Assembly (NCBI GenBank): GCA_035551615.1
Contig: DASZNC010000059.1
Location: 13,099-77,098, forward strand
Length of the DNA stretch: 64,000 nucleotides
Direction: 5' to 3'
DNA from: Acidimicrobiales bacterium
Lineage (GTDB): Bacteria > Actinomycetota > Acidimicrobiia > Acidimicrobiales > Palsa-688
The translations under genes were made by a program, and so were the position numbers. This document shows, one piece after another, positions 1-64,000 of this stretch (its first letter is position 1; every line of letters begins with the position of its first letter). The notes below the pieces were generated by a model. That model worked only from the letters and a program-made list of their open reading frames with translations. It made no database searches and was not told where the DNA came from.

Positions 1-619
1 GGGCAGGGAGGTGCTGCGGTACATCGAAGGCGACACGGTCGGTTGGGCCCTCCCCTGGCCGGACTGGTTGCGCACCGATCAACTGCTCGACGATGTCGGG
101 CGGGCGCTGGCCCGCTACCACAACGCAGCAGCCGGCTTCGCCGCCACCGGTGCCCGGTGGCAGAGCGGGCCACCGGCGACGATGAGCGGCACCCCGCTGA
201 TCGCCCACAACGACGTGGCCCCGTACAACATCGTGGCCGCCGGCGGACGGCTGGCCGGCCTCATCGACTGGGATCTGGCCGGACCGGGAACAGCCCGGGC
301 CGACCTGGCGTTCGCCGCCTGGCAGTGGGTGCCGCTGCACGGCCCGTTCGTGACGTCGCTCATGGGGTGGGACGGGTCGGACAGGCGGGAGCGGCTGCAT
401 CTGCTGCTCGAGACCTACGGGGCCGAAGCGGACGTCGACTGGGGCACGGCCGACCATTTCATCGACGCGGTCGTCGAACGGGTCGGCTACAACCGGTCGG
501 TCATGCTCGAGCGGGCGGCCGCCGGGGACCCGGCCTATCAGGCGCTGGTGGACCAGGGTCACATCGGCGGCATGGACGAGGCGCTCGGCTTCCTCGCCGG
601 CGAGGGCCGCTCGCTCTAA
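1..619 (+). CDS. aminoglycoside/antibiotic phosphotransferase (APH-like kinase) family protein, C-terminal part (5' end outside window)
   Basis: ORF 11..619 is open to the window edge. It has an HNDVAPYNI catalytic-loop-like motif and an IDWDLAG metal-binding-like motif typical of APH/choline-kinase fold. Confidence 0.55.
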   Translation, partial: GREVLRYIEGDTVGWALPWPDWLRTDQLLDDVGRALARYHNAAAGFAATGARWQSGPPATMSGTPLIAHNDVAPYNIVAAGGRLAGLIDWDLAGPGTARADLAFAAWQWVPLHGPFVTSLMGWDGSDRRERLHLLLETYGAEADVDWGTADHFIDAVVERVGYNRSVMLERAAAGDPAYQALVDQGHIGGMDEALGFLAGEGRSL

Positions 620-625
620 CCCTCG

Positions 626-691
626 TTCTGTGGTCGATTTTGCGGACTACACACGGAAAATCGACCACAGAACAACGGATCGACCACAGAA
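626..691. repeat. palindromic element copy A: TTCTGTGGTCGATTTT-15nt-AAAATCGACCACAGAA plus an adjacent third half-copy ATCGACCACAGAA; putative bidirectional terminator/REP-like element between convergent genes
   Basis: Perfect 16-nt inverted arms read directly in the sequence. The same core recurs at 49067..49117. It lies between a + gene ending at 619 and a - gene ending at 739. Confidence 0.5.
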
Positions 692-738
692 CGGTCCGGC
701 CCGCCTGCCCGCCTCGGGCCGCCGGCCGGCCGGGGGGC

Positions 739-942
739 TCAGGGCCGCGACACCGCCCGCCACAGCGACACCGGCAGCACCAGGGCGAAGAACACGGGCA
801 CCACCCACCACGCCGAGGTCCCGCTGCGGTGCACCAGCCAGGTGAGCGTCATGGCCAGCACCACGGCCACGGCGACGCGCCAGTCGTCACCGATGACGAA
901 GTCGTACCAGAAGGCCAGGAACCGGCGGACGGCATTGATCAT
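739..942 (-). CDS. small hydrophobic membrane protein (67 aa)
   Basis: Its ATG at 940-942 overlaps the stop of the upstream ORF (ATGA coupling). There are two predicted TM helices (WRVAVAVVLAMTLTWLV, WWVVPVFFALVLPVSLW). Confidence 0.4.
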   Translation of the reverse strand: MINAVRRFLAFWYDFVIGDDWRVAVAVVLAMTLTWLVHRSGTSAWWVVPVFFALVLPVSLWRAVSRP

Positions 943-1745
943 GTCGGCACCTCGACCGGGGCCACGCCCGTCCGGTCGTCCGCGTTGCGGCGCGTCCGCA
1001 GCACGGCGACGCACAGCAGGGCGTAGGCGGCCACGCCCGGCACGACCACCAACAGGGCGACGTCGTTGCCGGGCCACGTGGCGCCGGCCCCCTCGGCCCC
1101 CCAGAACATGCCGAACGATGTCAACATCACGCCCACCACGAACTTCATCGTGTTCTCCGGGACCCGGGCCAGCGGCGCCCGCACGGCAAACCCGGCGGCG
1201 GTCACCACCAGGACGGCCGACACGGCGGCCACTGCGGCCAGAGGGATGTCCTTCTGGTTGCTGCCGAAGGTGAGCGTGATGAAGACCACCTCGAGGCCCT
1301 CCAGCACCACCCCCTTGAACGACAGGGTGAACGCATACCAGTCGTCGACCACGCCCCGCTGCTGCCGGGCGGCCGTCTCCGCCGCCGCCACCTGCTTCAG
1401 GTAGATGGCCGCCTCGTCGTGCAGGGCCTTGTGGCCGCTGGCCCGCAGGATGGCCTTGCGCAGCCACTGGACCCCGAACACCAGCAACAGGCCACCCACG
1501 ATCAGCCGCAACCAGTGCAGGGGGATGGCCGAGACGCCCGGACCCAGGGCAGCCACGATCACGGCCAGCACCACCAACCCGGCGCCCACGCCGGCCAGGG
1601 CCGACCGCCACGATCTGGTGGTCCCGGCGGCCAGCACGATGGTCGTGGCCTCCACCGCCTCGACGGCGCAGGCCAGGAACACAGCGGCGAACAGTGCGCC
1701 CGCTCCTCCAGTCACGCCGGCCAGCCTAGTGACGGCCCCCGGCAT
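939..1745 (-). CDS. polytopic integral membrane protein of unknown function (internally duplicated halves)
   Basis: 268-aa ORF with about 8 hydrophobic helices. The two halves show similar patterns (LAAGTTRSW..VLAVIVAALG and LAAVAAVSAVLVVTAAGFAV). It is translationally coupled to 739..942. Confidence 0.55.
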   Translation of the reverse strand: MPGAVTRLAGVTGGAGALFAAVFLACAVEAVEATTIVLAAGTTRSWRSALAGVGAGLVVLAVIVAALGPGVSAIPLHWLRLIVGGLLLVFGVQWLRKAILRASGHKALHDEAAIYLKQVAAAETAARQQRGVVDDWYAFTLSFKGVVLEGLEVVFITLTFGSNQKDIPLAAVAAVSAVLVVTAAGFAVRAPLARVPENTMKFVVGVMLTSFGMFWGAEGAGATWPGNDVALLVVVPGVAAYALLCVAVLRTRRNADDRTGVAPVEVPT

Positions 1746-1778
1746 TCCTGAATCGGCCGCTGAGCCGGCGGCCCGGCC

Positions 1779-2546
1779 TCAGCGGCCGAGGATGTCGACG
1801 ACCGCATCAGCCGCCGCCGACGGTCGTCCCAACTCGGCCATCCGGCCCCCTCCCGCTCCGGCCAGCGCCCGGCAGGCATCCAGGGATTCGGCCTCCGGCG
1901 CCAACGCCAGGACGTGCAGAGGTACACCCATGGCCGCGGCGGCCGCGGCGATGGGCAAAGGGTCCCCGCCTTCATTGGCCATCCCGTCGCTCAGGAGTAC
2001 GACGTCGCGGCGGGCGACCGACGCTTCGGCCATCTGGGCCAGGGCGGCCCGCAGTCCGCCCTCCAGGTCGGTGGTGTCACCACCACGGAGGGCGAGGACC
2101 CGATCGACGGCGGTCGACACCGGCCCGACGTCGCGGATGTGACGCAGGACCACCGCCTTGGACCAGAACGCCACCACGGCCAGCTGGTCGCCCGGTCCGG
2201 TGCGGGCGGCCAACGCGGCGGCGGTGATCACGGCCGTGGCGAGGGGCGGGCCGGTGACCGATCCCGATGCGTCGACCACGAGCACCACGGCCCGGCCGGG
2301 CCGGCGCCAGCCCCTCCACCGCAGGTCCTCGGCCCGCAGTTCGGGGTGCTCGCCCAGGCGTTCAACGGTTGCGTCGATGTCGAGGTCCACGCCCCCGTCG
2401 CGGACCGGCCCCAAGCGGGCCGATCCACCGGGGCGGGACGGGCCGGCCCGCCGGGCGGCCGGGATCACGAGGGCGGCGGCCAGATCCCGGGCCTGGGCCC
2501 GCAACCGGGGATCGGTGGCCCGGGTCAGGTCGGCCAGGAGGGCCAC
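1779..2546 (-). CDS. VWA (von Willebrand factor A) domain protein, partner of MoxR ATPase
   Basis: MIDAS motif DASGS in VVLVVDASGSVTG plus downstream T and D residues. It sits downstream of the MoxR gene. The true start may be an alternative codon further upstream, up to about 2710. Confidence 0.7.
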   Translation of the reverse strand: MALLADLTRATDPRLRAQARDLAAALVIPAARRAGPSRPGGSARLGPVRDGGVDLDIDATVERLGEHPELRAEDLRWRGWRRPGRAVVLVVDASGSVTGPPLATAVITAAALAARTGPGDQLAVVAFWSKAVVLRHIRDVGPVSTAVDRVLALRGGDTTDLEGGLRAALAQMAEASVARRDVVLLSDGMANEGGDPLPIAAAAAAMGVPLHVLALAPEAESLDACRALAGAGGGRMAELGRPSAAADAVVDILGR

Positions 2547-2713
2547 GCCCTCGTCGAGGTCGTCGTCGAGGGCGCCGGCCAGGGCGGCGGCATCCAGGGC
2601 ACCGACCTCGGGCGAGACGTCCTCGAGTTGGGGGTGGGATCGCCGGATCTCGTCGCGCGAAAGGGTGCGCCGATTCTGCTGGCGGAGGAGTTCCTCGACC
2701 TCGCCGGGGTCGG

Positions 2714-3622
2714 TTACGGGCGATCCGGGCCGGTGCTGGTCCGGGCCGTCTCCGCCGGCGGGCGGGGGGCCGGACCGCTCACTTTTCCCGGCGGGTCCGG
2801 AGCCGCCGCTGCCCAGATCTCCTCGATCACCGCCTCTGCGCTACGGGTGACGCCCTCACGGACGGTGACCCGCCCCGACAGGGCGGTCAGAGCCGCATCG
2901 ATCCCGACGAGATCACGCTCGGCCCGCAGGGCGGCCAGCTCCGAGGCGACAGCCACCACGTCGATGGCCCCCCGCACCGACGAGCCGACCCGCAGGTCGG
3001 GATGGGTCCGGGTGAGCCGCACCGCCCGCACCGCCCGGGCCACCAGACCGGGCGGGCCCGGGGCGACGCGCGAGACGATGGCCGTCTCCTCCGCCTCCTC
3101 CTGGTAGCCGACCGCCACCCGGCAGGTGCGGTCGTAGAGGGCGGGTGTGATCCGGCCCGTCCCGATGGCGTCGAAGGGGTTCATGGCGGCGACCAGCCGG
3201 AAGGTGGGGGCGGCCACTACCTCGCCATAGCGGGGAACCTGCATGCGGCGCTCGGAGAGCACCCCGAGGAGCACGTTGAGCGTCTCTTCCGGGACCCGGT
3301 TCAGTTCCTCGACGTACAGGAGCGAGCCGGTCGTCATGGCCTGCATCAGAGGGCCGGGCATGAAGGTGTCGTTGCGGTAACCGTCGCTCAGCACCCGGGA
3401 CGGATCGTGGTGCCCGATGAGGCGGGCCGGCGACAGCTCGGCGTTGCCCTCGACGAGGAACAGGTCGACCCCGGCGCCGGTGGCCAGCGCCCGCAGGAGG
3501 GTCGTCTTCCCCGTTCCGGGCGGCCCTTCGAGCAGGACACTCCGCCCGGCGGCCAGCGCCGCGGCGACCACTTCGATGTCGCGCTGGCGCCCGACCAGGA
3601 CGTCCCGGGCGGCGGCCACCAT
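2714..3622 (-). CDS. MoxR-like AAA+ ATPase
   Basis: Walker A LLEGPPGTGKT, Walker B LLYVEELNR, VPRYGEVVAAPTFRLVAAMNP and the MoxR C-terminal region. ATG at 3620-3622 (the ORF track extends to a TTG at 3646). Confidence 0.85.
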   Translation of the reverse strand: MVAAARDVLVGRQRDIEVVAAALAAGRSVLLEGPPGTGKTTLLRALATGAGVDLFLVEGNAELSPARLIGHHDPSRVLSDGYRNDTFMPGPLMQAMTTGSLLYVEELNRVPEETLNVLLGVLSERRMQVPRYGEVVAAPTFRLVAAMNPFDAIGTGRITPALYDRTCRVAVGYQEEAEETAIVSRVAPGPPGLVARAVRAVRLTRTHPDLRVGSSVRGAIDVVAVASELAALRAERDLVGIDAALTALSGRVTVREGVTRSAEAVIEEIWAAAAPDPPGKVSGPAPRPPAETARTSTGPDRP

Positions 3623-3642
3623 GGCCGCCGCCGGCAGGACGC

Positions 3643-4764
3643 TCAATCGAAGAGGACGACGCCGCGGATGTTCTTTCCGGCGTGCATGTCCTCGTACCCC
3701 TGCGCAACCTGATCGAGGCGGTAGGTGTTGGTCACCAACTCGTCCAGCTTCAGCTTGCCGTCCCGGTACATCTGCGCCTGGCGCAGAATGTCGGAGCTCG
3801 GGTTGGATGCGCCGAACAGCGAGCCCTGGATCCGCTTCTGGAACAGTGTCAGCTCGCCCAGCGAGATGGGCAGGCCCACCTCCATCAGGTTGCCCAGGCC
3901 CGTGACCACCACCGTGCCCGCCTTACGGGTGGCGGCGAAAGCCTGGGCCACGTGATCTCCTTTGACCACACCTATCGTCACGATGACGGCGTCCGCCCCC
4001 TGACCGTTGGTGAAGCTCTTGGCCAGCTCGTCGGCCTCGGCGATGTCGGCGAAGGCGTGGGTGGCGCCCAGTTGCAGCGCCTTCTCCCGCTTCAGCTCGA
4101 CCGGATCGACGGCGATGACGTTGGTGGCGCCGGCCGCCGCCGCCCCCTGCACGGCATTGATGCCGATGCCACCTATGCCCATCACGATGACGGTGTCGCC
4201 AGGGCGCACGTCGGCCGAGTTGACCGCCGATCCCCAACCGGTGCCCACGCCGCAACCGAGCAGGCACACCTTGTCGAGCGGGAGGTCCTTGTCGACCTTG
4301 ACCGCTGACGCCAGGCTCACCACGGTGTGCTCGGCGAAGGTCGAGATACCGCACATCTGGCCGACCGGCTCACCGTCGACGGTGTGCATGCGGTAGCTGG
4401 TCGGGTCCTCCGGCCGGCCGCCGGACAGGAGACCGGCCCCCAGATCGCAGAGGTTCTGCATGCCGGCCGCACACCACCGGCAGCGACCGCACCCGGGCAG
4501 GAAGGAGAACACGACGTGGTCGCCGACCTCGAAGCCGCCGGTGTTCGGGCCGATCTTCTCGACCACGCCGGCGCCCTCGTGACCACCGCAGAACGGATAA
4601 ACCGCGACCGGGATGTCCCCCGTGGCGATGTGGTCGTCGGAGTGGCACAGCCCGGAGGCGGCCATCCGGATGAGCAACTCGCCCTGGCGGGGCTCGTCCA
4701 GTTCGATGTCTATGGTCTCGTAGCTGCCGGGCGCCGAGGCGATGACAGATCCGCGGGTACGCAT
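3643..4764 (-). CDS. zinc-dependent alcohol dehydrogenase, class III/NDMA-dependent ADH-like (MDR superfamily)
   Basis: GLCHSDDH catalytic zinc motif, CGRCRWC structural zinc Cys cluster and a GIGGIGINAVQGA Rossmann motif. 373 aa, typical length. Confidence 0.85.
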   Translation of the reverse strand: MRTRGSVIASAPGSYETIDIELDEPRQGELLIRMAASGLCHSDDHIATGDIPVAVYPFCGGHEGAGVVEKIGPNTGGFEVGDHVVFSFLPGCGRCRWCAAGMQNLCDLGAGLLSGGRPEDPTSYRMHTVDGEPVGQMCGISTFAEHTVVSLASAVKVDKDLPLDKVCLLGCGVGTGWGSAVNSADVRPGDTVIVMGIGGIGINAVQGAAAAGATNVIAVDPVELKREKALQLGATHAFADIAEADELAKSFTNGQGADAVIVTIGVVKGDHVAQAFAATRKAGTVVVTGLGNLMEVGLPISLGELTLFQKRIQGSLFGASNPSSDILRQAQMYRDGKLKLDELVTNTYRLDQVAQGYEDMHAGKNIRGVVLFD

Positions 4765-4861
4765 GGTGACTCCCCCTTGTCGGTTGGCGGTCTCCGGTCG
4801 ACTCTAGGCCCGTGTTATATCGCCTGCGCCAGACGGTCCGCCTCCAATACGGTGATCGGCC

Positions 4862-6484
4862 GTGTTGTCGGCCCGAGGAGTGACCATTCAAAGGGGCACC
4901 CAGGTGGTGCTCGATTCGGTCTCCCTGTCGGTCGACCGGGGCTCGCGCCTGGGCGTGGTCGGTCCCAACGGCGTGGGCAAGAGCACCCTGCTGCGGGTTC
5001 TCGCCGGCCAGCAGGTCCCCGACCAGGGTGTCATCGAGAAGGCGCCGGCGTCGCTGCGGATCGCCTTCCTGGCCCAGGAAACCGATGCCCTTCCGGGCGA
5101 GTACCTGCTCAATTACCTGGGCCGCCGGACCGGCGTGGCCGAGGCGTCGGCCGAACTGGACCGGCAGACCGAGCTGCTGGCCACCGACCCTTCTGCGGTT
5201 GACGCCTACTCGGACGCGCTCGATACGTTCATCGCCGCCGGTGGCGGGGATTTCGAGACCCGGGTGGGGACGGTGGCGGCCGAGGTGGGACTGCCCCCGG
5301 ACCGGCTCCAGGTCCCGGTGATCGATTACTCCGGAGGCCAGTCGGCCCGGGCCCGGCTGGCCGCCGTCCTGCTCACCCGCGCCGATGTGCTGCTGCTCGA
5401 CGAACCGACCAACGACCTCGACTTCGCCGGGCTGGACCTGCTCGAGTCGGCGGTCGGCCGCTTCGACGGGGCGGTGGTGATGGTGTCCCACGACCGGGCC
5501 TTCCTCGACCGGGCGGCCACGCGCGTGCTCGAGATCGAGGAGCACACCCACCGGTCCACCGAATACGCCGGGGCGTGGTCGGAATACGTCGAGCGGCGGG
5601 CCCTGGCCCGCTCGCAGGCCTCCGCTGCGTTCGCCGACTGGAAGGCGGAACGGGACCGGCTGCGGGCCCGTGTGCGCACCCAGCGCTCGTGGTCGGAGGA
5701 GGGCGTGCGCAAGGCGACCCGCAAGCCGAAGGACAACGACAAGGCGCAACGTGACTTCCGGATCAACCGCACCGAGAAGCAGGCCTCCAAGGTGCGCACC
5801 TCGGAACGGGTGCTCGACAAACTGGGCACGGTGGACAAGCCCTGGGAGGGCTGGGACCTGCACCTGGACCTGGCCCACGACGGGCGCAGCGGCGACCGCG
5901 TGGCCCGCCTGTCCGACGCCGTCGTCCGCCGGGGCGCCTGGCAACTGGGACCGGTGGACCTGGAGATCGGGTGGGCCGAACGCATCGTGGTCACCGGGCC
6001 GAACGGCGGTGGCAAGTCGACCCTGCTCGCCGCCCTGCTCGGCACCATCGCGCCGTCCTCCGGGGACCGGTGGGTGGGGCCGTCGGTCCGATTCGGCGAA
6101 CTGGATCAGCGGCGCAGCCGGGTCGACCCGGGAGTGTCGCTCGCTGATGCGTTCACAACCTCCACCGGGGTCACGACCGAAGAAGCCCGGTCGACGCTGG
6201 CCAAGTTCGGGCTCGGCGCCTCCCACGTCGGCCGCTCGGTCGGCCGCCTGTCGCCGGGCGAGCGGACCCGGGCCCAGCTGGCCGAACTGATGCTGCTCGG
6301 TACCAACTGCCTGGTGCTCGACGAGCCGACCAACCATCTCGACCTGCCGGCCATCGAACAGCTCGAGGAGGCCATGGAGTCCTTCGCCGGCACGCTGCTG
6401 GTCATCACCCACGACCGCTGGCTGCTCGACGGGCTGCGGGTGGACCGGGCCATCGAGGTGGCCGACGGGACGGTGCGCGGCTAG
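4862..6484 (+). CDS. ABC-F family ATPase (tandem ABC domains, no TMD; translation-factor/resistance-type)
   Basis: Two Walker A motifs ([18 protein letters not shown]), two LSGGQ-like signatures ([16 protein letters not shown]) and a charged inter-domain linker. Confidence 0.9.
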
Positions 6485-6544
6485 CCGGTCGGCGGCCGAC
6501 ATACGGCCCGGCGGCGGGCCAGCAGGCGGCGGCCCCGTGCGGGA

Positions 6545-7786
6545 CTAACCGGCCGGTGGGCGGACCGGCACTGTGAAATCGTCGAACACGGCCGGTGTGA
6601 TGGCCGTCGGAGCAACGCCGGGCGGGACCGACACCTGCACTGCCTGGACGTGTATGTCCTGGGCCGAGACCCGGATACGGGTGTAGCCGTAGTGGCCGCT
6701 GTCCACTGCTTGGATCGTCACGCCGGCCAGGCCGGGGAACGTGGCCGGCAGTTTCAGCGCGACGACGTCGGCGGCGATGGCGTGCAGGTTGTGGTAGCCG
6801 CCGTTGCCGGCGACGAGGTAGGTGAGTGAACCGGAGCCATCAACCAGGGACGCGTCGCGGGAGTGGCGCTGGTAGTCGTGCACATGCCCGGCGCAGATCA
6901 GGTCGGGGAGCCGCTTGGTCGCCTTCATGGCGTCGTCCAGCACCCCGATCATGTAGGCGCTGGAGCTGTGATAGGCGTCGGCCGAGATGGGCGGGTGGTG
7001 CATGGTCACGATGAGCGCCTTGCCGGCCGGTGCGGCGGTCAGTTCGGAATGCAGCCAGGCCACCTGGGTGGCGTCCATCTCGCCGTACTCGGGGACGTTG
7101 GTGTACAACCCGATGATCGTCGCCAATGGCGTATCCAGCGTCCAGTAGACGTTGGGCTGGGTCATGGTCGTCCGACCGGTGTCGCCGGCCGCCGGGTTGG
7201 TCGCCGGGGCGGTGGTGCAGAAGTTCTGGATGAAGCCGTCGAGCGTTGTCTGGCCGGCATTCAGTGGGTCGCCGTCGTGGTTGCCGGGCACTGCGAATAT
7301 CGGCGCCGTGTAGTGGACATACGGGTCGTAGAACTGGGGGTAGTACTGCGACTCCTGGCCGTTGAAGTAGACGCAGTCGCCCAGCACGTACAGGAAGCTG
7401 GGCACCCATCCGGCCGCCGGGGCGGTGATGTCGCGTTCCATGGCCTCGGCCACGTTCTGCTGCGGGAGCGGGTTGGCGATCCCCCCGGTGTCGCCGACCA
7501 TGTGGAACGTCATGGCACCGGCCTTCGTGATGGCGGCGACGGCGGCGTCGCCCAGGACCGACGCCAGATCCAGGTGAAAGGGCGACGGACCGACGGGAGG
7601 CGGCAGGGGCTGGAAGGCCTGACCGCTGGCCGGCGTGGACTGGGGCCCGTCGGCCGCCAGCAGCCGCCGGCGCCCGAACCGGTGACCGGTCGGTGACTGC
7701 GGATGGGGGGTATCGGAGCCGAGGGGCGTGTCGGGGCCGGGAGGGGTTGCGGGGCCGGGAGGGGTGTCGGGGCCAGGAGGGGTCAC
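6545..7786 (-). CDS. calcineurin-like metallophosphoesterase
   Basis: GDTGG, GNHD, HHPP and GHVHDYQR metallophos motifs. An N-terminal Pro-rich TPPGPD repeat and an RRRLLAA twin-Arg-like motif make the true start uncertain. Confidence 0.75.
   Translation of the reverse strand: MTPPGPDTPPGPATPPGPDTPLGSDTPHPQSPTGHRFGRRRLLAADGPQSTPASGQAFQPLPPPVGPSPFHLDLASVLGDAAVAAITKAGAMTFHMVGDTGGIANPLPQQNVAEAMERDITAPAAGWVPSFLYVLGDCVYFNGQESQYYPQFYDPYVHYTAPIFAVPGNHDGDPLNAGQTTLDGFIQNFCTTAPATNPAAGDTGRTTMTQPNVYWTLDTPLATIIGLYTNVPEYGEMDATQVAWLHSELTAAPAGKALIVTMHHPPISADAYHSSSAYMIGVLDDAMKATKRLPDLICAGHVHDYQRHSRDASLVDGSGSLTYLVAGNGGYHNLHAIAADVVALKLPATFPGLAGVTIQAVDSGHYGYTRIRVSAQDIHVQAVQVSVPPGVAPTAITPAVFDDFTVPVRPPAG
7711..7782. 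repeat. 18-nt GC-rich tandem repeat (GTCGGGGCCGGGAGGGGT-like, ~4 copies)
   Basis: Read directly in the sequence. It corresponds to the TPPGPD repeats at the annotated 5' end of the phosphoesterase ORF. Confidence 0.5.
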
Positions 7787-7811
7787 CGCCCGACCCTATG
7801 CCTCGGCCCGG

Positions 7812-8165
7812 CTACTGCTGGACGAGAGTGAGCGGGTTGCCTTCGGGGTCCTCGACGAACGCCATGGTCGGTCCGCCGGGCAGGTCGAACGGGTCGGATG
7901 TGACCTTCCCGCCCAGGTCGGCGGCCAGGGTCAGGCTGGCCCGGATGTCACGGACCTGCACGTACAGGACCACCCCGGAGGTCGATCCCTCGCGGATGTG
8001 ACCGGCCGGTCCCGGCTCGGGCCCCCCGAGTCCCGGGGTGATGAACCTGATGTCGCCGTCGGTGACGGTCCAGTTGAACAGCCGGCCATAGAAGGCAGCC
8101 TGGCGCTCGGCGTCGCGGGCGACGATCTCCCAGTGGACCACCGGACGGGCCCAGTCGTCGGCCAT
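7812..8165 (-). CDS. VOC (glyoxalase/bleomycin-resistance/dioxygenase) family protein
   Basis: 117-aa product from ATG 8163-8165. HWEIVARD ... GGPEPGPAGHI ... AFVEDPEGNPL single-domain glyoxalase pattern. Confidence 0.7.
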   Translation of the reverse strand: MADDWARPVVHWEIVARDAERQAAFYGRLFNWTVTDGDIRFITPGLGGPEPGPAGHIREGSTSGVVLYVQVRDIRASLTLAADLGGKVTSDPFDLPGGPTMAFVEDPEGNPLTLVQQ

Positions 8166-8166
8166 T

Positions 8167-8445
8167 TCAGTCCAGCTCCTCGAAGCGGGCGCTGCGTACG
8201 GTGGCCGCATCGACGAACGCCATGAACTCCTGAGCCACGGGATCGGTCTTCCACTTCTCGTCACAGGCGTCGGCTGCGTCCGCCGACTCCCACAGGTCGA
8301 GCACCAGCCACGATCCGCGCTCCGAACGGCCGGTGGTGCGCCGCAGCAGCCCCGGTTGCTGGTAGGCGAAGTCGGTCTGGACCCGCTTGTCGGCGGCGAT
8401 GAACCGGTCGACGTCGGCTCCTTCGATCAGGTCGAAGACGAGCAT
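8167..8445 (-). CDS. small alpha/beta protein, possibly ABM/Dabb-like (92 aa)
   Basis: ORF tail starting MLVFDLIEGADVDRFIAADKRV. It is tightly coupled: its stop at 8167 is 1 nt from the downstream gene start at 8165. Confidence 0.45.
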   Translation of the reverse strand: MLVFDLIEGADVDRFIAADKRVQTDFAYQQPGLLRRTTGRSERGSWLVLDLWESADAADACDEKWKTDPVAQEFMAFVDAATVRSARFEELD

Positions 8446-8450
8446 CTCGA

Positions 8451-9328
8451 TCACGGCTGGAGGGTAGCGCCGGCCTCGACCTGCCGGGCGAGAAATGGCA
8501 GGGCGGCCAGTGACCGCATGGTGTCGTTGAGATGGGTGCAGGTGCTCGGTCCGACGAACTCCCGCCGCACCCGGTCCCGCAGATCGGCCGGGTGGGTGCC
8601 GGCCAGGCGGCCGGCGCTGGCCACGGCGCCCGGGCACTCGACCCAGGGCAGGACACCGATCTCTGCGTGAATGGACCGGAAGACGCCGGTCCGGCGGTCG
8701 ATCATCGCTCTCACCAGGTACTCGTGCACCACCCACTCGTCACCCTCGGCGTCGATGTGAGAATCCCGGAAGAAGGCTTCGACCTCGAGGGACTCTTCGG
8801 CGGCGGCGGGCCACACATCGATGCGCCGGAGCCGCCGCATGGAGTGCGGTCCGGCCCCCGCAATCGGGTGCCACCCGTCGGGATCGGCCGACAGCACCGC
8901 GGGTGCGGGCGGGCCGGTCACCTCGGGCGGATAGCCCAGCTCCTCACCCTCCACCAGGATCGTCGCGCCGGTGGCCCAGCCGGCACAGACGTCCGCCTTG
9001 TCCCGGACGTGGAACTGGCCCTTCGGCGGGTGGATGCCCGCCGCCGCAATCGGGAACCCGGCCAACAGCCCGACCGTGCCGAAGTCGTCGAGCAGCTGAT
9101 ACCGGAGGGAGCGGGCCCGATCCTCAGCGTCCCGATCCTCACCGTCCCGATCCTCGTCGTGCTGGTCGTCGGCGCCGGCCAGGTCGGCCAGGCTGCGCCG
9201 GAAGCCGGATGAGACCGACCGGCCGACCAGACCGGCGAAGCGGTCGTCGCCCGGGGTCACGGTCAGCGACCTGAGGACACTGCCCTCTATCAGGCTGAAC
9301 TCGGCCTCGACGGACGCCTCGGCGATCA
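8451..9328 (-). CDS. DUF2889-like conserved hypothetical protein
   Basis: An ATG near 9326-9328 (MIAEASVEAEF...) gives about 290 aa. Conserved Cys motifs ADVCAGWATGA and WVECPGAV. The start coordinate is approximate. Confidence 0.55.
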
Positions 9329-9761
9329 TTCGGGTGGCGCCGGCTGCGGACGTCCACAAATCCCGGCCGGCACTGAGCACGTGCACCGGACCGAGCACCC
9401 CTTCGGGCCGCCGGGCGACCTGGCTGGTCGTACGCCGTACCGATGCCGGGCGCCGATCCGGCGTGCCGGCGTGCGGTTGATGAGGCCCCCGCTTGGGATG
9501 GAGGATGCGCTCGCCCACGACGGCCACCGTAGTGTCACCTGGTGCCAGCTTTCCCCGGCGCCGACCGGTTCCACCTGGCCCGACCCGGTCAGGATGGTCG
9601 CAGTCGCGGGTTCGGCGGGTCGGGCCGGCGGCCCGACCCGGCTCCAACGGGAGACAACACGTAATCGCGAATATCGCCCGGACCGACCGTTTCAGTACCC
9701 CGCCGGCGGGCGCCGGCGGGGCCCGCCGACACAGGGCGTCCGGAGTCCCTACGCTGCCGCA

Positions 9762-10700
9762 ATGGCCCACGCCCGCAAGTTCCGATTCGGTATCCAACTG
9801 GTAACCGCGCCTGACGGCCCGTCATGGGCGGAGACCGCCCGCAAGGTGGAGGACCTCGGGTTCTCGAGCCTGTTCCTCCCCGACCATTTCGGGGACCAAC
9901 TGTCGCCGGTGCCGGCGCTGATGGCGGCCGCTGATGCCACCACCACGCTGCGGGTCGGCGCCCTGGTGTGGGACAACGACTACAAGCATCCGGTCGTGCT
10001 GGCCAAGGAGGCCGCCACCATCGACGTCCTGTCGGGCGGCCGCCTCGAGTTCGGCATCGGCGCCGGCTGGATGAACACCGACTACGAGCAGGCCGGGATC
10101 CCCAAGGAACGGGACGGGGTCCGAATCGCCAAGCTGGCCGAGGCCATCGAGATCTACAGAGGCCTCTGGGGCCCGGACGAGTTCAGTTTCTCAGGCGAGC
10201 ACTACCAGATCGCCGGTCTCAACGGATTCCCCAAACCGGCTCAGCAGCCCCACCCGCCGCTCCTCATCGGTGGCGGCGGCCCGAAGATGCTGGCGTTGGC
10301 CGCCCGCCACGCCGACATCGTCGGGATCAACCCGGCCATCCCCAAGGGGTACATCGACGCGTCGGCCTCCGCCGAGGTCCGTCCCGACCGGCTGGACACC
10401 AAAGTGGGCTGGCTCCGCGACGCCGTCGGGGACCGCCTCGACGATCTCGAGCTGAACATCCTGGTTTTCGCCACTTCCATCGGTCCCGAGGCCGCCGCCC
10501 AGCGGGCCGGCATGGCCCAGATGTTCGGGGTCAGCGAGGACGACTTCGCCGCCTCGCCGTATGTGTGGTTCGGCGACGCCAAGGAAGTAGCCGACTCGTT
10601 GCGGGCGGCGCGCGAACGCTGGGGCACCAGCTACTTCGTGGTCCAGCCCGGCGCCCTCGATCAGGTGGCGCCCGTGATCGCCGAGCTGGCCGGGACGTAA
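9762..10700 (+). CDS. LLM-class F420-dependent oxidoreductase (luciferase-like monooxygenase family)
   Basis: MAHARKFRFGIQL start, LEFGIGAGW and FPKPAQQPHPPLLIGGGGPKMLALAARHADIVGI motifs typical of the TIGR03621-like F420 LLM family. Confidence 0.85.
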   Translation: MAHARKFRFGIQLVTAPDGPSWAETARKVEDLGFSSLFLPDHFGDQLSPVPALMAAADATTTLRVGALVWDNDYKHPVVLAKEAATIDVLSGGRLEFGIGAGWMNTDYEQAGIPKERDGVRIAKLAEAIEIYRGLWGPDEFSFSGEHYQIAGLNGFPKPAQQPHPPLLIGGGGPKMLALAARHADIVGINPAIPKGYIDASASAEVRPDRLDTKVGWLRDAVGDRLDDLELNILVFATSIGPEAAAQRAGMAQMFGVSEDDFAASPYVWFGDAKEVADSLRAARERWGTSYFVVQPGALDQVAPVIAELAGT

Positions 10701-10741
10701 ACGCTGCGGGGCCGTCCCGAGCGGGCGGCCGCCACGACGGT

Positions 10742-11026
10742 CTAGAAGGTCTGTTCCTCGGCGGTCGGTTCGGTGGAAACGGCGCCGCCGCCGTGCTCGG
10801 CCTCGATAGAGGTGATCTCGGCGACGAGCTTGTCGGCCACGGCCGGGTCGGCCCCCGGCTTGCCGGTCCGCTCGGCGTAGACAGCCGCGCCCAGGTCCCG
10901 GAACAGGGCGTCCACCTTGCGCTTGGCCTGGGCGTCTTCGATCTTCGCCTGCCCGGCCTTGCCGGCCTCCTGGGCCTTTTGCGCCGCCTGGCTGGCCGAT
11001 TCTTTGACCTTGTCGAGCAAACCCAT
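10742..11026 (-). CDS. small conserved hypothetical protein (94 aa, Lys/Ala-rich N-terminus, CsbD-like?)
   Basis: Clean ORF with MGLLDKVKESASQAAQKAQEAGKAGQAKIEDAQAKRKVDALFRDLGAAVYAERTGK and coding-like codon bias. Confidence 0.5.
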   Translation of the reverse strand: MGLLDKVKESASQAAQKAQEAGKAGQAKIEDAQAKRKVDALFRDLGAAVYAERTGKPGADPAVADKLVAEITSIEAEHGGGAVSTEPTAEEQTF

Positions 11027-11185
11027 GGCTGTCCCCTTCCGATCCGCGGTGTCGGCGGCGACGCTAATCCCGGTCGCTCCGGCCGCGTCGCCGAATTGGC
11101 CGGCCGATCAGGCAGCCGACTCCCCTGCTATCTCGATGGCCCGGCGGATGGCCGCCACCAGCTCGTCCTCGCTCACGGCTGCCGG

Positions 11186-11674
11186 CTAACGGCCACCGAC
11201 CAGCCGGGCCAGGTTCTCCAGGCTGGCCTCCATGTCGGGCCGCCACCGTTCGCCGCCCCGGAGTACCTTCTGCAGGTCCGCAGGGGAGCGGGAGCAGTCG
11301 AAGCACTCGGTGACGCGCGTACCTGCGCCGGCGATCGGCTCCAGCCGCCATCCCCATTGATGGCGGCCCGGATTACCGATGTCCCCTTTGAAGTCGTCCT
11401 TCTCGATCGCCTTCATCACCGGCTCCCAGGTGATGCGCCGGTCCGGTTCGAACTCGACCACGTGGTTCTCCATCACGTAGTCGCCCATGTCGTCGTTGAA
11501 CATGTTCATCACGAACACGTCGCCGACCTGAGAGATGACCTGGTCGGATTCGGTCGTCCGCAGCATGCCGGTGCCGTCGACCGACGGGTGGTCGGCCGGT
11601 CGGCACAGCAGGGCGAATATGGCCGACGCCGGGGCATCGATGTCGCGGCACACCGAGACGGCGAACTCAGGCAC
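11186..11674 (-). CDS. SRPBCC (START/Bet v1/AHSA1-like) family protein
   Basis: 162 aa with the pattern of polyketide cyclase/AHSA1 family (RITWEPVMKAIEKDDFKGDIG ... WGWRLEPIAGAGTRVT). Confidence 0.7.
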   Translation of the reverse strand: MPEFAVSVCRDIDAPASAIFALLCRPADHPSVDGTGMLRTTESDQVISQVGDVFVMNMFNDDMGDYVMENHVVEFEPDRRITWEPVMKAIEKDDFKGDIGNPGRHQWGWRLEPIAGAGTRVTECFDCSRSPADLQKVLRGGERWRPDMEASLENLARLVGGR

Positions 11675-12449
11675 CGACGTTCCTCAGTTTGAACTGGGCG
11701 CCGCACGGGTCGGCGGCACACGCCAACCGGCCGTAGGGCGTGGACTCCGGTCCGTGCACCAGGGATCCACCGAGCTTGTCGATCAACGCCAGCGTCTCGT
11801 CGACGTCGTCGACGGCCCAGTACACCGACCACTCGCCGCCCACACCGGGCGGCAGCCAGCCGCTCGCGTCCATGATGCCGATCAGGTCCTCGTCGCTACC
11901 GGCCGGACGCACCGTGGTGTAGCGGAACTCGTCGGTGTCGCCCACGGTGGTGGTCTCGTACCCGAACAGGCCCTGGTAGAACGACCGGGCCTGAGAATGG
12001 TCGGTGGTGTGCAGTTCGACCCAACTGGGCGAGCCGTGCTCACCGAGGACGGTGAAGCCGGGGAACGTGACCGGCTGCCAGAAGCCGATCACCGCGCCGG
12101 CCGGATCCGAGACGACGGCCTGGATCCCGAGGTCGTCCACCGCCATGGCTTCGCCCATGACCTTGGCGCCGGCCGCCTGCGCGGCCTGCAGGGTGGCGGC
12201 CATGTCCGGCGTGGCCAGGTAGGGCTTCCACCTGTTGTCGGCCTTCATGTCGCGGCCCACGTCCCCCATCCCGCCGGCCACGGGCACGCCGTCGCGGGTG
12301 AACATGAAGTAGCCGCCATGGCCGTCGTCGGGTGCCTGCGCCTCCCACCCGAACACCTCGCCGTAGAACTCGCCGGCGCCGGCCACATCGCTCGTCCACA
12401 GATCGGTCCAGCACGGGGCTCCCACCGGTGGTGTGCTCCTGGTCGTCAT
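11667..12449 (-). CDS. VOC family protein with tandem glyoxalase-like domains
   Basis: Two repeats of the G-x-FGWE / GG-xF motif (FYGEVFGWEAQ, FYQGLFGYETT). ATG at 12447-12449. Its stop overlaps the downstream SRPBCC gene by 8 nt. Confidence 0.75.
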   Translation of the reverse strand: MTTRSTPPVGAPCWTDLWTSDVAGAGEFYGEVFGWEAQAPDDGHGGYFMFTRDGVPVAGGMGDVGRDMKADNRWKPYLATPDMAATLQAAQAAGAKVMGEAMAVDDLGIQAVVSDPAGAVIGFWQPVTFPGFTVLGEHGSPSWVELHTTDHSQARSFYQGLFGYETTTVGDTDEFRYTTVRPAGSDEDLIGIMDASGWLPPGVGGEWSVYWAVDDVDETLALIDKLGGSLVHGPESTPYGRLACAADPCGAQFKLRNVGA

Positions 12450-12718
12450 GATCGAACTCCCTCTGTCGTCATCACCGGTGCAGACGAACCGCGAGGGCGC
12501 CATTCATCGGTGACCGATGAGTTCCAGCCGATATTCCCGTCCAACCGATTGTGGGTCGCTGGTGCCGCATAACGATCGTGTTGGAGGGACCGGATGCGCC
12601 CGACCTGTCGGCCGTCGACGAGCTGGCCCGGTGGCGCCTGCTGGCCGGCCGCCTGGGCGGCCACGTCGTCATCGATCAATTGTCACCTGAGATGACGGAA
12701 CTTTTGGAGTTGACCGGC

Positions 12719-13723
12719 CTAGGCGTCGAGATGCATCGGCAGCCCGAATGCCGGGAACAACCGCTCGGGATCCAGGAAGTCGAGGAAGAAGGCCATCTCG
12801 GCGATCTTTCCCCCTGAGATCTCGAGCACCTGGATGGCCCAGGGCGCCCAGCCCCCGGCCGGATCCGGCTTGTACTGACCGAAGGCCGGGCACCCGTTCG
12901 CCGTCGTCGCCAACAGCCGCGATCCCCGGCAGGCACTCGGCCCGGGCAGGACCATCCAGTCGACGATGTTCTGCGAGCCCTCCAGCCACAGCGCGAACGG
13001 CGGCATCGACTGTATGGCGTCGTCGTGTAGCAGCCCCACCAGAGCGTCGATGTCGTAGCGCTCGAAGGCATCCACGTAGCGCTCGAGCAACTCGGTGTGG
13101 TCGGCGTCGAGTGGGCGCGGCCTGGTGTGCGACGGCAGGCTGGCAAGGGTGGAGCGCGCCCTCTGGAGGGCGCTGTTGACCGCCGGCACCGAAGTGGCCA
13201 ATAGCTCGGCCGCGTCCACGACCGGCCAGCGCAGTACCTCGCACAGGACGAGGGCGGCCCGTTGCTTGGCCGGCAGGTGCGGGAGGGCGGTCACGAAGGC
13301 CAGCCGGATGGAGTCCCGCTGTTCGGCCACTTCGGCCGGGTCGCCCAGGTCCGAGATCACCGCGCCGTCGGCGATCGGCGTCACCCACAGGGCCTCCGGG
13401 TGCAGCGGGCCGAGCAGCGACTCGTCGGGCGGCGAGGACGGACCCATCTCCATCGGGCGGGCCCGCCTCTGGACCTGCCGGCCCATGTCGATGCAGACGT
13501 TGGTGGCGATCCGGTACAGCCAGGACCGGACGCTCGACCGGCCCTCGAACGAATCAGCCGCCCTCAGTGCCTTGATCATGGTCTCCTGCACCGCATCTTC
13601 GGCTTCGAAACCGGAACCCAGCATGCGGTAGCAGTAGCCGGTGAGCTCGCGCCGGTAGGGTTCGAGGTCCGCCGACACAAGTGGGGTCGTCACAGCCACG
13701 ACTTCGAGAGTACTCACGGACAA
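12719..13723 (-). CDS. ECF sigma factor with C-terminal SnoaL-like extension (ECF41/SigJ-like)
   Basis: Sigma-70 region 2 (YCYRMLGSGFEAEDAVQET), region 4 (LPHLPAKQRAALVLCEVLRWPVVDAAELLATSVPAVNSALQRAR) and a ~150-aa NTF2/SnoaL-like tail. Confidence 0.85.
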   Translation of the reverse strand: MSVSTLEVVAVTTPLVSADLEPYRRELTGYCYRMLGSGFEAEDAVQETMIKALRAADSFEGRSSVRSWLYRIATNVCIDMGRQVQRRARPMEMGPSSPPDESLLGPLHPEALWVTPIADGAVISDLGDPAEVAEQRDSIRLAFVTALPHLPAKQRAALVLCEVLRWPVVDAAELLATSVPAVNSALQRARSTLASLPSHTRPRPLDADHTELLERYVDAFERYDIDALVGLLHDDAIQSMPPFALWLEGSQNIVDWMVLPGPSACRGSRLLATTANGCPAFGQYKPDPAGGWAPWAIQVLEISGGKIAEMAFFLDFLDPERLFPAFGLPMHLDA

Positions 13724-14055
13724 AGGGACGGGCCGGACCGACGGAATTCATCGCTCACGCCCGCCCGCTGCGATGAGAACCGGTGCCCGCCGCCGTCAGC
13801 CTCGACCCCCTATCCGGGCGGGGCGGCCTATTGCGGAGCGGTTACCGGCTGCGGGTCCGCCTCGAGCAGGTCATCAGCCTCGGCCAGCCACCGGTCGAGT
13901 GCCTCCCGGCTCGACCGCAACCCGGGGCGCCGGCTGGATTCCGTGTTCTGTGTGGTCATGCGGAGACCCTCCTTCGCCTGGTCCCGTGGTCAACATACCC
14001 ACGGGCCGTCGCCCAACTGGGGGATTTATACCCCCGCCCCGAGCGCGGGCTCCGC

Positions 14056-14859
14056 TCAGTGCATGCGGGCGCTCGACCCGAGGCTCAACTCCATGACCGT
14101 CCCGGTCATGATCCCGGGGTCGGTCACCAGGTAGAGAACGGCCCGGCTGACGTCTTCGGACTGGATCATGGCCTGCGGGATCGGGTTGGCCCGGGCGAAG
14201 CGGCGGATCAGCTCATCGGGAACTTCGGCGTCCGGGTCGGGCTGCACCATCGGCGTCTGGACCGTCGTCGGGCACACCACGTTGATGGTGATGCCGTCGC
14301 GGGCGACCTCGAGCGCGACCGACTTGGCCAGGCCGATGACCCCCCACTTGGTGGCGTTGTAGGCGCCCAGCTCGGGGATCCCCATCCGGCCCCCCATCGA
14401 CGCAGTGACCACGATCCTCCCGTACTTCTGTTCCCGCATCACCGGGAGCGCGGCCCGCAAGGTGTGGAAGGCGCCGGTCAGGTTGGTGGCCACGAGGGTG
14501 TCCCAGACCTCGTCGGTCACGTCGGTGATGGGGCCGGTCGACACCACCCCGGCATTGGCCACCACGATGTCGAGCCGCCCGAACTGGTCGACGGTCCGGG
14601 CGACGGCGCCCTCCACGGCGGCGGCGTCGCGGACATCCACCGCTAGGCCTAGCGCTCGGCGGCCGGTCGCTTCGACCTGCTTCACCGACAGCTCCAGATC
14701 ACTGCGCCCGGCGAGGGGATAGGTGAGGACCGGCATCGCCGCCGGGACATCGCAGAGCACCACGTCGGCGCCCTCGGCGGCGAGGGCCAGACCGTGGGAC
14801 CGGCCCTGGCCCCGTGCTCCCCCGGTGATCAGCGCGACCCGTCCGTCCAGTGCTCCCAT
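14056..14859 (-). CDS. SDR-family oxidoreductase, mycofactocin-coupled/carveol-dehydrogenase-like subgroup
   Basis: ITGGARGQGRSHGLALAAEGADV N-terminal signature of mycofactocin-dependent SDRs, NAGV, S-x-YNATK catalytic triad region. Confidence 0.8.
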   Translation of the reverse strand: MGALDGRVALITGGARGQGRSHGLALAAEGADVVLCDVPAAMPVLTYPLAGRSDLELSVKQVEATGRRALGLAVDVRDAAAVEGAVARTVDQFGRLDIVVANAGVVSTGPITDVTDEVWDTLVATNLTGAFHTLRAALPVMREQKYGRIVVTASMGGRMGIPELGAYNATKWGVIGLAKSVALEVARDGITINVVCPTTVQTPMVQPDPDAEVPDELIRRFARANPIPQAMIQSEDVSRAVLYLVTDPGIMTGTVMELSLGSSARMH

Positions 14860-14894
14860 GCGGTCGAAGATACGGCAACGGCCGGGCCGGGGAC

Positions 14895-14932
14895 GTTACG
14901 ATCCGCCGAGGGGGAGTTACCATCCGAGTAAC
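14895..14932. promoter_or_regulatory. GTTAC direct repeat plus GTTAC-N8-GTAAC inverted repeat in divergent intergenic region
   Basis: acGTTACgatccgccgagggggaGTTACcatccgaGTAACag read between the SDR start (14859, -) and the repeat-protein start (14963, +). Confidence 0.3.
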
Positions 14933-14962
14933 AGCGGTCCATCAGGCAAGGAGCCACGGCGA

Positions 14963-15304
14963 GTGAGTACAGAAGGCAGGGGCGGAGGGTCCGACGGCGA
15001 GGAGGCCGAGCAGCCGCCGGCGTGGCCACTGCCTGACCCGCCCCTCTACTCACCGACCAACCCGGGCCAGGCCTACTCGTCGCCCAACCCGGCGCAGAGC
15101 TACTCGTCCGCCGACCCTGCCCACCGGTACTCGTCGGCCCACCCTGGTCAGAACTACTCGTCGCACCCGGGCCCGACCTATTCGTCCCACCCGGGCGGCC
15201 AGGACTACTCGTCGCATCCGGGTCAGGCGTACTCCTCCAATCCCAACCCGTCGAGCACCTACAGCCCCTCCGGTGGGGCCAGCCCCTCTTCGCCCTCGGA
15301 ATGA
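14963..15304 (+). CDS. Pro/Tyr/Ser-rich nonapeptide-repeat protein (x-H-P-G-Q-x-Y-S-S, ~9 copies), intrinsically disordered
   Basis: GTG start 9 nt after an AAGGAG RBS. Periodic YSS repeats with GC3-biased codons. Its stop overlaps the patatin start (ATGA at 15301-15304). Confidence 0.5.
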   Translation: MSTEGRGGGSDGEEAEQPPAWPLPDPPLYSPTNPGQAYSSPNPAQSYSSADPAHRYSSAHPGQNYSSHPGPTYSSHPGGQDYSSHPGQAYSSNPNPSSTYSPSGGASPSSPSE

Positions 15305-16161
15305 CCACGATGACCAGGGCACTGGTGCTGGCCGGCGGCGGGGTGGCCGGCATCGCCTGGGAGACCGGCGTGCTGAGGGGCATCGAAGAAGCCGATCCGC
15401 AGCTGGCCGCCTCGCTGCTCGCCGCCGACGTGATCATCGGCACCTCGGCCGGCGCGGCGGTGGCCGCCCAGGTCACGAGTGGCCGGTCGCTCGCCGATCT
15501 CTACGACGATCAGGTCAACGGGCCGTCGCCCGAGATCGATGTGCAGATGGAGATGGACGAACTGATCGGCCGGTTCATCCAGGCCGTCCAGGGCGCTGAT
15601 TCACGGACCGATGTGCTGAGGAGAATCGGCCGGATGGCCGCCGCCACCGAGACGGTGACCGAGGCCGAACGCCGGGCGGTGATCGAACGACGCCTGCCCA
15701 GTCACGATTGGCCCGACGGCGATGTGCGCATCGTCGCCGTCGAGATCGACGCCGGTGAACCGGTCGTGTTCGACCGCACGACCGGCGTGGCGCTGGTGGA
15801 CGCGGTCGCCGCCAGCTGCGCGGTGCCGGGTATCTGGCCGCCGGTGACCATCGGCGACCGGCGCTACATGGATGGTGGCGTGCGATCGACGTCGAACGTC
15901 GACCTGGCCGCTGGGTGCGACCGGATCGTCGTGTTGTCGCCGGCGGCCGCCGACCAGCCCGGGCTGGCCGGCCGGACGCTGGCCGAGGAGGTCGCGTCCT
16001 TTGACCAGATACCGGTCACCATCATCGATGCATCACCGGAGGCGGTCGCCGCCTTCGGGACCAATCCGCTGTCGGCCACGACCCGGAGGCCGGCCGCCAC
16101 CGCCGGGCGCCGTCAGGGGCTCGAGTGGGCTGGAAAGCTGGGCCCGACCTGGGCCGGTTAG
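15301..16161 (+). CDS. patatin-like phospholipase
   Basis: GGGVAG oxyanion motif, GTSAG nucleophile-Ser motif, DGG catalytic Asp motif (YMDGGV). 286 aa. Confidence 0.85.
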   Translation: MTTMTRALVLAGGGVAGIAWETGVLRGIEEADPQLAASLLAADVIIGTSAGAAVAAQVTSGRSLADLYDDQVNGPSPEIDVQMEMDELIGRFIQAVQGADSRTDVLRRIGRMAAATETVTEAERRAVIERRLPSHDWPDGDVRIVAVEIDAGEPVVFDRTTGVALVDAVAASCAVPGIWPPVTIGDRRYMDGGVRSTSNVDLAAGCDRIVVLSPAAADQPGLAGRTLAEEVASFDQIPVTIIDASPEAVAAFGTNPLSATTRRPAATAGRRQGLEWAGKLGPTWAG

Positions 16162-16171
16162 GGCGGGCGGC

Positions 16172-17128
16172 TCAGGAAGGCGTCGTGAAGATCGTGCCCA
16201 GGCCGACGCCGGTGTGGTCGTAGGCGCCCTCCGGGTTGGCCCGCACGCTGGCATCGAGCTGATGGGCGTCGTCGCCGACCAGAATCCGCCACTGGCCGGC
16301 CCGGACCCCCTCCAGGATGATGCGAGCGGCGCCCGCAGCATCGAGCGGTGCGGTGGTCCGGAAGCCCTCCTCGAGCATCTTGACCATCTCCCGCAGTTGG
16401 TCCGACGACAGGTCGTCGGCCGGGAAGCCCCGCTTCTGGACCTGCTCCCGGGTCGACGCCAGGTCCTCCTCGGTCAGGGCGTCGGGTTCGGGCCGACCGA
16501 AGTAGCGGCGGGAGTTGGCGACGATGTCGGTCCCGATGTGACCGGGCATGACGACCGAGACGCCGACGTGCGGGGCGTTGACCCGGAGATCCTCGATCAT
16601 GGCCTCGGAGAAGCCCTTCACCGCGAATTTGGCCGCGCTGTAGGCGGTGTGGGGGATGCCCGGGCCCAGTGAGGCCCAGAACCCGTTGACGCTGCTGGTA
16701 TTGACCAGCCGGGCTGACTCGGCGGCGATCAGGCGGGGCAGGAAGGCGCGGGTGCAGTAGTACACGCCCCACCAGTCGACCCCGAAGGTCCGTTCCCAGT
16801 CCTCCCGGGAGTCGGCGATGAAGCTGCCGCCGCCGCCGATGCCGGCGTTGTTGAACAGGTACTCGATCACGTCGCCGTGGGCGGCCACGACCTCGTCACG
16901 GAAATCCGTCACCTGGGCTTCGTTGGACACATCGCAGATATGGGTGGAGATCTTCGTCCCGGCCGGGGCGCCGGCTTCGGCCCGGGCCAGGGTCTCGGCC
17001 AGACCGACCGGGCTGACGTCGCACGTGGCCACGTGGCATCCCTCGGCCGTCAGCTGGATGACCAGCTCGCGACCCATACCCGAGCCACCGCCGGTGACCA
17101 CCGCCCGCTTGCCTGAGAACGTGTCCAC
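16172..17128 (-). CDS. SDR-family oxidoreductase
   Basis: GKRAVVTGGGSGMG cofactor motif, NNAG, Y-x3-K (YSAAK). Start taken as GTG at about 17128; the alternative ATG at 17179 would leave only an 18-nt gap to the upstream gene. Confidence 0.75.
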   Translation of the reverse strand: MDTFSGKRAVVTGGGSGMGRELVIQLTAEGCHVATCDVSPVGLAETLARAEAGAPAGTKISTHICDVSNEAQVTDFRDEVVAAHGDVIEYLFNNAGIGGGGSFIADSREDWERTFGVDWWGVYYCTRAFLPRLIAAESARLVNTSSVNGFWASLGPGIPHTAYSAAKFAVKGFSEAMIEDLRVNAPHVGVSVVMPGHIGTDIVANSRRYFGRPEPDALTEEDLASTREQVQKRGFPADDLSSDQLREMVKMLEEGFRTTAPLDAAGAARIILEGVRAGQWRILVGDDAHQLDASVRANPEGAYDHTGVGLGTIFTTPS

Positions 17129-17197
17129 AATCCCCCCTTGATCTGTCTCCCCAGACGGTACCTCCCGGGGCGGTGGCACGTCCGCCGGCGGCGGCGC

Positions 17198-18493
17198 TCA
17201 GGCGCCGATTCGGCTGGTGGCCGAACCCTCGTAGGGGGCGTTCCCGTAGTTGAACGCCCCGCCGTCGGCGGCGACCAACCAGTAGCCGCCATAGCTGCTG
17301 TCGGCGGCCAACCCGACCACCGGCGCGGCCAGCGTCGACCCACCCGCCGAGCCCAGGAACGGGGCGTGGAAACCGAAGACCCCGCCGTCGGCCGCCACCA
17401 GCCAGTAGCCACCGGTCGCCCGGTCGGCGGTGATCCCGACGACGGCGGCGCTGAGCGGAGCCGACCCGGCCGACCCATAGAAGGGGGCACCGCCGTAGGC
17501 GAACACCCCGCCGTCGGCGGCGGCCAGCCAGTAACCGTGCCCGCCCGGCGCGGCGGCGATGCCGACCACCGGTGCGGCGAGCGGATGGCCGGCAGCCGAA
17601 CCCTCGAAGCGGGCGTCCCCATAGGTGAACACCCCGCCGTCGGCGGCGACCAGGTAGTAGCCGCGCCCATCGGACGAGGCGGCAATACCGACCAGCGGTT
17701 GGGCCAGCCTGCGGCCGCCGGTCGACCCGTAGAACCGGGCCCCGTCGTAGCTGTACACCCCGCCGTCGGCGGTCACCATCCAGAACCCGCCGTTCGGATC
17801 GGAGGCCACCCCGACGAACGGGACATCGGATCCGTCACCCGCCTCGGTGACGGTGTTCGGCTCGGCGTAGACGACCCCGCTGGCCGTCGCTATCCGGAAG
17901 CCGCCCTGGGCGCCGGCCGGCGAACCCGACGACGGCCGGGCCGCCGGGCGGGCGGAAGAATCGCCGGTGACGCCGACGGCCGGGTCGGGCCGCAGCGCTT
18001 TGGCCGGCTGCACGACCGAATAGGTGCCCGGGCCCTGAGAGCAGGGCCGGCTGATACCGAGGGGGTACACCGCGCCTTGGCCGTCGCCGCTGATCCGGAG
18101 GAAAACCGACTGGGCGATGTCGGTGCAGTAGGCGGACCAGGCGACGGCGATGACCGGCGGGGCCATCTCATGGCCGGCGAACAGAAGGTCGACCGTCGCG
18201 TCCCCGCCGTCGGTTGCGATCCCGGCCGGGACGGCGCCGGCCGCATCGGTGATCTCGTCCGACAGCACCGGGGCGGTCGTGCAGCTCTGGCCCGGCCGGG
18301 CCGGTATCAACTGGATGGTCAGGACCTGGGTCCCGGCCGCGCCCTCGGTCGACTCCTGGCCGAAGGTGAAGTCGCACGGAGCCGGATGCGCCGGCAGCCG
18401 GGCTGCGGCCGGCGCGCCGCCGGCGATCGACCCGACGGCGATCAACAGTCCGGCCGCCGCGACCTTGGCTGCTGTCAGATGGAGTGACCTCAT
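17198..18493 (-). CDS. secreted protein: signal peptide + Cys-containing N-domain + 5-6 tandem ~38-aa propeller-like repeats (GYWLVAADGGVFxYGxAxFxGS)
   Basis: N-terminal signal peptide (AAGLLIAVGSIAGGAPAAA). The repeats are read directly; it is a paralog of 20146..21528. Confidence 0.75.
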   Translation of the reverse strand: MRSLHLTAAKVAAAGLLIAVGSIAGGAPAAARLPAHPAPCDFTFGQESTEGAAGTQVLTIQLIPARPGQSCTTAPVLSDEITDAAGAVPAGIATDGGDATVDLLFAGHEMAPPVIAVAWSAYCTDIAQSVFLRISGDGQGAVYPLGISRPCSQGPGTYSVVQPAKALRPDPAVGVTGDSSARPAARPSSGSPAGAQGGFRIATASGVVYAEPNTVTEAGDGSDVPFVGVASDPNGGFWMVTADGGVYSYDGARFYGSTGGRRLAQPLVGIAASSDGRGYYLVAADGGVFTYGDARFEGSAAGHPLAAPVVGIAAAPGGHGYWLAAADGGVFAYGGAPFYGSAGSAPLSAAVVGITADRATGGYWLVAADGGVFGFHAPFLGSAGGSTLAAPVVGLAADSSYGGYWLVAADGGAFNYGNAPYEGSATSRIGA

Positions 18494-18577
18494 TGCGACC
18501 TCCCCCGGAGCACCACTGCTCTTCCCGGATGATAGAAGGTGGCGGCCCCCGATCGACGGGGAAAAGCCGGGCCCTCC

Positions 18578-19090
18578 TCAGGCGGCGGCGATCGGGCGGC
18601 TCAGTTCGATGACGCCCCATGCCACGCCGGTCGTGCGGAAACCGTGGTGGTGGAGCAGGCGGCTGGCCACGACGTTCTCGTAGTCGGTGGTGGCGACCAG
18701 GTCGTGATAGCCCAGGCCGACCGCCTGCTCGATCAGGCGGTCGATCAGCACCGATCCGACGCCCCGGCCCTGCCAGCGGTCGTCGACGACCAGGGCCAGT
18801 TCGGCGCCGCCCACCGTCGGTTCGATCCGCCCGATGGCGACGATCGTCCCCTCCTCCGGCGACCACACCGCCAGCGCCTCCCGACCGTCGTGGCCGACGT
18901 CGAGGAAGTGGGCGATCTCGGCTTCGGTCAGCGGTCCTCTCCGGCCTCCGAACCGCAGTTCCCGGGTCCGGGGCGACAGCCGCCCAACGGCGCATTCATA
19001 GGCGCGGCGGTCGGCCGGCCGCAGGGGCCTTATCTCCAGATCGGCTCCGTCGATCGAGCGGACCGGATCCACCAGAGTCAGTTCTGTCAT
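18578..19090 (-). CDS. GNAT family N-acetyltransferase
   Basis: 171 aa from ATG 19088-19090. The acetyl-CoA motif region WQGRGVGSVLIDRLIEQAV matches the R/Q-x-x-G-x-G/A pattern. Confidence 0.75.
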   Translation of the reverse strand: MTELTLVDPVRSIDGADLEIRPLRPADRRAYECAVGRLSPRTRELRFGGRRGPLTEAEIAHFLDVGHDGREALAVWSPEEGTIVAIGRIEPTVGGAELALVVDDRWQGRGVGSVLIDRLIEQAVGLGYHDLVATTDYENVVASRLLHHHGFRTTGVAWGVIELSRPIAAA

Positions 19091-19117
19091 AGAACTAACT
19101 GTAAGACAGTCAGTTCT
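19091..19117. promoter_or_regulatory. operator-like inverted repeat AGAACTAACTGT-aag-ACAGTCAGTTCT between divergent GNAT and HxlR genes
   Basis: 12-bp arms with one mismatch. Additional CAGTTCTGT half-site copies on both flanks (19079-19087, 19111-19119). Confidence 0.45.
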
Positions 19118-19135
19118 GTGATGCGACCCTCTACA

Positions 19136-19636
19136 ATGGCGGCCATGCAGCGGAGCACCTTCGCGGACATGGCCTGTTCCGTGGCCCAGTGCCTGGAGAT
19201 CGTCGGCGAGTGGTGGACGCTGCTGATCGTCCGTGACGCGTTCATGGGTGTCCGCCGCTTCGATGACTTCCAAACCCGCCTCGGCGTCTCCCGCAACGTG
19301 CTCAACCAGCGACTGGTGCGACTGGTCGAACAGGGCGTATTCGAGAAGGTGCCGTACTCCGACCACCCTCCCCGATTCGAATACCGGCTGACCGACAAGG
19401 GCAAGGACCTGTGGGGCGTCATCACCACCATGCGCCAGTGGGGTGACCGGTGGGCCGCACCCGCCGGCCCCCCGATCGAACTCGTCCACAAGGATTGCGG
19501 ACGGGCCGGCGGCATCGATCTGACCTGTTCGGAATGCGGCGAAACCGTCGGCTACCGCGACATGAGGGCGACACCGGGCCCTGGCTACCGGGACGGACTG
19601 ATCCCCGAGCGGCGGGCCGCGGACCAGCGGGCCTGA
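19136..19636 (+). CDS. HxlR-family (MarR-like winged helix) transcriptional regulator with C-terminal Cys-rich extension
   Basis: CSVAQCLEIVGEWWTLLIVRDAF ... FDDFQTRLGVSRNVLNQRLVRLVEQGV HxlR signature. The tail carries C-x9-C-x2-C. Alternative starts at 19118 or 19121. Confidence 0.8.
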   Translation: MAAMQRSTFADMACSVAQCLEIVGEWWTLLIVRDAFMGVRRFDDFQTRLGVSRNVLNQRLVRLVEQGVFEKVPYSDHPPRFEYRLTDKGKDLWGVITTMRQWGDRWAAPAGPPIELVHKDCGRAGGIDLTCSECGETVGYRDMRATPGPGYRDGLIPERRAADQRA

Positions 19637-19864
19637 CCAGCCCTCCGCGAGGCGGCCGGCCCCGGTTGTCGTCGACGCAGCGCCGCGCCCGGCCTGCGGT
19701 TCGCGTCCTGGCCGATGCGGTCAAAGGAGTGGGCCTGCCCGCCCTCGCCCGGACGCCACTTGCGAGCCTCCGACCAGCTCGGCGGCCGACCTTGCCGAAC
19801 TCTCTGACCTGAGCCAGAAGTCAGCCTGAAAACTATCGAAACAACTTCATTATTATCCAAGTGT

Positions 19865-19897
19865 ATGCAAAGTTGCTGATATAGTCCGCAACTTTGC
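19865..19897. promoter_or_regulatory. perfect 11-bp inverted repeat TGCAAAGTTGC-N11-GCAACTTTGCA inside a ~40% GC island (19790-19905)
   Basis: Read directly in the sequence. The region is far more AT-rich than the flanks and lies about 250 nt upstream of the secreted repeat-protein gene. Confidence 0.4.
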
Positions 19898-20145
19898 ACA
19901 CATCCGCATGGAATCCCCTCCCGGGAGGGCCAGACCAGCCGGCCCCACCTGGGCCGAGATGCCAGCCCCGCCGGGCCGAGCCGGGCCGGGAGCCGTCGGG
20001 TGGGCATCCATCTGCTTCTTGATCCGGGCACCCTGGCCGATCGACGAAGGGCGCGGGCCGTGCGCTCAAGTCGCCACGATCCGGACGCCGATCCTTTCTG
20101 TAGCGGAGGCCGGCGGAGATCTCCGGCCTACGGAAAGTTCGACTG

Positions 20146-21528
20146 ATGACCCTACGACCCCGCACCCCCACCGCCGCCGCCGCCGCCGTCGCCGTACTGG
20201 CCGCCGCCGGTGCCGCCGGCCTGGGCACCCACCCGGCCGTCGCCCAGGAGGTCCACAGCACGACCACCCCGGCGCACGTGGCGGCCAGCACCTCGCAGGC
20301 CTACAGCCTGCTCACGCGCGACGGCCGCCTGGTGGGCTTCGGTGGCGCCTTCTCCGGGACGGTAGCTGCGCCCAGTTCCCCGGTGGTGGGCGTGGCGTCC
20401 ACCCCCGATGGCCACGGCGCTTACGCAGCCGAGGCCGACGGGGCGGTGATCGCCCTGGGCGACGCCGTCTACCGCGGCTCCATGGCCGGCACCCGCCTGG
20501 CCCAACCGATCGTCGGCATCGCCATCGACCCGGCCACGGGTGGGTACTGGCTGGTGGCGTCCGACGGCGGCATCTTCTCCTTCGGCGACGCCCCCTTCTA
20601 CGGCTCCACCGGCGGCATCCACCTGTCCGAACCGGTGGTCGGCATCTCGGCCATGCCCGACGGGGGCGGCTACCGCATGGTCGCCACCGACGGCGGCGTC
20701 TTCTCCTTCGGCGACGCCCGCTTCTACGGTTCGACCGGGGGCGTGCACCTCAGCCAGCCGGTGGTCGGCATGGCCACCACGTCGTCCGGCAACGGCTACT
20801 GGCTGGTCGCATCCGATGGTGGCCTGTTCAACTACGGCGACGCCCATTTCTACGGTTCCACCGGCAACGTCCACCTGGTGAAGCCGGTCATCGCCATCAG
20901 CCCGACGACCAACGGGCACGGTTACTGGATGGTTGCGTCCGACGGTGGCATCTTCACCTTCGGCAACGCCGCCTACTACGGCTCCGGTTCCGGCCTCGGC
21001 ACGGAGGTGGTCGGGATGGCGACCGGCGCCACCGGCAACTACGACGATCCCCTCCGGGCCGTCGCCGGCCTCACGCCGGAGCGGGTCGACGAGGGCGTGG
21101 ACTATGCCGGCTCCGGGCCCATATATGCGCTGGGCGACGGGGTGGTCACGTCGACGGCCGGCTCGTGGCCGGACGGCAACTACATCTCCTACCGGCTGAC
21201 CGACGGCCCGGCCGCCGGGAAGATGGTCTACGTCGCCGAGAATGTCACCCCGACGGTCACCGTCGGCCAGGTGGTCAACGTCAACACGGTGGTCGGGATC
21301 CTCCATGACTCGTACCCGGACATGGAGATCGGTTGGTCCGCCGACTCCTACGGCGACACCATGGCGGCTGTCTCCGGCCAGTGGACGTCGGCCAACGACA
21401 GCGATTCCGACCCGACGGCCTACGGTGCCAACTTCGATCAGCTGTTGATGTCGCTCGGCGCGCCGTCGGGGATCATGGAGCACCCGACGCCGCACGGCAC
21501 GCTGGCCGCCGGCTGGCCCACCTGGTAG
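20146..21528 (+). CDS. secreted protein: signal peptide + ~6 tandem 38-40-aa propeller-like repeats + unknown ~170-aa C-terminal domain
   Basis: MTLRPRTPTAAAAAVAVLAAAGAAGLGTHPAVAQE signal peptide. Repeats GYWLVASDGGIFSFGDAPFYGSTGGIHLSEPVVGIS x6. RBS-like GGAAAG before the ATG. Confidence 0.8.
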   Translation: MTLRPRTPTAAAAAVAVLAAAGAAGLGTHPAVAQEVHSTTTPAHVAASTSQAYSLLTRDGRLVGFGGAFSGTVAAPSSPVVGVASTPDGHGAYAAEADGAVIALGDAVYRGSMAGTRLAQPIVGIAIDPATGGYWLVASDGGIFSFGDAPFYGSTGGIHLSEPVVGISAMPDGGGYRMVATDGGVFSFGDARFYGSTGGVHLSQPVVGMATTSSGNGYWLVASDGGLFNYGDAHFYGSTGNVHLVKPVIAISPTTNGHGYWMVASDGGIFTFGNAAYYGSGSGLGTEVVGMATGATGNYDDPLRAVAGLTPERVDEGVDYAGSGPIYALGDGVVTSTAGSWPDGNYISYRLTDGPAAGKMVYVAENVTPTVTVGQVVNVNTVVGILHDSYPDMEIGWSADSYGDTMAAVSGQWTSANDSDSDPTAYGANFDQLLMSLGAPSGIMEHPTPHGTLAAGWPTW

Positions 21529-21532
21529 CCGG

Positions 21533-22183
21533 TCACCCCCAGGGGGCGAGCGACCAGTGCGCCGGTCGTTCCCCCCGCCCGGCGAGCCAGGCCAGAACCG
21601 CGGCCTGTTCGGCCGCGCCGGTTCGGGCCGCAGCCGTGGCCAGGAGGAGGGGCAGGTCCCGCGCCACGTAGGCGGCCGGCCAATCCGACGGCTCATAGCC
21701 CAGACCCATGTCGACGTGGTGCATCTCGACCTCCCGCAGCCGCCGCCACGGGCTCTCGGTGATGGTCCAGTGGTCGTTACCGAGGAGCTCACGATGGGGC
21801 CAGCCGGCGTCCTGATGGCGCCGCCAGACGTCTTCCAACCGCTGCTGGGCCGTCGTCAGATCGGCGGCCATCTCGGCCGCCGGCCGCCCGGCGCCCGACT
21901 CGATGTCGCGGTTGCGTTCCTCGTCGCCGCCGGGATAGCGGGCCAGATCCCGGCCCTCGAGCGCCCCCTCCAGCCGGCGGACGTGGCCGTCGGCGTTGCG
22001 GGCCAGGTGGGTGACGACGTGGCCGACCGTCCACCCGGGCAACCGGCTCGGCCGGCGGGCAGTGGCATCGTCGATCCGGTCGACGGCGCCCGCCAGCCGG
22101 GCGTGGGCGGCGACGGCCAGTTCGACGCCGGCGCCCGCACCATCCTGTTCGTCGGTCATCTGCGGCAACGGCTCGGTCGTCAC
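21533..22183 (-). CDS. mycothiol-dependent maleylpyruvate isomerase (MDMPI/DinB_2) family protein
   Basis: GWTVGHVVTHLARNADGHVRRLEG N-terminal metal-binding signature of TIGR03083-type proteins. Confidence 0.75.
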   Translation of the reverse strand: MTTEPLPQMTDEQDGAGAGVELAVAAHARLAGAVDRIDDATARRPSRLPGWTVGHVVTHLARNADGHVRRLEGALEGRDLARYPGGDEERNRDIESGAGRPAAEMAADLTTAQQRLEDVWRRHQDAGWPHRELLGNDHWTITESPWRRLREVEMHHVDMGLGYEPSDWPAAYVARDLPLLLATAAARTGAAEQAAVLAWLAGRGERPAHWSLAPWG

Positions 22184-22277
22184 GTCACCCTCCTCGAGTG
22201 CGGCCGGAGCTTACCCGTGACCGTAGGCCGCGGCGATGGTACGGTTCGACCGGAATGATCCGTTTTGGGGCGGGTTC

Positions 22278-22463
22278 ATGAAGCGTCGGGTGCTGTTCGG
22301 AATAGTTGCGGTGACAGGAGCACTGTCGGCTCTCGCGCTGGCCCCGGCGGCCCACGCCACGTCGGTCCCGCCCGCCTGCGTGGTCGTCCACGGGCCGAAC
22401 GGGTTGTCGCTGCAGGTCGGCTACTCCCCTACCGGGCCGTCCGGTTGTGGTCAGGTCCCCTGA
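22278..22463 (+). CDS. small secreted peptide (signal peptide + ~35-aa mature part with 2 Cys)
   Basis: MKRRVLFGIVAVTGALSALALAPAAHA-TSVPPACVVVHGPNGLSLQVGYSPTGPSGCGQVP. Low confidence because it is so short. Confidence 0.35.
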   Translation: MKRRVLFGIVAVTGALSALALAPAAHATSVPPACVVVHGPNGLSLQVGYSPTGPSGCGQVP

Positions 22464-22507
22464 CCTTTCTCGAACATACGTTCGCTCACCCGCGGTAGTC
22501 TGGCGGT

Positions 22508-23713
22508 GTGAGGGCCACGATCCTGCACGCCGATCTGGATGCGTTCTACGCGTCGGTCGAGCAGATGCTGGACCCGGCCCTGCGGGACCGGCCGATCGCC
22601 GTCGGCGGTGGTGTCGTCCTGGCCGCGTCGTACGAGGCCCGGCAGTTCGGTGTGCAGGCCGGGATGCCTGCCTGGCGGGCCCGGAGCCTGTGCCCGGACA
22701 TCCGGTTCGTGGGGGGCCACTACCGCCAGTACCAGCGGCTGGGCGACCAGGTGGTCGACGTCTTCTTCGACTTCACCCCGACCGTGGAGCGGATCTCGAT
22801 CGATGAGGCCTTTCTCGATGTCTCCGGGGCGGCCCGGTTGTTCGGAACGCCGACCGAGATAGCCACCGCCGTCCGGCAGCGGGTACTGGCCGAGATCGGC
22901 CTGCCCCTGTCGGTCGGGGTGGCCCGCACCAAGCACCTGGCCAAAGTGGCCTCGCAGGTGGCCAAACCGAATGGTCTGGTGGTGGTCGAGCCGGAACGGG
23001 AACGGGAGTTCCTCGACCCGCTGCCGGTCGGGCTGATCTGGGGGGTGGGCCCGGCCACCGAGGCCCGATTGCACCAATCCGGGATCCGCACCATCGGCCA
23101 GCTGGCCGCCACCGACAGCCCGATGCTGACCCACCTGCTGGGCTCGGTCAACGGGGCCAAGCTGGCCGCGCTGTCGGCCAACGTCGATCCGCGACCGGTC
23201 GAGGCCCCTCGGCGGGCCAGGTCGATGGGCGCCCAGGCCGCCCTCGGCCGGGAACGGGTGACCCGTCCGCTGATCCGCCGGACCCTCGGCTACCTGGCCG
23301 ACCGGGTCGCCGGCCGGCTGCGCCACGCCGGAGTGGCCGGCCGGACCGTCACGGTCCGGGTCCGCTTCCTACGCCTCCGGTCGGTCACCAGGTCGGTCAC
23401 GCTCGAGGTCCCGTTGTCGGCCACCCTGACCCTGACCGAGATCGCCGTGGAGCTGGCCGAGCAGGCCTGCGCCGACCATCCGGCGGAGCAGGAGATCACG
23501 CTTCTGGCCGTGAGTGTGTCGAACCTGCGGGCGCAGCACTCGGTGCAACTGTCGCTCGCCGGCCGCGACCTGCACGCGTCGAGGTGGGGGGTGGACCGGT
23601 CGGTGGACGCCGTCCGGGACAAGTTCGGGCGGACCGCGGTGGGCTACGCCGGAGTGGTGCTGTCCGGCGCCGACCGGGTCCCCGAGGAGTTCCGCGAGCT
23701 GGCCGAGCACTGA
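22508..23713 (+). CDS. dinB: DNA polymerase IV (Y-family translesion polymerase)
   Basis: ILHADLDAFYASVEQ catalytic motif, SIDEAFLD, and thumb/little-finger regions. 401 aa. Confidence 0.9.
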   Translation: MRATILHADLDAFYASVEQMLDPALRDRPIAVGGGVVLAASYEARQFGVQAGMPAWRARSLCPDIRFVGGHYRQYQRLGDQVVDVFFDFTPTVERISIDEAFLDVSGAARLFGTPTEIATAVRQRVLAEIGLPLSVGVARTKHLAKVASQVAKPNGLVVVEPEREREFLDPLPVGLIWGVGPATEARLHQSGIRTIGQLAATDSPMLTHLLGSVNGAKLAALSANVDPRPVEAPRRARSMGAQAALGRERVTRPLIRRTLGYLADRVAGRLRHAGVAGRTVTVRVRFLRLRSVTRSVTLEVPLSATLTLTEIAVELAEQACADHPAEQEITLLAVSVSNLRAQHSVQLSLAGRDLHASRWGVDRSVDAVRDKFGRTAVGYAGVVLSGADRVPEEFRELAEH

Positions 23714-24179
23714 CCAGACTCCACCCGGCGGTACCGGGTGGCGATTCGCATCCTGCTCGGAGGACGTGGTCAAAGGACCACGCTCTCGCTCGCCGCCCGC
23801 CACGCGGACGCCTGCAACCTGTTCGGCGATGCTGTGACCATCCGGACGAAGGTGGCGGCGCTGCCCTCACACTGCGAGCGGCACGGTCGTGAACCGGCCG
23901 CCGTCGAGGTGACCCATCTGTCCACGGCCGTCGCCGCCGCCACCCGGCGGGAACCGGCCGCCGACGTGGCCCGGTTGTCGGGCGATCCGGTTGTCGGGCG
24001 GGCCGGTGCCGCCTGAGCAGGCGGCCGAACGACTCAGCGCCGGAACCGTGGACGATCACATCGGCCGGTATCTGGCGCTGGCCGACGCCGGAGTGGAGAC
24101 GGCCATCGTGGCCCTGCCGGATGGCTGGACGCCGGGCGCTCTCGAGACCTTCGCCCGGGTGATCGCCGCCTTCGACTGA
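23714..24179 (+). pseudogene. remnant of an LLM-class F420-dependent oxidoreductase (N-terminal two-thirds missing, internal frameshift)
   Basis: In-frame LLM middle/C-terminal motifs (ILLGGRGQRTLSLAARHADACNLFGD) begin immediately after the dinB stop with no start codon. The LLM C-terminus (GRYLALADAGVETAIVALPDG) continues in another frame at 23991..24179. Confidence 0.5.
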
Positions 24180-24189
24180 CGCCACGGCG

Positions 24190-27100
24190 TCAGAACCGCT
24201 GGAGCTCGGCCGCTCTCCGGGCGACGGCCGCATATCCGCATTCCTCGCTGATGCTGAGCGCCCGGGCCAGGTGCTTCTCGGCCAGCACCATGTCGTCGGG
24301 CCCACCGCGCTTCAGGAGCATGGCCGACCATTCCACCAGCGTGCGGGCTTCGAAGAACCGGGCTCCGATGCGCTGGCACTGTTCCTCCGATTCGGCGAAG
24401 CGCCGGTCGGACTCGGCGACGTCGCCGAGCAGCGCCCCGAGAGACGCGATGTAGTGCAGCAGCGGCCCGGTGCAGGTGTTGCCGTCGAGGCCGATCTGCC
24501 CGGCCCACGGCCGCACCATGTCGTACAGCGGTTCGGCCGCCCGGCGATCGCCCAGCCGGATGGCCGTCTCGGCGAAGCACAGGACCCCGGTGAGGAATCC
24601 GGGGTCGGGTTTCAACAGGGTGAAGCGGGTGGCCGTCCCCTCGTCGAGGTAGCGGGCGGCCCGGTCGACGTCACCGGAGTCCGAGGCCAGCATGGCCACC
24701 CCGCCCTTGAGGGCGGGCACGCCGGGCAGTCCGTCGGCCATGGCCTCGGCCAGAGCCAGATCGAACTGGCGGCCCGACTGCCAGAACACGTTCATCATGC
24801 TCAGTTGGAAGAAGTTGAGCGCTTCCGGCTGCGAGCTCTCCTCACCGAACTTGAACGCCTCGACCGATATGGCCTCGGCCTCCATGTAGTTGCCGGCGAG
24901 GAAATGGCGGGTGGCGTTCGAGAAACCGGCGACCCACCGGTGCAACGGCTGCGCCAGGCGCTCGGCCAGCTCCAACTCGTTGTGCAGGCACCGGTCGGCG
25001 TCGTCGATCAGGCCGGCCTGGAGGAGGTTGATGTGGTGGCGGTGCTCGGCCCAGAACCGGGTACCGAGGTCCCCCACCTGCTGGGCCAGCTCTATGGACT
25101 CGGCCGACATGGCCAGGCGCTCGTGCAGGGTGTCGGGGTTCCAGAGGGCGTGGAAGACCAGGTTGTGCACCCGGTAGAGCAGTGCCGGATCACCGACAGC
25201 CCGGGCCAGCGACAGCGATTCGTCGACCATGGCCCGACGCCGCGGGTAGTCGCCGTCGTAAGCCAGCTCGTTGGCCAGCACGGCCAGGAGCTCGCTGCGG
25301 GTGCGCCGGTCGGCCGGATCCACCAGCCGGAGGGCGCCCTCGAGCAACTCCACCTTCTCGTCGTCGACCAGGCCGAAGGCGGTGAACATGCCCCGGTTGC
25401 TGGCCATCACCGCCTGCGCCGAACCGACCGCATCGCCGACCTGGCGGGCCAGGCGGGCGGCCTGGAGCAGCGTCTCCCGGTACTGGCTGGATCCGGCCTG
25501 GGCCTGGGCCACCCCCAGCTTGGTCAGGAGGGTCACACGGGTCGAGGAGTCGTCGCCGGCGATGATGCCGTGCAGCTCGAGCGCCTTCTCGTACCAGCGG
25601 GCCGCCTCGTCAGGCGCCAGCGCCTGGGCCGCTTTGGCCGCCGCCCGCTCGGCGTAGTCCCGGGCCCGCCCGGCATTCACCGTGTACACCGCCCGGCTCC
25701 AGTGGTGGGCCAGCTCGGCCTGGCGCGAGCCCGCGTCCGGTGCCTGCTCCAGAGCCATGGCGACCTGCTGGTGCAACCGGGCCCGCCGGGTGGCGCCCGC
25801 ACCCTGCAGCAGCGTGTGGGCGACCAGGGCGTGGGAGAAGGCGTAGGTCCCCAGGCGATCGGGTACCTCGCGCAGCAACGAGGCGGCCCGCGCCCGTTCC
25901 AGCACCTGCAGCACCTCGTTCGGGGCCTGGCGCGACGCCGACTCGAGCGTCTCCAGCTCGAACTGGTTGCCGATCACAGCGGCGACGGTCAGCACATCGG
26001 AGGCGCCCGGCCCCAGGCGGTTGATGCGGGCGCCGATCACCTCGCGGATGCTTTCGGGCAGCTCCAATGAGCCGTCCGCGGCCGACAGGCTGGGCGCCGG
26101 GCCCACCAACGGGACCAGGCGGCCGGTCTCGGCCAGATGGTCGAGGAGCTCGCACAGGTAGAACGGGTTGCCGGCGGTCTCGTCGGCCAGCTGGCGGGCG
26201 ACGGCGTCGCTCTGGACTCCGTCCAGGTTGCCCCCGGCCCGTTCCGACACCAGCTCCCGCACGTCTCCGGTGGCCAGACCGGTGAGCGGTAGTCGGGTGA
26301 CGCCCTCCAGCCGGCGCAGAGCGGCCAGTGTCTCGTGGAGCGGGTGGCCGGGCGAGACCTCCGAGTCGCGGAACGTGACCAGCACCACCATACGGGCGCC
26401 GACGGCATTGGCCGCCAGGTGGCGCAGGAAGGTCAACGTGCCGGCGTCAGCCCAGTGCAGATCCTCGAGCAGCAGCACGACCGGGCTGTCCTCACCGAGG
26501 CTGGCCAGTAGGTCGGCGGCGGCGGCGAAACCCAGGTACCTCTCGGTCTCCGGCTCGGCGCCGTGGGCCGGACCGGGCACGTCGACCCGCCCGGTCAGGG
26601 CCGGCACCAGATGGGCGGCGGCGGCGCCGTGGCGGGCCACGTGGGCGGCCAGGACGTGAGCCGGGGCATGACGGACCAGATGGTCGAGCGCCCCCGACAC
26701 CGGTGCGTACGGCATCGTCAGTTCCTCGTCGCAGTAACCGACCCCGACGCTCGCCCCCCCGGCGTGCCAGTTGCGGACGGCCTGCACCGAGATCGAGGTC
26801 TTGCCCATGCCCGGCTCGGCGTGGATCAGCACCACCCGGCGACCGCCACCGTTGGCCACCTCCCGGTAGACACCGTCGAGGAGCGACAGTTCCTCCTGGC
26901 GGCCGACAAAAATGCGCGACGACGCCAGGCGCGGGGGCAGGGGCGTCCGCGACTCGTCGGGCGGCTCCCAGGCGACCTCGACCACCTCGACCGGGTCGGG
27001 CATCCCCTTCAGGGTGATGTCACCGGCCGTCCGGAAGGGCCGACCGGCCAGCCCGCGCGACGTGACCCGGACGATGTCGGCGGCCAGGGTCTGGCCGCCG

Positions 27101-27483
27101 GAGGCAGCCGCACACAGCCGGGACGCCTCCGCCACCGGGGCGCCGAAGCAATCGCCGTCCTCGAAGCTCACATCCCCGCCCGAGATACCGACCCGGACCG
27201 ACAGGGGACCCATGGCCAGTCGCTGGTTCTGGCGGTGCACCGCCTGCTGGATGGCGATGGACGCGGTCACCGCGTCCGAGGCCGAGTCGAACGTGGCCAT
27301 GAAGCCGTCACCCAGTCGCTTGACGACGGTGCCCCGGTGGACGCCGATGACGTCGCTCAAGAGGCTGTCGTGCTGCTTACGGAGCACCTCGGCTTCGGCC
27401 GGGCCCAGTCGCGCGGCCGTCTCTACCGATCCCACCAGATCGGTGAAGAGCACCGTCGCTGTTCTGGTCGGCAATCCCCGCAC
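24190..27483 (-). CDS. multidomain signalling protein: class III adenylate/guanylate cyclase + STAND-type AAA ATPase + TPR-like repeats (no C-terminal LuxR HTH)
   Basis: ATVLFTDLVGS...RLGDGFMATF cyclase motifs, Walker A EPGMGKTS, Walker B VVLLLEDLHWAD and a long helical-repeat C-terminus. 1097 aa. Confidence 0.85.
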   Translation of the reverse strand: MRGLPTRTATVLFTDLVGSVETAARLGPAEAEVLRKQHDSLLSDVIGVHRGTVVKRLGDGFMATFDSASDAVTASIAIQQAVHRQNQRLAMGPLSVRVGISGGDVSFEDGDCFGAPVAEASRLCAAASGGQTLAADIVRVTSRGLAGRPFRTAGDITLKGMPDPVEVVEVAWEPPDESRTPLPPRLASSRIFVGRQEELSLLDGVYREVANGGGRRVVLIHAEPGMGKTSISVQAVRNWHAGGASVGVGYCDEELTMPYAPVSGALDHLVRHAPAHVLAAHVARHGAAAAHLVPALTGRVDVPGPAHGAEPETERYLGFAAAADLLASLGEDSPVVLLLEDLHWADAGTLTFLRHLAANAVGARMVVLVTFRDSEVSPGHPLHETLAALRRLEGVTRLPLTGLATGDVRELVSERAGGNLDGVQSDAVARQLADETAGNPFYLCELLDHLAETGRLVPLVGPAPSLSAADGSLELPESIREVIGARINRLGPGASDVLTVAAVIGNQFELETLESASRQAPNEVLQVLERARAASLLREVPDRLGTYAFSHALVAHTLLQGAGATRRARLHQQVAMALEQAPDAGSRQAELAHHWSRAVYTVNAGRARDYAERAAAKAAQALAPDEAARWYEKALELHGIIAGDDSSTRVTLLTKLGVAQAQAGSSQYRETLLQAARLARQVGDAVGSAQAVMASNRGMFTAFGLVDDEKVELLEGALRLVDPADRRTRSELLAVLANELAYDGDYPRRRAMVDESLSLARAVGDPALLYRVHNLVFHALWNPDTLHERLAMSAESIELAQQVGDLGTRFWAEHRHHINLLQAGLIDDADRCLHNELELAERLAQPLHRWVAGFSNATRHFLAGNYMEAEAISVEAFKFGEESSQPEALNFFQLSMMNVFWQSGRQFDLALAEAMADGLPGVPALKGGVAMLASDSGDVDRAARYLDEGTATRFTLLKPDPGFLTGVLCFAETAIRLGDRRAAEPLYDMVRPWAGQIGLDGNTCTGPLLHYIASLGALLGDVAESDRRFAESEEQCQRIGARFFEARTLVEWSAMLLKRGGPDDMVLAEKHLARALSISEECGYAAVARRAAELQRF

Positions 27484-27609
27484 TCGTCCTTCCGGCTATT
27501 TCGTCCAGTTTCTCACAATGGTTTTGGGCGGGCGACGTTCGCTGGCAGTCTAAGTGCCTGCACGGGCGGCGGTAACCGGCAGGCGACCGGGACCGACGTA
27601 GGTTGATGC

Positions 27610-28245
27610 ATGAGCAAGCTTCAGATCATCGTCGGCAGCACGCGGGAGACCCGGGCCGCCGACCGGGTCCTGCCGTGGGTGACCCGTCGGGCCGAGGCGC
27701 ACCCCGATTTCGATGTCGAGGTGCTCGACCTGCGGGACTGGCCTCTCCCGATGTTCGCCGAGCATCTCGGCACCATCGGTGACAGAAACGATCCCACCTA
27801 CTCCGATCCGATCGTGAAGCGGTGGAATCAGAAGATCAAGGAGGGCGACGCCTTCCTGGTCATCACCCCGGAGTACAACCACAGCGTTCCGGGCGTGTTG
27901 AAGAACGCCATCGACAACGTGTTCGTGTCCTTCGCGCTGCGCAACAAGCCCATCGCCGCCGTCGGCTACAGCGGGGGGTTGGCGGCCGCCATCCGGGCCA
28001 TCGAGCATCTGGCCCACATCGCCATCGAGGCCGACATGCACCCCCTGCGCAGCAGTGTGCTCATCCCGTTCGTCCAGACCGCCTTCGACGACGACGGCAG
28101 CCCCAAGGACCCGATGACCGAAACGGCCATGCAGATCGTCCTGGACGACCTGGCGTGGTGGTCGAAGCTGCTCGAGTCGGGACGGGCCGCCGGCGAGCTG
28201 CCGCCGGCCGTGTTCCGGCTCCGGGCCGGATCGCCTAAGACCTGA
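27610..28245 (+). CDS. NADPH-dependent FMN reductase family protein
   Basis: MSKLQIIVGSTRETRAADRV...ITPEYNHSVPGVLKNAIDNV flavodoxin-like FMN-reductase signature. Confidence 0.8.
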   Translation: MSKLQIIVGSTRETRAADRVLPWVTRRAEAHPDFDVEVLDLRDWPLPMFAEHLGTIGDRNDPTYSDPIVKRWNQKIKEGDAFLVITPEYNHSVPGVLKNAIDNVFVSFALRNKPIAAVGYSGGLAAAIRAIEHLAHIAIEADMHPLRSSVLIPFVQTAFDDDGSPKDPMTETAMQIVLDDLAWWSKLLESGRAAGELPPAVFRLRAGSPKT

Positions 28246-28325
28246 CCGGCGGACCGGAGACGGCGACGCCCTCCGGTCGTGACCGGCGGACGGGAGACGG
28301 AGCCGGGTGGACGGCTGACCGGCGG

Positions 28326-29114
28326 TCAGAACGCCGGTGGACGGCTCTTCGGGGCCGGCGGCCGGGGCAGTTGGACACCGTCGAGCACGATGTCGGTCCG
28401 CTCGTTGTAGAACGCGACCAGGCCGGCGATCGGCGCCAGTGCGGCGGTGGGCAGGTCGTAGCTCCAGGCCAGGTCCCGGTGCTCGACCCGCCCGACCCGG
28501 ACCGACCAGTACGAGCCGGTCCGGCCCTTGTACGGACACTCGGTGACGGTGTCGGTCGGCACCATCCGGGAGAAGTCGATATCGGTGCGGTTCAGGTAGT
28601 AGCGGGTCGGGAGGCCGGTTTCGAAGACGAGGACCGGTGACGTGGTCTCGGCCACGACGGCTCCCCCCAGTTTGATCACGACCGAGCGGGTGGACCGGAC
28701 GGCATCGACCCGGGAGTACGGGTTGCGCGGATGCACGTAGACGCGCTCGTCCTCCTCGAACCAGGCGTCGAACGCCGACCACCGGAAACGCACCGTCTCC
28801 TCCAGTCGCGGATCGGTGGCCTGTCGGACCACGTGGGCGGCGCCGGAGCGCAGCTCGGAACCGCAACGCAGCCCATGTAGGTGGGCCCACCCGAACGGGC
28901 CCGGCCGGCGCCCGTCCTCGGGGACCAGGGCCCGGCGCTCGACGTCGGAACGGGGGATGTAGAACTGCGGATAGCCGGCCCACTCCCAGACGTAGAAGGC
29001 GTTGACGGAATCGACGACGGCGCGCCGACCGATGAACGCCCGGATGCGCCGGGGCACCGGTTGGACGCGGTCCGGCGGCATCAGCGCCGCTGGGTACCGG
29101 ATCGGTGAGTCCAT
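28326..29114 (-). CDS. DUF427 domain protein (two DUF427 repeats)
   Basis: Two copies of the Y(I/L)PRxD(V/I) motif: QFYIPRSDVERR and TRYYLNRTDIDFSR. Confidence 0.6.
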   Translation of the reverse strand: MDSPIRYPAALMPPDRVQPVPRRIRAFIGRRAVVDSVNAFYVWEWAGYPQFYIPRSDVERRALVPEDGRRPGPFGWAHLHGLRCGSELRSGAAHVVRQATDPRLEETVRFRWSAFDAWFEEDERVYVHPRNPYSRVDAVRSTRSVVIKLGGAVVAETTSPVLVFETGLPTRYYLNRTDIDFSRMVPTDTVTECPYKGRTGSYWSVRVGRVEHRDLAWSYDLPTAALAPIAGLVAFYNERTDIVLDGVQLPRPPAPKSRPPAF

Positions 29115-29146
29115 CGCATCGAGTATGGCGGACGTAGCCTGCGCCG

Positions 29147-29608
29147 ATGCCTTTCGTGCCCGACGACTTCGACGTACCGACGGCGGCCGGCACCGACCGG
29201 TTCGTCCTGGAACCGCTCGACGTCATGCACAACGAGGCCGACCTGGCGGCGTGGTCGTCGAGCATCGACCACATCCGCGCCACCCCCGGATTCCCCGACG
29301 GGGACTGGCCGCCGCTCGCCGGCATGTCGAGCGATCGGAACCGGTCGGACCTGGCCCGCCACGCCGACGACTTCGCCCAGCGCAGGGGTTTCACCTACAC
29401 CGTTCTCGACCCGGCCGACGGGCGGGTGATCGGCTGCCTGTACATCTATCCGTCGAAGAAGGACGGCCACGAGGCCGAGGTCTCATCGTGGGTCAGCGCC
29501 GAACGGGCCGAGCTGGACGGGCCGCTTTACCGTTTCGTGTCCGACTGGCTCGACCGCGGCTGGCCGTTCACGAGCGTGGACTACGGGCCGCGACCAGCCG
29601 GCACATGA
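29147..29608 (+). CDS. putative GNAT-fold acetyltransferase-like protein
   Basis: 153 aa with a FTYTVLDPADGRVIGCLYIYP beta-strand pattern. The assignment is tentative. Confidence 0.45.
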   Translation: MPFVPDDFDVPTAAGTDRFVLEPLDVMHNEADLAAWSSSIDHIRATPGFPDGDWPPLAGMSSDRNRSDLARHADDFAQRRGFTYTVLDPADGRVIGCLYIYPSKKDGHEAEVSSWVSAERAELDGPLYRFVSDWLDRGWPFTSVDYGPRPAGT

Positions 29609-29688
29609 GACCGCCGGCCGGTCCCCGGCTGGTACGCTGATGGGTCCCCCCGAATCGGGCCCTGCGGCCCGCGGATACGGAGCCTTCC

Positions 29689-31170
29689 TTGTCTTCCCCC
29701 TCGTTCGCAGAGCTCGGCGTTGCCGCCGATGCCGTCCGCTATCTCCGCGCCCGCGGCATCGATAGTGCTTTCCCCATCCAGGCCCTGGCCATCCCGCCGG
29801 CCCTGGCCGGTCGCGACATATGCGGCCGGGCCCCGACCGGATCGGGGAAGACCATCGCCTTCGGCCTGCCGGTCGCCGCTCGCGTCCCCCGGGGTGGGCC
29901 CCGCCGGCCCACCGCCCTGATCCTGGCTCCCACCCGGGAGCTGGCCGCCCAGATCGAGAAGGAGATGGCCCTGCTGCTGGGTCGCGACGGCCATCGCCGA
30001 GTGGCCGCCTTCTACGGCGGAGTCGGATTCGGCCCCCAGCTGAAGGCTCTGAGTCGCGGCATCGATGTCGCTGTGGCCTGCCCGGGGCGGCTGAAGGACC
30101 TGATCGACCGAGGCGACATCTCCCTCGGCGACGTGCAGATCGTCGTCCTCGACGAGGCCGACCGGATGGCGGACATGGGCTTCCTGCCCGAGGTGCGCCG
30201 TCTGTTGAACCAGGTGCGTGACGACCGCCAGACCATGCTCTTCTCGGCCACGCTGGACGGCGACGTCGACACCCTGATCCGCAATTACCAGCGCGACCCG
30301 GTCCACGTGGCCGTCGAGGCGGAGGCATCGGCCGGGGCGACGACCACGCACAACTGGGTCGACGTGCCCCGCGAGGAGCGGGTGGCGTTGACCGCCGGCT
30401 ACATCGCCGACCACGGCTCCACCGTCGTCTTCTGCCGGACCAAGCACGGCGCCGACCGGCTGGCCCGACAGCTGTCGAACGCCGGCGTGTCGGCCGTGCC
30501 GATCCACGGCGACCGGTCCCAGGGCCAACGGGAGAAGGCGCTGGCCGCCTTCGCCGCCGGCCGGGCCCAGGCCCTGGTCGCCACGGACGTGGCCGCCCGG
30601 GGTATCCACGTGGACGACGTCCGCTGCGTGGTCCACTTCGATCTGCCGGCGACCGACAAGGACTACATGCACCGGTCGGGACGGACCGGTCGGGCCGGTG
30701 CCGACGGCACGGTGATCGCCTACGTCACGCCCAACACGCTGGACCTGGCCCGTGATCTGCGGCGCGCTCTGGTCGGTGTGGTCCCGGCCAAGAGCTCGGC
30801 CAGCCGCGACGTGGCCCGCCCGGCCGGCACCCCGGCGCCGACCACCCCGGCGACGCCCGCGGGCTCCGACCCGGCCCCGCCGCGTACCAATGGATCGGAC
30901 CCGTCGGGGCCGATTCCGATCGCTCGCGGCCAGGGTCGCCACCCGGGCCGGCGCGGCCAGGGTGGCCCCAAGCCGGCTGGCCAGAACGGCTCCCAGTCGC
31001 GAGGCCAGGGCGGCCAGAACGGCAGCCCGGCCCGGCCCAAGAACGGGGCCAAGGCCGGCGTCGGCCGCACCGGGGAACGCTGGACCGGCTCGAAGCCGGC
31101 GGCCAAGGGTGGAACCGCATCCGGGCCCGGCCCCCGCCGCGCCGCCCGTCCCCGCCGCCGGCCGGCCTGA
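29689..31170 (+). CDS. DEAD-box ATP-dependent RNA helicase with Arg/Gly/Pro-rich C-terminal tail
   Basis: Q motif F...PIQ, Walker A APTGSGKT, DEAD (LDEADRM), SAT, HGD, HRSGRTGRAG motifs. The C-terminus is low-complexity RG/PA-rich. Confidence 0.9.
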   Translation: MSSPSFAELGVAADAVRYLRARGIDSAFPIQALAIPPALAGRDICGRAPTGSGKTIAFGLPVAARVPRGGPRRPTALILAPTRELAAQIEKEMALLLGRDGHRRVAAFYGGVGFGPQLKALSRGIDVAVACPGRLKDLIDRGDISLGDVQIVVLDEADRMADMGFLPEVRRLLNQVRDDRQTMLFSATLDGDVDTLIRNYQRDPVHVAVEAEASAGATTTHNWVDVPREERVALTAGYIADHGSTVVFCRTKHGADRLARQLSNAGVSAVPIHGDRSQGQREKALAAFAAGRAQALVATDVAARGIHVDDVRCVVHFDLPATDKDYMHRSGRTGRAGADGTVIAYVTPNTLDLARDLRRALVGVVPAKSSASRDVARPAGTPAPTTPATPAGSDPAPPRTNGSDPSGPIPIARGQGRHPGRRGQGGPKPAGQNGSQSRGQGGQNGSPARPKNGAKAGVGRTGERWTGSKPAAKGGTASGPGPRRAARPRRRPA

Positions 31171-31231
31171 ACCGCCCCACTGCCCCCTATCGCCGACCCG
31201 CGGCTCCTTTGACCTGATCCGGCGCGGGGCC

Positions 31232-31261
31232 TTGACATGTGACTATTTAGTCACGTATTCT
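31232..31261 (+). promoter_or_regulatory. sigma-A-like promoter (TTGACA-18-TATTCT) with GTGACTA-tt-TAGTCAC palindrome in the spacer; predicted leaderless transcript
   Basis: Consensus -35, a 7-bp perfect inverted repeat at 31239-31254 and the -10 ending 6 nt before the GTG start of the ArsR-like gene. Confidence 0.45.
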
Positions 31262-31267
31262 GATCCA

Positions 31268-32020
31268 GTGGACGAGGTGTTCAGGGCGCTGGCCGATCCG
31301 ACCCGGAGGGGGCTGCTCGACGAGCTGTTCCGCCGGGACGGCCAGACCCTCACTGAGCTCGAGGAGCGGGTGCAGATGACCCGCTTCGGGGTGATGAAGC
31401 ACCTGAAGCAACTGGAGGAGGCCGGCTTGGTCGTCTCCCGCCGGCGGGGGCGGGAGAAACTGCATTTCCTCAACCCGGTGCCCATCCGGCTGGTCCACGA
31501 CAGATGGGTGAGCAAGTACGCCGAGCCCTGGGTCGCCGGGCTGGCCGAGATCAAGGAGAGGTTGGAACGAACCATGGAGAAGATCTACGAGATCTACATT
31601 CGGACCACGCCCGAGTTGCTGTGGGAGGCCATCACCGACCCGGAGATACGGGCCAAGTACCACTTCGGCACGGCCGCCTTCACCGACTGGAAGCCGGGGT
31701 CGGCCATCGAGGTCAAGAACCCGAAGGCCGGGTCGCTGCTCGGTGAGGGCGAGGTGCTCGAGGTCGATCCCCCCCATCGCCTGGTGCACACCATGACCGC
31801 CCTGTGGGGAGATGACGTGAGAGCCGAGGGGGCGTCGCGGGTCACATGGGAGATCGTCCCGGTGGGCGACTCTTGCCAGCTGACGGTCACCCACGACCAG
31901 ATGCGGGAGGGGGCCAACAACCAGCTGTACGGCGGCTGGCCGATGATCCTCTCCGGCCTGAAGACGTGGCTGGAGACGGGCGAGCTGCTGACCACGCCGG
32001 GATCGTTGATGTACACCTGA
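31268..32020 (+). CDS. ArsR/SmtB-family HTH regulator fused to SRPBCC/AHSA1-like domain
   Basis: ADPTRRGLLDELF...LEERVQMTRFGVMKHLKQLEEAGLV ArsR HTH followed by an ~150-aa activator-of-Hsp90-ATPase-like domain. Confidence 0.75.
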   Translation: MDEVFRALADPTRRGLLDELFRRDGQTLTELEERVQMTRFGVMKHLKQLEEAGLVVSRRRGREKLHFLNPVPIRLVHDRWVSKYAEPWVAGLAEIKERLERTMEKIYEIYIRTTPELLWEAITDPEIRAKYHFGTAAFTDWKPGSAIEVKNPKAGSLLGEGEVLEVDPPHRLVHTMTALWGDDVRAEGASRVTWEIVPVGDSCQLTVTHDQMREGANNQLYGGWPMILSGLKTWLETGELLTTPGSLMYT

Positions 32021-32124
32021 ACGGGCCGACGGTCAGGAGGTGCTCGAGGCCCTCGACGTCCGATCGCCACCGGCGCGCACATGATGAGGACCTGAGACCG
32101 GCCCACGTCATAACCTCCCCGCCC

Positions 32125-34299
32125 ATGACCCTGCCCCTCACCCTCGAGCAGAAGGCTGCCCTCCTGTCCGGCCAGGACTTCTGGTCGACACATCCGGTCG
32201 AGGAGATGGGCGTGCCGTCGGTCGTCATGACCGACGGTCCTCATGGGATCCGCCGCCAGGCCGGCTCGTTCGACCACATCGGACTGAACGCCAGCCTGCC
32301 GGCCACCTGCTTCCCGCCGGCGGTGGCGGTCGGTTGCAGTTGGGACCGGGAAGTGGCCCGCCGGGTGGGCGGTGCGGTGGGCGCCGAGGCCCGCGCCCTG
32401 GGCGTGCACATCGCGCTGGGCCCGGGGATCAACATCAAGCGGTCGCCGCTGTGTGGGCGGAACTTCGAGTACTACTCGGAGGATCCGTTGCTGGCCGGGG
32501 AGCTGGCCGCCGCCCACGTATCCGGCCAGCAGGAGGTGGGGGTCGGGGCCTCGCTCAAGCACTTCGCCGCCAACAACCAGGAAACCGACCGCATGCAGGT
32601 GAGCGCCGACATCGACGAGCGCACCCTCAGGGAGATCTATCTGACCGCCTTCGAGCGGGTGGTCACGACGGCGCGGCCGGCGACGGTGATGTGCTCTTAC
32701 AACCGGATCAACGGGGTGTACTCGTCCGAGAACCGCTGGCTGCTCACCGATCTGTTGCGGGGCGAGTGGGGTTTCTCCGGGCTGGTCGTGTCGGACTGGG
32801 GGGCGGTCCACGACCCGGTGGCCGCGGTGGCCGCCGGTCTCGACCTGGAGATGCCGGGCACGGGCGGGGCGAGCGCCCAGATGATCGTCGATGCCGTCCG
32901 GGCCGGACGCCTCGACGAGGCCGAGGTCGATGCCGCCGCCGAGCGGGTGCTGGCGCTGGCCGGGCTGGTGCAGGAACCGTCCCCCGGGTTCGATGTCGAG
33001 GGCCATCACCAACTGGCCCGCGATCTGGCGGCCGACTGCGCCGTCCTGCTCAAGAACGACCACGACGTGCTGCCGATATCCGGGGTCGGCGTGATCGCCG
33101 TGATCGGCGAGCTGGCCGACCACCTGCGTTTCCAGGGGGGCGGCAGCTCCCACATCAACGCCACCCGGGTAGACACACCCATAGACGCCATCCGGGCCGC
33201 CGCCGCCGGCCGCGGCATCGAGGTGCGCCACCACGGGGGCTACGAGATCGACCGGGTCCGGTCGGCGGCGACCGGCGCCGGCGTGGCCGTCGTGTTCGCC
33301 GGGCTGCGCGACCGTGAGGAGTCGGAGGGCTTCGACCGGACGTCGCTCTCGATCGCCGACGAGCAGATCGCCGCCATCCGGGACGCCGCCGATGCCGCCG
33401 GGCGCACGGTCGTCGTGCTGGCCAACGGCAGCGTGGTCTCGCTGGAGGGCTGGCACGACGACGCCGACGCCATCCTGGAGGGGTTCCTCCTGGGCCAGGC
33501 CGGCGGCGGCGCCATCGCCGACCTGTTGTTCGGCGATGCCAATCCGTCGGGGCGCCTGGCCGAAACCATCCCGCTCCGTCTCGAGGACACCCCGGCGTTC
33601 GTCAACTTCCCCGGCGAAGCGGGTCACGTTCGCTACGGCGAGGGGGTCATGGTCGGCTACCGCTGGTACGAGACGGTGGGTCGCGAGGTGCGCTACCCGT
33701 TCGGTTACGGGCTCAGCTACACGACTTTCGCCACGTCGGCGCTGACCGTCGAGGTCATCGGCGACGACACCGCCCGGGCCCGGGTGACGGTGACCAACAC
33801 CGGCCGGCGGGCGGGCAAGCACGTGGTGCAGCTGTACGTGGCCACCTCGTGCGGCCCGGTGCGACGGCCGCAGCGCGAGTTGCGGGCCTTCACCAAAGTG
33901 GCGCTCGAACCGGGTCAGTCCGAGGAGGTGACGTTCGAGCTGGACCGCCGGGCGTTCGCCTATTACGACCTGCCGCACCGCGAGTGGGTGGTCGGGCCCG
34001 GCGACTACACCATCCAGATCGCCGACGACGCCTCGACGGTGCGGGCCGAGACGACGATCCGCCTGGCCGGCCAGATCGTCATACCGATCCTCACCATCCA
34101 CTCCAGCCTGGGCGAGTGGCTCGGCCACCCGACCGCCGGGCCGCTGCTGAGCAAGGCGGTCGGTAGCTTCCTCGGCGACGACACCGAATCGGAGATGTTC
34201 CGCATGGCCGCCCAGATCCCGATCGCCACCCTGCTCAACATGTTCGCCGGCGCCCTGCCGACCGACCTGGTCGACGAGATCAGGAGGGTCGCGCAGTAG
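32125..34299 (+). CDS. glycoside hydrolase family 3 beta-glucosidase
   Basis: GH3 N-domain (HGIRRQ, KHFAANNQE), nucleophile region GFSGLVVSDWGA, C-terminal sandwich and fibronectin-like domain. About 724 aa from ATG 32125. Confidence 0.9.
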   Translation: MTLPLTLEQKAALLSGQDFWSTHPVEEMGVPSVVMTDGPHGIRRQAGSFDHIGLNASLPATCFPPAVAVGCSWDREVARRVGGAVGAEARALGVHIALGPGINIKRSPLCGRNFEYYSEDPLLAGELAAAHVSGQQEVGVGASLKHFAANNQETDRMQVSADIDERTLREIYLTAFERVVTTARPATVMCSYNRINGVYSSENRWLLTDLLRGEWGFSGLVVSDWGAVHDPVAAVAAGLDLEMPGTGGASAQMIVDAVRAGRLDEAEVDAAAERVLALAGLVQEPSPGFDVEGHHQLARDLAADCAVLLKNDHDVLPISGVGVIAVIGELADHLRFQGGGSSHINATRVDTPIDAIRAAAAGRGIEVRHHGGYEIDRVRSAATGAGVAVVFAGLRDREESEGFDRTSLSIADEQIAAIRDAADAAGRTVVVLANGSVVSLEGWHDDADAILEGFLLGQAGGGAIADLLFGDANPSGRLAETIPLRLEDTPAFVNFPGEAGHVRYGEGVMVGYRWYETVGREVRYPFGYGLSYTTFATSALTVEVIGDDTARARVTVTNTGRRAGKHVVQLYVATSCGPVRRPQRELRAFTKVALEPGQSEEVTFELDRRAFAYYDLPHREWVVGPGDYTIQIADDASTVRAETTIRLAGQIVIPILTIHSSLGEWLGHPTAGPLLSKAVGSFLGDDTESEMFRMAAQIPIATLLNMFAGALPTDLVDEIRRVAQ

Positions 34300-35110
34300 A
34301 CCTGGCCCGGTCCCAAACCATCCCGTCCGACGCCGGCTCCCGGTCGAGGAGGACCTGGGCCGGGCTCTGCTTGTCGATGTGGCCGATCAGGCTGTTGTAC
34401 ACGCCGTAGCCGACCATATCCCTGAGCCGGGCCGGCATCCGGGCCACCATCTCGACGGGCACACCCAGCTGCTGGTTCTCCTGCTGGCGGATGTAGCCGG
34501 CGCAGTAGTTCATGGCCACCCCGACCCGGCGCTCGCCGGTCGTGTTGGTGCCGCCGCCGTGCCACAGGCTGCCATGCCACACGAGCACGCTCCCCCGCCG
34601 CATGACGGCCGGCTCCGAGTCGTAGTGCCGGCCGTAGTCCGGGGACGAGTCGGCCAGGTGGGTGCCGCTGATGATCCGGGTGGCACCGTTGGCCTCGGTG
34701 AAGTCGGTCAGCGCCCACATGGTGTTGCAGACGGTCGGCGGGTGCGGCTTGGGAATGGGGATCAGCTGATCGTCGGCGTGGATGGGCTGGGCGCTCTCAC
34801 CCGGCCGGATGTCGATCGACGACAGGGAGGACACCAGGCAGCCCCGGTCGAGCACGCCTTCGACGACGGGCAGCACGGCCGGGTGCAACGGGACCTGCCA
34901 CCACAGCTCGCCGCGGGCCAGCAGGTTGTAGACCCGGTAGGTGCTGCGCCCTTCGAAAGAGTTGTCGGCCGGCTGCACCTCCAACTCGGCGACCAGCCGG
35001 TCCACGTCGGCGAGCAGCCCGTCGGCCCCCGCCGGGTCGATGGCGTCCTCGACCACGGTCCAACCCTGTTCGGCGATGCAGTCGATGTGGTCCTGGGCGG
35101 TCAGGGTCAC
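34280..35110 (-). CDS. phytanoyl-CoA dioxygenase (PhyH) family Fe(II)/2OG oxygenase
   Basis: HADDQ (H-x-D) and a later H (GSLWHGGG) facial-triad pattern. 276 aa. Confidence 0.8.
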   Translation of the reverse strand: MTLTAQDHIDCIAEQGWTVVEDAIDPAGADGLLADVDRLVAELEVQPADNSFEGRSTYRVYNLLARGELWWQVPLHPAVLPVVEGVLDRGCLVSSLSSIDIRPGESAQPIHADDQLIPIPKPHPPTVCNTMWALTDFTEANGATRIISGTHLADSSPDYGRHYDSEPAVMRRGSVLVWHGSLWHGGGTNTTGERRVGVAMNYCAGYIRQQENQQLGVPVEMVARMPARLRDMVGYGVYNSLIGHIDKQSPAQVLLDREPASDGMVWDRARSTARPS

Positions 35111-36495
35111 TCCGTGTGGTCACCTTCCACGAAGCCACCGTTCAGGGCGGCCGGCGCGCTCCCGTGGCCGTTGGCCAGCGGGGCGGCCTGACCCAGGCTG
35201 TGGCGCAGGGTCTCGAAGATGGTGAGGCCCTGGGCGGCCAGGCCGACGGCGACCTCACCGACGCCCTGGGAACCGTTGAGCACGGTCAGGTTCGACCCGG
35301 ATATGCCGCCGGCCGCAGCCTGCACCAGTGCGGGCAGCATCTCGACCAGCTTGTTGGCCGCGATCAGCGGCTGGTTGTCACCCGACAGGGCGGCCGCCCG
35401 GGCGTTGATGGCGTCAGCCTCGGCGGCGGCGGTGGTCCGCTGGGCGAACGCCTCGGCGTCGGCTTCGGCCTTACGGGCATCGGCCGCACCCTGGGCCGAC
35501 GCCCGCTGGGCATCGGCGTCGGCCTCGGCCAGCTGACGTTTCCGTGACGCCTCCGCCTCGGTCGTGAGCAGGGTGGTGTCGCGGTTGGCTTCGGCCATGG
35601 CCCGCTGGCGGAAGGCTTCGCCCTCGGTGTTGTGCTTCACGGCATCGCGGGCGGCCTCGGCCATCGTCCGCTGCTTGTACGCCTCGGCGTCGGCCGGCCG
35701 GCGCACGTCGGACTCGAGCCGCTTGTCGGTCAGCGCCGCCTGGCGCTCGGCCAGCATCGTCTGCTCGGAGATCACGTCCTGCTGCGCCTTGGCGTCGGCC
35801 AGCGGGCCGGCCTGGGCCGCCCTGGCCTCGGCGTCGTGGACCTCGGCCTGGATGGAGGCCTGCAGGATGGCCGTCTGCTGGGCGAACTGGGCCTTGGCCC
35901 GGGCCGCCGCCTGCTCCTTCTCGGACGCCTCCTGATCACGCTCGGCGGCGGCGATCCGGGCCTGCGACGCCACCGCTGCGGCGTGGGGCGCAGCCAGGTT
36001 GGCGATGTATCCGGTCGGGTCCTCTATCTCCTGGATCTGCAGGCCGTCGACGACGATGCCCAGTTTTTCCATCTCCGGATGGGAACCGTCCTTCACCTCC
36101 TGGGCGACCTTGTCGCGCTCCCGCACGATCTCCTCGACGGTCAGGCTGCCGACGATCGACCGGAGGTGGCCGGCGAAGATGCGCCCGCAGAGCTCCTCCA
36201 TCCGGTTCTGCTCGGCCAGGAAGCGGCGGGCGGCGTTGGCGATCGACGCCGGATCGTCGCCCACCTTGAACACGGCAACGGCCCGCACCCGCAGCGGGAT
36301 GCCCTGGGTGGTCACGCATTCCTCGAGCAGCTCGGCCTCTCTGAGGGCGAGGGAGAGGAGCCGGGCCTTCTGCTTCACCGGCAGGACGAAGGCGCCGTGG
36401 CCGGTCACTATCCGGAACTGCTGATTCCCGTCCTTGTGCTTGGACCCCGAGATGAGCAGCGCTTCGTCAGGAGCCGGGACATGCCAGAACAGCAT
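35107..36495 (-). CDS. flotillin-like SPFH/band-7 protein
   Basis: SPFH domain N-terminus and a long Ala/Glu/Arg-rich coiled-coil (AEAxxQR repeats). Its stop overlaps the PhyH start (35107-35110). Confidence 0.85.
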   Translation of the reverse strand: MLFWHVPAPDEALLISGSKHKDGNQQFRIVTGHGAFVLPVKQKARLLSLALREAELLEECVTTQGIPLRVRAVAVFKVGDDPASIANAARRFLAEQNRMEELCGRIFAGHLRSIVGSLTVEEIVRERDKVAQEVKDGSHPEMEKLGIVVDGLQIQEIEDPTGYIANLAAPHAAAVASQARIAAAERDQEASEKEQAAARAKAQFAQQTAILQASIQAEVHDAEARAAQAGPLADAKAQQDVISEQTMLAERQAALTDKRLESDVRRPADAEAYKQRTMAEAARDAVKHNTEGEAFRQRAMAEANRDTTLLTTEAEASRKRQLAEADADAQRASAQGAADARKAEADAEAFAQRTTAAAEADAINARAAALSGDNQPLIAANKLVEMLPALVQAAAGGISGSNLTVLNGSQGVGEVAVGLAAQGLTIFETLRHSLGQAAPLANGHGSAPAALNGGFVEGDHTE

Positions 36496-36502
36496 CGTTA
36501 CC

Positions 36503-36736
36503 TCACAGACCGTCGGCCTCAGGGAACGGGGTTACGTCCACTGTGCGGGCCGACCTTTCGTCGACGATGACCACGGGAGAATGCTTGGCGACCGGGACGT
36601 CGCAGTAGGCGGCATAGCGCTCGGTGCCCCCGCGTATGGACACGACGATCTCACCCGGCCGGCCGGCCGGGATGGGCACGGTGACCCGGCCCATCCGGCC
36701 CTTCAGCGCTTCGGGTTCGTCCTCGCCATCGTCCAT
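36503..36736 (-). CDS. NfeD-like short protein (OB-fold), flotillin partner
   Basis: 77-aa product GRVTVPIPAGRPGEIVVSIRGGTERYAAYCD...VVIVDERSARTVDVTP, a typical NfeD C-terminal beta-barrel. It ends 7 nt before the flotillin gene start. Confidence 0.65.
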   Translation of the reverse strand: MDDGEDEPEALKGRMGRVTVPIPAGRPGEIVVSIRGGTERYAAYCDVPVAKHSPVVIVDERSARTVDVTPFPEADGL

Positions 36737-36792
36737 CGAGATGGATAGTAGGCACGCCCGTCGGGAAACCGACCAGGGCGTCCTCCGCATTT

Positions 36793-36839
36793 CGCCATTG
36801 CGCCATCGGGCGGCATTGGGCCATTGCGCCATCGGGCGG
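36793..36839. repeat. 21-bp direct repeat GCCATTGCGCCATCGGGCGGC x2 (5-nt spacer)
   Basis: Read directly in the sequence. It lies in the 107-nt gap between the CHAT gene stop and the NfeD start. Confidence 0.45.
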
Positions 36840-36843
36840 CCGG

Positions 36844-39432
36844 TCAGCCGCCGCCGAAGCAGACGAAGCCGGCCGAGCTGGGCGAGGCGTAGGGTCCGCC
36901 CATCTGGCGGCGGGCCATGGCCAGCGCCGACGACGGCGGTACCCGGTCGGCCAGGGCCCGGTGGAGAGCGGTCATCAGCCCGACGGCCGAGCTGTCGGCG
37001 ACCGGGCTGACGCTGGCCAGGGCGGTACCGACGCCGGTCTGGGTCAGCACCTGGCCCAGACCGAGGCCGCTGCTGGTGTCGGCCATACCGGTGTCGCAGC
37101 ACGACAGGACGACGACCGCCGCCCGCTTCTCGGCGGTGGCCAGCTCGTAACCGGTCAGATGCCCGTCACTCAACCTGATCCCCGACAGCATCGGGTTGTC
37201 GCCGCGGTGGGTGCCGTGGGCGGCGACGTGGACCAGGTCGCTGTCGGTCAACTCGGCCAGCACCCGCTCTACGGTCGCCTCCCTACCCCGCAGCACGGTC
37301 ACATCCGGCCACAGCCGGCTGATCCGGTCGACCTCCTCGTCGGCATGCTGCAGGTCGGGCCCCGCCACCAGGAGCACCCGGGGACGGGCCGGCGGCCGCT
37401 GGCACTCGCGGTGGGCGTCCATCCAGGCCGTGGCCGACGAGGCGACGGTCACATCGGCGTCGACCAGGCCGGGCAGGAGAGCCCACGGCACCGAAGCCAG
37501 GGCCCCCTCCGGCACGATCACGTACCCGGACGCCGGCGGACGGTCGAACGCCGGCAACAGCAGGGCCCCGGCCGCCCGGGCCGCTGACCGCAGGGACCGG
37601 TCACCGGTACCGGACGAGATGGCCGCGCCGAGGGCCAGACGCAGGCCGGCCACCGCCCGGCGGGCCGCCGAGCGGTCGGCCATGTCGATGATTCGCCGGT
37701 CGTCACCGTCGGCCACGATGGCGAGCAGGCGGTCGCCGGTGACGGCGAAACTGACCAGTACCCGCCCGGCGAACGTCTCGGCGAAGGCGGCCCGGTCCAT
37801 GGGCCGCACCGCCAACCCCGTGTCGCCCGAATGGTGCCGGCTGTAGCGACGCACTATCTCCTCCACGGCGGCCTGCCGTTGGCGGAGCCGGGTGACCTGG
37901 GCCACGGTGCTGTCCTCCCGGTTGATCTCCTCGGTCACCCCCCTGAGCCGGTTCAGCAGCCGGGCGATCTCCGGGTCATCGGCCGGACGCATCTGGGCTC
38001 GGGTCGTCTGGCGGACCGCTTCGGTCCATCTGAGCGCGTCGTCGGGCCGGCCGGCGCGGGCGGCGATGCGCAGGCCGATCGACATCAGTTCATCGGCCCG
38101 ACCGCCGCCCCGGCTGCGCAGTTCCAACGAACCGAGGGTCGCCAGGAAGGCGCGCAGGGCGGCCAGGCCGTCGATGAGCGCCCGACGGGCGCCGGCCAGA
38201 TCACCCTCGGCCGACGACAGCTGGGCCTCGACCAGGTAGATCTGGAGGCGGCTCAGGGGCGTCTGCTCGCCGGCCGTCGCGGTCAGACGGTGGACCAGGT
38301 CATGGGCCCGGTCGTGCGCCGGCGATTCGATGAGCACGGCCGCCGCCCGGGTCTCGGCCTCGATGGCCGGGGCGAACCAACCGGCCCGTCTCAGATCGCC
38401 GGCCAGCTCTATGAGGGCGTCCGGCCGGTCGGCCGCCGTCACCCTCAACTCGGCCAGGCGGGCCAGCAGGCTCCAGCGGGGCCGGTGCTGCTGCTCGAAC
38501 CACTCCCCGGCCCGGGCCGCCCACCGGGCCGCCGCCCCCATGTCCCCGTCGAGCTCGCAGGACCGGGCCGCCAACAGAGCCGCCTCCGGCACGTCGGCGT
38601 CGAAGCCACCCTTCTGCAGCAGCTCGACCGCGGATTCCGACAGGGCCCGACCCTCGGCCACCAGACCGGCGTCGAGGGTCACCTGGACACGGTCGACGAG
38701 GGCCTGGGGGCGGAGCACACCCAAACGGCCGGCCCGGGCCTGGGCGGCGTCGAAGCGGGCCAGCGCCGTCGGCACGTCGCCGCGGAGGGCAGCTACGAAG
38801 CCCAGGTTGTGCTCCGCCTCCATGGCCCGGATGTCCTGACCCTCAGCGGCGAACACCTCCGCCGCCGCTTGCAGGTCGACCTCCGCCTGTTCGAAGTCGC
38901 CCCGGTAGGCCTGCACGATGCCGCGGTTCTGGCGGGCCACGCCGGCCTCGACGATCATCCCGGCCGCGGTGCAGGCGTCGGCCGCGGTGTTCCAGCAGTC
39001 GAGGGCGTCGATCTCGCGGCCGGATCGCTGGAGGGCCAGCCCTTTCTGTATGAGGGCGCGGGCCCGTTCCCGTTGGTTCAACCAGGGACCGGCCCGCTCG
39101 ATGAGCGCGATCGCCTCGTCGAACTGGCCGGCATCGATCCGCTCGAGGGCCAAGGCGACCGACGCCTCGGAGGCGCCGCGGGTGTCACCGGCCGATTCGA
39201 GCAGATCGACGGCGGCCCGCAGATCGGGCCCGGCTTCGCCCAGCCGGCCCAGCTGGCGGGCGGCCCGGCCCCGGGCCCAGGCCATCCGGCCGGCCAACCG
39301 GTCCTGGCCGGACCCCGGTTCGACCGTCGCCACCAGGTCGAGCGCCCGGCGGGGGTCGGATTCGGCCAGCCGGAGGGCTTCTTCGACCCGTGCCTCCTGG
39401 TCTCCGGTGACGCCGGAGCTGGTGTCCACCAA
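36844..39432 (-). CDS. TPR-repeat protein with C-terminal CHAT (caspase-like) protease domain
   Basis: About 550 aa of helical TPR-like repeats followed by a CHAT region with conserved His (LVHVAAHGTH) and Cys (VVVLSCCDTG) dyad. 862 aa. Confidence 0.85.
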   Translation of the reverse strand: MVDTSSGVTGDQEARVEEALRLAESDPRRALDLVATVEPGSGQDRLAGRMAWARGRAARQLGRLGEAGPDLRAAVDLLESAGDTRGASEASVALALERIDAGQFDEAIALIERAGPWLNQRERARALIQKGLALQRSGREIDALDCWNTAADACTAAGMIVEAGVARQNRGIVQAYRGDFEQAEVDLQAAAEVFAAEGQDIRAMEAEHNLGFVAALRGDVPTALARFDAAQARAGRLGVLRPQALVDRVQVTLDAGLVAEGRALSESAVELLQKGGFDADVPEAALLAARSCELDGDMGAAARWAARAGEWFEQQHRPRWSLLARLAELRVTAADRPDALIELAGDLRRAGWFAPAIEAETRAAAVLIESPAHDRAHDLVHRLTATAGEQTPLSRLQIYLVEAQLSSAEGDLAGARRALIDGLAALRAFLATLGSLELRSRGGGRADELMSIGLRIAARAGRPDDALRWTEAVRQTTRAQMRPADDPEIARLLNRLRGVTEEINREDSTVAQVTRLRQRQAAVEEIVRRYSRHHSGDTGLAVRPMDRAAFAETFAGRVLVSFAVTGDRLLAIVADGDDRRIIDMADRSAARRAVAGLRLALGAAISSGTGDRSLRSAARAAGALLLPAFDRPPASGYVIVPEGALASVPWALLPGLVDADVTVASSATAWMDAHRECQRPPARPRVLLVAGPDLQHADEEVDRISRLWPDVTVLRGREATVERVLAELTDSDLVHVAAHGTHRGDNPMLSGIRLSDGHLTGYELATAEKRAAVVVLSCCDTGMADTSSGLGLGQVLTQTGVGTALASVSPVADSSAVGLMTALHRALADRVPPSSALAMARRQMGGPYASPSSAGFVCFGGG

Positions 39433-39477
39433 CCCGGCTCTCGGATCAGCCCGGGCCGGAGATGCCGACCGGATCGG

Positions 39478-39948
39478 TCACACCGTCACCCACTCGGTCT
39501 GGAACCCGGGGACCTCCGGATCGGAGGGCACGGCCCGGATGCTGACGGCACCACGCGGCAGCTCCTCGAAGTAGAACTGCCCGAGTGCGTCGATCGGCCG
39601 GGTGACGTCGGCCCGTCCGGGGTGACGGAGGAGTACCGCCCCAGCGATCACCGGATCGAACCGGCCGGCGAGCCGGCGGCCGGCGTCGATGACGGTCAGC
39701 TCGGCGGTGCCGCTCGGCGCCCGGAAACGCAGCCGTCGCTCGGCCACGCCGGCGCGCACCCGGGCCAGATCGTCGTCGTCGACGGCCGAGTCGAACTCCA
39801 GGTCGGCGACGGCGGCCACCACACTCCGCCAGCCGAAAGCCGTCCGAGCCGCCGACGTGACGGCGGCCGGCACCGGCTCGGCCCGGCGCAGGACGGCGAC
39901 CGCCTCGGCCAGCAGGCTCTCCTCACCCGACCAGAAACTGTCGGTCAT
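39478..39948 (-). CDS. hypothetical soluble protein (157 aa), translationally coupled to ECF sigma factor; candidate sigma regulator
   Basis: Its ATG at 39946-39948 overlaps the sigma gene stop (ATGA). No TM segment or zinc anti-sigma motif was seen. Confidence 0.5.
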   Translation of the reverse strand: MTDSFWSGEESLLAEAVAVLRRAEPVPAAVTSAARTAFGWRSVVAAVADLEFDSAVDDDDLARVRAGVAERRLRFRAPSGTAELTVIDAGRRLAGRFDPVIAGAVLLRHPGRADVTRPIDALGQFYFEELPRGAVSIRAVPSDPEVPGFQTEWVTV

Positions 39949-40520
39949 TGCATCCTTTCGGTAACGGTGTCCTGCTGTTGTCCTTCTCGGAGCAGCCGTT
40001 CGAGTCTTTGGAGACAGCGTGATCGGGTGGGTCCGATGCTTCCCATCGGCACTCCCAGGTTCGAACTGAGGTCGGTGTACGACGCCGGCGGATCGGCGGA
40101 CAGCGCGATGAGCATGCGCCGGCAGCGATCGGGCAGAAGCGCTACCGCCATCTGGACGGCCAACTCCCGCTCGGTGGCGAGCACGGCCAGTTCCGGATCG
40201 TCCACCGCGTCGTCGGGCCGGTCGAGCCATTGCCAGGGATCGACGGGCACATGGCGCACCCCGAGTCGCGAGACCCGAATCGCCTCTCGCCGGGCGGTGG
40301 TGGCCAGCCAGGCCCCCACCCTCGAGGTGTCGTTCAACTGGTCGAGATGCTCGGCCAGGCGCATCCAGGTCGTCTGGCTGACGTCGGCGGCGTCGGCGTC
40401 GTCGAGGCCCACGGAGCGGGCCACCGACCACACCAGACCGGAGAACCGGTCGACCAGGAGTGACCACGCATGTTCGTCGTCGGCCGCCGCCCGGGTGACC
40501 AGCTCATCTACTTGGTCCAC
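39945..40520 (-). CDS. ECF-type RNA polymerase sigma factor
   Basis: Region 2 (FSGLVWSVARSVGLDDADAADVSQTTWMRL) and region 4 (LPDRCRRMLIALSADPPASYTDLSSNLGVPMGSIGPTRSRCLQRL). Confidence 0.85.
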   Translation of the reverse strand: MDQVDELVTRAAADDEHAWSLLVDRFSGLVWSVARSVGLDDADAADVSQTTWMRLAEHLDQLNDTSRVGAWLATTARREAIRVSRLGVRHVPVDPWQWLDRPDDAVDDPELAVLATERELAVQMAVALLPDRCRRMLIALSADPPASYTDLSSNLGVPMGSIGPTRSRCLQRLERLLREGQQQDTVTERMQ

Positions 40521-40593
40521 GCCCAGGAGATCCTAACCAGTCGGCTTCGGCAACGTCCGATCCGCGGCTATCGGGGGGCCCGGTCAGGCCGGC

Positions 40594-40635
40594 GGCATCA
40601 GCCACCACCCCATACCGGCATCAGCCACCACCCCA
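40594..40635. repeat. 19-bp direct repeat GGCATCAGCCACCACCCCA x2 (4-nt spacer) upstream of ECF sigma gene
   Basis: Read directly in the sequence, 74-115 nt upstream of the sigma start codon at 40520. Confidence 0.45.
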
Positions 40636-40796
40636 GATGGGAGCACCGCCGGCCACCCATACCGCGGCCAGGCTGGCCAGGACCATGCCGGCGTGGACCG
40701 CCCGGTTCATCATCACTCGACGCATCAGCGTCCTCCTCTCGGGGGCCGGGACGAGTTCCCTGCCCTCCGTCCAAAGAGAGTCCGATGCCTCCCGAA

Positions 40797-40870
40797 TTGA
40801 TACACCTGAAATTTTTCCTTTGACATGTATCAAACGGGGATCCGGGCGCCTCTTATGTGAGCGAGTCACA
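40797..40870. promoter_or_regulatory. two inverted repeats (TTGATACA-N21-TGTATCAA and TGTGA-N5-TCACA) in an AT-richer stretch upstream of the DUF5317 gene
   Basis: Read directly. The first spacer contains a TTTGACA -35-like hexamer. The GAGGAG RBS follows at 40880-40885. Confidence 0.35.
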
Positions 40871-40890
40871 GAAGTATGTGAGGAGTGCCA

Positions 40891-41499
40891 ATGCTCATAT
40901 TGCTCGTCGCGGTCGCAGCCGGTGTCCTGATCGGACTGGCTACCGGCGGCCGCCTGAGCGGCCTTGGTGACTTCCGCCTGCGCATGTGGCCCCTCCTCCT
41001 CGGAGCGGTGGCCGTGGAGTTGGTCGTCGGGGACCTACCGTCGGGTCCCCGCTGGGTTCTGGGGCTCGCCGCCTGCGTCGTCGCCGGAATCTGGTGCATG
41101 GTCAACCGACCCGTCGGGCGGCGGGTGGCGGGCCCCGAGCTCATCGGCGTCGGTGCCGCCCTCAATGCGGTCGTCATGGCCGCCGACTCGGGCATGCCGG
41201 TATCCCGATCGGCACTGGTTCAGGCCCATCTGGGTGGCATCCCGGATGTGACACGGGGCCACCTCTACAAGCACGTGGCCATGACCGGTCACACCGCCCT
41301 GCGGCCGCTGGGTGACGTCATCCCGGTGAGCCCGCTGCGCACGGTCGTCTCTGTGGGCGATGTCCTGATGCTCGCCGGCATCGTCGTCACCGTGGCCGTG
41401 GCCACCAGAACCCACCGGTCGGAGCCGAACGCCCCGGCCGGCACCGAGCCCGCCGATCGCCAACTCCTGCCCCGGCAGGAGCTCGCCAAAGGAACATGA
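40891..41499 (+). CDS. DUF5317-like integral membrane protein
   Basis: About 6 TM helices and a strong RBS. This family commonly neighbours c-di-GMP enzymes. Confidence 0.6.
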   Translation: MLILLVAVAAGVLIGLATGGRLSGLGDFRLRMWPLLLGAVAVELVVGDLPSGPRWVLGLAACVVAGIWCMVNRPVGRRVAGPELIGVGAALNAVVMAADSGMPVSRSALVQAHLGGIPDVTRGHLYKHVAMTGHTALRPLGDVIPVSPLRTVVSVGDVLMLAGIVVTVAVATRTHRSEPNAPAGTEPADRQLLPRQELAKGT

Positions 41500-41507
41500 C
41501 CAGAAGA

Positions 41508-41684
41508 TGGAATCCGGGCGCCCCGACGCCAACCCCTCACTCGAAGAGGTTCGCCGAGACCTGGACGCGCTGGCCGAGCGCCGTCTCAACGGACCCTGGA
41601 CGGAACGGGAGCTCCAACGATGGCACGAGTTGATCGCCATCGAAGAGGAACTGCTCGGACCGGACGAGCACCGGCGCCCTTGAG
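41508..41684 (+). CDS. small hypothetical protein (~58 aa, charged helical)
   Basis: An unlisted short ORF translated by eye (MESGRPDANPSLEEVRRDLDALAERRLNGPWTERELQRWHELIAIEEELLGPDEHRRP), coding-like, between the DUF5317 and EAL genes. Coordinates are approximate. Confidence 0.3.
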
Positions 41685-41724
41685 CCGTCCGCTCGAGGGC
41701 CGGTAGGGACGACTGAGAGAGTCG

Positions 41725-43020
41725 ATGGAGACTGGGGAATCTGGACCGAGACGATCAGCGGCGCCGGTGGCCGTGCTGGGTGAGGTCACCGACCCGCTGC
41801 AGGTGCTGCGCCGGATCGTGGACCAGGCCATGGTGCTGGTCTCCGGCGCCGAGGGCGCCGTCGTCGAGGTGCTGATCGACGACCAGCTGGATTATGTGTG
41901 CACCGCCGGCACCCTGGCGCCCTATGCCGGGCTGCGCCTGGCCGTGACCGGCAGCCTGTCCGGGATGGCGCTCAACACCGGGGAGATCCTCCGCTGCGAC
42001 GACTGCGAGTCCGACGGGCGCGTCGACCGGATCGCCTGCCGGGAGGTCGGCGCCGTGTCGATGCTGTGCGTGCCGCTGCGCAAGCCGCCGCACGACGTCG
42101 GCGTCCTGAAGGTCACCTCGACGCAGAAGTCGGCGTTCACCGAGCGGGACATGCGGGTCCTCAGCCAGCTCTCCGAGTTCATAACCAGTGCTGTCGCGGT
42201 GGCCGCCGATGCCTCACGGGTGCTCGGCGGCGACCACGAGTCGGACTCCCTCTCCGCCTTCGTCGCCAACGTCATAGAGCCCGGCCGCCACATCGAGCAC
42301 AACAGCCGGCGCCGGATCGAACAGGTCCTGGCCGATCGTCGCTACGAGAGCCTGTACCAACCGATCATCGACCTGACCACCAACCGGCTGTTCGGGGTCG
42401 AGGCCCTGACCCGCTTCGCCGACGTGCCCTACCGATCACCCGACCTCTGGTTCGCCGAGGCCGAAGCGGCCGGCCTCGGACTGGTGCTGGAGCTGGCTGC
42501 GGTGGAATCGGCCGTCCGTCTCCTACCGGCGCTGCCGGCCGGCATCCGCCTCAGCGTCAACGTCGGCCCCCGGACCATCGTCTCGGCCGAACTGGAGGCC
42601 ATGATCGAAGAGGCCGGACCGGACCGCATCGTCGTGGAGTTGACCGAGCACCTGCGGGTCGAGGACTACCCCGGGCTGAACCGGAACCTGCAGTCGTTAC
42701 GGGAGCGCCAGACCCTCCTGGCCATCGACGACACCGGCGCCGGGATCTCGAGCCTGACGCACATCCTGAAGCTGGCTCCCGACATCATCAAGCTGGACCG
42801 CGAGATCACGAGCGGCATCGACATCGACCCGGTGCGCCGGGCGCTGGCCGCCGCCCTCGGCACGTTCGCAGCCGAGTCGGGCAGCATCGTCGTCGCCGAG
42901 GGCATCGAGTCCGAGGCGGAACTGGCCGTCCTGCAGGACATGGGCGTCAGGTACGGGCAGGGCTTCCATCTGGGACGCCCGACCCGGGCGGCGGACGTCC
43001 TGACCCGGGCTCGGCGTTGA
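41725..43020 (+). CDS. GAF-EAL domain c-di-GMP phosphodiesterase
   Basis: N-terminal GAF domain. EAL motifs are intact: GVEALTRF, AIDDTGAGISSL, IKLDREIT, VVAEGIESEAE...GQGFHLGRP. Confidence 0.85.
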   Translation: METGESGPRRSAAPVAVLGEVTDPLQVLRRIVDQAMVLVSGAEGAVVEVLIDDQLDYVCTAGTLAPYAGLRLAVTGSLSGMALNTGEILRCDDCESDGRVDRIACREVGAVSMLCVPLRKPPHDVGVLKVTSTQKSAFTERDMRVLSQLSEFITSAVAVAADASRVLGGDHESDSLSAFVANVIEPGRHIEHNSRRRIEQVLADRRYESLYQPIIDLTTNRLFGVEALTRFADVPYRSPDLWFAEAEAAGLGLVLELAAVESAVRLLPALPAGIRLSVNVGPRTIVSAELEAMIEEAGPDRIVVELTEHLRVEDYPGLNRNLQSLRERQTLLAIDDTGAGISSLTHILKLAPDIIKLDREITSGIDIDPVRRALAAALGTFAAESGSIVVAEGIESEAELAVLQDMGVRYGQGFHLGRPTRAADVLTRARR

Positions 43021-44038
43021 CCTCGGCCACCAGGTCGATCAACCGGGCCAGACTGTCGAGCCGGCGCGCCGAACGACCCTCCAGGCCGGCGCGCAGGGTG
43101 TGTATGCCGGCCGCCCGGTAGGCGCGCAACCGATCCTTCACCATCTGGTCGGTGCCGATCAGGTTGGTGCCGAGACCGATGGCCAGCGGCACCCGCCGGC
43201 GGGCTGCGTCGCGGTCCCCGGCCCGCCAGAGGCGCTCGACCTCGCCCACGTCGTCCCCGAAGCCCTGGCGGGTGAAGGCGTCCTTGTAGAAGTTCCGGGT
43301 CGGCGATCCCATCGCCCCGAAAGTGAAGGCGTACCCGTCGGCATGGCGCCGGGCGGCCCGCTCGACGTCGTCGGTGAACTCGACGCCGACGGCGACGGTC
43401 AGCTCGATCCGGTCCGGGTCCCGCCCGGCTGCCAGGGCGCCCTGGCGAATCGGGTCGGTGAAGACCGACGCCGTCTCGGGGAGGAACGAATTGCCGATCC
43501 AACCGTCACCCAGCTCCCCGGTGAGCCGGAGGTTGGCCGGCCCGAGGGAGGCGACGAACACCGGGACCGGCATCGGCGGGACCGGGCTGCGGATGGCCCG
43601 GCCTTCCCCGCCCGGGCGGGGCAGCTGGTAGATACGGCCCCGGTGCTCCAGCCGTTCGCCGGCCGTGATCTGCCGGACGATCTCGATCGTCTCGCGGGTC
43701 CGGGCCAGCGGATGGTCGAAATCGATACCGTGCCACCCTTCCATGACCTGGGGCCCGCTGGTGCCGATGCCCAGCACGAACCGGCCCCCGGACAGCACCT
43801 GCATGGACTGGGCGGACATGGCCAGCAGGGCCGGGGTGCGGGCGCCGAGCTGGGCGATGGCCGTGGCCAGCCGGATCGTCGAGGTGGTGGCAGCCAGGTA
43901 GGCGAGCGGCGTCAGCGCGTCGAACGCCCAGAACTCGGGAACCCATACCGAGTCGGCACCCAACCGCTCCGCTTCCTGCACGAACGACGCCCCGTCGGGG
44001 CCGTCGAGGGTGGCGGTGATCCCGACCCTGAGGGTCAC
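42947..44038 (-). CDS. LLM-class F420-dependent oxidoreductase
   Basis: VTLRVGITATLDG start (GTG about 44038), FVLGIGTSGPQVMEGWHG and FVASLGPANLRLTGELGDGWIG motifs. Its 3' end converges on and overlaps the EAL gene. Confidence 0.8.
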   Translation of the reverse strand: MTLRVGITATLDGPDGASFVQEAERLGADSVWVPEFWAFDALTPLAYLAATTSTIRLATAIAQLGARTPALLAMSAQSMQVLSGGRFVLGIGTSGPQVMEGWHGIDFDHPLARTRETIEIVRQITAGERLEHRGRIYQLPRPGGEGRAIRSPVPPMPVPVFVASLGPANLRLTGELGDGWIGNSFLPETASVFTDPIRQGALAAGRDPDRIELTVAVGVEFTDDVERAARRHADGYAFTFGAMGSPTRNFYKDAFTRQGFGDDVGEVERLWRAGDRDAARRRVPLAIGLGTNLIGTDQMVKDRLRAYRAAGIHTLRAGLEGRSARRLDSLARLIDLVAEVNAEPGSGRPPPGSGVPDGSPART

Positions 44039-44547
44039 CGGCGGGACTCGACCCGGTCCCGGATGCCCGCCAGCGTCCTGGTCATGCTCGCCTCGTGCTG
44101 GCGGAGGCGCACGAAGACGATCTTCTGCTCCTTGTCGGGCATGGCCTCGATGGCAATGCTCAGACCGGACCAGCCGGGGCCGACCTGCACCCACTGGGTG
44201 AGCCGGGTGCCACCGGCGTCGGGGGTGAGGGTGAAGCGCCACACCGCGGCCGGTTCGGACGGGTCGCCCACCGCCCAGGCGAAGCGGCGCCCCGCTTCGC
44301 ACTCGACGATGGTCGAGACGGTGGTCCACTCCCCCATCGGCTCGTTGGCGTTGTGTCCCTCGAAGCGGCGGCCCACTGCGGCCGATTCGGCGCCGTCCAG
44401 CCAGACGACCGATTGGAGCTCGTCACTCCACTCGGGCATGGCCAGCGGGTCGGAGACCACCGGCCACACCTCGTCCGGCGGCGCGGCGATGACCGTGCCG
44501 ACCTCCACGGTCGGGCGGTCGGCGTAACGGGCCCCGGTCCATTCCAC
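44035..44547 (-). CDS. SRPBCC family protein (polyketide cyclase/START-like)
   Basis: 170-aa Bet v1-like pattern. Its stop overlaps the GTG start of the downstream LLM (GTGA). Confidence 0.7.
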   Translation of the reverse strand: MEWTGARYADRPTVEVGTVIAAPPDEVWPVVSDPLAMPEWSDELQSVVWLDGAESAAVGRRFEGHNANEPMGEWTTVSTIVECEAGRRFAWAVGDPSEPAAVWRFTLTPDAGGTRLTQWVQVGPGWSGLSIAIEAMPDKEQKIVFVRLRQHEASMTRTLAGIRDRVESRR

Positions 44548-44557
44548 CGGCCCGGCC

Positions 44558-45751
44558 TTACGCCGGCCGGCGGGTGGCGAGGAAAAGTCCGTTGTCGCGC
44601 ATCACCAACCGGCTCTCGTCCTCCGGGTAGTTGAAGTTGCGCAGGTCCTTGATGTAGGAGGACGGGTCGGCCAAACCCTCGGCGTGGGGGTAATCGGAGC
44701 CCATGATGATGTGCTCGGCGCCCAGCAGCTCGCGGAGACGGCCCAACTCGTCCTCGTAGAACGGCGAGATCCACACGTGCCGCTTGAACGTCTCGCGCGG
44801 GTCCTCCTGGTAGGCGTGGGGCGTCTGGCCGAAGGACTTGGTGAGCTTCTCGAACAGATGGAACACCCAGTCCGACCCGGTCTCGATGGAGGCCACCCGG
44901 AGGTTCGGGAAGCGGTGGAACAGGCCGTGGGCGAGCAGGTTGGCGATCGTGTCCTGGATGGCGTTGTACGAGGTCAGGCTCCCGAACGGGTTCTGGCGGA
45001 ACGATTCGGTGCCGCCCCTCTCGCCCCAGTCGACCAGGTAGTGCGAGTAGCGACTGTCGCCACCGTGGTAGCAGACGGTGACGCCGGACTCGTTGGCCAG
45101 CGCCCAGAACCGGTCGTACTGCGGATCGGCCGGCGAGTGGCCGACCCCGTTGACGACGATCGGACCACCGACCATCACGATGAAGCGGGCATCGTGATCG
45201 AGCGCCCACTGCAACTCGGTGACGGCCTGGTCGGGATCGATCAGCGTCATGTACGGCGCGGCGAAGATGCGGTCCTGGTAGGCGAAGCCCCAGTCCTCCT
45301 CCATCCAGCGGTTGAACGCCCGGAAGGCGGCCAGCAGGGCGGGCGGGTCGCCGAGCAGGGCCTGCTCCATGCCGACCCCGAGGGTCGGGAGGAAGATGGC
45401 CCCTTCCATGCCCTGGCTGTCCATCAGGGCCAGGCGGGCGTCACGGTTCTGGTACTCGGGCCGGTCGGCCAGCCGGTCGAGCTCGCCGAACAGCTCGGGG
45501 GTGTCGGCGCCCCGAGGGTTGCGGCCCCGGAAGTACTCGTCCAAGGCGCCCGGCTTGGAGACCGGGTCCCAGGTCGGGTTGGGGATGAACCGGTTGAGCT
45601 TGCCGCCCACGAGCAGCCGCTCCCTGCCGTCCATCTGGACCCACTGCATGCCCCGCTTGCGGAACGCCGGGTCGAGGTGGCGCGTGAAGGCGTCCTTGGC
45701 CTCGTAGAAGTGGTTGTCGCAGTCGAAGTAACGGAAATCGAGATCGGCCAT
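44558..45751 (-). CDS. amidohydrolase-2 (ACMSD-like metal-dependent TIM-barrel hydrolase) family protein
   Basis: DCDNHFYE (the His-x-His metal site is replaced by a DxH variant), GGDSRYSHYL ... SDYPHAEG motifs. ATG at 45749-45751. Confidence 0.8.
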   Translation of the reverse strand: MADLDFRYFDCDNHFYEAKDAFTRHLDPAFRKRGMQWVQMDGRERLLVGGKLNRFIPNPTWDPVSKPGALDEYFRGRNPRGADTPELFGELDRLADRPEYQNRDARLALMDSQGMEGAIFLPTLGVGMEQALLGDPPALLAAFRAFNRWMEEDWGFAYQDRIFAAPYMTLIDPDQAVTELQWALDHDARFIVMVGGPIVVNGVGHSPADPQYDRFWALANESGVTVCYHGGDSRYSHYLVDWGERGGTESFRQNPFGSLTSYNAIQDTIANLLAHGLFHRFPNLRVASIETGSDWVFHLFEKLTKSFGQTPHAYQEDPRETFKRHVWISPFYEDELGRLRELLGAEHIIMGSDYPHAEGLADPSSYIKDLRNFNYPEDESRLVMRDNGLFLATRRPA

Positions 45752-45800
45752 GACACATTCTACGATCGGGCGCCGGCCCGGGGCGGTTCGGGGAGGGGCG

Positions 45801-46628
45801 CTACCGGTCGGCGCTGTGCAGGGCGATGTCGACCGGGTGCTCCGAGTCGACCCGGGCGAACTCCGGCGGGCGACGCTCGGCAAAGGCGGCGAACGCCTCC
45901 AGATTGGCCGGACGGCCGAGCAGCCGGGCGAAGGCCCGGTCCTCGCGTCGGCGAGCCTCGACGATGGCGGCCCGGTGGCCGGCCGCGACGGTGCGCTTGA
46001 CCTCGATCAGGGAGGCCAACGGTTTGGTGGCCAGATGGGCGGCCACGGATGTCGCCTCTTCCATCAGGTCGTCAGGAGAGCACAGACGCCAGGCCAGGCC
46101 CATGTCGTGGCACTCCTCGGCCGAGAACCACTCCGAGCTCATCAGGAACCACATGGCGTTCTGACGGCCGAGCAGCAGGGGCATGAGGTAGCTGCTCGCC
46201 GCCTCCGGGGCCACCGCCAGGTCGGTGAATGGGCAGCGCAGCCGGGCGGCCGTCGACATGAGGACCAGATCGGCGTAGCCGAGGAGGGTGGCGCCGATGC
46301 CGAGCGCCAATCCGTTGACCGCGCATATGAGCGGCTTCGGGAACGCGGTCAATTGGTCGATCAGCCCGGGGAAGCCGTGCCGCCCCGGTGCGAAGTCCTT
46401 CGACGTGGTCCGCTCCGCCATCTCGACCACGTCGGTGCCGGCCGAGAAGGCGCGCCCACCGCCGGTCATCAGCACGACGGCCACATCAGGGTCGGCGGCG
46501 GCATCGATGAGAGCATCGGTGGTGGCGTCGTAGAGAGCCTCGTTGAATGCGTTGAGGGCGTCCGGACGGTTCAGCGTGAGGGTGCGGACCCGGGCGACGT
46601 CGGCGGTCAGGATCAGGGGTTCGGCCAC
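45801..46628 (-). CDS. enoyl-CoA hydratase/isomerase (crotonase) family protein
   Basis: LTLNRPDALNAF, GGGRAFSAGTDV, ICAVNGLALGIGATL oxyanion-hole motifs. Confidence 0.85.
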   Translation of the reverse strand: MAEPLILTADVARVRTLTLNRPDALNAFNEALYDATTDALIDAAADPDVAVVLMTGGGRAFSAGTDVVEMAERTTSKDFAPGRHGFPGLIDQLTAFPKPLICAVNGLALGIGATLLGYADLVLMSTAARLRCPFTDLAVAPEAASSYLMPLLLGRQNAMWFLMSSEWFSAEECHDMGLAWRLCSPDDLMEEATSVAAHLATKPLASLIEVKRTVAAGHRAAIVEARRREDRAFARLLGRPANLEAFAAFAERRPPEFARVDSEHPVDIALHSADR

Positions 46629-46760
46629 GCTCAGAGATGGTAGGGGCCGAGGAGCGGGCCGTCGCAGTGGTCGACGGGCGCGGGGCGGACCGGCTCCGAG
46701 CCGGGTCCGGAGCCATACGGTCGTAACCGAAGAGTATCTGCTTGTTCACAATAGGGACTT

Positions 46761-46788
46761 GACCTTTGACAAAACCCTTTCGTATAAT
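46761..46788 (+). promoter_or_regulatory. near-consensus sigma-A promoter TTGACC-18-TATAAT; predicted leaderless TetR transcript
   Basis: The -10 TATAAT at 46783-46788 lies 6 nt upstream of the GTG start at 46795, in the divergent intergenic region with the crotonase gene. Confidence 0.5.
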
Positions 46789-46794
46789 CACGAC

Positions 46795-47388
46795 GTGGCT
46801 ACGGAGACTCCCAAGCGGCGGCTGGACCGGGGTGCGGTCCTGTCTGCGGCCGAGGCGTTTCTGGACGAGCGGGGCGCAGAGGCGCTGAGCATGACGGCCC
46901 TGGCCGGCGTGCTCGGGGTCAAGGTGTCGTCGCTCTACAACCACGTACCCAGCCTGGAAGCACTCAAAGGCGAGCTGCAGAACCGCGCCATGCACGATCT
47001 CGGCGTCCTGCTGCGCAACCAGGCCATGGGCAAGACTGGGGAGCGGGGACTACGGGACCTGGCTCACACCCTTAGGGACTTCGCCCGCACCCATCCAGGC
47101 CGTTACAGCCTGGCCATGAGCGAACCCCACGATCAAGCGTCGTTCCTGGTAGCCAGCACCGACGCCACGGCGGCGTTCGGTGCGATCATCGCTTCGTACG
47201 GGATCGACGATGTGAGCCTGGACTTCCAGGTGAGCGCATTTGCCGCACTACACGGCGTCGTCGTGCTCGACAACGCCGGATTCTTGAACGCGCCACTCGA
47301 CGGTGACCGAGTTTTCGCCACCGTTCTGGACGTCGTGGTCGGGCTGCTGCGTGACGCCGCTCCCGGCCCCGAAGTCCTGGCCGGCTGA
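46795..47388 (+). CDS. TetR/AcrR family transcriptional regulator
   Basis: LSAAEAFLDERGAEALSMTALAGVLGVKVSSLYNHVPSLEAL HTH. 197 aa. Confidence 0.8.
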   Translation: MATETPKRRLDRGAVLSAAEAFLDERGAEALSMTALAGVLGVKVSSLYNHVPSLEALKGELQNRAMHDLGVLLRNQAMGKTGERGLRDLAHTLRDFARTHPGRYSLAMSEPHDQASFLVASTDATAAFGAIIASYGIDDVSLDFQVSAFAALHGVVVLDNAGFLNAPLDGDRVFATVLDVVVGLLRDAAPGPEVLAG

Positions 47389-47434
47389 CGTTTCATCTTT
47401 CCCCCCACTCCCTATTCAGGAGGCAGACCCTGTC

Positions 47435-48943
47435 ATGAAGCGACTCGGTGGTACCGACGCGCTGTTCCTCTCGCTCGAAACGCCGAGCTGGCATCAGCAC
47501 GTCGGCGGCCTGAGCATCATCGACCCCGAGGGTCGTGACATCTCGTATGACGATTTTGTCATCAAGGTGGGCGACCGCCTGCCCTACGCCCCGAAGTTCC
47601 GGTGGCGGTTGAAGGAGACACCGTTCGGGCTGGACCGCCCCATGTGGATCGACGACGCCGACTTCGACGTGCGCCGTCACGTCCGGCGCATCGGTGTCCC
47701 CTCGCCGGGCGGGGCCAAGGAGCTGGGCGAGGTGGTCGGCACCCTGATGAGCTCGCAGCTCGACCGGCGCCGCCCCCTGTGGGAGATGTGGTTCATCGAG
47801 GGCCTGGCCGGGGGCCGCATCGCCGTGTTCCTGAAGTACCACCACTGCCTGCTCGACGGCATGGCCGGCGCCAGCCTGGCCACTGTCCTGCTCGACCTGT
47901 CACCCGACGCAACGGCGCCCTTGGCCCCGCTGCCGTCGGCCGAGGAGCAGTCGGCCGGCTCCGAGCCGTCGGACCTCGAGGTCCTCGGGCGCCTGGCCCT
48001 CAACGCCCCCCGCCGGCCCCTCAACACCCTCCGCTACATGTCGGGGATCGTGGCCAAGGGGGCGGCCGCCGTGCAGAGCCTACGCGACCACGAGAACCGA
48101 GCCATCCTGCGGGCCCCGGTCACCCCGTTCAACGACGCCATCGGCCCACGCCGCGAGTTGGCGTTCGCATCGGTCTCGATGGCGGACGTGCACGGCCTCA
48201 AGGTGAAGCACGACGTGAAGGTCAACGACGTCGTGCTGGCCCTGACCGCCGGCGCCCTGCGCAAGTACCTCGAGAAGCACGACGCCCTGCCCGACACCGC
48301 CCTCGTGACTGCCGTCCCGGTATCGACCCGCCCCGAGGGCGACCGGTCCCACACCAACCAGATCAGCAACATGTTCGTGTCCCTGGCCACCGACATCGAC
48401 GACCCGGTGGAGCGGTTGGAGGCCATCAAGCGGTCGACCCAGAGCGCCAAGGCCATGCGCAACGCCATCGGGGCCAGGGAGATCCAGTCCCTCGGCGAGG
48501 TCGCATCCCCGCTCATCCTGAGCGGGGCGATCAAGACGATCTACCGGACGTCCCTGATGTCACGCATCCCGCTGCGCATCAACACCGTCGTCTCCAACGT
48601 GCCCGGGCCCAACATCCCCCTGTACATGTGCGGCGGCAAGGTCGTCGCCGTCTTCCCGAGCTCGGTGATCCTCGAGGGCATGGGTCTCAACGTCACCGTC
48701 TTCAGCTACCTCGACCGGGTCGACTTCGGCATCCACGTCGATCCCGATCTGGTGCCCGACGTGTGGGTGCTGGCCGATCAGGTGCCGGCTGCCCTGGCCG
48801 AGCTCATGGACGCCTCCGGGCTGGGCCGGCCCACACCGGTGGAGGCACCCCTCGAGGGTGAGGCCACCGTCACCAGCTCCTCGCCGGGCGGCCAGGCGGT
48901 CCGGGCCCGGCGGACGCCGGCCGGTCGGAGGGCCCGGGCGTAA
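47435..48943 (+). CDS. wax ester synthase/diacylglycerol acyltransferase (WS/DGAT)
   Basis: HHCLLDGMAG catalytic HHxxxDG motif. CAGGAGG RBS 11 nt upstream. 502 aa. Confidence 0.9.
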   Translation: MKRLGGTDALFLSLETPSWHQHVGGLSIIDPEGRDISYDDFVIKVGDRLPYAPKFRWRLKETPFGLDRPMWIDDADFDVRRHVRRIGVPSPGGAKELGEVVGTLMSSQLDRRRPLWEMWFIEGLAGGRIAVFLKYHHCLLDGMAGASLATVLLDLSPDATAPLAPLPSAEEQSAGSEPSDLEVLGRLALNAPRRPLNTLRYMSGIVAKGAAAVQSLRDHENRAILRAPVTPFNDAIGPRRELAFASVSMADVHGLKVKHDVKVNDVVLALTAGALRKYLEKHDALPDTALVTAVPVSTRPEGDRSHTNQISNMFVSLATDIDDPVERLEAIKRSTQSAKAMRNAIGAREIQSLGEVASPLILSGAIKTIYRTSLMSRIPLRINTVVSNVPGPNIPLYMCGGKVVAVFPSSVILEGMGLNVTVFSYLDRVDFGIHVDPDLVPDVWVLADQVPAALAELMDASGLGRPTPVEAPLEGEATVTSSSPGGQAVRARRTPAGRRARA

Positions 48944-48958
48944 CGCCGCCGGCGGCGG

Positions 48959-49048
48959 GTCGCCGTCCGGCGTGGCGCAGCTGACGCCGGGTCGCCGTCC
49001 GGCGTGGCGCAGCTGGCGCCGGCGGGCCGCTGCCCGGCGTGGCGCCGC
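48959..49048. repeat. 32-nt GC-rich tandem repeat (GTCGCCGTCCGGCGTGGCGCAGCTGRCGCCGG x2 + partial third)
   Basis: Read directly, 16 nt downstream of the WS/DGAT stop. Confidence 0.5.
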
Positions 49049-49066
49049 AATCTGTGTCCCAACCGG

Positions 49067-49117
49067 CTTTCTGTGGTCGAAATTGTTGGTTAGACCCACA
49101 AAATCGACCACAGAAAG
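49067..49117. repeat. palindromic element copy B: CTTTCTGTGGTCGA-N23-TCGACCACAGAAAG
   Basis: 14-nt perfect inverted arms sharing the TTCTGTGGTCGA core with copy A at 626..691. Confidence 0.5.
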
Positions 49118-49141
49118 GCGCCGGCCACCCCGGCCGGCGCC
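49117..49141 (+). terminator. GC hairpin GGCGCCGGCC-ACCCC-GGCCGGCGCC (10-bp stem) without a clear U-tract
   Basis: Read directly. It ends 4 nt before the ATG of the ClpP-like gene and may terminate WS/DGAT transcription or structure the next 5' end. Confidence 0.35.
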
Positions 49142-49145
49142 TTAG

Positions 49146-49727
49146 ATGGCCAAGCCCTCAGGGTCGCCGGCCGGGAGTAGCGTCAGGCGGGTGCAGCATC
49201 CGTCCGATCCATCGGCGTCGCTCCACCAGGCCCTGTTCGACCGGCGCATAGTGATGGTGAGCGGAGCCGTCGATGGCGACAAGGCCGGGCAGGTCGCCTC
49301 GGCGCTCATCTCCCTGGACGCGATGGGCGACGACCCGATCGAGCTGCGGCTGTCGGCCGAATCGGACTCGCTCGACGTGGCCTTCTCCCTCATGGACATC
49401 ATCAGGACGCTGGACGCCCCGGTCAACGCGACCGTCGCCGGCTCCGTCGGGGGCACCATGGTCGGCGTGCTCGCCGTCTGCCGGCGGCGGCGGATCGGGG
49501 GGTTCGGGCAGCTCCACCTGCGGGAGCCTCGGGCCGAGCTGACCGGCGTCGCCGCCGAGCTGGAACGGCAGGCCACCGACATGACCAACCGGGTCGAGCT
49601 GTTCGCCCGCCGGATGGCGGAGGCGACCGGCCGGCCGTTCGAGCACGTCGAGGCGGATCTGCGCACCGGTCGCCACCTGGATGCGGCCGCCGCCCTGGCC
49701 TACGGCATCGTGGACGAGGTCCAGTGA
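49146..49727 (+). CDS. ClpP-like (S14 peptidase fold) protein, probably catalytically inactive paralog
   Basis: ClpP-like RIVMVSG...DP...L.L..ESDS core, but the catalytic-Ser position (GxAASMG) reads AGSVGGTM. His (LHLREP) and Asp (ATDMTN) are present. Confidence 0.65.
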   Translation: MAKPSGSPAGSSVRRVQHPSDPSASLHQALFDRRIVMVSGAVDGDKAGQVASALISLDAMGDDPIELRLSAESDSLDVAFSLMDIIRTLDAPVNATVAGSVGGTMVGVLAVCRRRRIGGFGQLHLREPRAELTGVAAELERQATDMTNRVELFARRMAEATGRPFEHVEADLRTGRHLDAAAALAYGIVDEVQ

Positions 49728-50419
49728 CCTCGGCTCTGCTGTTCGACGTGTTCGGCACGGTGGTCGACTGGCGGTCCTCGGTCATCGCCGCCGGTTCGGC
49801 GGTGGCCGCCGATGTGGACTGGCCCGGCTGCGCCGATCAGTGGCGCCGGCAGGGCTACCTGGAGCCGATCGGCCGGATGGTGAGGGGCGAGGAGCCATGG
49901 GCCCCCATCGACGGGGTGATGCGGGCCCAGCTGGACGTGCTGGCCGACAGGTTCGGTTTTGCGTCGGTCGGCGCCGATGCTCTCGACGATCTGGCGCTCG
50001 TATGGGAGCGGCTCGACCCCTGGCCGGATGTGCAGCCCGGGCTGGCCCGGTTGAAGTCCCGCTACCCGATCGGCCCCCTGTCGAACGGCAGCTTCGGGGG
50101 CCTGACCCGGATGGGCCGCTACGGCGGGCTGGGCTGGGACTTCATCATCTCCACCGAGCTGTTCCAGTCGTACAAACCGGATCCGAAGACCTACCTGGGG
50201 GCGGCCGCCCTCCTCGGCCTGGAACCGTCCGAGGTGATGCTGGTCGCCGCCCACCCGCTCGACCTCCAGGCCGCGGCCGGTTGCGGGCTGGGCACCGCGT
50301 ATGTGCCCCGCCCGCAGGAATGGGGTCCCGGTGGCCAGGTGGCCCCGGGCAGGTTCGACGTGGTCGCCTCCGACTTCATCGACCTGGCCGCCCGCCTGGG
50401 GATCACAGAATCCTCATAA
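49724..50419 (+). CDS. HAD-superfamily hydrolase, haloacid dehalogenase type II-like
   Basis: LLFDVFGTVVDW motif I (DxxGT), SNGS motif II, K...D motif III. ATGA overlap with the upstream gene. Confidence 0.8.
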   Translation: MTSALLFDVFGTVVDWRSSVIAAGSAVAADVDWPGCADQWRRQGYLEPIGRMVRGEEPWAPIDGVMRAQLDVLADRFGFASVGADALDDLALVWERLDPWPDVQPGLARLKSRYPIGPLSNGSFGGLTRMGRYGGLGWDFIISTELFQSYKPDPKTYLGAAALLGLEPSEVMLVAAHPLDLQAAAGCGLGTAYVPRPQEWGPGGQVAPGRFDVVASDFIDLAARLGITESS

Positions 50420-50461
50420 GTTGACCGCCGGTGGTTCACATCGGCGGGCCAGGCTGAAGGA

Positions 50462-50911
50462 ATGAGATCGCTCACCAGGAAGACAGCGTTCGGCGCCGTC
50501 GGCGTGCTGGCCGCCATCGGCGTCACCGGCACGGCGTGGGCGGAGACCGGTTCCGGCTCCTCCCCGACCTCCACCCCGGCGGCGAGCACGAACCCGACCG
50601 CCACCCCCTCGGCGACCAAGCCGGCCAAGCACCGGGCCCGGGGCCTGCTCGAGCGGGCCGACCACGCCAATGCCGAGATCAAGGTCAAGGGTCAATGGGT
50701 CACCTACACCCTCGACCGGGGCACGGTGACCGCCGTCAGCCCGTCGTCCATCACGCTGTCGCGCCCCGACGGCCAGAGTGTCACCGATTCCATCAGCGCC
50801 CAGACCAAGTTCAAGGGGGTGGCCTCGGCATCGGCCGTCAGAGTGGGGCAGCCGGCCCAGATCGTCTCGGACAACGGCGCCGCCCTGCGGGTCCGGCAGA
50901 AGGCGGCCTGA
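50462..50911 (+). CDS. secreted hypothetical protein (signal peptide, Thr/Pro/Ser-rich linker)
   Basis: MRSLTRKTAFGAVGVLAAIGVTGTAWA signal peptide. 149 aa. Confidence 0.6.
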   Translation: MRSLTRKTAFGAVGVLAAIGVTGTAWAETGSGSSPTSTPAASTNPTATPSATKPAKHRARGLLERADHANAEIKVKGQWVTYTLDRGTVTAVSPSSITLSRPDGQSVTDSISAQTKFKGVASASAVRVGQPAQIVSDNGAALRVRQKAA

Positions 50912-50957
50912 TAATCGGGTGTCACCGGACCCCGTGTAGGCAATAATCGAGGTCTCG

Positions 50958-51608
50958 ATGGAGGAGATCCTCGAGGAACAGCAGGCGTACTACCGGGCCC
51001 GCGCACCTGAGTACGACGCTTGGTGGCAGCGAACCGGCCGGTACGACCGGGGCGAGCAGGAAGCCGAAGAGTGGCAACGGTCCGTGGCCGCCGCCGAGGA
51101 CGCCCTGCGCGGGTTCAGCCCGACCGGCGACGTACTCGAACTGGCCGGCGGCACCGGTTGGTGGACAGCCCGCCTGGCCACCACCGCCGAGCGGCTCACC
51201 GTGGTCGATTCTTCAGCAGAAGTGCTGGACCTCAACCGGGCCCGCGTCGGCCGGCCCGACATCGACTACCGGCAGTCCGACATCTTCTCCTGGACGCCAC
51301 CCAGGCGCTACGACACGGTGTTCTTCTCCTTCTGGCTCTCGCACGTGCCCGAAAACCGGTTCGCCGAGTTCTGGGACCTGGTCGGGCGCTGTCTGGCTCC
51401 CGGTGGCCGGGCGTTCCTCATTGACAGCCACGATGCCAAGATCGCCGATGACGTCGACGTGCGCCAGCTGAGCGACGGCTCCCGGTTCCGGGTGGTCAAG
51501 ATCATGTACTCGCCAGCCGAGCTCGAATCGGCGTTGAGCGGGCTCGGTTGGACGGCCCGGATACGGGCGGACGGGCTGATCCTCTACGGGTCGGCGGTGC
51601 CCGGTTAG
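50958..51608 (+). CDS. class I SAM-dependent methyltransferase
   Basis: VLELAGGTGWWT motif I, VVDSS acidic motif II, DTVFFSFWLSHV motif. Confidence 0.8.
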   Translation: MEEILEEQQAYYRARAPEYDAWWQRTGRYDRGEQEAEEWQRSVAAAEDALRGFSPTGDVLELAGGTGWWTARLATTAERLTVVDSSAEVLDLNRARVGRPDIDYRQSDIFSWTPPRRYDTVFFSFWLSHVPENRFAEFWDLVGRCLAPGGRAFLIDSHDAKIADDVDVRQLSDGSRFRVVKIMYSPAELESALSGLGWTARIRADGLILYGSAVPG

Positions 51609-51925
51609 AGCCGGCGGACCCGCACGGCCGTGCCGTAGGCGCAGATCTCGGTCCAGTTGCCACCCATCTCCGAGGTGTCGAAGCGCATGGCCAGGATGGC
51701 ATCGGCGCCCTTGATCTCAGCCTCCTCGACCATCCGCTGGGTGACTTCCTGGCGGCTGGCCACCAGGTTCTTGGTCATCCCCTTCAGCTCGCCTCCGGCG
51801 AGGGACTTGAACGAGGCACCTATCTGCGAGCCGATGTTCCGGCTGCGCACGGTCAGCCCGAACACCTCGCCCAGCACCTCGGTGATTTCGTACCCCGGTA
51901 GGTCGTTCATCGTCGAGATCAGCAT
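51605..51925 (-). CDS. YbjQ/UPF0145 family protein
   Basis: 106-aa GYEITEVLGEVFGLTVRSRNIG...GADAILAMRFDTSEM family signature. Confidence 0.8.
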   Translation of the reverse strand: MLISTMNDLPGYEITEVLGEVFGLTVRSRNIGSQIGASFKSLAGGELKGMTKNLVASRQEVTQRMVEEAEIKGADAILAMRFDTSEMGGNWTEICAYGTAVRVRRL

Positions 51926-51962
51926 GAGCTCAACCTAACGCCGCGGCGCCGATGCGGTCGCC

Positions 51963-52406
51963 CTACAGCTCCTTCTCGAACGCCAGTGCCTCCTCGTAGT
52001 GGCCGTAGTAGGCGACGCGGGCGTAACCGGTCCGCTCGTACAGCGCCGCCGCCTCCGGCTGGCGGGGCCCGGTCTCGAGGATCACCTTGCCGTACCCGGC
52101 CCGAGCCGCGTCCTCCTCCAGCGCAGCCAGCACCACGGCGGCCAGACCGCGCCGGCGGTAGCGGCCGTCGGTCCACATCCGTTTGACCTCGCACACCCCT
52201 TCGGTGTGGTGGCGGTAACCGCCGCCGGCCACCACTCGGCCGGCTTCCACGACGACCATGAACGCGCCCGCCGGCGGATCGAATTCCTCGGCCGACGCCC
52301 GGGACATCTCCTCGTTGGCGCCGTACCGCTCGTCGTACTCGGCCGTCAGTCCGTCGATCAGAGGGCCGACCACCTCGTCGCTGAAGCGCACCTTCCGCAC
52401 ATCCAC
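51963..52406 (-). CDS. GNAT family N-acetyltransferase
   Basis: RRRGLAAVVLAALEEDAARAGY acetyl-CoA motif. GTG start near 52406 (alternatives 52400 or upstream). Confidence 0.7.
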   Translation of the reverse strand: MDVRKVRFSDEVVGPLIDGLTAEYDERYGANEEMSRASAEEFDPPAGAFMVVVEAGRVVAGGGYRHHTEGVCEVKRMWTDGRYRRRGLAAVVLAALEEDAARAGYGKVILETGPRQPEAAALYERTGYARVAYYGHYEEALAFEKEL

Positions 52407-52417
52407 GGCGGAGCAGG

Positions 52418-53023
52418 CTAGAGAGACGGGAGGAGCACCGCTCCTTCTTTCTCGTCGCCGACCGACGACCACCGGCCGTCGAGGGCGAACAGCCCGGTCA
52501 ATGCGCACAACGCGGCATCGACCCGGTCCTGGTTGGGCAACCCGTCGCTGATGCCGGCCAGCTGCAGCACCGATCGGCGGAACACCCCCTTACTCTCGTC
52601 CGCCCGGCGGGCCCGGCCGGCGATCAACCGGGCGCTCGCCTCGGGGAACACCTCGGCCGCCTTGCCGGCCGGCTCGAAGCCGCCGAAGAGCGGGTACGAC
52701 GGGGCGATGGCATCGAACAGGGACATGCCGGCCCGGGCCCACCGGTAGAACGGGTGGTCCCCCGGATCGGCGCCTGTCGGGAAGGTCGATATGCCCATAG
52801 CGGCCAGTTCCCGCTCGCCGCTCCGCCGCCGGCCGTCGACCGCCCAGCCGGACGGGGAGTCGATGCAGACGATGGTCGGCCGGACCAACTCGACGATGAG
52901 CTCCACCGCCTCCATCACCGAAAGGCCGCCGAGGGACAGCGACACCCGACGGCTCCCGTCGAGAGCCACCAGGTCCAGACCCTTGCGCTCCTCGGCCACA
53001 TCCACGCCGACCGCCAATACCAC
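52418..53023 (-). CDS. DUF429 family protein (predicted RNase H-like fold)
   Basis: VGVDVAEERKGLDLVALDG ... CIDSPSGW pattern typical of DUF429. 201 aa. The GNAT gene follows 11 nt downstream. Confidence 0.65.
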   Translation of the reverse strand: MVLAVGVDVAEERKGLDLVALDGSRRVSLSLGGLSVMEAVELIVELVRPTIVCIDSPSGWAVDGRRRSGERELAAMGISTFPTGADPGDHPFYRWARAGMSLFDAIAPSYPLFGGFEPAGKAAEVFPEASARLIAGRARRADESKGVFRRSVLQLAGISDGLPNQDRVDAALCALTGLFALDGRWSSVGDEKEGAVLLPSL

Positions 53024-53047
53024 CGACTCCTAGTTTAGGGAGTTGCA

Positions 53048-53100
53048 GCTTGTCAGGGAATCCTTGACAAGGCGCGACCCTGTCAGGTACAACTTGACAG
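53048..53100. promoter_or_regulatory. two tandem operator-like inverted repeats: CTTGTCAGG-N5-CCTTGACAAG and CCTGTCAGG-N5-CTTGACAGG
   Basis: Read directly in the divergent intergenic region between the DUF429 gene and the HTH gene. Each contains a TTGACA hexamer. Confidence 0.45.
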
Positions 53101-53421
53101 GTGGCCCCCGACCCCAACCGACTCCGAGAGGCTTTCGACCGGGTGATGGACATCGACGATCCGTTGACCGCCCTGCAGGCGGGGCGGGAGACCAGAGAGC
53201 TGATGCCGGCGTGGGAGAGCCATCTGGCCCGCCAGGCTCTGGCCAACGGGGCCACATGGGAAGCCATCGGCGCCGCCCTCGGCATCAGCCGTCAGGCGGC
53301 GTGGGAGCGTCTCCGGCCGGCGATCGCCAAGGAGATCCAGGCCGACCGGACCCGGATCGAATCAGAGAAGACCAGGTTGAGACAGGAGAGAGCGAAGCGA
53401 TGGCCGACGAAGAAGAGCTGA
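53101..53421 (+). CDS. small helix-turn-helix DNA-binding protein (sigma-70 region-4-like HTH)
   Basis: ARQALANGATWEAIGAALGISRQAAWERL HTH. The start is GTG 53101 or ATG about 53146. It overlaps the next gene by 22 nt. Confidence 0.55.
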   Translation: MAPDPNRLREAFDRVMDIDDPLTALQAGRETRELMPAWESHLARQALANGATWEAIGAALGISRQAAWERLRPAIAKEIQADRTRIESEKTRLRQERAKRWPTKKS

Positions 53422-54446
53422 GCCGAAGCGAGGCGTTGGCCAAGCGGGCCATGGAGTTGGCCGCCCGGGCCGAGGACCTGGCCCGCCACGCCCACGAAGT
53501 GGCGGGCGTCGACGAGCAGCTGGCCAGCCTCGAAGCCGAGCTCGACGCCCTGGCCGCCGAAGAGGACGCTCTGGCCGCCGAGGAGGACGGGCTCGCCGAG
53601 GGCGCCCGTACCGGGCCCGGACCAGCGCCCGACGATGAGCCCTCCGGGTTCGGCGGCCATGACGATTGGGTCAACTGGGCCGAGACCTTCAGTGACCGAC
53701 TCGAAGCGCTCGGAGCCCGGATCGGCGATCTGGTCGCCGGGTCCGTCGATTCCGCGCTGGCCGGCGCCCAGACCGGCACCGGCGAGCCGGGCGCAGTGCG
53801 GTTCACCCGGGAGGGCGAAGCGGAATGGCCGGCGCCCGGTCCGGTCCCGGTGCAGATCCGAAGTCATGGCGGCAGCGTCGAGGTTCGCGGCAGCGACCAG
53901 GACGGCATCCGGGTGACCTGGAGGGCCCGCAGCTGGGGCGGCCGCTATGCCGACCAGCAACCGGTGACGATCAGCGAGCGGGGCGGGACGGTCGTGATCG
54001 AGTACCAGGGCCGGCGGGGTTGGCGGGCGGCCGGCGTGTCGGTCGAGGTGGAGCTGCCCCGCCACTCCCCGATCGAGGTGACGACCGGCGGGGGCTCCAT
54101 CCAGATCGAAGGCACCGATGCTGCGGTCAGCTGCCGCACCGGCGGCGGGTCCATCACCGTGACGGAGGTCGACGGCGAGGTGCGGGCCAGCACCGGCGGC
54201 GGAGGCATCCGGGTCGAAGGCCGCATCTCGGGTGACTCCCAGATCCAGACCGGGGGTGGGTCGATCGATGTCATCGTCGAAGCCGGCACCCAGGTGGACG
54301 TGGACGTCAGCGGCACGAAGGCGTCGGTCGACGTACCCAGCCTGAAGGTCGAGGGCTACCACGTGGTCGGCCCCATCGACGGAGGCGGCGGGGGCCGCCT
54401 CCGGGTCCGCACCGGCGGCGGCTCGGCGCGTATCCGCCAGCGCTGA
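53400..54446 (+). CDS. DUF4097 (putative adhesin-type beta-strand repeat) protein with N-terminal coiled coil
   Basis: N-terminal Ala/Glu coiled coil followed by repeated TGGGSI.V beta-strand units (TTGGGSIQIEG, RTGGGSITVTE, STGGGGIRVEG, QTGGGSIDVIV, RTGGGSARI). Confidence 0.75.
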   Translation: MADEEELSRSEALAKRAMELAARAEDLARHAHEVAGVDEQLASLEAELDALAAEEDALAAEEDGLAEGARTGPGPAPDDEPSGFGGHDDWVNWAETFSDRLEALGARIGDLVAGSVDSALAGAQTGTGEPGAVRFTREGEAEWPAPGPVPVQIRSHGGSVEVRGSDQDGIRVTWRARSWGGRYADQQPVTISERGGTVVIEYQGRRGWRAAGVSVEVELPRHSPIEVTTGGGSIQIEGTDAAVSCRTGGGSITVTEVDGEVRASTGGGGIRVEGRISGDSQIQTGGGSIDVIVEAGTQVDVDVSGTKASVDVPSLKVEGYHVVGPIDGGGGGRLRVRTGGGSARIRQR

Positions 54447-54518
54447 GCCGACCCCGGCGCCTCTCCCCCATTACGGTGGCAGGCGTACATGGTGGAAGCC
54501 GACCAGGGGGAATGACCA

Positions 54519-55634
54519 GTGCGTTTCGGGATCTTCTTCGAGATGTCGACGCCGCGCCCGTTCTCCAGCGAGACCGATCACCTCGTGTACCACAACTCGC
54601 TGGAGCAGGCCCGGCTGGCCGACGAGCTCGGCTTCGACTGGGTGTGGTGCGTCGAGCACCACTTTCTCGAGGAGTACTCCCACTCCTCGGCCCCCGAGGT
54701 GACGCTGGCCGCAGTGGCGGCGCAGACCGAACGCATCCGGGTGGGCCACGGTGCCGTCGTCTGCGTGCCCGAGATGAACCATCCCATCCGGGTGGCCGAG
54801 CGGGCCGCCGTTCTCGACATCATCTCCAACGGCCGCCTCGAATTCGGCACCGCCCGGTCGTCGACGTGGACCGAGCTCGGCGGGTTCAATGTCGACCCGG
54901 ATGACACCAAGAAGACGTGGGACGAGTTCGTGCGGGTGCTGCCCCGGATGTGGGCGGACGGGCCGGTCGCCCACGACGGCCGCTGCTTCTCGATGCCGGA
55001 GCGCAACGTGCTGCCCAAGCCGATCCAGAAACCGCACCCGCCCATGTGGGTCACGGTCACCTCTCCCGGTACCGAGCTCGACGCCGCCGATCGGGGCCTG
55101 GGCTGCCTCGGGGTGGCATCGACGACCTACCAGGAGCAGGAGCGGCGCACCCAGGAGTACCACCGGCGCATCCGCAACTGCGACCCGGTCAGCAGCGTGG
55201 TCAACGATCAGGTCACGACCCTCAACTTCCTCTACTGCCACGAAGACGCCGATGTGGCGGCGGCCGGCGGCATGCGCATGGTGGGCCTGTTCGGGTTGAA
55301 CAACGCCCATCTCCTCTGGACCCGGGAGGCCTACCCGACCCGGGCCTACCAGTCGTTGGGCAACCTGGCCCCCGGCGGCGGCGCCGACCGGTCGTCGCCC
55401 GGTGATCCGCGAGGCATCCCCGAAGGGATCGGTGTCGGCGATCCGGACCGGTTGATCCGGGTCATCCAGCGATGGGAGGACATCGGCGTGACCGGTATCA
55501 ACTTCCTCCTGAACGCCTCCGAGACGATCCCTCAGGCCGACGTGCTGGCCAGCATGCGGTTGTTCGCATCCGAGGTTATGCCCAAGTTCATGGACAAAGG
55601 AGCGGCCTCCACGGCGGCCGGCGCCCCATGCTGA
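54519..55634 (+). CDS. LLM-class flavin/F420-dependent oxidoreductase
   Basis: VRFGIFFEMS...WVWCVEHHF...RLEFGTARS luciferase-like monooxygenase motifs. GTG start. Confidence 0.85.
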   Translation: MRFGIFFEMSTPRPFSSETDHLVYHNSLEQARLADELGFDWVWCVEHHFLEEYSHSSAPEVTLAAVAAQTERIRVGHGAVVCVPEMNHPIRVAERAAVLDIISNGRLEFGTARSSTWTELGGFNVDPDDTKKTWDEFVRVLPRMWADGPVAHDGRCFSMPERNVLPKPIQKPHPPMWVTVTSPGTELDAADRGLGCLGVASTTYQEQERRTQEYHRRIRNCDPVSSVVNDQVTTLNFLYCHEDADVAAAGGMRMVGLFGLNNAHLLWTREAYPTRAYQSLGNLAPGGGADRSSPGDPRGIPEGIGVGDPDRLIRVIQRWEDIGVTGINFLLNASETIPQADVLASMRLFASEVMPKFMDKGAASTAAGAPC

Positions 55635-56350
55635 GCGGCGCTGCGTCGTTGGACGAGCTGGCCCAGGCGGCGCCGACCATGCCTTCGCTCGACACCGGGG
55701 CGGTGACCCTGGTCCAGGCCGAGGTCCTGCAGGCGTCGTTCGAGATGGCCTACGCCAGCCGGGAGATCACGCTCCCGCCCGGGCTGCACCCGACCACCCC
55801 GCCGCTCATGGTCGTGCTGGCCTGGTCGATGGCCGACAGCCCCTGGGGATCGTTCGCCATGGCCCAGACCCGGGTCTCATGCCGCAGCGGCGTGCGGCCC
55901 CGGGGTTTCGTCACCGGCTGTGTCACCACAACGGAGGCCGCCGCCACCGCCCTATCGGAGCGGTGGGGCCTGCCCGCTCGCGTCGGCCGGGTCAGCCTGG
56001 TCCGCCGCTTCGACGCCGTCGAACTGTCGGTGGGCGACAGCCTGGCGCTGACCGGGCTGGACCCCGACCCGCTCGGTGCCGGCGACGTGCAGTACACGGT
56101 GACGGCGACGCTGGCCCACACCCCCAAGGGTCTGCGGCTGGTGCAGGTCGAGCCGGATTACGAACTTCGACGGGTGGAGAGGGTCAGACCCCGCCTGGAC
56201 CGATTCGATGCCGGGGCATGGGGCAGCCCCGACCTAACCCCGCGCCATCCGGTGACGGCGACCATCGCCGTCGGTGACATCACCGTGCCGGCGCTGAGGT
56301 TCTTGTCCCGACCCGATGTGATGGCCTTCGAAGGAACGGAGACGGTGTGA
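55628..56350 (+). CDS. hypothetical protein, possibly acetoacetate-decarboxylase-like fold
   Basis: Its ATG overlaps the LLM stop (ATGCTGA). LPPGLHPTTPPLMVVLAW and later beta-rich segments resemble the ADC-like family. Tentative. Confidence 0.5.
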   Translation: MLSGAASLDELAQAAPTMPSLDTGAVTLVQAEVLQASFEMAYASREITLPPGLHPTTPPLMVVLAWSMADSPWGSFAMAQTRVSCRSGVRPRGFVTGCVTTTEAAATALSERWGLPARVGRVSLVRRFDAVELSVGDSLALTGLDPDPLGAGDVQYTVTATLAHTPKGLRLVQVEPDYELRRVERVRPRLDRFDAGAWGSPDLTPRHPVTATIAVGDITVPALRFLSRPDVMAFEGTETV

Positions 56351-57093
56351 TGGATCGATTGAACGGCAAGGTCGCCCTGGTGACCGGAGGGGCATCGGGG
56401 ATCGGCCTGGCCTGCAGCCAGCGGTTCGCCTCGGAAGGGGCCACGGTCACCGCCCTCGACCTCGAGGGCGGTGACTACAAGGTCGACGTGCGCGACGAGC
56501 AGGCCGTGGCTGCGGCGGTGGATGCGGTGGTCGCCGCCCACGGGCGCATCGACATTCTCGTCAACTCAGCCGGCATCGCCGGCGGTGGGCCGGTGCACAT
56601 GGTCGATGCCGCCGACTGGCAGAAGGTGATCGATGTCAACCTGACGGGCACGTTCCTGGTCTCCAAGCACGCACTGCGTCATATGGTCACGCAACGATCG
56701 GGCAGCATCGTCAACATCTCCAGCATCGAGGGCATCCAGGGCACCGAGGGAGGCAGTTCCTACAACGCGTCGAAGGGGGGCGTAGTGATGCTCACCAAGA
56801 ACATGGCCATCGACTACGGGCGGGCCGGCATCCGGGTCAACTGCATCTGCCCCGGGTTCATCGACACCCCCCTGCTGAACGCGGTGATGGGCCAGGAAGC
56901 CATGTCCAAGGTGCGCGACCACTACGAGGATCTGCACGTCCTGGGTCGGTTCGGCCGGCCCGAGGAGATCGCCTCGGCCGCCGCCTTCCTGGCGTCCGAC
57001 GATGCGTCGTTCGTCACCGGCCACCCCTTGGTCGTCGATGGCGGGTTCACCGCCGGCACCCGATCCTTCCTGAGCGACTTCATGGGCATCTGA
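56347..57093 (+). CDS. SDR-family oxidoreductase (3-oxoacyl-ACP reductase-like)
   Basis: GKVALVTGGASGIGLA, NSAGI, S-x12-YNASK catalytic residues. Its start overlaps the upstream stop. Confidence 0.85.
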   Translation: MMDRLNGKVALVTGGASGIGLACSQRFASEGATVTALDLEGGDYKVDVRDEQAVAAAVDAVVAAHGRIDILVNSAGIAGGGPVHMVDAADWQKVIDVNLTGTFLVSKHALRHMVTQRSGSIVNISSIEGIQGTEGGSSYNASKGGVVMLTKNMAIDYGRAGIRVNCICPGFIDTPLLNAVMGQEAMSKVRDHYEDLHVLGRFGRPEEIASAAAFLASDDASFVTGHPLVVDGGFTAGTRSFLSDFMGI

Positions 57094-57116
57094 TCGTCTG
57101 GACCGATGCCCGCCAC

Positions 57117-57848
57117 TCAGGCCGGCACGTGGGCCAGGAGCCACTCCCGGGTCTGCTCGGTGGCGGACGCAATCAGTTCGGGCGAGTCCTTCCACGGGTC
57201 GATCAGATCGGCGTGGGGGGCCAGCCGGGCCACCTCGCGACCGGCGTCGCCGGGGTGGAAATCGTCGATGCCGGGCAGCACCAGCATCGGTACCGGGCAA
57301 CCGGCGATGGCGTCCCGGTCGACGCTGACCACGAAGTCGTCGCGCCACATGGCGGCCAGGAAGGCGTCCACATCCGGACGGGTCAGGTCGTCGCGGGCGG
57401 CGACCAGCTCATCGGCCCATGACGTCTGCAGCCCCTTGAACAGGTGGGCGTTGTCCCCGGTCACACCGATCGGCTGCTCCAGAACGGCGGCCACCACGCG
57501 CTCGGGCGCCCGCTCGGCCAGCTTCAGGATGAACGAACCGCCGATGCAGCAACCGAGGACCAGGAAACGGTCGATGCCCAGGTGGTCGAGCAGGGCCAAC
57601 TGGTCGTCGGCGTAGGCCCCCCATGGGTCGCCGGCGTCGAGCGGACCACGGGACGACCCGGCGTTGCGCTGATCCATGGCCACCATCCGGAAGGCGGCCT
57701 CGTACGACACCCACGGGTTCAGCGCTGCGTGTTGCCAGAACTCGACGGTCGAGCGCATGCCACCGGGTGCGAGAAGCAGGAGGGGGAATCCATCACCCCG
57801 TTCCTCGTAGTAGATGATGGTGGTGTCGTCGCGCACGAAGGTCGGCAT
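57117..57848 (-). CDS. alpha/beta hydrolase fold protein
   Basis: HG-like N-terminus and a GCCIGG nucleophile-elbow variant (GxSxG with Cys/Ser position). 243 aa. Confidence 0.75.
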   Translation of the reverse strand: MPTFVRDDTTIIYYEERGDGFPLLLLAPGGMRSTVEFWQHAALNPWVSYEAAFRMVAMDQRNAGSSRGPLDAGDPWGAYADDQLALLDHLGIDRFLVLGCCIGGSFILKLAERAPERVVAAVLEQPIGVTGDNAHLFKGLQTSWADELVAARDDLTRPDVDAFLAAMWRDDFVVSVDRDAIAGCPVPMLVLPGIDDFHPGDAGREVARLAPHADLIDPWKDSPELIASATEQTREWLLAHVPA

Positions 57849-57919
57849 CGGCTGGAACCTACCTGACCGCGGCCATCACGGCCCTGATCGCTACGGCACG
57901 CAGCAGTACGTTCGTAGCG

Positions 57920-58816
57920 GTGAGGATCTTCCGCTTCGACCACGAGGTGTCCCGCCCGGTGACGGCGTTCGGATCCGACTTCCGGATCGGACCGCTCGTC
58001 GACGCCGATCAAGCCTGTATCAGGGTCATCCACCTCGGGCCGGGCGGCCGCATCGGCCGTCACCCGGCCGCGACCAGGCAGCTGCTAGCCCTGCTGGCCG
58101 GCGAGGGCTGGGTCGCCGGGCCGGACGGGACCAGGCGGACAGTGATGGCCGGCCACGCCGCCGAATGGCCGGCCGGCGAGGAGCACGAAGCCGGTTCGGA
58201 CACCGGGTTCACGGCGGTCTGTGTGGAGGGGCAGTTCACGACCACGTCCATGGCGGTGACCCGGGAGATCGTGGTGAGCGACTACGACCCGGCGTGGCCG
58301 GAATGGTTCGAAACGGTGCGGGCCCAGGTCTGGCCGGCGGTGGCCGAACTGGCCATCCGCATCGACCACGTGGGCTCCACTTCGGTGCCCGGGCTGGCCG
58401 CCAAGCCGATCATCGACATGGACATCGTCGTCGCCGACCGGAGCCGGGTCCGGCCGGTGATCGAGGCCCTGGCCGGGCTCGGCTACGAGTGGCGCGGTGA
58501 TCTCGGGGTGGTCGGGCGCGAGGCCTTCCTGCCGCCCACCGGCGCCCATCTACCCGCCCACCACCTGTATCTGGTGGTCGAGGACTCGAAGCCGCACCTG
58601 GAGCACTGGCTCCTGCGCGATCTGCTGCGCGCCGACGGAGCGTCCCGGCAGGCCTACGCCGACCTGAAGCGCCACAACGCCGAAGCGTCGGCCGGCGACA
58701 TCGACTACTACGTCGCGGCCAAGGCGGCGTTGGTCGCCGATCTGCTCACCCGGGCCCGGGCCGAGCGGGGTCTGCCGGCGGCCCTCTACTGGGATCCGGA
58801 GCTGCCCCGCGGATAG
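57920..58816 (+). CDS. cupin domain fused to GrpB (UPF0157, nucleotidyltransferase-like) domain
   Basis: N-terminal ~120-aa cupin-like beta region. C-terminal IDHVGSTSVPGLAAKPIIDMDIVV GrpB signature. Confidence 0.7.
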   Translation: MRIFRFDHEVSRPVTAFGSDFRIGPLVDADQACIRVIHLGPGGRIGRHPAATRQLLALLAGEGWVAGPDGTRRTVMAGHAAEWPAGEEHEAGSDTGFTAVCVEGQFTTTSMAVTREIVVSDYDPAWPEWFETVRAQVWPAVAELAIRIDHVGSTSVPGLAAKPIIDMDIVVADRSRVRPVIEALAGLGYEWRGDLGVVGREAFLPPTGAHLPAHHLYLVVEDSKPHLEHWLLRDLLRADGASRQAYADLKRHNAEASAGDIDYYVAAKAALVADLLTRARAERGLPAALYWDPELPRG

Positions 58817-58946
58817 GCGGACCGCGGCCTCAGCCGGGCCGAGCGGGTCTGCGGGCGGCCGTCTACCGGGATACGGAACTGTCCCGCAGATAGGCGGCTC
58901 CGCTCCGGCCCGGCCTGGTACGCGTGCGCCGGGGTAGCGTTCGGGC

Positions 58947-59732
58947 ATGGCCGACCAGCTACTGACCGAGCGCAACGGCGCGGTGACCGTCATCACGCTC
59001 AACCGACCGGACCGGATGAACACCATCAGCGGGACGATGCTCAGCGAACTGAGCACCGCCCTCCTCGAAGCCGACCGCAACCCCGAGGTGCGGGCCGTCG
59101 TCCTGACCGGAGCCGGCCGGGCCTTCTGCGCCGGGCTCGATCTGGAGGAGCAATCGAGCGGTTCCGGCCTCGACATCGGCGGCCGATCGGGCGAGTTCGA
59201 CCTGCGCGATGCGCCGCCCATCGTGCTGCACGAGATCGACGTGCCCACCATCTGCGCTCTCAACGGCGGGGCCGCCGGCTACGGCATGGACCTGGCCCTG
59301 GGCTGCGACATCCGCATCGCCGCCGAGAACGCCAAGATGGCGCCGGCTTTCACTAAGCGCGGCGTACTGCCCGAATCGGGCGGCACCTGGCTCCTGCCCC
59401 GCCTGGTCGGGGCATCCGTCGCCGCCGAGATCTTCTTCACCGGCGAGACGCTCGGGTCGGACCGGCTGCTGGAGCTCGGTCTGGTCAGCCGGGTGGTCCC
59501 GGCCGGCGACCTGATGGGAGCGGCCATGGACGTGGCCAACCGGGTCGCGGCCAACGCCCCGCTCGCCGTGCGGGCGGCCAAGCGGATGCTCCGCTACGGC
59601 GCCGAGGAGGGCTTCTCGGCGCACGTGCAGCGGGTGTACCTCACCCTGCTGCCACTGTTCCGGACCAAGGACTTCCGGGAGGGCATGATGTCCTTCCTCG
59701 AGAAGCGACCGGCCGACTTCCAGGGCCAGTAA
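58947..59732 (+). CDS. enoyl-CoA hydratase/isomerase (crotonase) family protein
   Basis: ITLNRPDRMN, GAGRAFCAGLDL, ICALNGGAAGYGMDLAL motifs. Confidence 0.85.
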   Translation: MADQLLTERNGAVTVITLNRPDRMNTISGTMLSELSTALLEADRNPEVRAVVLTGAGRAFCAGLDLEEQSSGSGLDIGGRSGEFDLRDAPPIVLHEIDVPTICALNGGAAGYGMDLALGCDIRIAAENAKMAPAFTKRGVLPESGGTWLLPRLVGASVAAEIFFTGETLGSDRLLELGLVSRVVPAGDLMGAAMDVANRVAANAPLAVRAAKRMLRYGAEEGFSAHVQRVYLTLLPLFRTKDFREGMMSFLEKRPADFQGQ

Positions 59733-59765
59733 GGGAATTTCGGCGTGGCGCAGCTGGGGGCGACC

Positions 59766-60779
59766 ATGCCGGCGGCGGTGTACAAGGGCCGCCGCACGGT
59801 GCAGGTCGAAGAGGTGCCGGTCCCGAACGTCGGCCCCGGCCAGGTACTGATGGAGGTCAGTCACTGCGGCATCTGCGGCAGCGACCTCCACATGATCATG
59901 GAGGACTGGGGCACCCCGGGATCGATCAGTGGGCACGAGTATTCGGGCGTACTGGTCGAGATCGGCGAGGGCACCTCAGGGTGGTCAGCCGGCGACCGGG
60001 CCATCGGCGGCCCCAGCCGGGGCTGCGGCCGCTGCGAGTGGTGCCGGTCGGGGCGGACCAACCTGTGTGCCAACAAACCGAAATTCGGGATCGACCCGTT
60101 CGTCGGCGCCTTCGCCAGGTACAAGCTGATCGACGCCGACTGCCTCTACCGGGTCCCCGACGGCCTGGAACTCCGGTCAGCGGCGCTGACAGAACCGCTG
60201 GCGGTGGCGCTCAGAGGCGTCCGCCGGGCCGGTCCGTCGGCCGGGCGTCCGGTGCTGGTCACCGGGGGTGGCCCGATCGGCCAGCTCACCGTCGCCGTGC
60301 TGATCGCCGACGGCGTCACCGACATCACGGTGAGCGAGCCGTCCGAGGTGCGCCAGGACCTGGTGCGGAGGATCGGCGCATCGCGCGTGATCCGGCCCGA
60401 CGAGCTGCACAGCCCGCCACTGCCCATGGACGTGGCCGACGGTGCCTACGCCGCCGCCTTCGAGTGTTCGGGTCGGCCGGAGGCCATGGAGGTGGCCCTC
60501 GACAACCTGGACCGGGCCGGGATGCTGGTGCTGTCCGGCACCGGGATGAAGCGGCCCCGATTCGACTCGAACCGGATCATCCTCAACGAACTCGTGATCA
60601 CCGGCACGGTCGAGTACACCCCGGCCGATTACGACGCAGCCATAGATTTGCTGGCGTCGGGACGGCTGCCGGTCGACGCCCTGGTGGAGGCCGAGGACCA
60701 GCCCCTCGACCGGGTCCAGTGGGCGATGGAGCAACTGAGCCGGGGCGACCTGGCCGGAAAGGTGATGGTGGCCCCGTAA
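59766..60779 (+). CDS. zinc-dependent alcohol dehydrogenase (MDR; sorbitol/threonine dehydrogenase-like)
   Basis: GICGSDLH, GHEYSG, CGRCEWC structural zinc, VTGGGPIGQL Rossmann. The ATG at 59766 is preferred over the ORF-track GTG at 59745. Confidence 0.85.
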   Translation: MPAAVYKGRRTVQVEEVPVPNVGPGQVLMEVSHCGICGSDLHMIMEDWGTPGSISGHEYSGVLVEIGEGTSGWSAGDRAIGGPSRGCGRCEWCRSGRTNLCANKPKFGIDPFVGAFARYKLIDADCLYRVPDGLELRSAALTEPLAVALRGVRRAGPSAGRPVLVTGGGPIGQLTVAVLIADGVTDITVSEPSEVRQDLVRRIGASRVIRPDELHSPPLPMDVADGAYAAAFECSGRPEAMEVALDNLDRAGMLVLSGTGMKRPRFDSNRIILNELVITGTVEYTPADYDAAIDLLASGRLPVDALVEAEDQPLDRVQWAMEQLSRGDLAGKVMVAP

Positions 60780-61222
60780 TGCCCAAGCCCGGCACGCCCC
60801 GGTTCAACCACGTGGCCATGAGCGTCCCCGCCGATCTCCTGGATGAGGGGGGGCGGCGTGAGATCGTCTCCTTTTACCGCGAGGTCTTCGGATGGCAGGA
60901 ACTCCCGACCGAGACGGTCAACCGCGAGAAGCTGATCCTCAGCGCCTACTCCTACGACCAGTTCGTGTTCCTCATCGCCGAGGAGAAGCCGATGATGGCG
61001 CCCCGGCTGGACCATTTCGGGATGGGCGTCGCCAGCATCGAGGAGCTCGACGACTTCTACGGGCGGGCCCTCGCCTACCGGGACAAGGACGACCGGGTCG
61101 ACATCATCGACAAGCAGGTCGAGCACCATCCGGGCCTGGACCTGACCAGCTTCTACGTCGGGTACCTCCTGCCGTTGATGGTGGAGGTCCAACATTTCGC
61201 CTTCCAAATCCCGTCCGAATAG
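60779..61222 (+). CDS. VOC/glyoxalase-fold family protein
   Basis: Its ATG overlaps the upstream stop (TAATG). 147 aa: FNHVAMSVPADL ... REVFGWQELP ... DHFGMGVASIEEL. Confidence 0.6.
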   Translation: MPKPGTPRFNHVAMSVPADLLDEGGRREIVSFYREVFGWQELPTETVNREKLILSAYSYDQFVFLIAEEKPMMAPRLDHFGMGVASIEELDDFYGRALAYRDKDDRVDIIDKQVEHHPGLDLTSFYVGYLLPLMVEVQHFAFQIPSE

Positions 61223-61227
61223 AATAA

Positions 61228-61385
61228 TATTCGGGTGACGGCGCGATTCCGTCCTGAGCGGTAACAGCCCGCAGATCCCGCCGCCGGCGGGATGGTCCGG
61301 TGCGAGCCCGGAGCCAACGGTGACAGTCCGAGCAGACCAACTGGTTGGCGCCCGCCCGGCGCCTCGGATGTGAACGTCGGAGAAT
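61228..61385 (+). ncRNA. putative FMN riboswitch (RFN element) with GGCGCC-loop-GGCGCC expression-platform hairpin
   Basis: UUCGGGUGAcGG...AUUCCgucCugaGCGGUAacAGCCCGC and AGCCaACgGUGAcAGUCCGagcAGA resemble the conserved FMN-aptamer segments. It sits directly upstream of a riboflavin-biosynthesis gene, with a GGAGAA RBS just before the ATG. Confidence 0.55.
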
Positions 61386-61388
61386 CGC

Positions 61389-62621
61389 ATGTACAACGGA
61401 AGAATCACTGAAATCGGCATCATCACTGCCACTACTGTAGGCCGGCGGCGATCGATCGTCGTCGCCGCGAACAAGACCGCCGGCCTGGTCGCCCCCGGAG
61501 GTTCGGTGGCCGTTAACGGCACCTGCCTGTCGGTGACCGGCGTGGGCGACGACTGGTTCGAAGCCGACTTATCGGAGGAGACGGCGGCCCGCACCACGCT
61601 CGACGAATGGCCGGCCGGCCACGCCGTCAACCTGGAGGTCCCGCTCCGGGTCGGCGATCCGCTCGACGGGCACCTGGTGCAGGGCCACGTGGATGGCGTC
61701 GGCAAGGTGACCCATGTCGAGGTGGACGAGCTGGGTGGGCGGCGGGTGTGGATCCGTCCGCCCAAACGGTTGATGGACGATGTCGTCGGCAAGGGGTCGG
61801 TGGCGGTCGACGGCGTCAGCCTGACCGTCGCCGAGCGGCTGGCCGACAGATTCTCGGTGGCCCTCATCCCGGTCACCCAACGGGAGACGACGCTCGGCTC
61901 GGTCGCCGACGGCCAAAGGGTCAACCTGGAATCCGACCTGTTCGCCAAGTCGGCCGGCGAGTTGCACGCCGCCGCCCGCCTGGTCGCGGCTCGGACGCTG
62001 GCCGCGCTGCCGTGGGCCGGCGAGCTGCGGGGCCGGGCCGGCGTCGACAAATGCGCCGCCCATCTGGCCACCGGTGGCGGGGTGCTGATCTACGACCCCG
62101 ACCGCGAGGCGGAGGCCGACATCGTCTTCGCCGGCGCCGGGTTCCGGCCGGAGTCGATGGCGTTCCTCCTGACCCACGCCTGCGGGCACACGACCGTCCC
62201 GTGCGACCGGGCCCGCCTGGACCGGCTCGAGATCGAGGCCCTGCCCGGGCCCGGGGACCGCCACGGGACGGCACCGCACGTTCCGGTCGACCTGGCGGCT
62301 GGTACCGGTACCGGCGTGTCAGCCTTCGACCGGGCGGCCACCATCCGCCGGCTGGCCCACCCCGACGCCGTCCCATCCGACTTCCTGCGGCCCGGGCACG
62401 TCTTCCCCCTGGGCGCTCGACCCGGCGGGTTAGCCGAGCGGCGGGGTCACACCGAAGCGTCGCTGGCTCTCTGCCAGGTCGCCGGCCGGCCGACGGTAGC
62501 GGTCATATGCGAGGTGATGGGGCCGGACGGCCGGATGTTGAACGGCTCCGCCGTGGAGCGGTTCGCCCTGCGCTGGTCCCTGCCCATGATCAGCGTGGAC
62601 GACCTGGCTGGCGTCGCCTGA
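61389..62621 (+). CDS. bifunctional riboflavin synthase (alpha chain) / 3,4-dihydroxy-2-butanone-4-phosphate synthase fusion
   Basis: N-terminal tandem lumazine-binding repeats (MYNGRITEIG..., GHLVQGHVDGVGKV..., VALIPVTQRETTLG). C-terminal DHBP synthase motifs (DREAEADIVFAG, RPGHVFPL, RRGHTEASL). Confidence 0.85.
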   Translation: MYNGRITEIGIITATTVGRRRSIVVAANKTAGLVAPGGSVAVNGTCLSVTGVGDDWFEADLSEETAARTTLDEWPAGHAVNLEVPLRVGDPLDGHLVQGHVDGVGKVTHVEVDELGGRRVWIRPPKRLMDDVVGKGSVAVDGVSLTVAERLADRFSVALIPVTQRETTLGSVADGQRVNLESDLFAKSAGELHAAARLVAARTLAALPWAGELRGRAGVDKCAAHLATGGGVLIYDPDREAEADIVFAGAGFRPESMAFLLTHACGHTTVPCDRARLDRLEIEALPGPGDRHGTAPHVPVDLAAGTGTGVSAFDRAATIRRLAHPDAVPSDFLRPGHVFPLGARPGGLAERRGHTEASLALCQVAGRPTVAVICEVMGPDGRMLNGSAVERFALRWSLPMISVDDLAGVA

Positions 62622-62740
62622 CGGCGTGGCCGGCGTCGCCTGACGGGGTGGCCGGCGGCGGCGCCGGTCGCGGGGGCGCCGGTCGGGGCCGGCCGCGTCG
62701 CCTGACGGCGTGGGCAGCCGGCTGCTCGTCGCCTGGCGCC
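62610..62740. repeat. 22-nt GC-rich tandem repeat GGCGTCGCCTGACGGCGTGGCC (3 good + 2 degenerate copies) overlapping the 3' end and stop codon of the rib fusion gene
   Basis: Read directly. The first unit contains the gene's TGA stop and is then reiterated downstream. Confidence 0.5.
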
Positions 62741-62762
62741 GGCCGATCTCGGAATCTTGTCG

Positions 62763-63758
62763 CTATTGGCCGGCGGCGAGAAGGGCGGCCTGCTCACGGG
62801 CGGCCGAGTAACCGACTCTGCCCTCCTCCAGGCTGGGCGGGTCGCCCTCCGTCTCGAGCCACCGCCAGGTGGACTCGACCGTGTCGGCGATCGGCCGGCA
62901 GACCATGCCCGCCTTGTGCACCTTGTTGGTATTGCCGGCATGCAGGCCGGCCGCCTCCCCTTCGGGCGGCAGCCAGATCGGCAGCTCGGTCCAGGGGGAT
63001 ATGCCCTGGGCCTCGACCAGATCGGGTGTCACCCAGACCAGTTCGGCCCGCCCGCCGGTCACCCGGTTGGCGGTCTCGAGCAGTGCACCCATCGTCGTGT
63101 GGCCGGCCCGGCTGACCGTGTCGAACACGCCACCCCGACCGGCGGCCGCCATATCCAACATCCATGAGGCCAGATCCCGGCCGTCGATGTACTGCAGCGC
63201 CCGCCCGGGCGGACCTGGGCACAGCACCGGCCCACCGCGTTCTAGCCGGCGCAGCCACCACGGCAACCGCCCTATCAACTCATACGGCCCCAATATCAAA
63301 CCAGCCCGCGCCACCAGGGCCCGGTCACCGAAGGCCTCCAGGGCGGCCAGCTCCCCGCCCCGCTTGGCCGAGGCGTAATCCCCGGATTCGGTCGACGACG
63401 GGTCGCCGGCCACCACCGGTCCGGTCTCGTCCAGCCCGGCAGCGATCGGCCACTCGTACACCGAGCGACTCGACACGTATCCGAAGTGCCGGGCCCGGCC
63501 GGCCAGCAGCTGGGCCGCGTCACGAACCGGGGCCGGGGCGGCGCTCCAGGTGTCGACCACTGCGTCCCACTTCCCGTCGCCCAGGACCTCCTCGAGCTGC
63601 CCGGGAGCCAGCCGATCTGCGATCAGCAGTTCGGTGCCTGGCGTCCGATGGCCACTCGTCCCGCGGTTGACCATCGTCACCAGCCACCCCCGTGCCACCG
63701 CCTCCTCGACGATGCACCGGCCGACATGATGGGTCCCGCCCAGCACCAGTAGGTCCAT
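62763..63758 (-). CDS. NAD-dependent epimerase/dehydratase family protein (atypical SDR)
   Basis: MDLLVLGGTHHVGRCIV (GxxGxxG), Y-x3-K (YASAK). 331 aa. Confidence 0.8.
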   Translation of the reverse strand: MDLLVLGGTHHVGRCIVEEAVARGWLVTMVNRGTSGHRTPGTELLIADRLAPGQLEEVLGDGKWDAVVDTWSAAPAPVRDAAQLLAGRARHFGYVSSRSVYEWPIAAGLDETGPVVAGDPSSTESGDYASAKRGGELAALEAFGDRALVARAGLILGPYELIGRLPWWLRRLERGGPVLCPGPPGRALQYIDGRDLASWMLDMAAAGRGGVFDTVSRAGHTTMGALLETANRVTGGRAELVWVTPDLVEAQGISPWTELPIWLPPEGEAAGLHAGNTNKVHKAGMVCRPIADTVESTWRWLETEGDPPSLEEGRVGYSAAREQAALLAAGQ

Positions 63759-64000
63759 AGCGCGTAACTATATGCAACTGTCTGGTTGCAGATCGGGTTC
63801 GTGCTCCCCGATGAGCCCGTCGATCTACTCGGCGGTCAAAGGACCAGTCCGATCCGGGCCACCGCCCCTCGGCCGAGATCGAGCGCCCGGCGCGCCCGGC
63901 GGGGGTGGGCGACGGCCGGGCCCCGAACGGGAGCTCTACGCGTCAGCGCGCGCGTGGCCGCCAGCTGGGTTGACGCGCAGATAGCCCGAATTGGAGTTCT

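What the first reader, a model, noticed from the sequence alone, without database searches (positions are those of the whole stretch)
61228..62621. Putative FMN riboswitch controlling an unusual riboflavin synthase-DHBP synthase fusion
The 166-nt leader contains segments resembling the conserved FMN-aptamer strands (GGUGAnnnnAUUCC...GCGGUAacAGCCCGC and AGCCaACgGUGAcAGUCCGagcAGA). A GGCGCC/GGCGCC hairpin lies close to the GGAGAA RBS. The downstream gene fuses an N-terminal riboflavin synthase alpha chain (tandem lumazine-binding repeats) to a C-terminal DHBP synthase (RPGHVFPL, RRGHTEA). DHBP synthase is normally fused to GTP cyclohydrolase II (RibBA), so a RibE-RibB order is atypical. The gene also stands alone rather than inside a rib operon.
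Basis: partly seen in the sequence, partly recalled or inferred. Interest (0 to 1): 0.55.

Follow-up and report, generated by a model that had tools for sequence, protein, structure and literature searches.

The report
Truncated FMN-riboswitch relative before ribE–ribB
The leader of this riboflavin-pathway fusion gene is a conserved, cut-down descendant of the FMN riboswitch, not a standard one: it keeps five of the six helices but has lost the switching helix P1 and half the FMN-contacting bases, it occurs across Actinomycetota in front of the same gene, and its ligand and regulatory direction are unknown.

Summary

**Protein.** The ORF 61389-62621 is a genuine riboflavin synthase (RibE) plus DHBP synthase (RibB) fusion. 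Catalytic residues are intact in both halves. The gene stands alone, with no other rib gene in the 64-kb window. The architecture is common, not rare: thousands of protein clusters in Actinomycetota and Chloroflexi.

**Leader RNA.** It matches Rfam FMN (RF00050) at only 42.3 bits, against a gathering score of 66.2.
- In 30 Actinomycetota loci, from Acidimicrobiales MAGs to Streptomyces, Amycolatopsis and Nonomuraea, the same element precedes the same gene.
- It has hairpins P2-P6 with covariation in all five helices, FMN-like loops and two covarying tertiary pairs.
- It has no P1, no J1/2 and almost no J6/1.
- A TANNNT -10 box abuts P2 in 26 of 30 loci (background 1.1 %), so the transcript is inferred to begin at P2.
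- Three Chloroflexi orthologues of the gene carry full canonical FMN riboswitches (81-111 bits). The variant is therefore a derived state.

**Binding pocket.** Of the FMN-contacting bases, G32 and G62 are kept. G10, G11 and A99 are absent, and A48, G84 and A85 are changed.

**Open questions.** The ligand and the ON/OFF logic are unresolved. SD/aptamer complementarity is convincing only in a subclade.

**Verdict.** A new variant of a known kind, absent from Rfam 15 and from the searchable literature.

The parts
61220..61230 (+). Inferred promoter -10 region: TAGAAT (61220-61225), overlapped by TAATAT (61225-61230). TAGAAT overlaps the stop codon of the upstream ORF.
   Evidence: A TANNNT box ends 8-14 nt upstream of the invariant GG of P2 in 26 of 30 homologous leaders, against 1.1 % of random windows in the same loci. 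Sequence upstream of the box is not conserved. No TSS data exist, so this is an inference.
61237..61253 (+). P2 hairpin (GACGG CGCGAUU CCGUC). It is inferred to be the 5'-terminal structure of the mRNA.
   Evidence: RNAalifold. Covariation AU/UA/GC at the outer pairs. It aligns to P2 of RF00050.
61254..61257 (+). J2/3 (CUGA). It contains the invariant G (equivalent to FMN G32) and the U that pairs with A in J5/6.
   Evidence: Column 25 is G in 30/30. Columns 24-93 are U-A in 21 and U-G in 2 of 30. Columns 25-92 are G-C in 29/30. Column 23 pairs with L6 column 104: CG 18, GC 11, AU 1.
61258..61272 (+). P3 hairpin (GCGG UAACAGC CCGC).
   Evidence: 100 % paired in 30 sequences. Compensatory changes occur in L042 (GUGG/CCAC) and L040 (GCCG/CGGC).
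61275..61293 (+). P4 hairpin (AUCCCGCC GCC GGCGGGAU). It is flanked by J3/4 AG (61273-61274) and J4/5 GG (61294-61295). The family consensus for J4/5 is GA.
   Evidence: Five of its eight pairs show changes on both sides. J4/5 is G in 28/30 and A in 29/30. The closest relative L043 has CGA here.
61296..61312 (+). P5 hairpin (UCCGG UGCGAGC CCGGA).
   Evidence: The outer pair is CG 17, UA 10, UG 2. A U-A to C-G change separates the window from L043.
61313..61317 (+). J5/6 (GCCAA). CC is invariant. The position of FMN G84 is A, and the position of A85 is variable.
   Evidence: Column counts. Rfam alignment against consensus gCCGAC.
61318..61330 (+). P6 hairpin (CGG UGACAGU CCG). It is followed directly by a non-conserved tail (61331-61336, AGCAGA) where canonical J6/1 GGAUGGGAG would lie.
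   Evidence: A 6-nt deletion relative to RF00050 positions 122-127. The outer pair is GC 12, UA 6. Tail columns 109-112 are variable.
61337..61363 (+). Two GC-rich hairpins between the aptamer and the RBS: CCAA-CUGG-UUGG (61337-61348) and GGCGCC-CGCCC-GGCGCC (61347-61363).
   Evidence: Folds. The stem is kept while the loop changes in L043. A GC-rich hairpin of different sequence sits at this place in the group-1 relatives. No U-tract follows it and no terminator is called.
61379..61391 (+). RBS: SD GGAG (61379-61382), spacer AAUCGC and start codon ATG (61389). The segment GGAGAAUCGC is complementary to L2/P2-3' GCGAUUCC (61243-61250).
   Evidence: In the unconstrained MFE this segment pairs with L2/P2. 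SD unpaired probability rises from 0.09 in the free ensemble to 0.52 with the aptamer enforced. The 7-nt perfect complement has roughly 0.07 chance expectation, so it is weak evidence on its own.
61389..61955 (+). N-terminal half of the ORF: riboflavin synthase (RibE, two lumazine-binding repeats, residues 1-189).
   Evidence: Pfam PF00677 twice. NF006767 scores 183 bits, above its 155 cut-off. S41, C48, H102, S146 and T148 (E. coli numbering) are conserved. F2 is Y here, as in 47 of 121 relatives.
62055..62621 (+). C-terminal half of the ORF: DHBP synthase (RibB, residues 223-407) through the stop codon. There is no GTP cyclohydrolase II domain.
   Evidence: PF00926 scores 192 bits. R37, E38, E40, D42, H136, R150, H153, T154, E155 and E174 are invariant in 121 of 121 fusion proteins. 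C67 is T in 120 of 121. TIGR00506 scores 148.9, below its cut-off of 177.45.

Best explanation
**What it is (shown by comparison).** The leader is a truncated descendant of the FMN riboswitch aptamer that has become a family of its own.
- It keeps hairpins P2, P3, P4, P5 and P6 with FMN-type loop sequences.
- It keeps the 2-bp J2/3-J5/6 helix, changed from C-G to U-A.
- It keeps loop-to-junction tertiary pairs.
- It has no P1 helix, no J1/2 and almost no J6/1.
- It precedes the same stand-alone ribE-ribB fusion gene in every Actinomycetota locus examined. Chloroflexi orthologues of that gene carry a full canonical FMN riboswitch.

**How it arose (inferred).** The ~15 nt forming the P1 5' strand and J1/2 were lost, which brought the -10 box next to P2 so that the mRNA starts at P2. 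J6/1 also shrank.

**How it most likely works (inferred).** It is still a cis-acting sensor that gates translation initiation of the two riboflavin-branch enzymes.
- In the window's clade the SD-to-AUG segment is complementary to aptamer hairpin strands: L2/P2 in the window, and P6/L6 (GGUGAsAGUCC versus GGACUGUCAC) in relatives.
- A folded, presumably ligand-stabilised aptamer would therefore leave the RBS free. An unfolded aptamer would sequester it.
- This is ON logic, the reverse of the canonical switch.

**Ligand.** Unknown. The phosphate/ribityl side of the pocket (G32, G62-A63, CC of J5/6) is kept. The isoalloxazine side and the P1-side strands (A48, A85, A99, G10, G11) are gone or changed. 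Canonical FMN binding is therefore unlikely.

**My estimates.**
- Identity as a conserved P1-less FMN-derived element: about 0.9.
- Still ligand-responsive: about 0.65.
- ON logic in the window's type: about 0.45.
- The overall confidence given (0.5) is for the whole statement including the mechanism.
For: **Rfam scores**
- RF00050 hit with E=1.4e-8 but 42.3 bits, below the 66.2 gathering score. P1 pairs are broken and there is a 6-nt J6/1 deletion.
- Relatives score 49.3, 44.3, 37.9 (local match to model positions 17-121 only) and 33.0 bits.
- None of eight loci searched at gathering reaches the threshold.
- No hit at E<=0.1 in four cultured actinomycetes.

**My covariance model R1**
- It scores 75-112 bits on 30 leaders, always directly upstream of the fusion gene.

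**Structure**
- RNAalifold independently finds P2-P6.
- On 30 sequences, 93.7 % of cells are paired and 13 pairs show changes on both sides. 0 of 500 shuffles reach this, and slid controls give 28-60 %.
- Tertiary and junction pairs: column 23-104 is CG 18, GC 11, AU 1. Column 38-90 is CG 19, UA 8, UG 2. Column 25-92 is GC in 29 of 30.

**No P1**
- The 5' flank and the 3' tail show no complementarity, mean z -0.13.
- A TANNNT box abuts P2 in 26 of 30 leaders, against 1.1 % background.

**Derived state**
- Chloroflexi fusion loci L028, L044 and L045 have canonical FMN riboswitches of 81, 105 and 111 bits.
- In L044 and L045 a -35/-10 promoter abuts P1, and the platform is the classic J6/1-P1-3' / pyrimidine element / SD design.

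**RBS gating**
- Duplex of P6 plus tail against the SD region gives z of -2 to -3.8 in 13 of 25 leaders.
- AGUCC:GGACU covaries with AGCCC:GGGCU in L013 and L014.
- RBS accessibility rises in 23 of 25 leaders when the aptamer is enforced.
- No intrinsic terminator is found.

**Enzyme halves**
- Both are intact in this clade.
Against: - **No experimental data.** There is no TSS, binding or expression data for any member.
- **The RBS-aptamer pairing is not a family-wide signal.** Against the whole aptamer, a leader's own SD region pairs no better than shuffled SD regions or SD regions from other groups, mean z -0.2.
- **The accessibility gain is partly trivial.** Enforcing the aptamer removes pairing partners, which by itself raises accessibility.
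- **Platforms differ by clade.**
  - Group 3 and L011/L013/L014 keep a canonical-looking layout of purine tail, pyrimidine element and SD.
  - In cultured actinomycetes a 10-nt anti-SD abuts P6 and locks the SD whether or not the aptamer folds.
- **ON logic implies a large evolutionary change.** For a gene that is FMN-repressed in Chloroflexi, it would require a change of both ligand and sign.
- **The window's own copy deviates at conserved positions.** J4/5 is GG instead of GA, and L2 has C instead of U.
- **The tertiary pairs were chosen post hoc.** They came from an MI scan and are partly confounded by two deep clades.
Confidence: 0.5

Rival explanations
1. It is still an FMN (or riboflavin) sensing OFF switch that works without P1. 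Ligand binding would hold the strand leaving P6, a remnant of J6/1-P1-3' (GAAGG/GAGGG in some clades). Alternatively it would stabilise a helix stacked on P6. Either way a downstream pyrimidine element or local hairpin would then occlude the SD, as in the canonical translational design.
For: - The same gene is behind canonical FMN riboswitches in Chloroflexi, so regulatory continuity is the parsimonious expectation.
- Group 3 and L011/L013/L014 platforms keep the canonical three-part order of purine tail, CCUUC/CCUCCUCG and SD, and look homologous to L044/L045.
- G32, G62-A63 and the J2/3-J5/6 helix are conserved.
- In the canonical aptamer FMN acts by bridging P6 and the next helix (PMC7573352).
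Against: - G10, G11 and A99 are absent. A48, G84 and A85 are changed or variable.
- In the window's clade there is no pyrimidine anti-SD, and the RBS is predicted to be open when the aptamer is folded.
- The tail after P6 is not conserved.
- Without P1 there is no obvious clamp for the tail.
Confidence: 0.25
2. It is a ligand-independent relic. A deletion removed P1-5'/J1-2 and permanently de-repressed (or permanently fixed) expression of the fusion gene. The remaining P2-P6 fold would be kept for another reason: as a 5'-terminal structure protecting the mRNA from 5'-end-dependent decay, as a translation-tuning element, or as a protein-binding site.
For: - Half the binding pocket and the switching helix are gone.
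- No consistent switch logic exists across clades.
- In group 3 the old anti-sequestor pairing (GAAGG:CCUUC) would form constitutively without P1.
- The element sits at the extreme 5' end.
Against: - A simple 5' stabiliser would not need five hairpins with invariant loop nucleotides, conserved junction nucleotides (G25, G71-A72, C91-C92) and covarying tertiary pairs maintained from Acidimicrobiia to Streptomyces.
- Non-functional aptamers normally decay quickly.
Confidence: 0.2
3. It is an ordinary FMN riboswitch, merely divergent in sequence. P1 would be formed by sequences that the models miss.
For: - RF00050 is the only Rfam family that matches, with E=1.4e-8 locally.
- The gene context is flavin biosynthesis.
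Against: - It scores below the gathering threshold in all 30+ members, while true FMN riboswitches in the same kind of GC-rich genomes score 81-111 bits.
- There is no 5'/3' complementarity.
- The -10 box abuts P2.
- J6/1 is deleted.
Confidence: 0.03

Closest known systems
FMN riboswitch / RFN element (Rfam RF00050)
   Same: - Homologous P2-P6 hairpins and loop motifs (GGUGnnAnUCC type).
- The J2/3-J5/6 2-bp helix.
- The L3-J5/6 tertiary pair.
- G32 and G62-A63 equivalents.
- Location in the 5' UTR of a riboflavin biosynthesis gene.
- An orthologous position to canonical FMN riboswitches in front of the same fusion gene in Chloroflexi.
   Different: - No P1, no J1/2 (G10, G11), and J6/1 (G98, A99) deleted.
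- A48 is mostly G, the C31-G84 pair is U-A, and A85 is variable.
- It scores 33-49 bits or nothing, against a gathering score of 66.2.
- The inferred transcript starts at P2.
- The expression platform is not the canonical P1-coupled one in the window's clade.
Variant FMN riboswitches, subtypes 1 and 2 (Atilho et al. 2019, RNA 25:23, PMC6298564)
   Same: - FMN-derived aptamers with altered pocket nucleotides.
- They reject or no longer need FMN.
- At least subtype 2 acts as an ON switch.
- The natural ligand is unknown.
   Different: - Those variants keep the full six-stem architecture with P1.
- They occur in Clostridia and relatives.
- They control transporters and efflux pumps.
- The present element is in Actinomycetota, lacks P1, and controls a biosynthetic RibE-RibB fusion.
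RibBA (bifunctional DHBP synthase / GTP cyclohydrolase II), and RibBX as I recall it from Brutinel et al. 2013 (not checked here)
   Same: The DHBP synthase domain is fused to another riboflavin-pathway domain. The DHBPS catalytic residues are conserved.
   Different: - The partner is riboflavin synthase at the N-terminus, not a GTP cyclohydrolase II domain at the C-terminus.
- RibBA equivalog models match only over the RibB half and lie far below their cut-offs.
- There is a clade-specific C67T change and an altered FTVT motif.
Riboflavin synthase RibE/RibC (NCBIfam NF006767, TIGR00187)
   Same: - Two lumazine-binding barrels.
- It scores above the NF006767 cut-off.
- S41, C48, H102, S146 and T148 are conserved in the window's clade.
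   Different: - It carries a 220-aa C-terminal DHBPS extension.
- F2 is Y.
- In the cultured-actinomycete clade, C48 and H102 are replaced.

Membership tests
FMN riboswitch (RF00050) | Score at or above the curated Rfam gathering threshold (66.2 bits) | tested here: not met
   - Window: 42.3 bits, and 0 hits at gathering over the whole window.
- Relatives: 49.3, 44.3, 37.9 and 33.0 bits.
- Eight loci searched at gathering: none.
- Four actinomycete loci: no hit at E<=0.1.
- Canonical controls: 81-111 bits.
FMN riboswitch (RF00050) | Six-helix junction closed by the regulatory helix P1 (5' and 3' strands flanking the aptamer) | tested here: not met
   - P1 columns are broken or not aligned.
- The 35-nt 5' flank versus the 25-nt 3' tail gives mean z -0.13.
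- A -10 box abuts P2 in 26 of 30 leaders.
FMN riboswitch (RF00050) | Peripheral hairpins P2-P6 with conserved loops and loop-junction tertiary contacts | tested here: met
   93.7 % paired, covariation in all five helices, and tertiary pairs at columns 23-104 and 38-90.
FMN riboswitch (RF00050) | Conserved FMN-contacting nucleotides G10, G11, G32, A48, G62, G84, A85 and A99 (Serganov 2009, as summarised in PMC6298564 and PMC7573352) | tested here: not met
   - G32 (column 25) and G62 (column 71) are kept.
- G10, G11 and A99 are absent.
- The A48 position is G in 19 and A in 10 of 30.
- G84 is A in 25 of 30, with its partner C31 changed to U.
- The A85 position is variable or absent.
FMN riboswitch (RF00050) | Binds FMN and represses the downstream gene | not testable with these tools
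   Needs in-line probing or ITC, plus reporter assays.
FMN riboswitch (RF00050) | Located upstream of flavin biosynthesis or transport genes | tested here: met
   It lies directly upstream of the RibE-RibB fusion in all 30 loci.
Variant FMN riboswitch subtypes 1 and 2 (Atilho 2019) | Full six-stem FMN architecture with specific pocket substitutions, associated with transporter or efflux genes | tested here: not met
   There is no P1. The associated gene is biosynthetic. The lineage is Actinomycetota.
Riboflavin synthase (RibE/RibC) | Two lumazine-binding repeats, an equivalog score above cut-off, and catalytic S41, C48, H102 and S146/T148 | tested here: met
   - PF00677 twice.
- NF006767 scores 183 bits, above 155. 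TIGR00187 scores 148.3, slightly below 156.6.
- The catalytic residues are conserved and F2 is Y.
- Enzyme activity was not tested.
DHBP synthase (RibB) | PF00926 domain with the metal, substrate and catalytic residues R37, E38, E40, D42, H136, R150, H153, T154, E155 and E174 | tested here: met
   - PF00926 scores 192 bits.
- All ten residues are invariant in 121 of 121 fusion proteins.
- TIGR00506 equivalog-domain cut-off is not reached (148.9 against 177.45).
- C67 is T.
RibBA bifunctional enzyme | A GTP cyclohydrolase II domain C-terminal to DHBPS | tested here: not met
   There is no GCH-II Pfam hit. RibBA models match only residues 219-407 and lie far below their cut-offs. There is no RibA tblastn hit in the window.

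The most novel reading that the evidence does not exclude
This would be a new riboswitch class that evolved from the FMN aptamer by losing P1 and the isoalloxazine-side strands. It would no longer sense FMN. Instead it would sense another compound of the riboflavin branch that keeps the ribityl(-phosphate) part, for example 5-amino-6-ribitylaminouracil (or its 5'-phosphate) or 6,7-dimethyl-8-ribityllumazine. It would turn ON translation of the two enzymes that consume those intermediates (RibB supplies DHBP, RibE converts the lumazine). That would be a feed-forward valve for the riboflavin-specific branch in F420-producing phyla, where 5-amino-6-ribitylaminouracil is shared with F420 synthesis. 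It would also be the first multi-helix-junction riboswitch shown to work from the very 5' end of an mRNA without a P1 switching helix.
Probability: 0.2. Interest if true: 0.85.

Novelty: new variant of a known kind. Interest (0 to 1): 0.65.

Why it matters
**For riboswitch biology.** P1 is the communication helix of essentially all junction-type riboswitches. In the FMN class the ligand acts by bridging P6 and P1. A widespread, strongly conserved FMN-type aptamer lacking P1, J1/2 and J6/1 has two possible meanings. Either a large aptamer can signal in a different way, or a riboswitch has been re-purposed for a different ligand or a non-sensing role. Both bear on how riboswitches evolve new functions.

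**For annotation.** Rfam-based pipelines miss the element. An entire set of rib-related leaders in Actinomycetota, including Streptomyces, Amycolatopsis, Nonomuraea and Saccharothrix, is therefore unannotated.

**For metabolism.** The regulated gene is an uncharacterised fusion of the first and last riboflavin-specific steps. How it is controlled matters for understanding flavin and F420 precursor partitioning, and for FMN-riboswitch-targeting antibiotics such as roseoflavin and ribocil in actinomycetes.

**For testability.** Cultured carriers exist, so the question can be tested directly.

Tried and rejected
- **Whole-window Rfam search at gathering thresholds.** No hit. Permissive mode was needed to see the FMN similarity.
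- **Metagenome DNA-pattern scan for the P3...P5-P6 motif.** Only one hit (L038), and it proved to be a canonical FMN riboswitch.
- **Search for a hidden P1.** I compared the 35 nt upstream of P2 with the 25 nt after P6. There is no signal.
- **E. coli-type -35/-10 promoter scan and intrinsic terminator scan of the leader.** Nothing found. The -10-only TANNNT test was informative instead.
- **Family-wide test that the SD region is specifically complementary to the aptamer.** Negative, mean z -0.2, with cognate no better than non-cognate. I therefore downgraded my initial 'SD pairs with P6' model to a subclade feature.
- **Circular-permutation idea** (the helix after P6 replaces P1, with the SD strand acting as J1/2). 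It fits group 2 only, not groups 3 or 4, and is not adopted.
- **Second R1 hit in the window** (9808-9913, 20.8 bits, E=0.15). It lies inside a coding region and is noise.
- **Methyltransferase downstream of the fusion as a conserved partner.** It occurs only in L039 and L042.
- **Distant 'fusion' loci L031 and L033-L035/L037.** These are ordinary adjacent ribE and ribBA genes, not fusions.
- **Literature searches** for the fusion, for FMN riboswitches in Acidimicrobiia, and for P1-less FMN elements. Nothing relevant.
Full report

Yes.
- The GGCGCC-CGCCC-GGCGCC hairpin is at 61347-61363.
- The SD GGAG is at 61379-61382 and the ATG at 61389.
- The 410-aa ORF (61389-62621) has two lumazine-binding repeats (residues 1-189) and a DHBP-synthase domain (223-407).
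- It passes the NCBIfam riboflavin-synthase equivalog: 183 bits against a cut-off of 155.
- tblastn with RibA, RibD and RibH finds nothing else in the 64-kb window.
- The neighbours are an alcohol dehydrogenase, a small ORF with no Pfam match, and an opposite-strand epimerase. The gene does stand alone.

**2. The leader is related to the FMN aptamer but is not a member by the curated test.**

- A whole-window Rfam search at gathering thresholds returns nothing.
- In permissive mode RF00050 matches 61223-61341 with E=1.4e-8 but only 42.3 bits, against a gathering score of 66.2.
- In that alignment four of the eight P1 pairs are non-canonical, and six positions of J6/1 (GGAUGgg) are deleted.

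**3. Comparative evidence: the leader is a family of its own.**

The fusion protein has thousands of relatives. I collected 30 Actinomycetota loci with complete leaders:
- Acidimicrobiales and other MAGs.
- The window's closest relative, L043.
- Cultured Nonomuraea mangrovi, Streptomyces sp. NBC_01304, Amycolatopsis anabasis, Planobispora longispora and Saccharothrix luteola.

In all of them the same roughly 95-nt element lies directly upstream of the fusion gene.
- My covariance model R1 scores it at 75-112 bits.
- The Rfam FMN model scores these leaders at 33-49 bits.
- It gives no hit at gathering threshold in eight loci.
- It gives nothing even at E<=0.1 in the four actinomycete genomes.

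The structure is well supported.
- RNAalifold independently predicts five hairpins, P2-P6.
- On the 30-sequence alignment, 93.7 % of cells are paired and 13 pairs show changes on both sides.
- All five helices show covariation. 0 of 500 shuffles reach this, and slid controls give 28-60 %.
- Loop nucleotides are nearly invariant.
- An MI scan found two long-range Watson-Crick covariations: J2/3 nt 1 with L6 nt 6 (CG 18, GC 11, AU 1), and the last L3 nucleotide with J5/6 nt 1 (CG 19, UA 8, UG 2).
- The J2/3-J5/6 2-bp helix is also kept.
- The L3-J5/6 pair is also present, and covaries, in the canonical relatives (C-G in L028, L044 and L045; U-A in L038).

The two tertiary pairs were found post hoc and the alignment has two deep clades, so I treat them as supporting evidence. 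Even so, they fit the pseudo-symmetric two-domain fold of the FMN aptamer.

**4. What is missing.**

There is no P1.
- The 35 nt upstream of P2 and the 25 nt after P6 show no complementarity, mean z -0.13.
- A TANNNT -10 box ends 8-14 nt upstream of the invariant GG of P2 in 26 of 30 leaders, against 1.1 % of random windows.
- The four exceptions have TATA-like boxes at the same position.
- Sequence upstream of the box is not conserved.
- In the window the box is TAGAAT at 61220-61225.
- I infer that the mRNA starts 0-6 nt before P2. This inference is the weakest link, because no TSS data exist.

The binding pocket is half gone. I mapped the FMN contacts listed in PMC6298564 and PMC7573352 onto the alignment.

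| FMN contact | State in the variant |
|---|---|
| G32 | kept |
| G62(-A63) | kept |
| C31-G84 pair | becomes U-A |
| A48 position | mostly G |
| A85 position | variable |
| G10, G11 (J1/2) | absent |
| G98, A99 (J6/1) | absent |

**5. The variant is a derived state.**

- Three Chloroflexi/Dehalococcoidia loci encode the same stand-alone fusion: L028, L044 and L045.
- All three carry full canonical FMN riboswitches of 81, 105 and 111 bits.
- In L044 and L045 a TTGACA-17-TAGGCT type promoter abuts the P1 5' strand.
- Their platform is the classic translational OFF design. J6/1-P1-3' (GGGAGAGAAC) can pair with a downstream CCUUCUCCCC...GCUCC element that otherwise sequesters the SD.
- Deleting about 15 nt (P1-5' plus J1/2) would place the -10 box next to P2, exactly as seen in the variant. 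J6/1 has also shrunk.
- The fusion gene is therefore a genuine member of the flavin regulon. The Actinomycetota leader descends from an FMN riboswitch at the same position.

**6. How it might work.**

No intrinsic terminator is found, so translational control is the natural reading. The platforms fall into three types.

- **Type A (the window and Acidimicrobiales groups 1-2).** One or two GC-rich hairpins follow P6, then the SD. The SD-AUG spacer is complementary to an aptamer hairpin.
  - Many relatives have GGACU(N)GUCAC against P6/L6 GGUGAsAGUCC. The complement is a perfect 9 nt in L002 and L006.
  - AGUCC:GGACU changes to AGCCC:GGGCU in L013 and L014.
  - The duplex z-score is -2 to -3.8 in 13 of 25 leaders.
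  - In the window, GGAGAAUCGC is complementary to L2/P2 GCGAUUCC.
  - Enforcing the aptamer raises predicted RBS accessibility in 23 of 25 leaders. For the window the SD goes from 0.09 to 0.52.
- **Type C/3.** A purine tail (GAAGG, GAGGG or CGAGGA) pairs with a pyrimidine element (CCUUC or CCUCCUCG) ahead of the SD. This resembles the canonical layout.
- **Type B (cultured actinomycetes).** A 10-nt anti-SD (CCACCUCUCG) abuts P6 and pairs with the SD strand, with compensatory changes in L042. The SD is locked regardless of aptamer folding.

A stricter control was negative. Against the whole aptamer, a leader's own SD region pairs no better than shuffled or non-cognate SD regions, mean z -0.2. 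The competition model therefore holds for a subclade and cannot be generalised.

For the window's type the simplest reading is that a folded aptamer means an open RBS, which is ON logic. I put this at about 0.45. An FMN-type OFF mechanism that captures the tail, and a ligand-independent relic, remain live alternatives.

**7. The protein.**

- The ten DHBPS catalytic, metal and substrate residues are invariant in 121 of 121 fusions.
- There is a clade-wide C67T change and an altered FTVT motif.
- The RibE signature S41/C48/H102/S146/T148 is intact in the window's clade.
- In every cultured actinomycete fusion, C48 is G, R or A, and H102 is N, D, A or Y. That clade probably has an inactive synthase half, and its leader logic should not be transferred to the window.
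- The fusion makes metabolic sense. This is established pathway knowledge, not tested here: RibB supplies DHBP for lumazine synthase, and RibE regenerates 5-amino-6-ribitylaminouracil, which needs a second DHBP.

**8. Comparison with what is known, and novelty.**

- The nearest known RNAs are the FMN riboswitch itself and the Clostridial variant subtypes 1 and 2 (PMC6298564).
- Those variants keep all six stems and control transporters.
- No Rfam 15 family other than FMN matches.
- No paper in the searchable library describes a P1-less FMN-like element, an FMN riboswitch in Acidimicrobiia, or the RibE-RibB fusion.
- The fusion is present in public annotation only as 'riboflavin synthase' or 'DHBP synthase'.
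- I rate the element a new variant of a known kind.

**9. Verdict.**

- The interpretation 'FMN riboswitch' is only partly supported.
It is a widespread, unannotated, P1-less derivative with an unknown ligand and unknown regulatory sign.
- It is less unusual on the protein side, because the fusion is common.
- Interest: 0.65.

Noticed in passing
window 62588-62738: The 3' end of the fusion ORF, including its stop codon, is repeated in tandem just downstream. CGTCGCCTGACG occurs three times exactly plus one degenerate copy, and two 22-nt units GGCGTCGCCTGACGG(C/G)GTGGCC lie head to tail. This looks like a local duplication or slippage of the gene end. Its function is unknown.
   Followed up: partly
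L023, L039-L042 and proteins P0121-P0240: In all cultured actinomycete RibE-RibB fusions (Nonomuraea, Streptomyces, Planobispora, Saccharothrix, Amycolatopsis and others), riboflavin-synthase C48 is G, R or A, and H102 is N, D, A or Y. The DHBPS residues stay intact. The RibE half may be inactive or re-purposed as a ligand-binding domain in that clade.
   Followed up: partly
L029 3582-4193: A good copy of the variant leader (99 bits) is joined directly to the middle of the gene (from about residue 252...FLLTRVCGHTTVPCD), and the catalytic GHTEA motif reads GQTEA. This is either a deletion remnant or pseudogene, or an assembly artefact.
   Followed up: partly
L039 8224-8961 and L042 8218-9000: A class-I SAM methyltransferase (Methyltransf_11/25) overlaps the stop codon of the fusion gene in Streptomyces sp. 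NBC_01304 and Saccharothrix luteola. The two proteins are 70 % identical to each other. It is absent from all other loci.
   Followed up: yes
L004 about 1026-1037 and L006 (same motif), just upstream of the -10 box: A perfect 12-nt palindrome, GACCGATCGGTC, lies immediately upstream of the TAGTAT/TAGTCT box in L004 and L006. L007 has a degenerate version (GACCGAACCGAC). It could be a transcription-factor operator overlapping the promoter.
   Followed up: no
window 61294-61295 and 61242: The window's own copy deviates from the family at two otherwise conserved positions. J4/5 is GG where 29 of 30 have GA, and L2 begins with C where 29 of 30 have U. The 96 %-identical relative L043 has the consensus at both. 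These are private changes of unknown consequence.
   Followed up: partly
window 9808-9913: A weak hit of the variant model (20.8 bits, E=0.15) lies inside a coding region whose product starts MAHARKFRFGIQLV... (luciferase-like/F420-type by eye). I judge it to be noise.
   Followed up: yes
L040 1-1535 and L042 5340-5786: F420-related genes lie within a few kb of the fusion in two actinomycetes: a CofH/FbiC-like radical-SAM gene and an F420H2-dependent quinone reductase. This may be coincidence. It is noted because 5-amino-6-ribitylaminouracil is shared between riboflavin and F420 synthesis.
   Followed up: no
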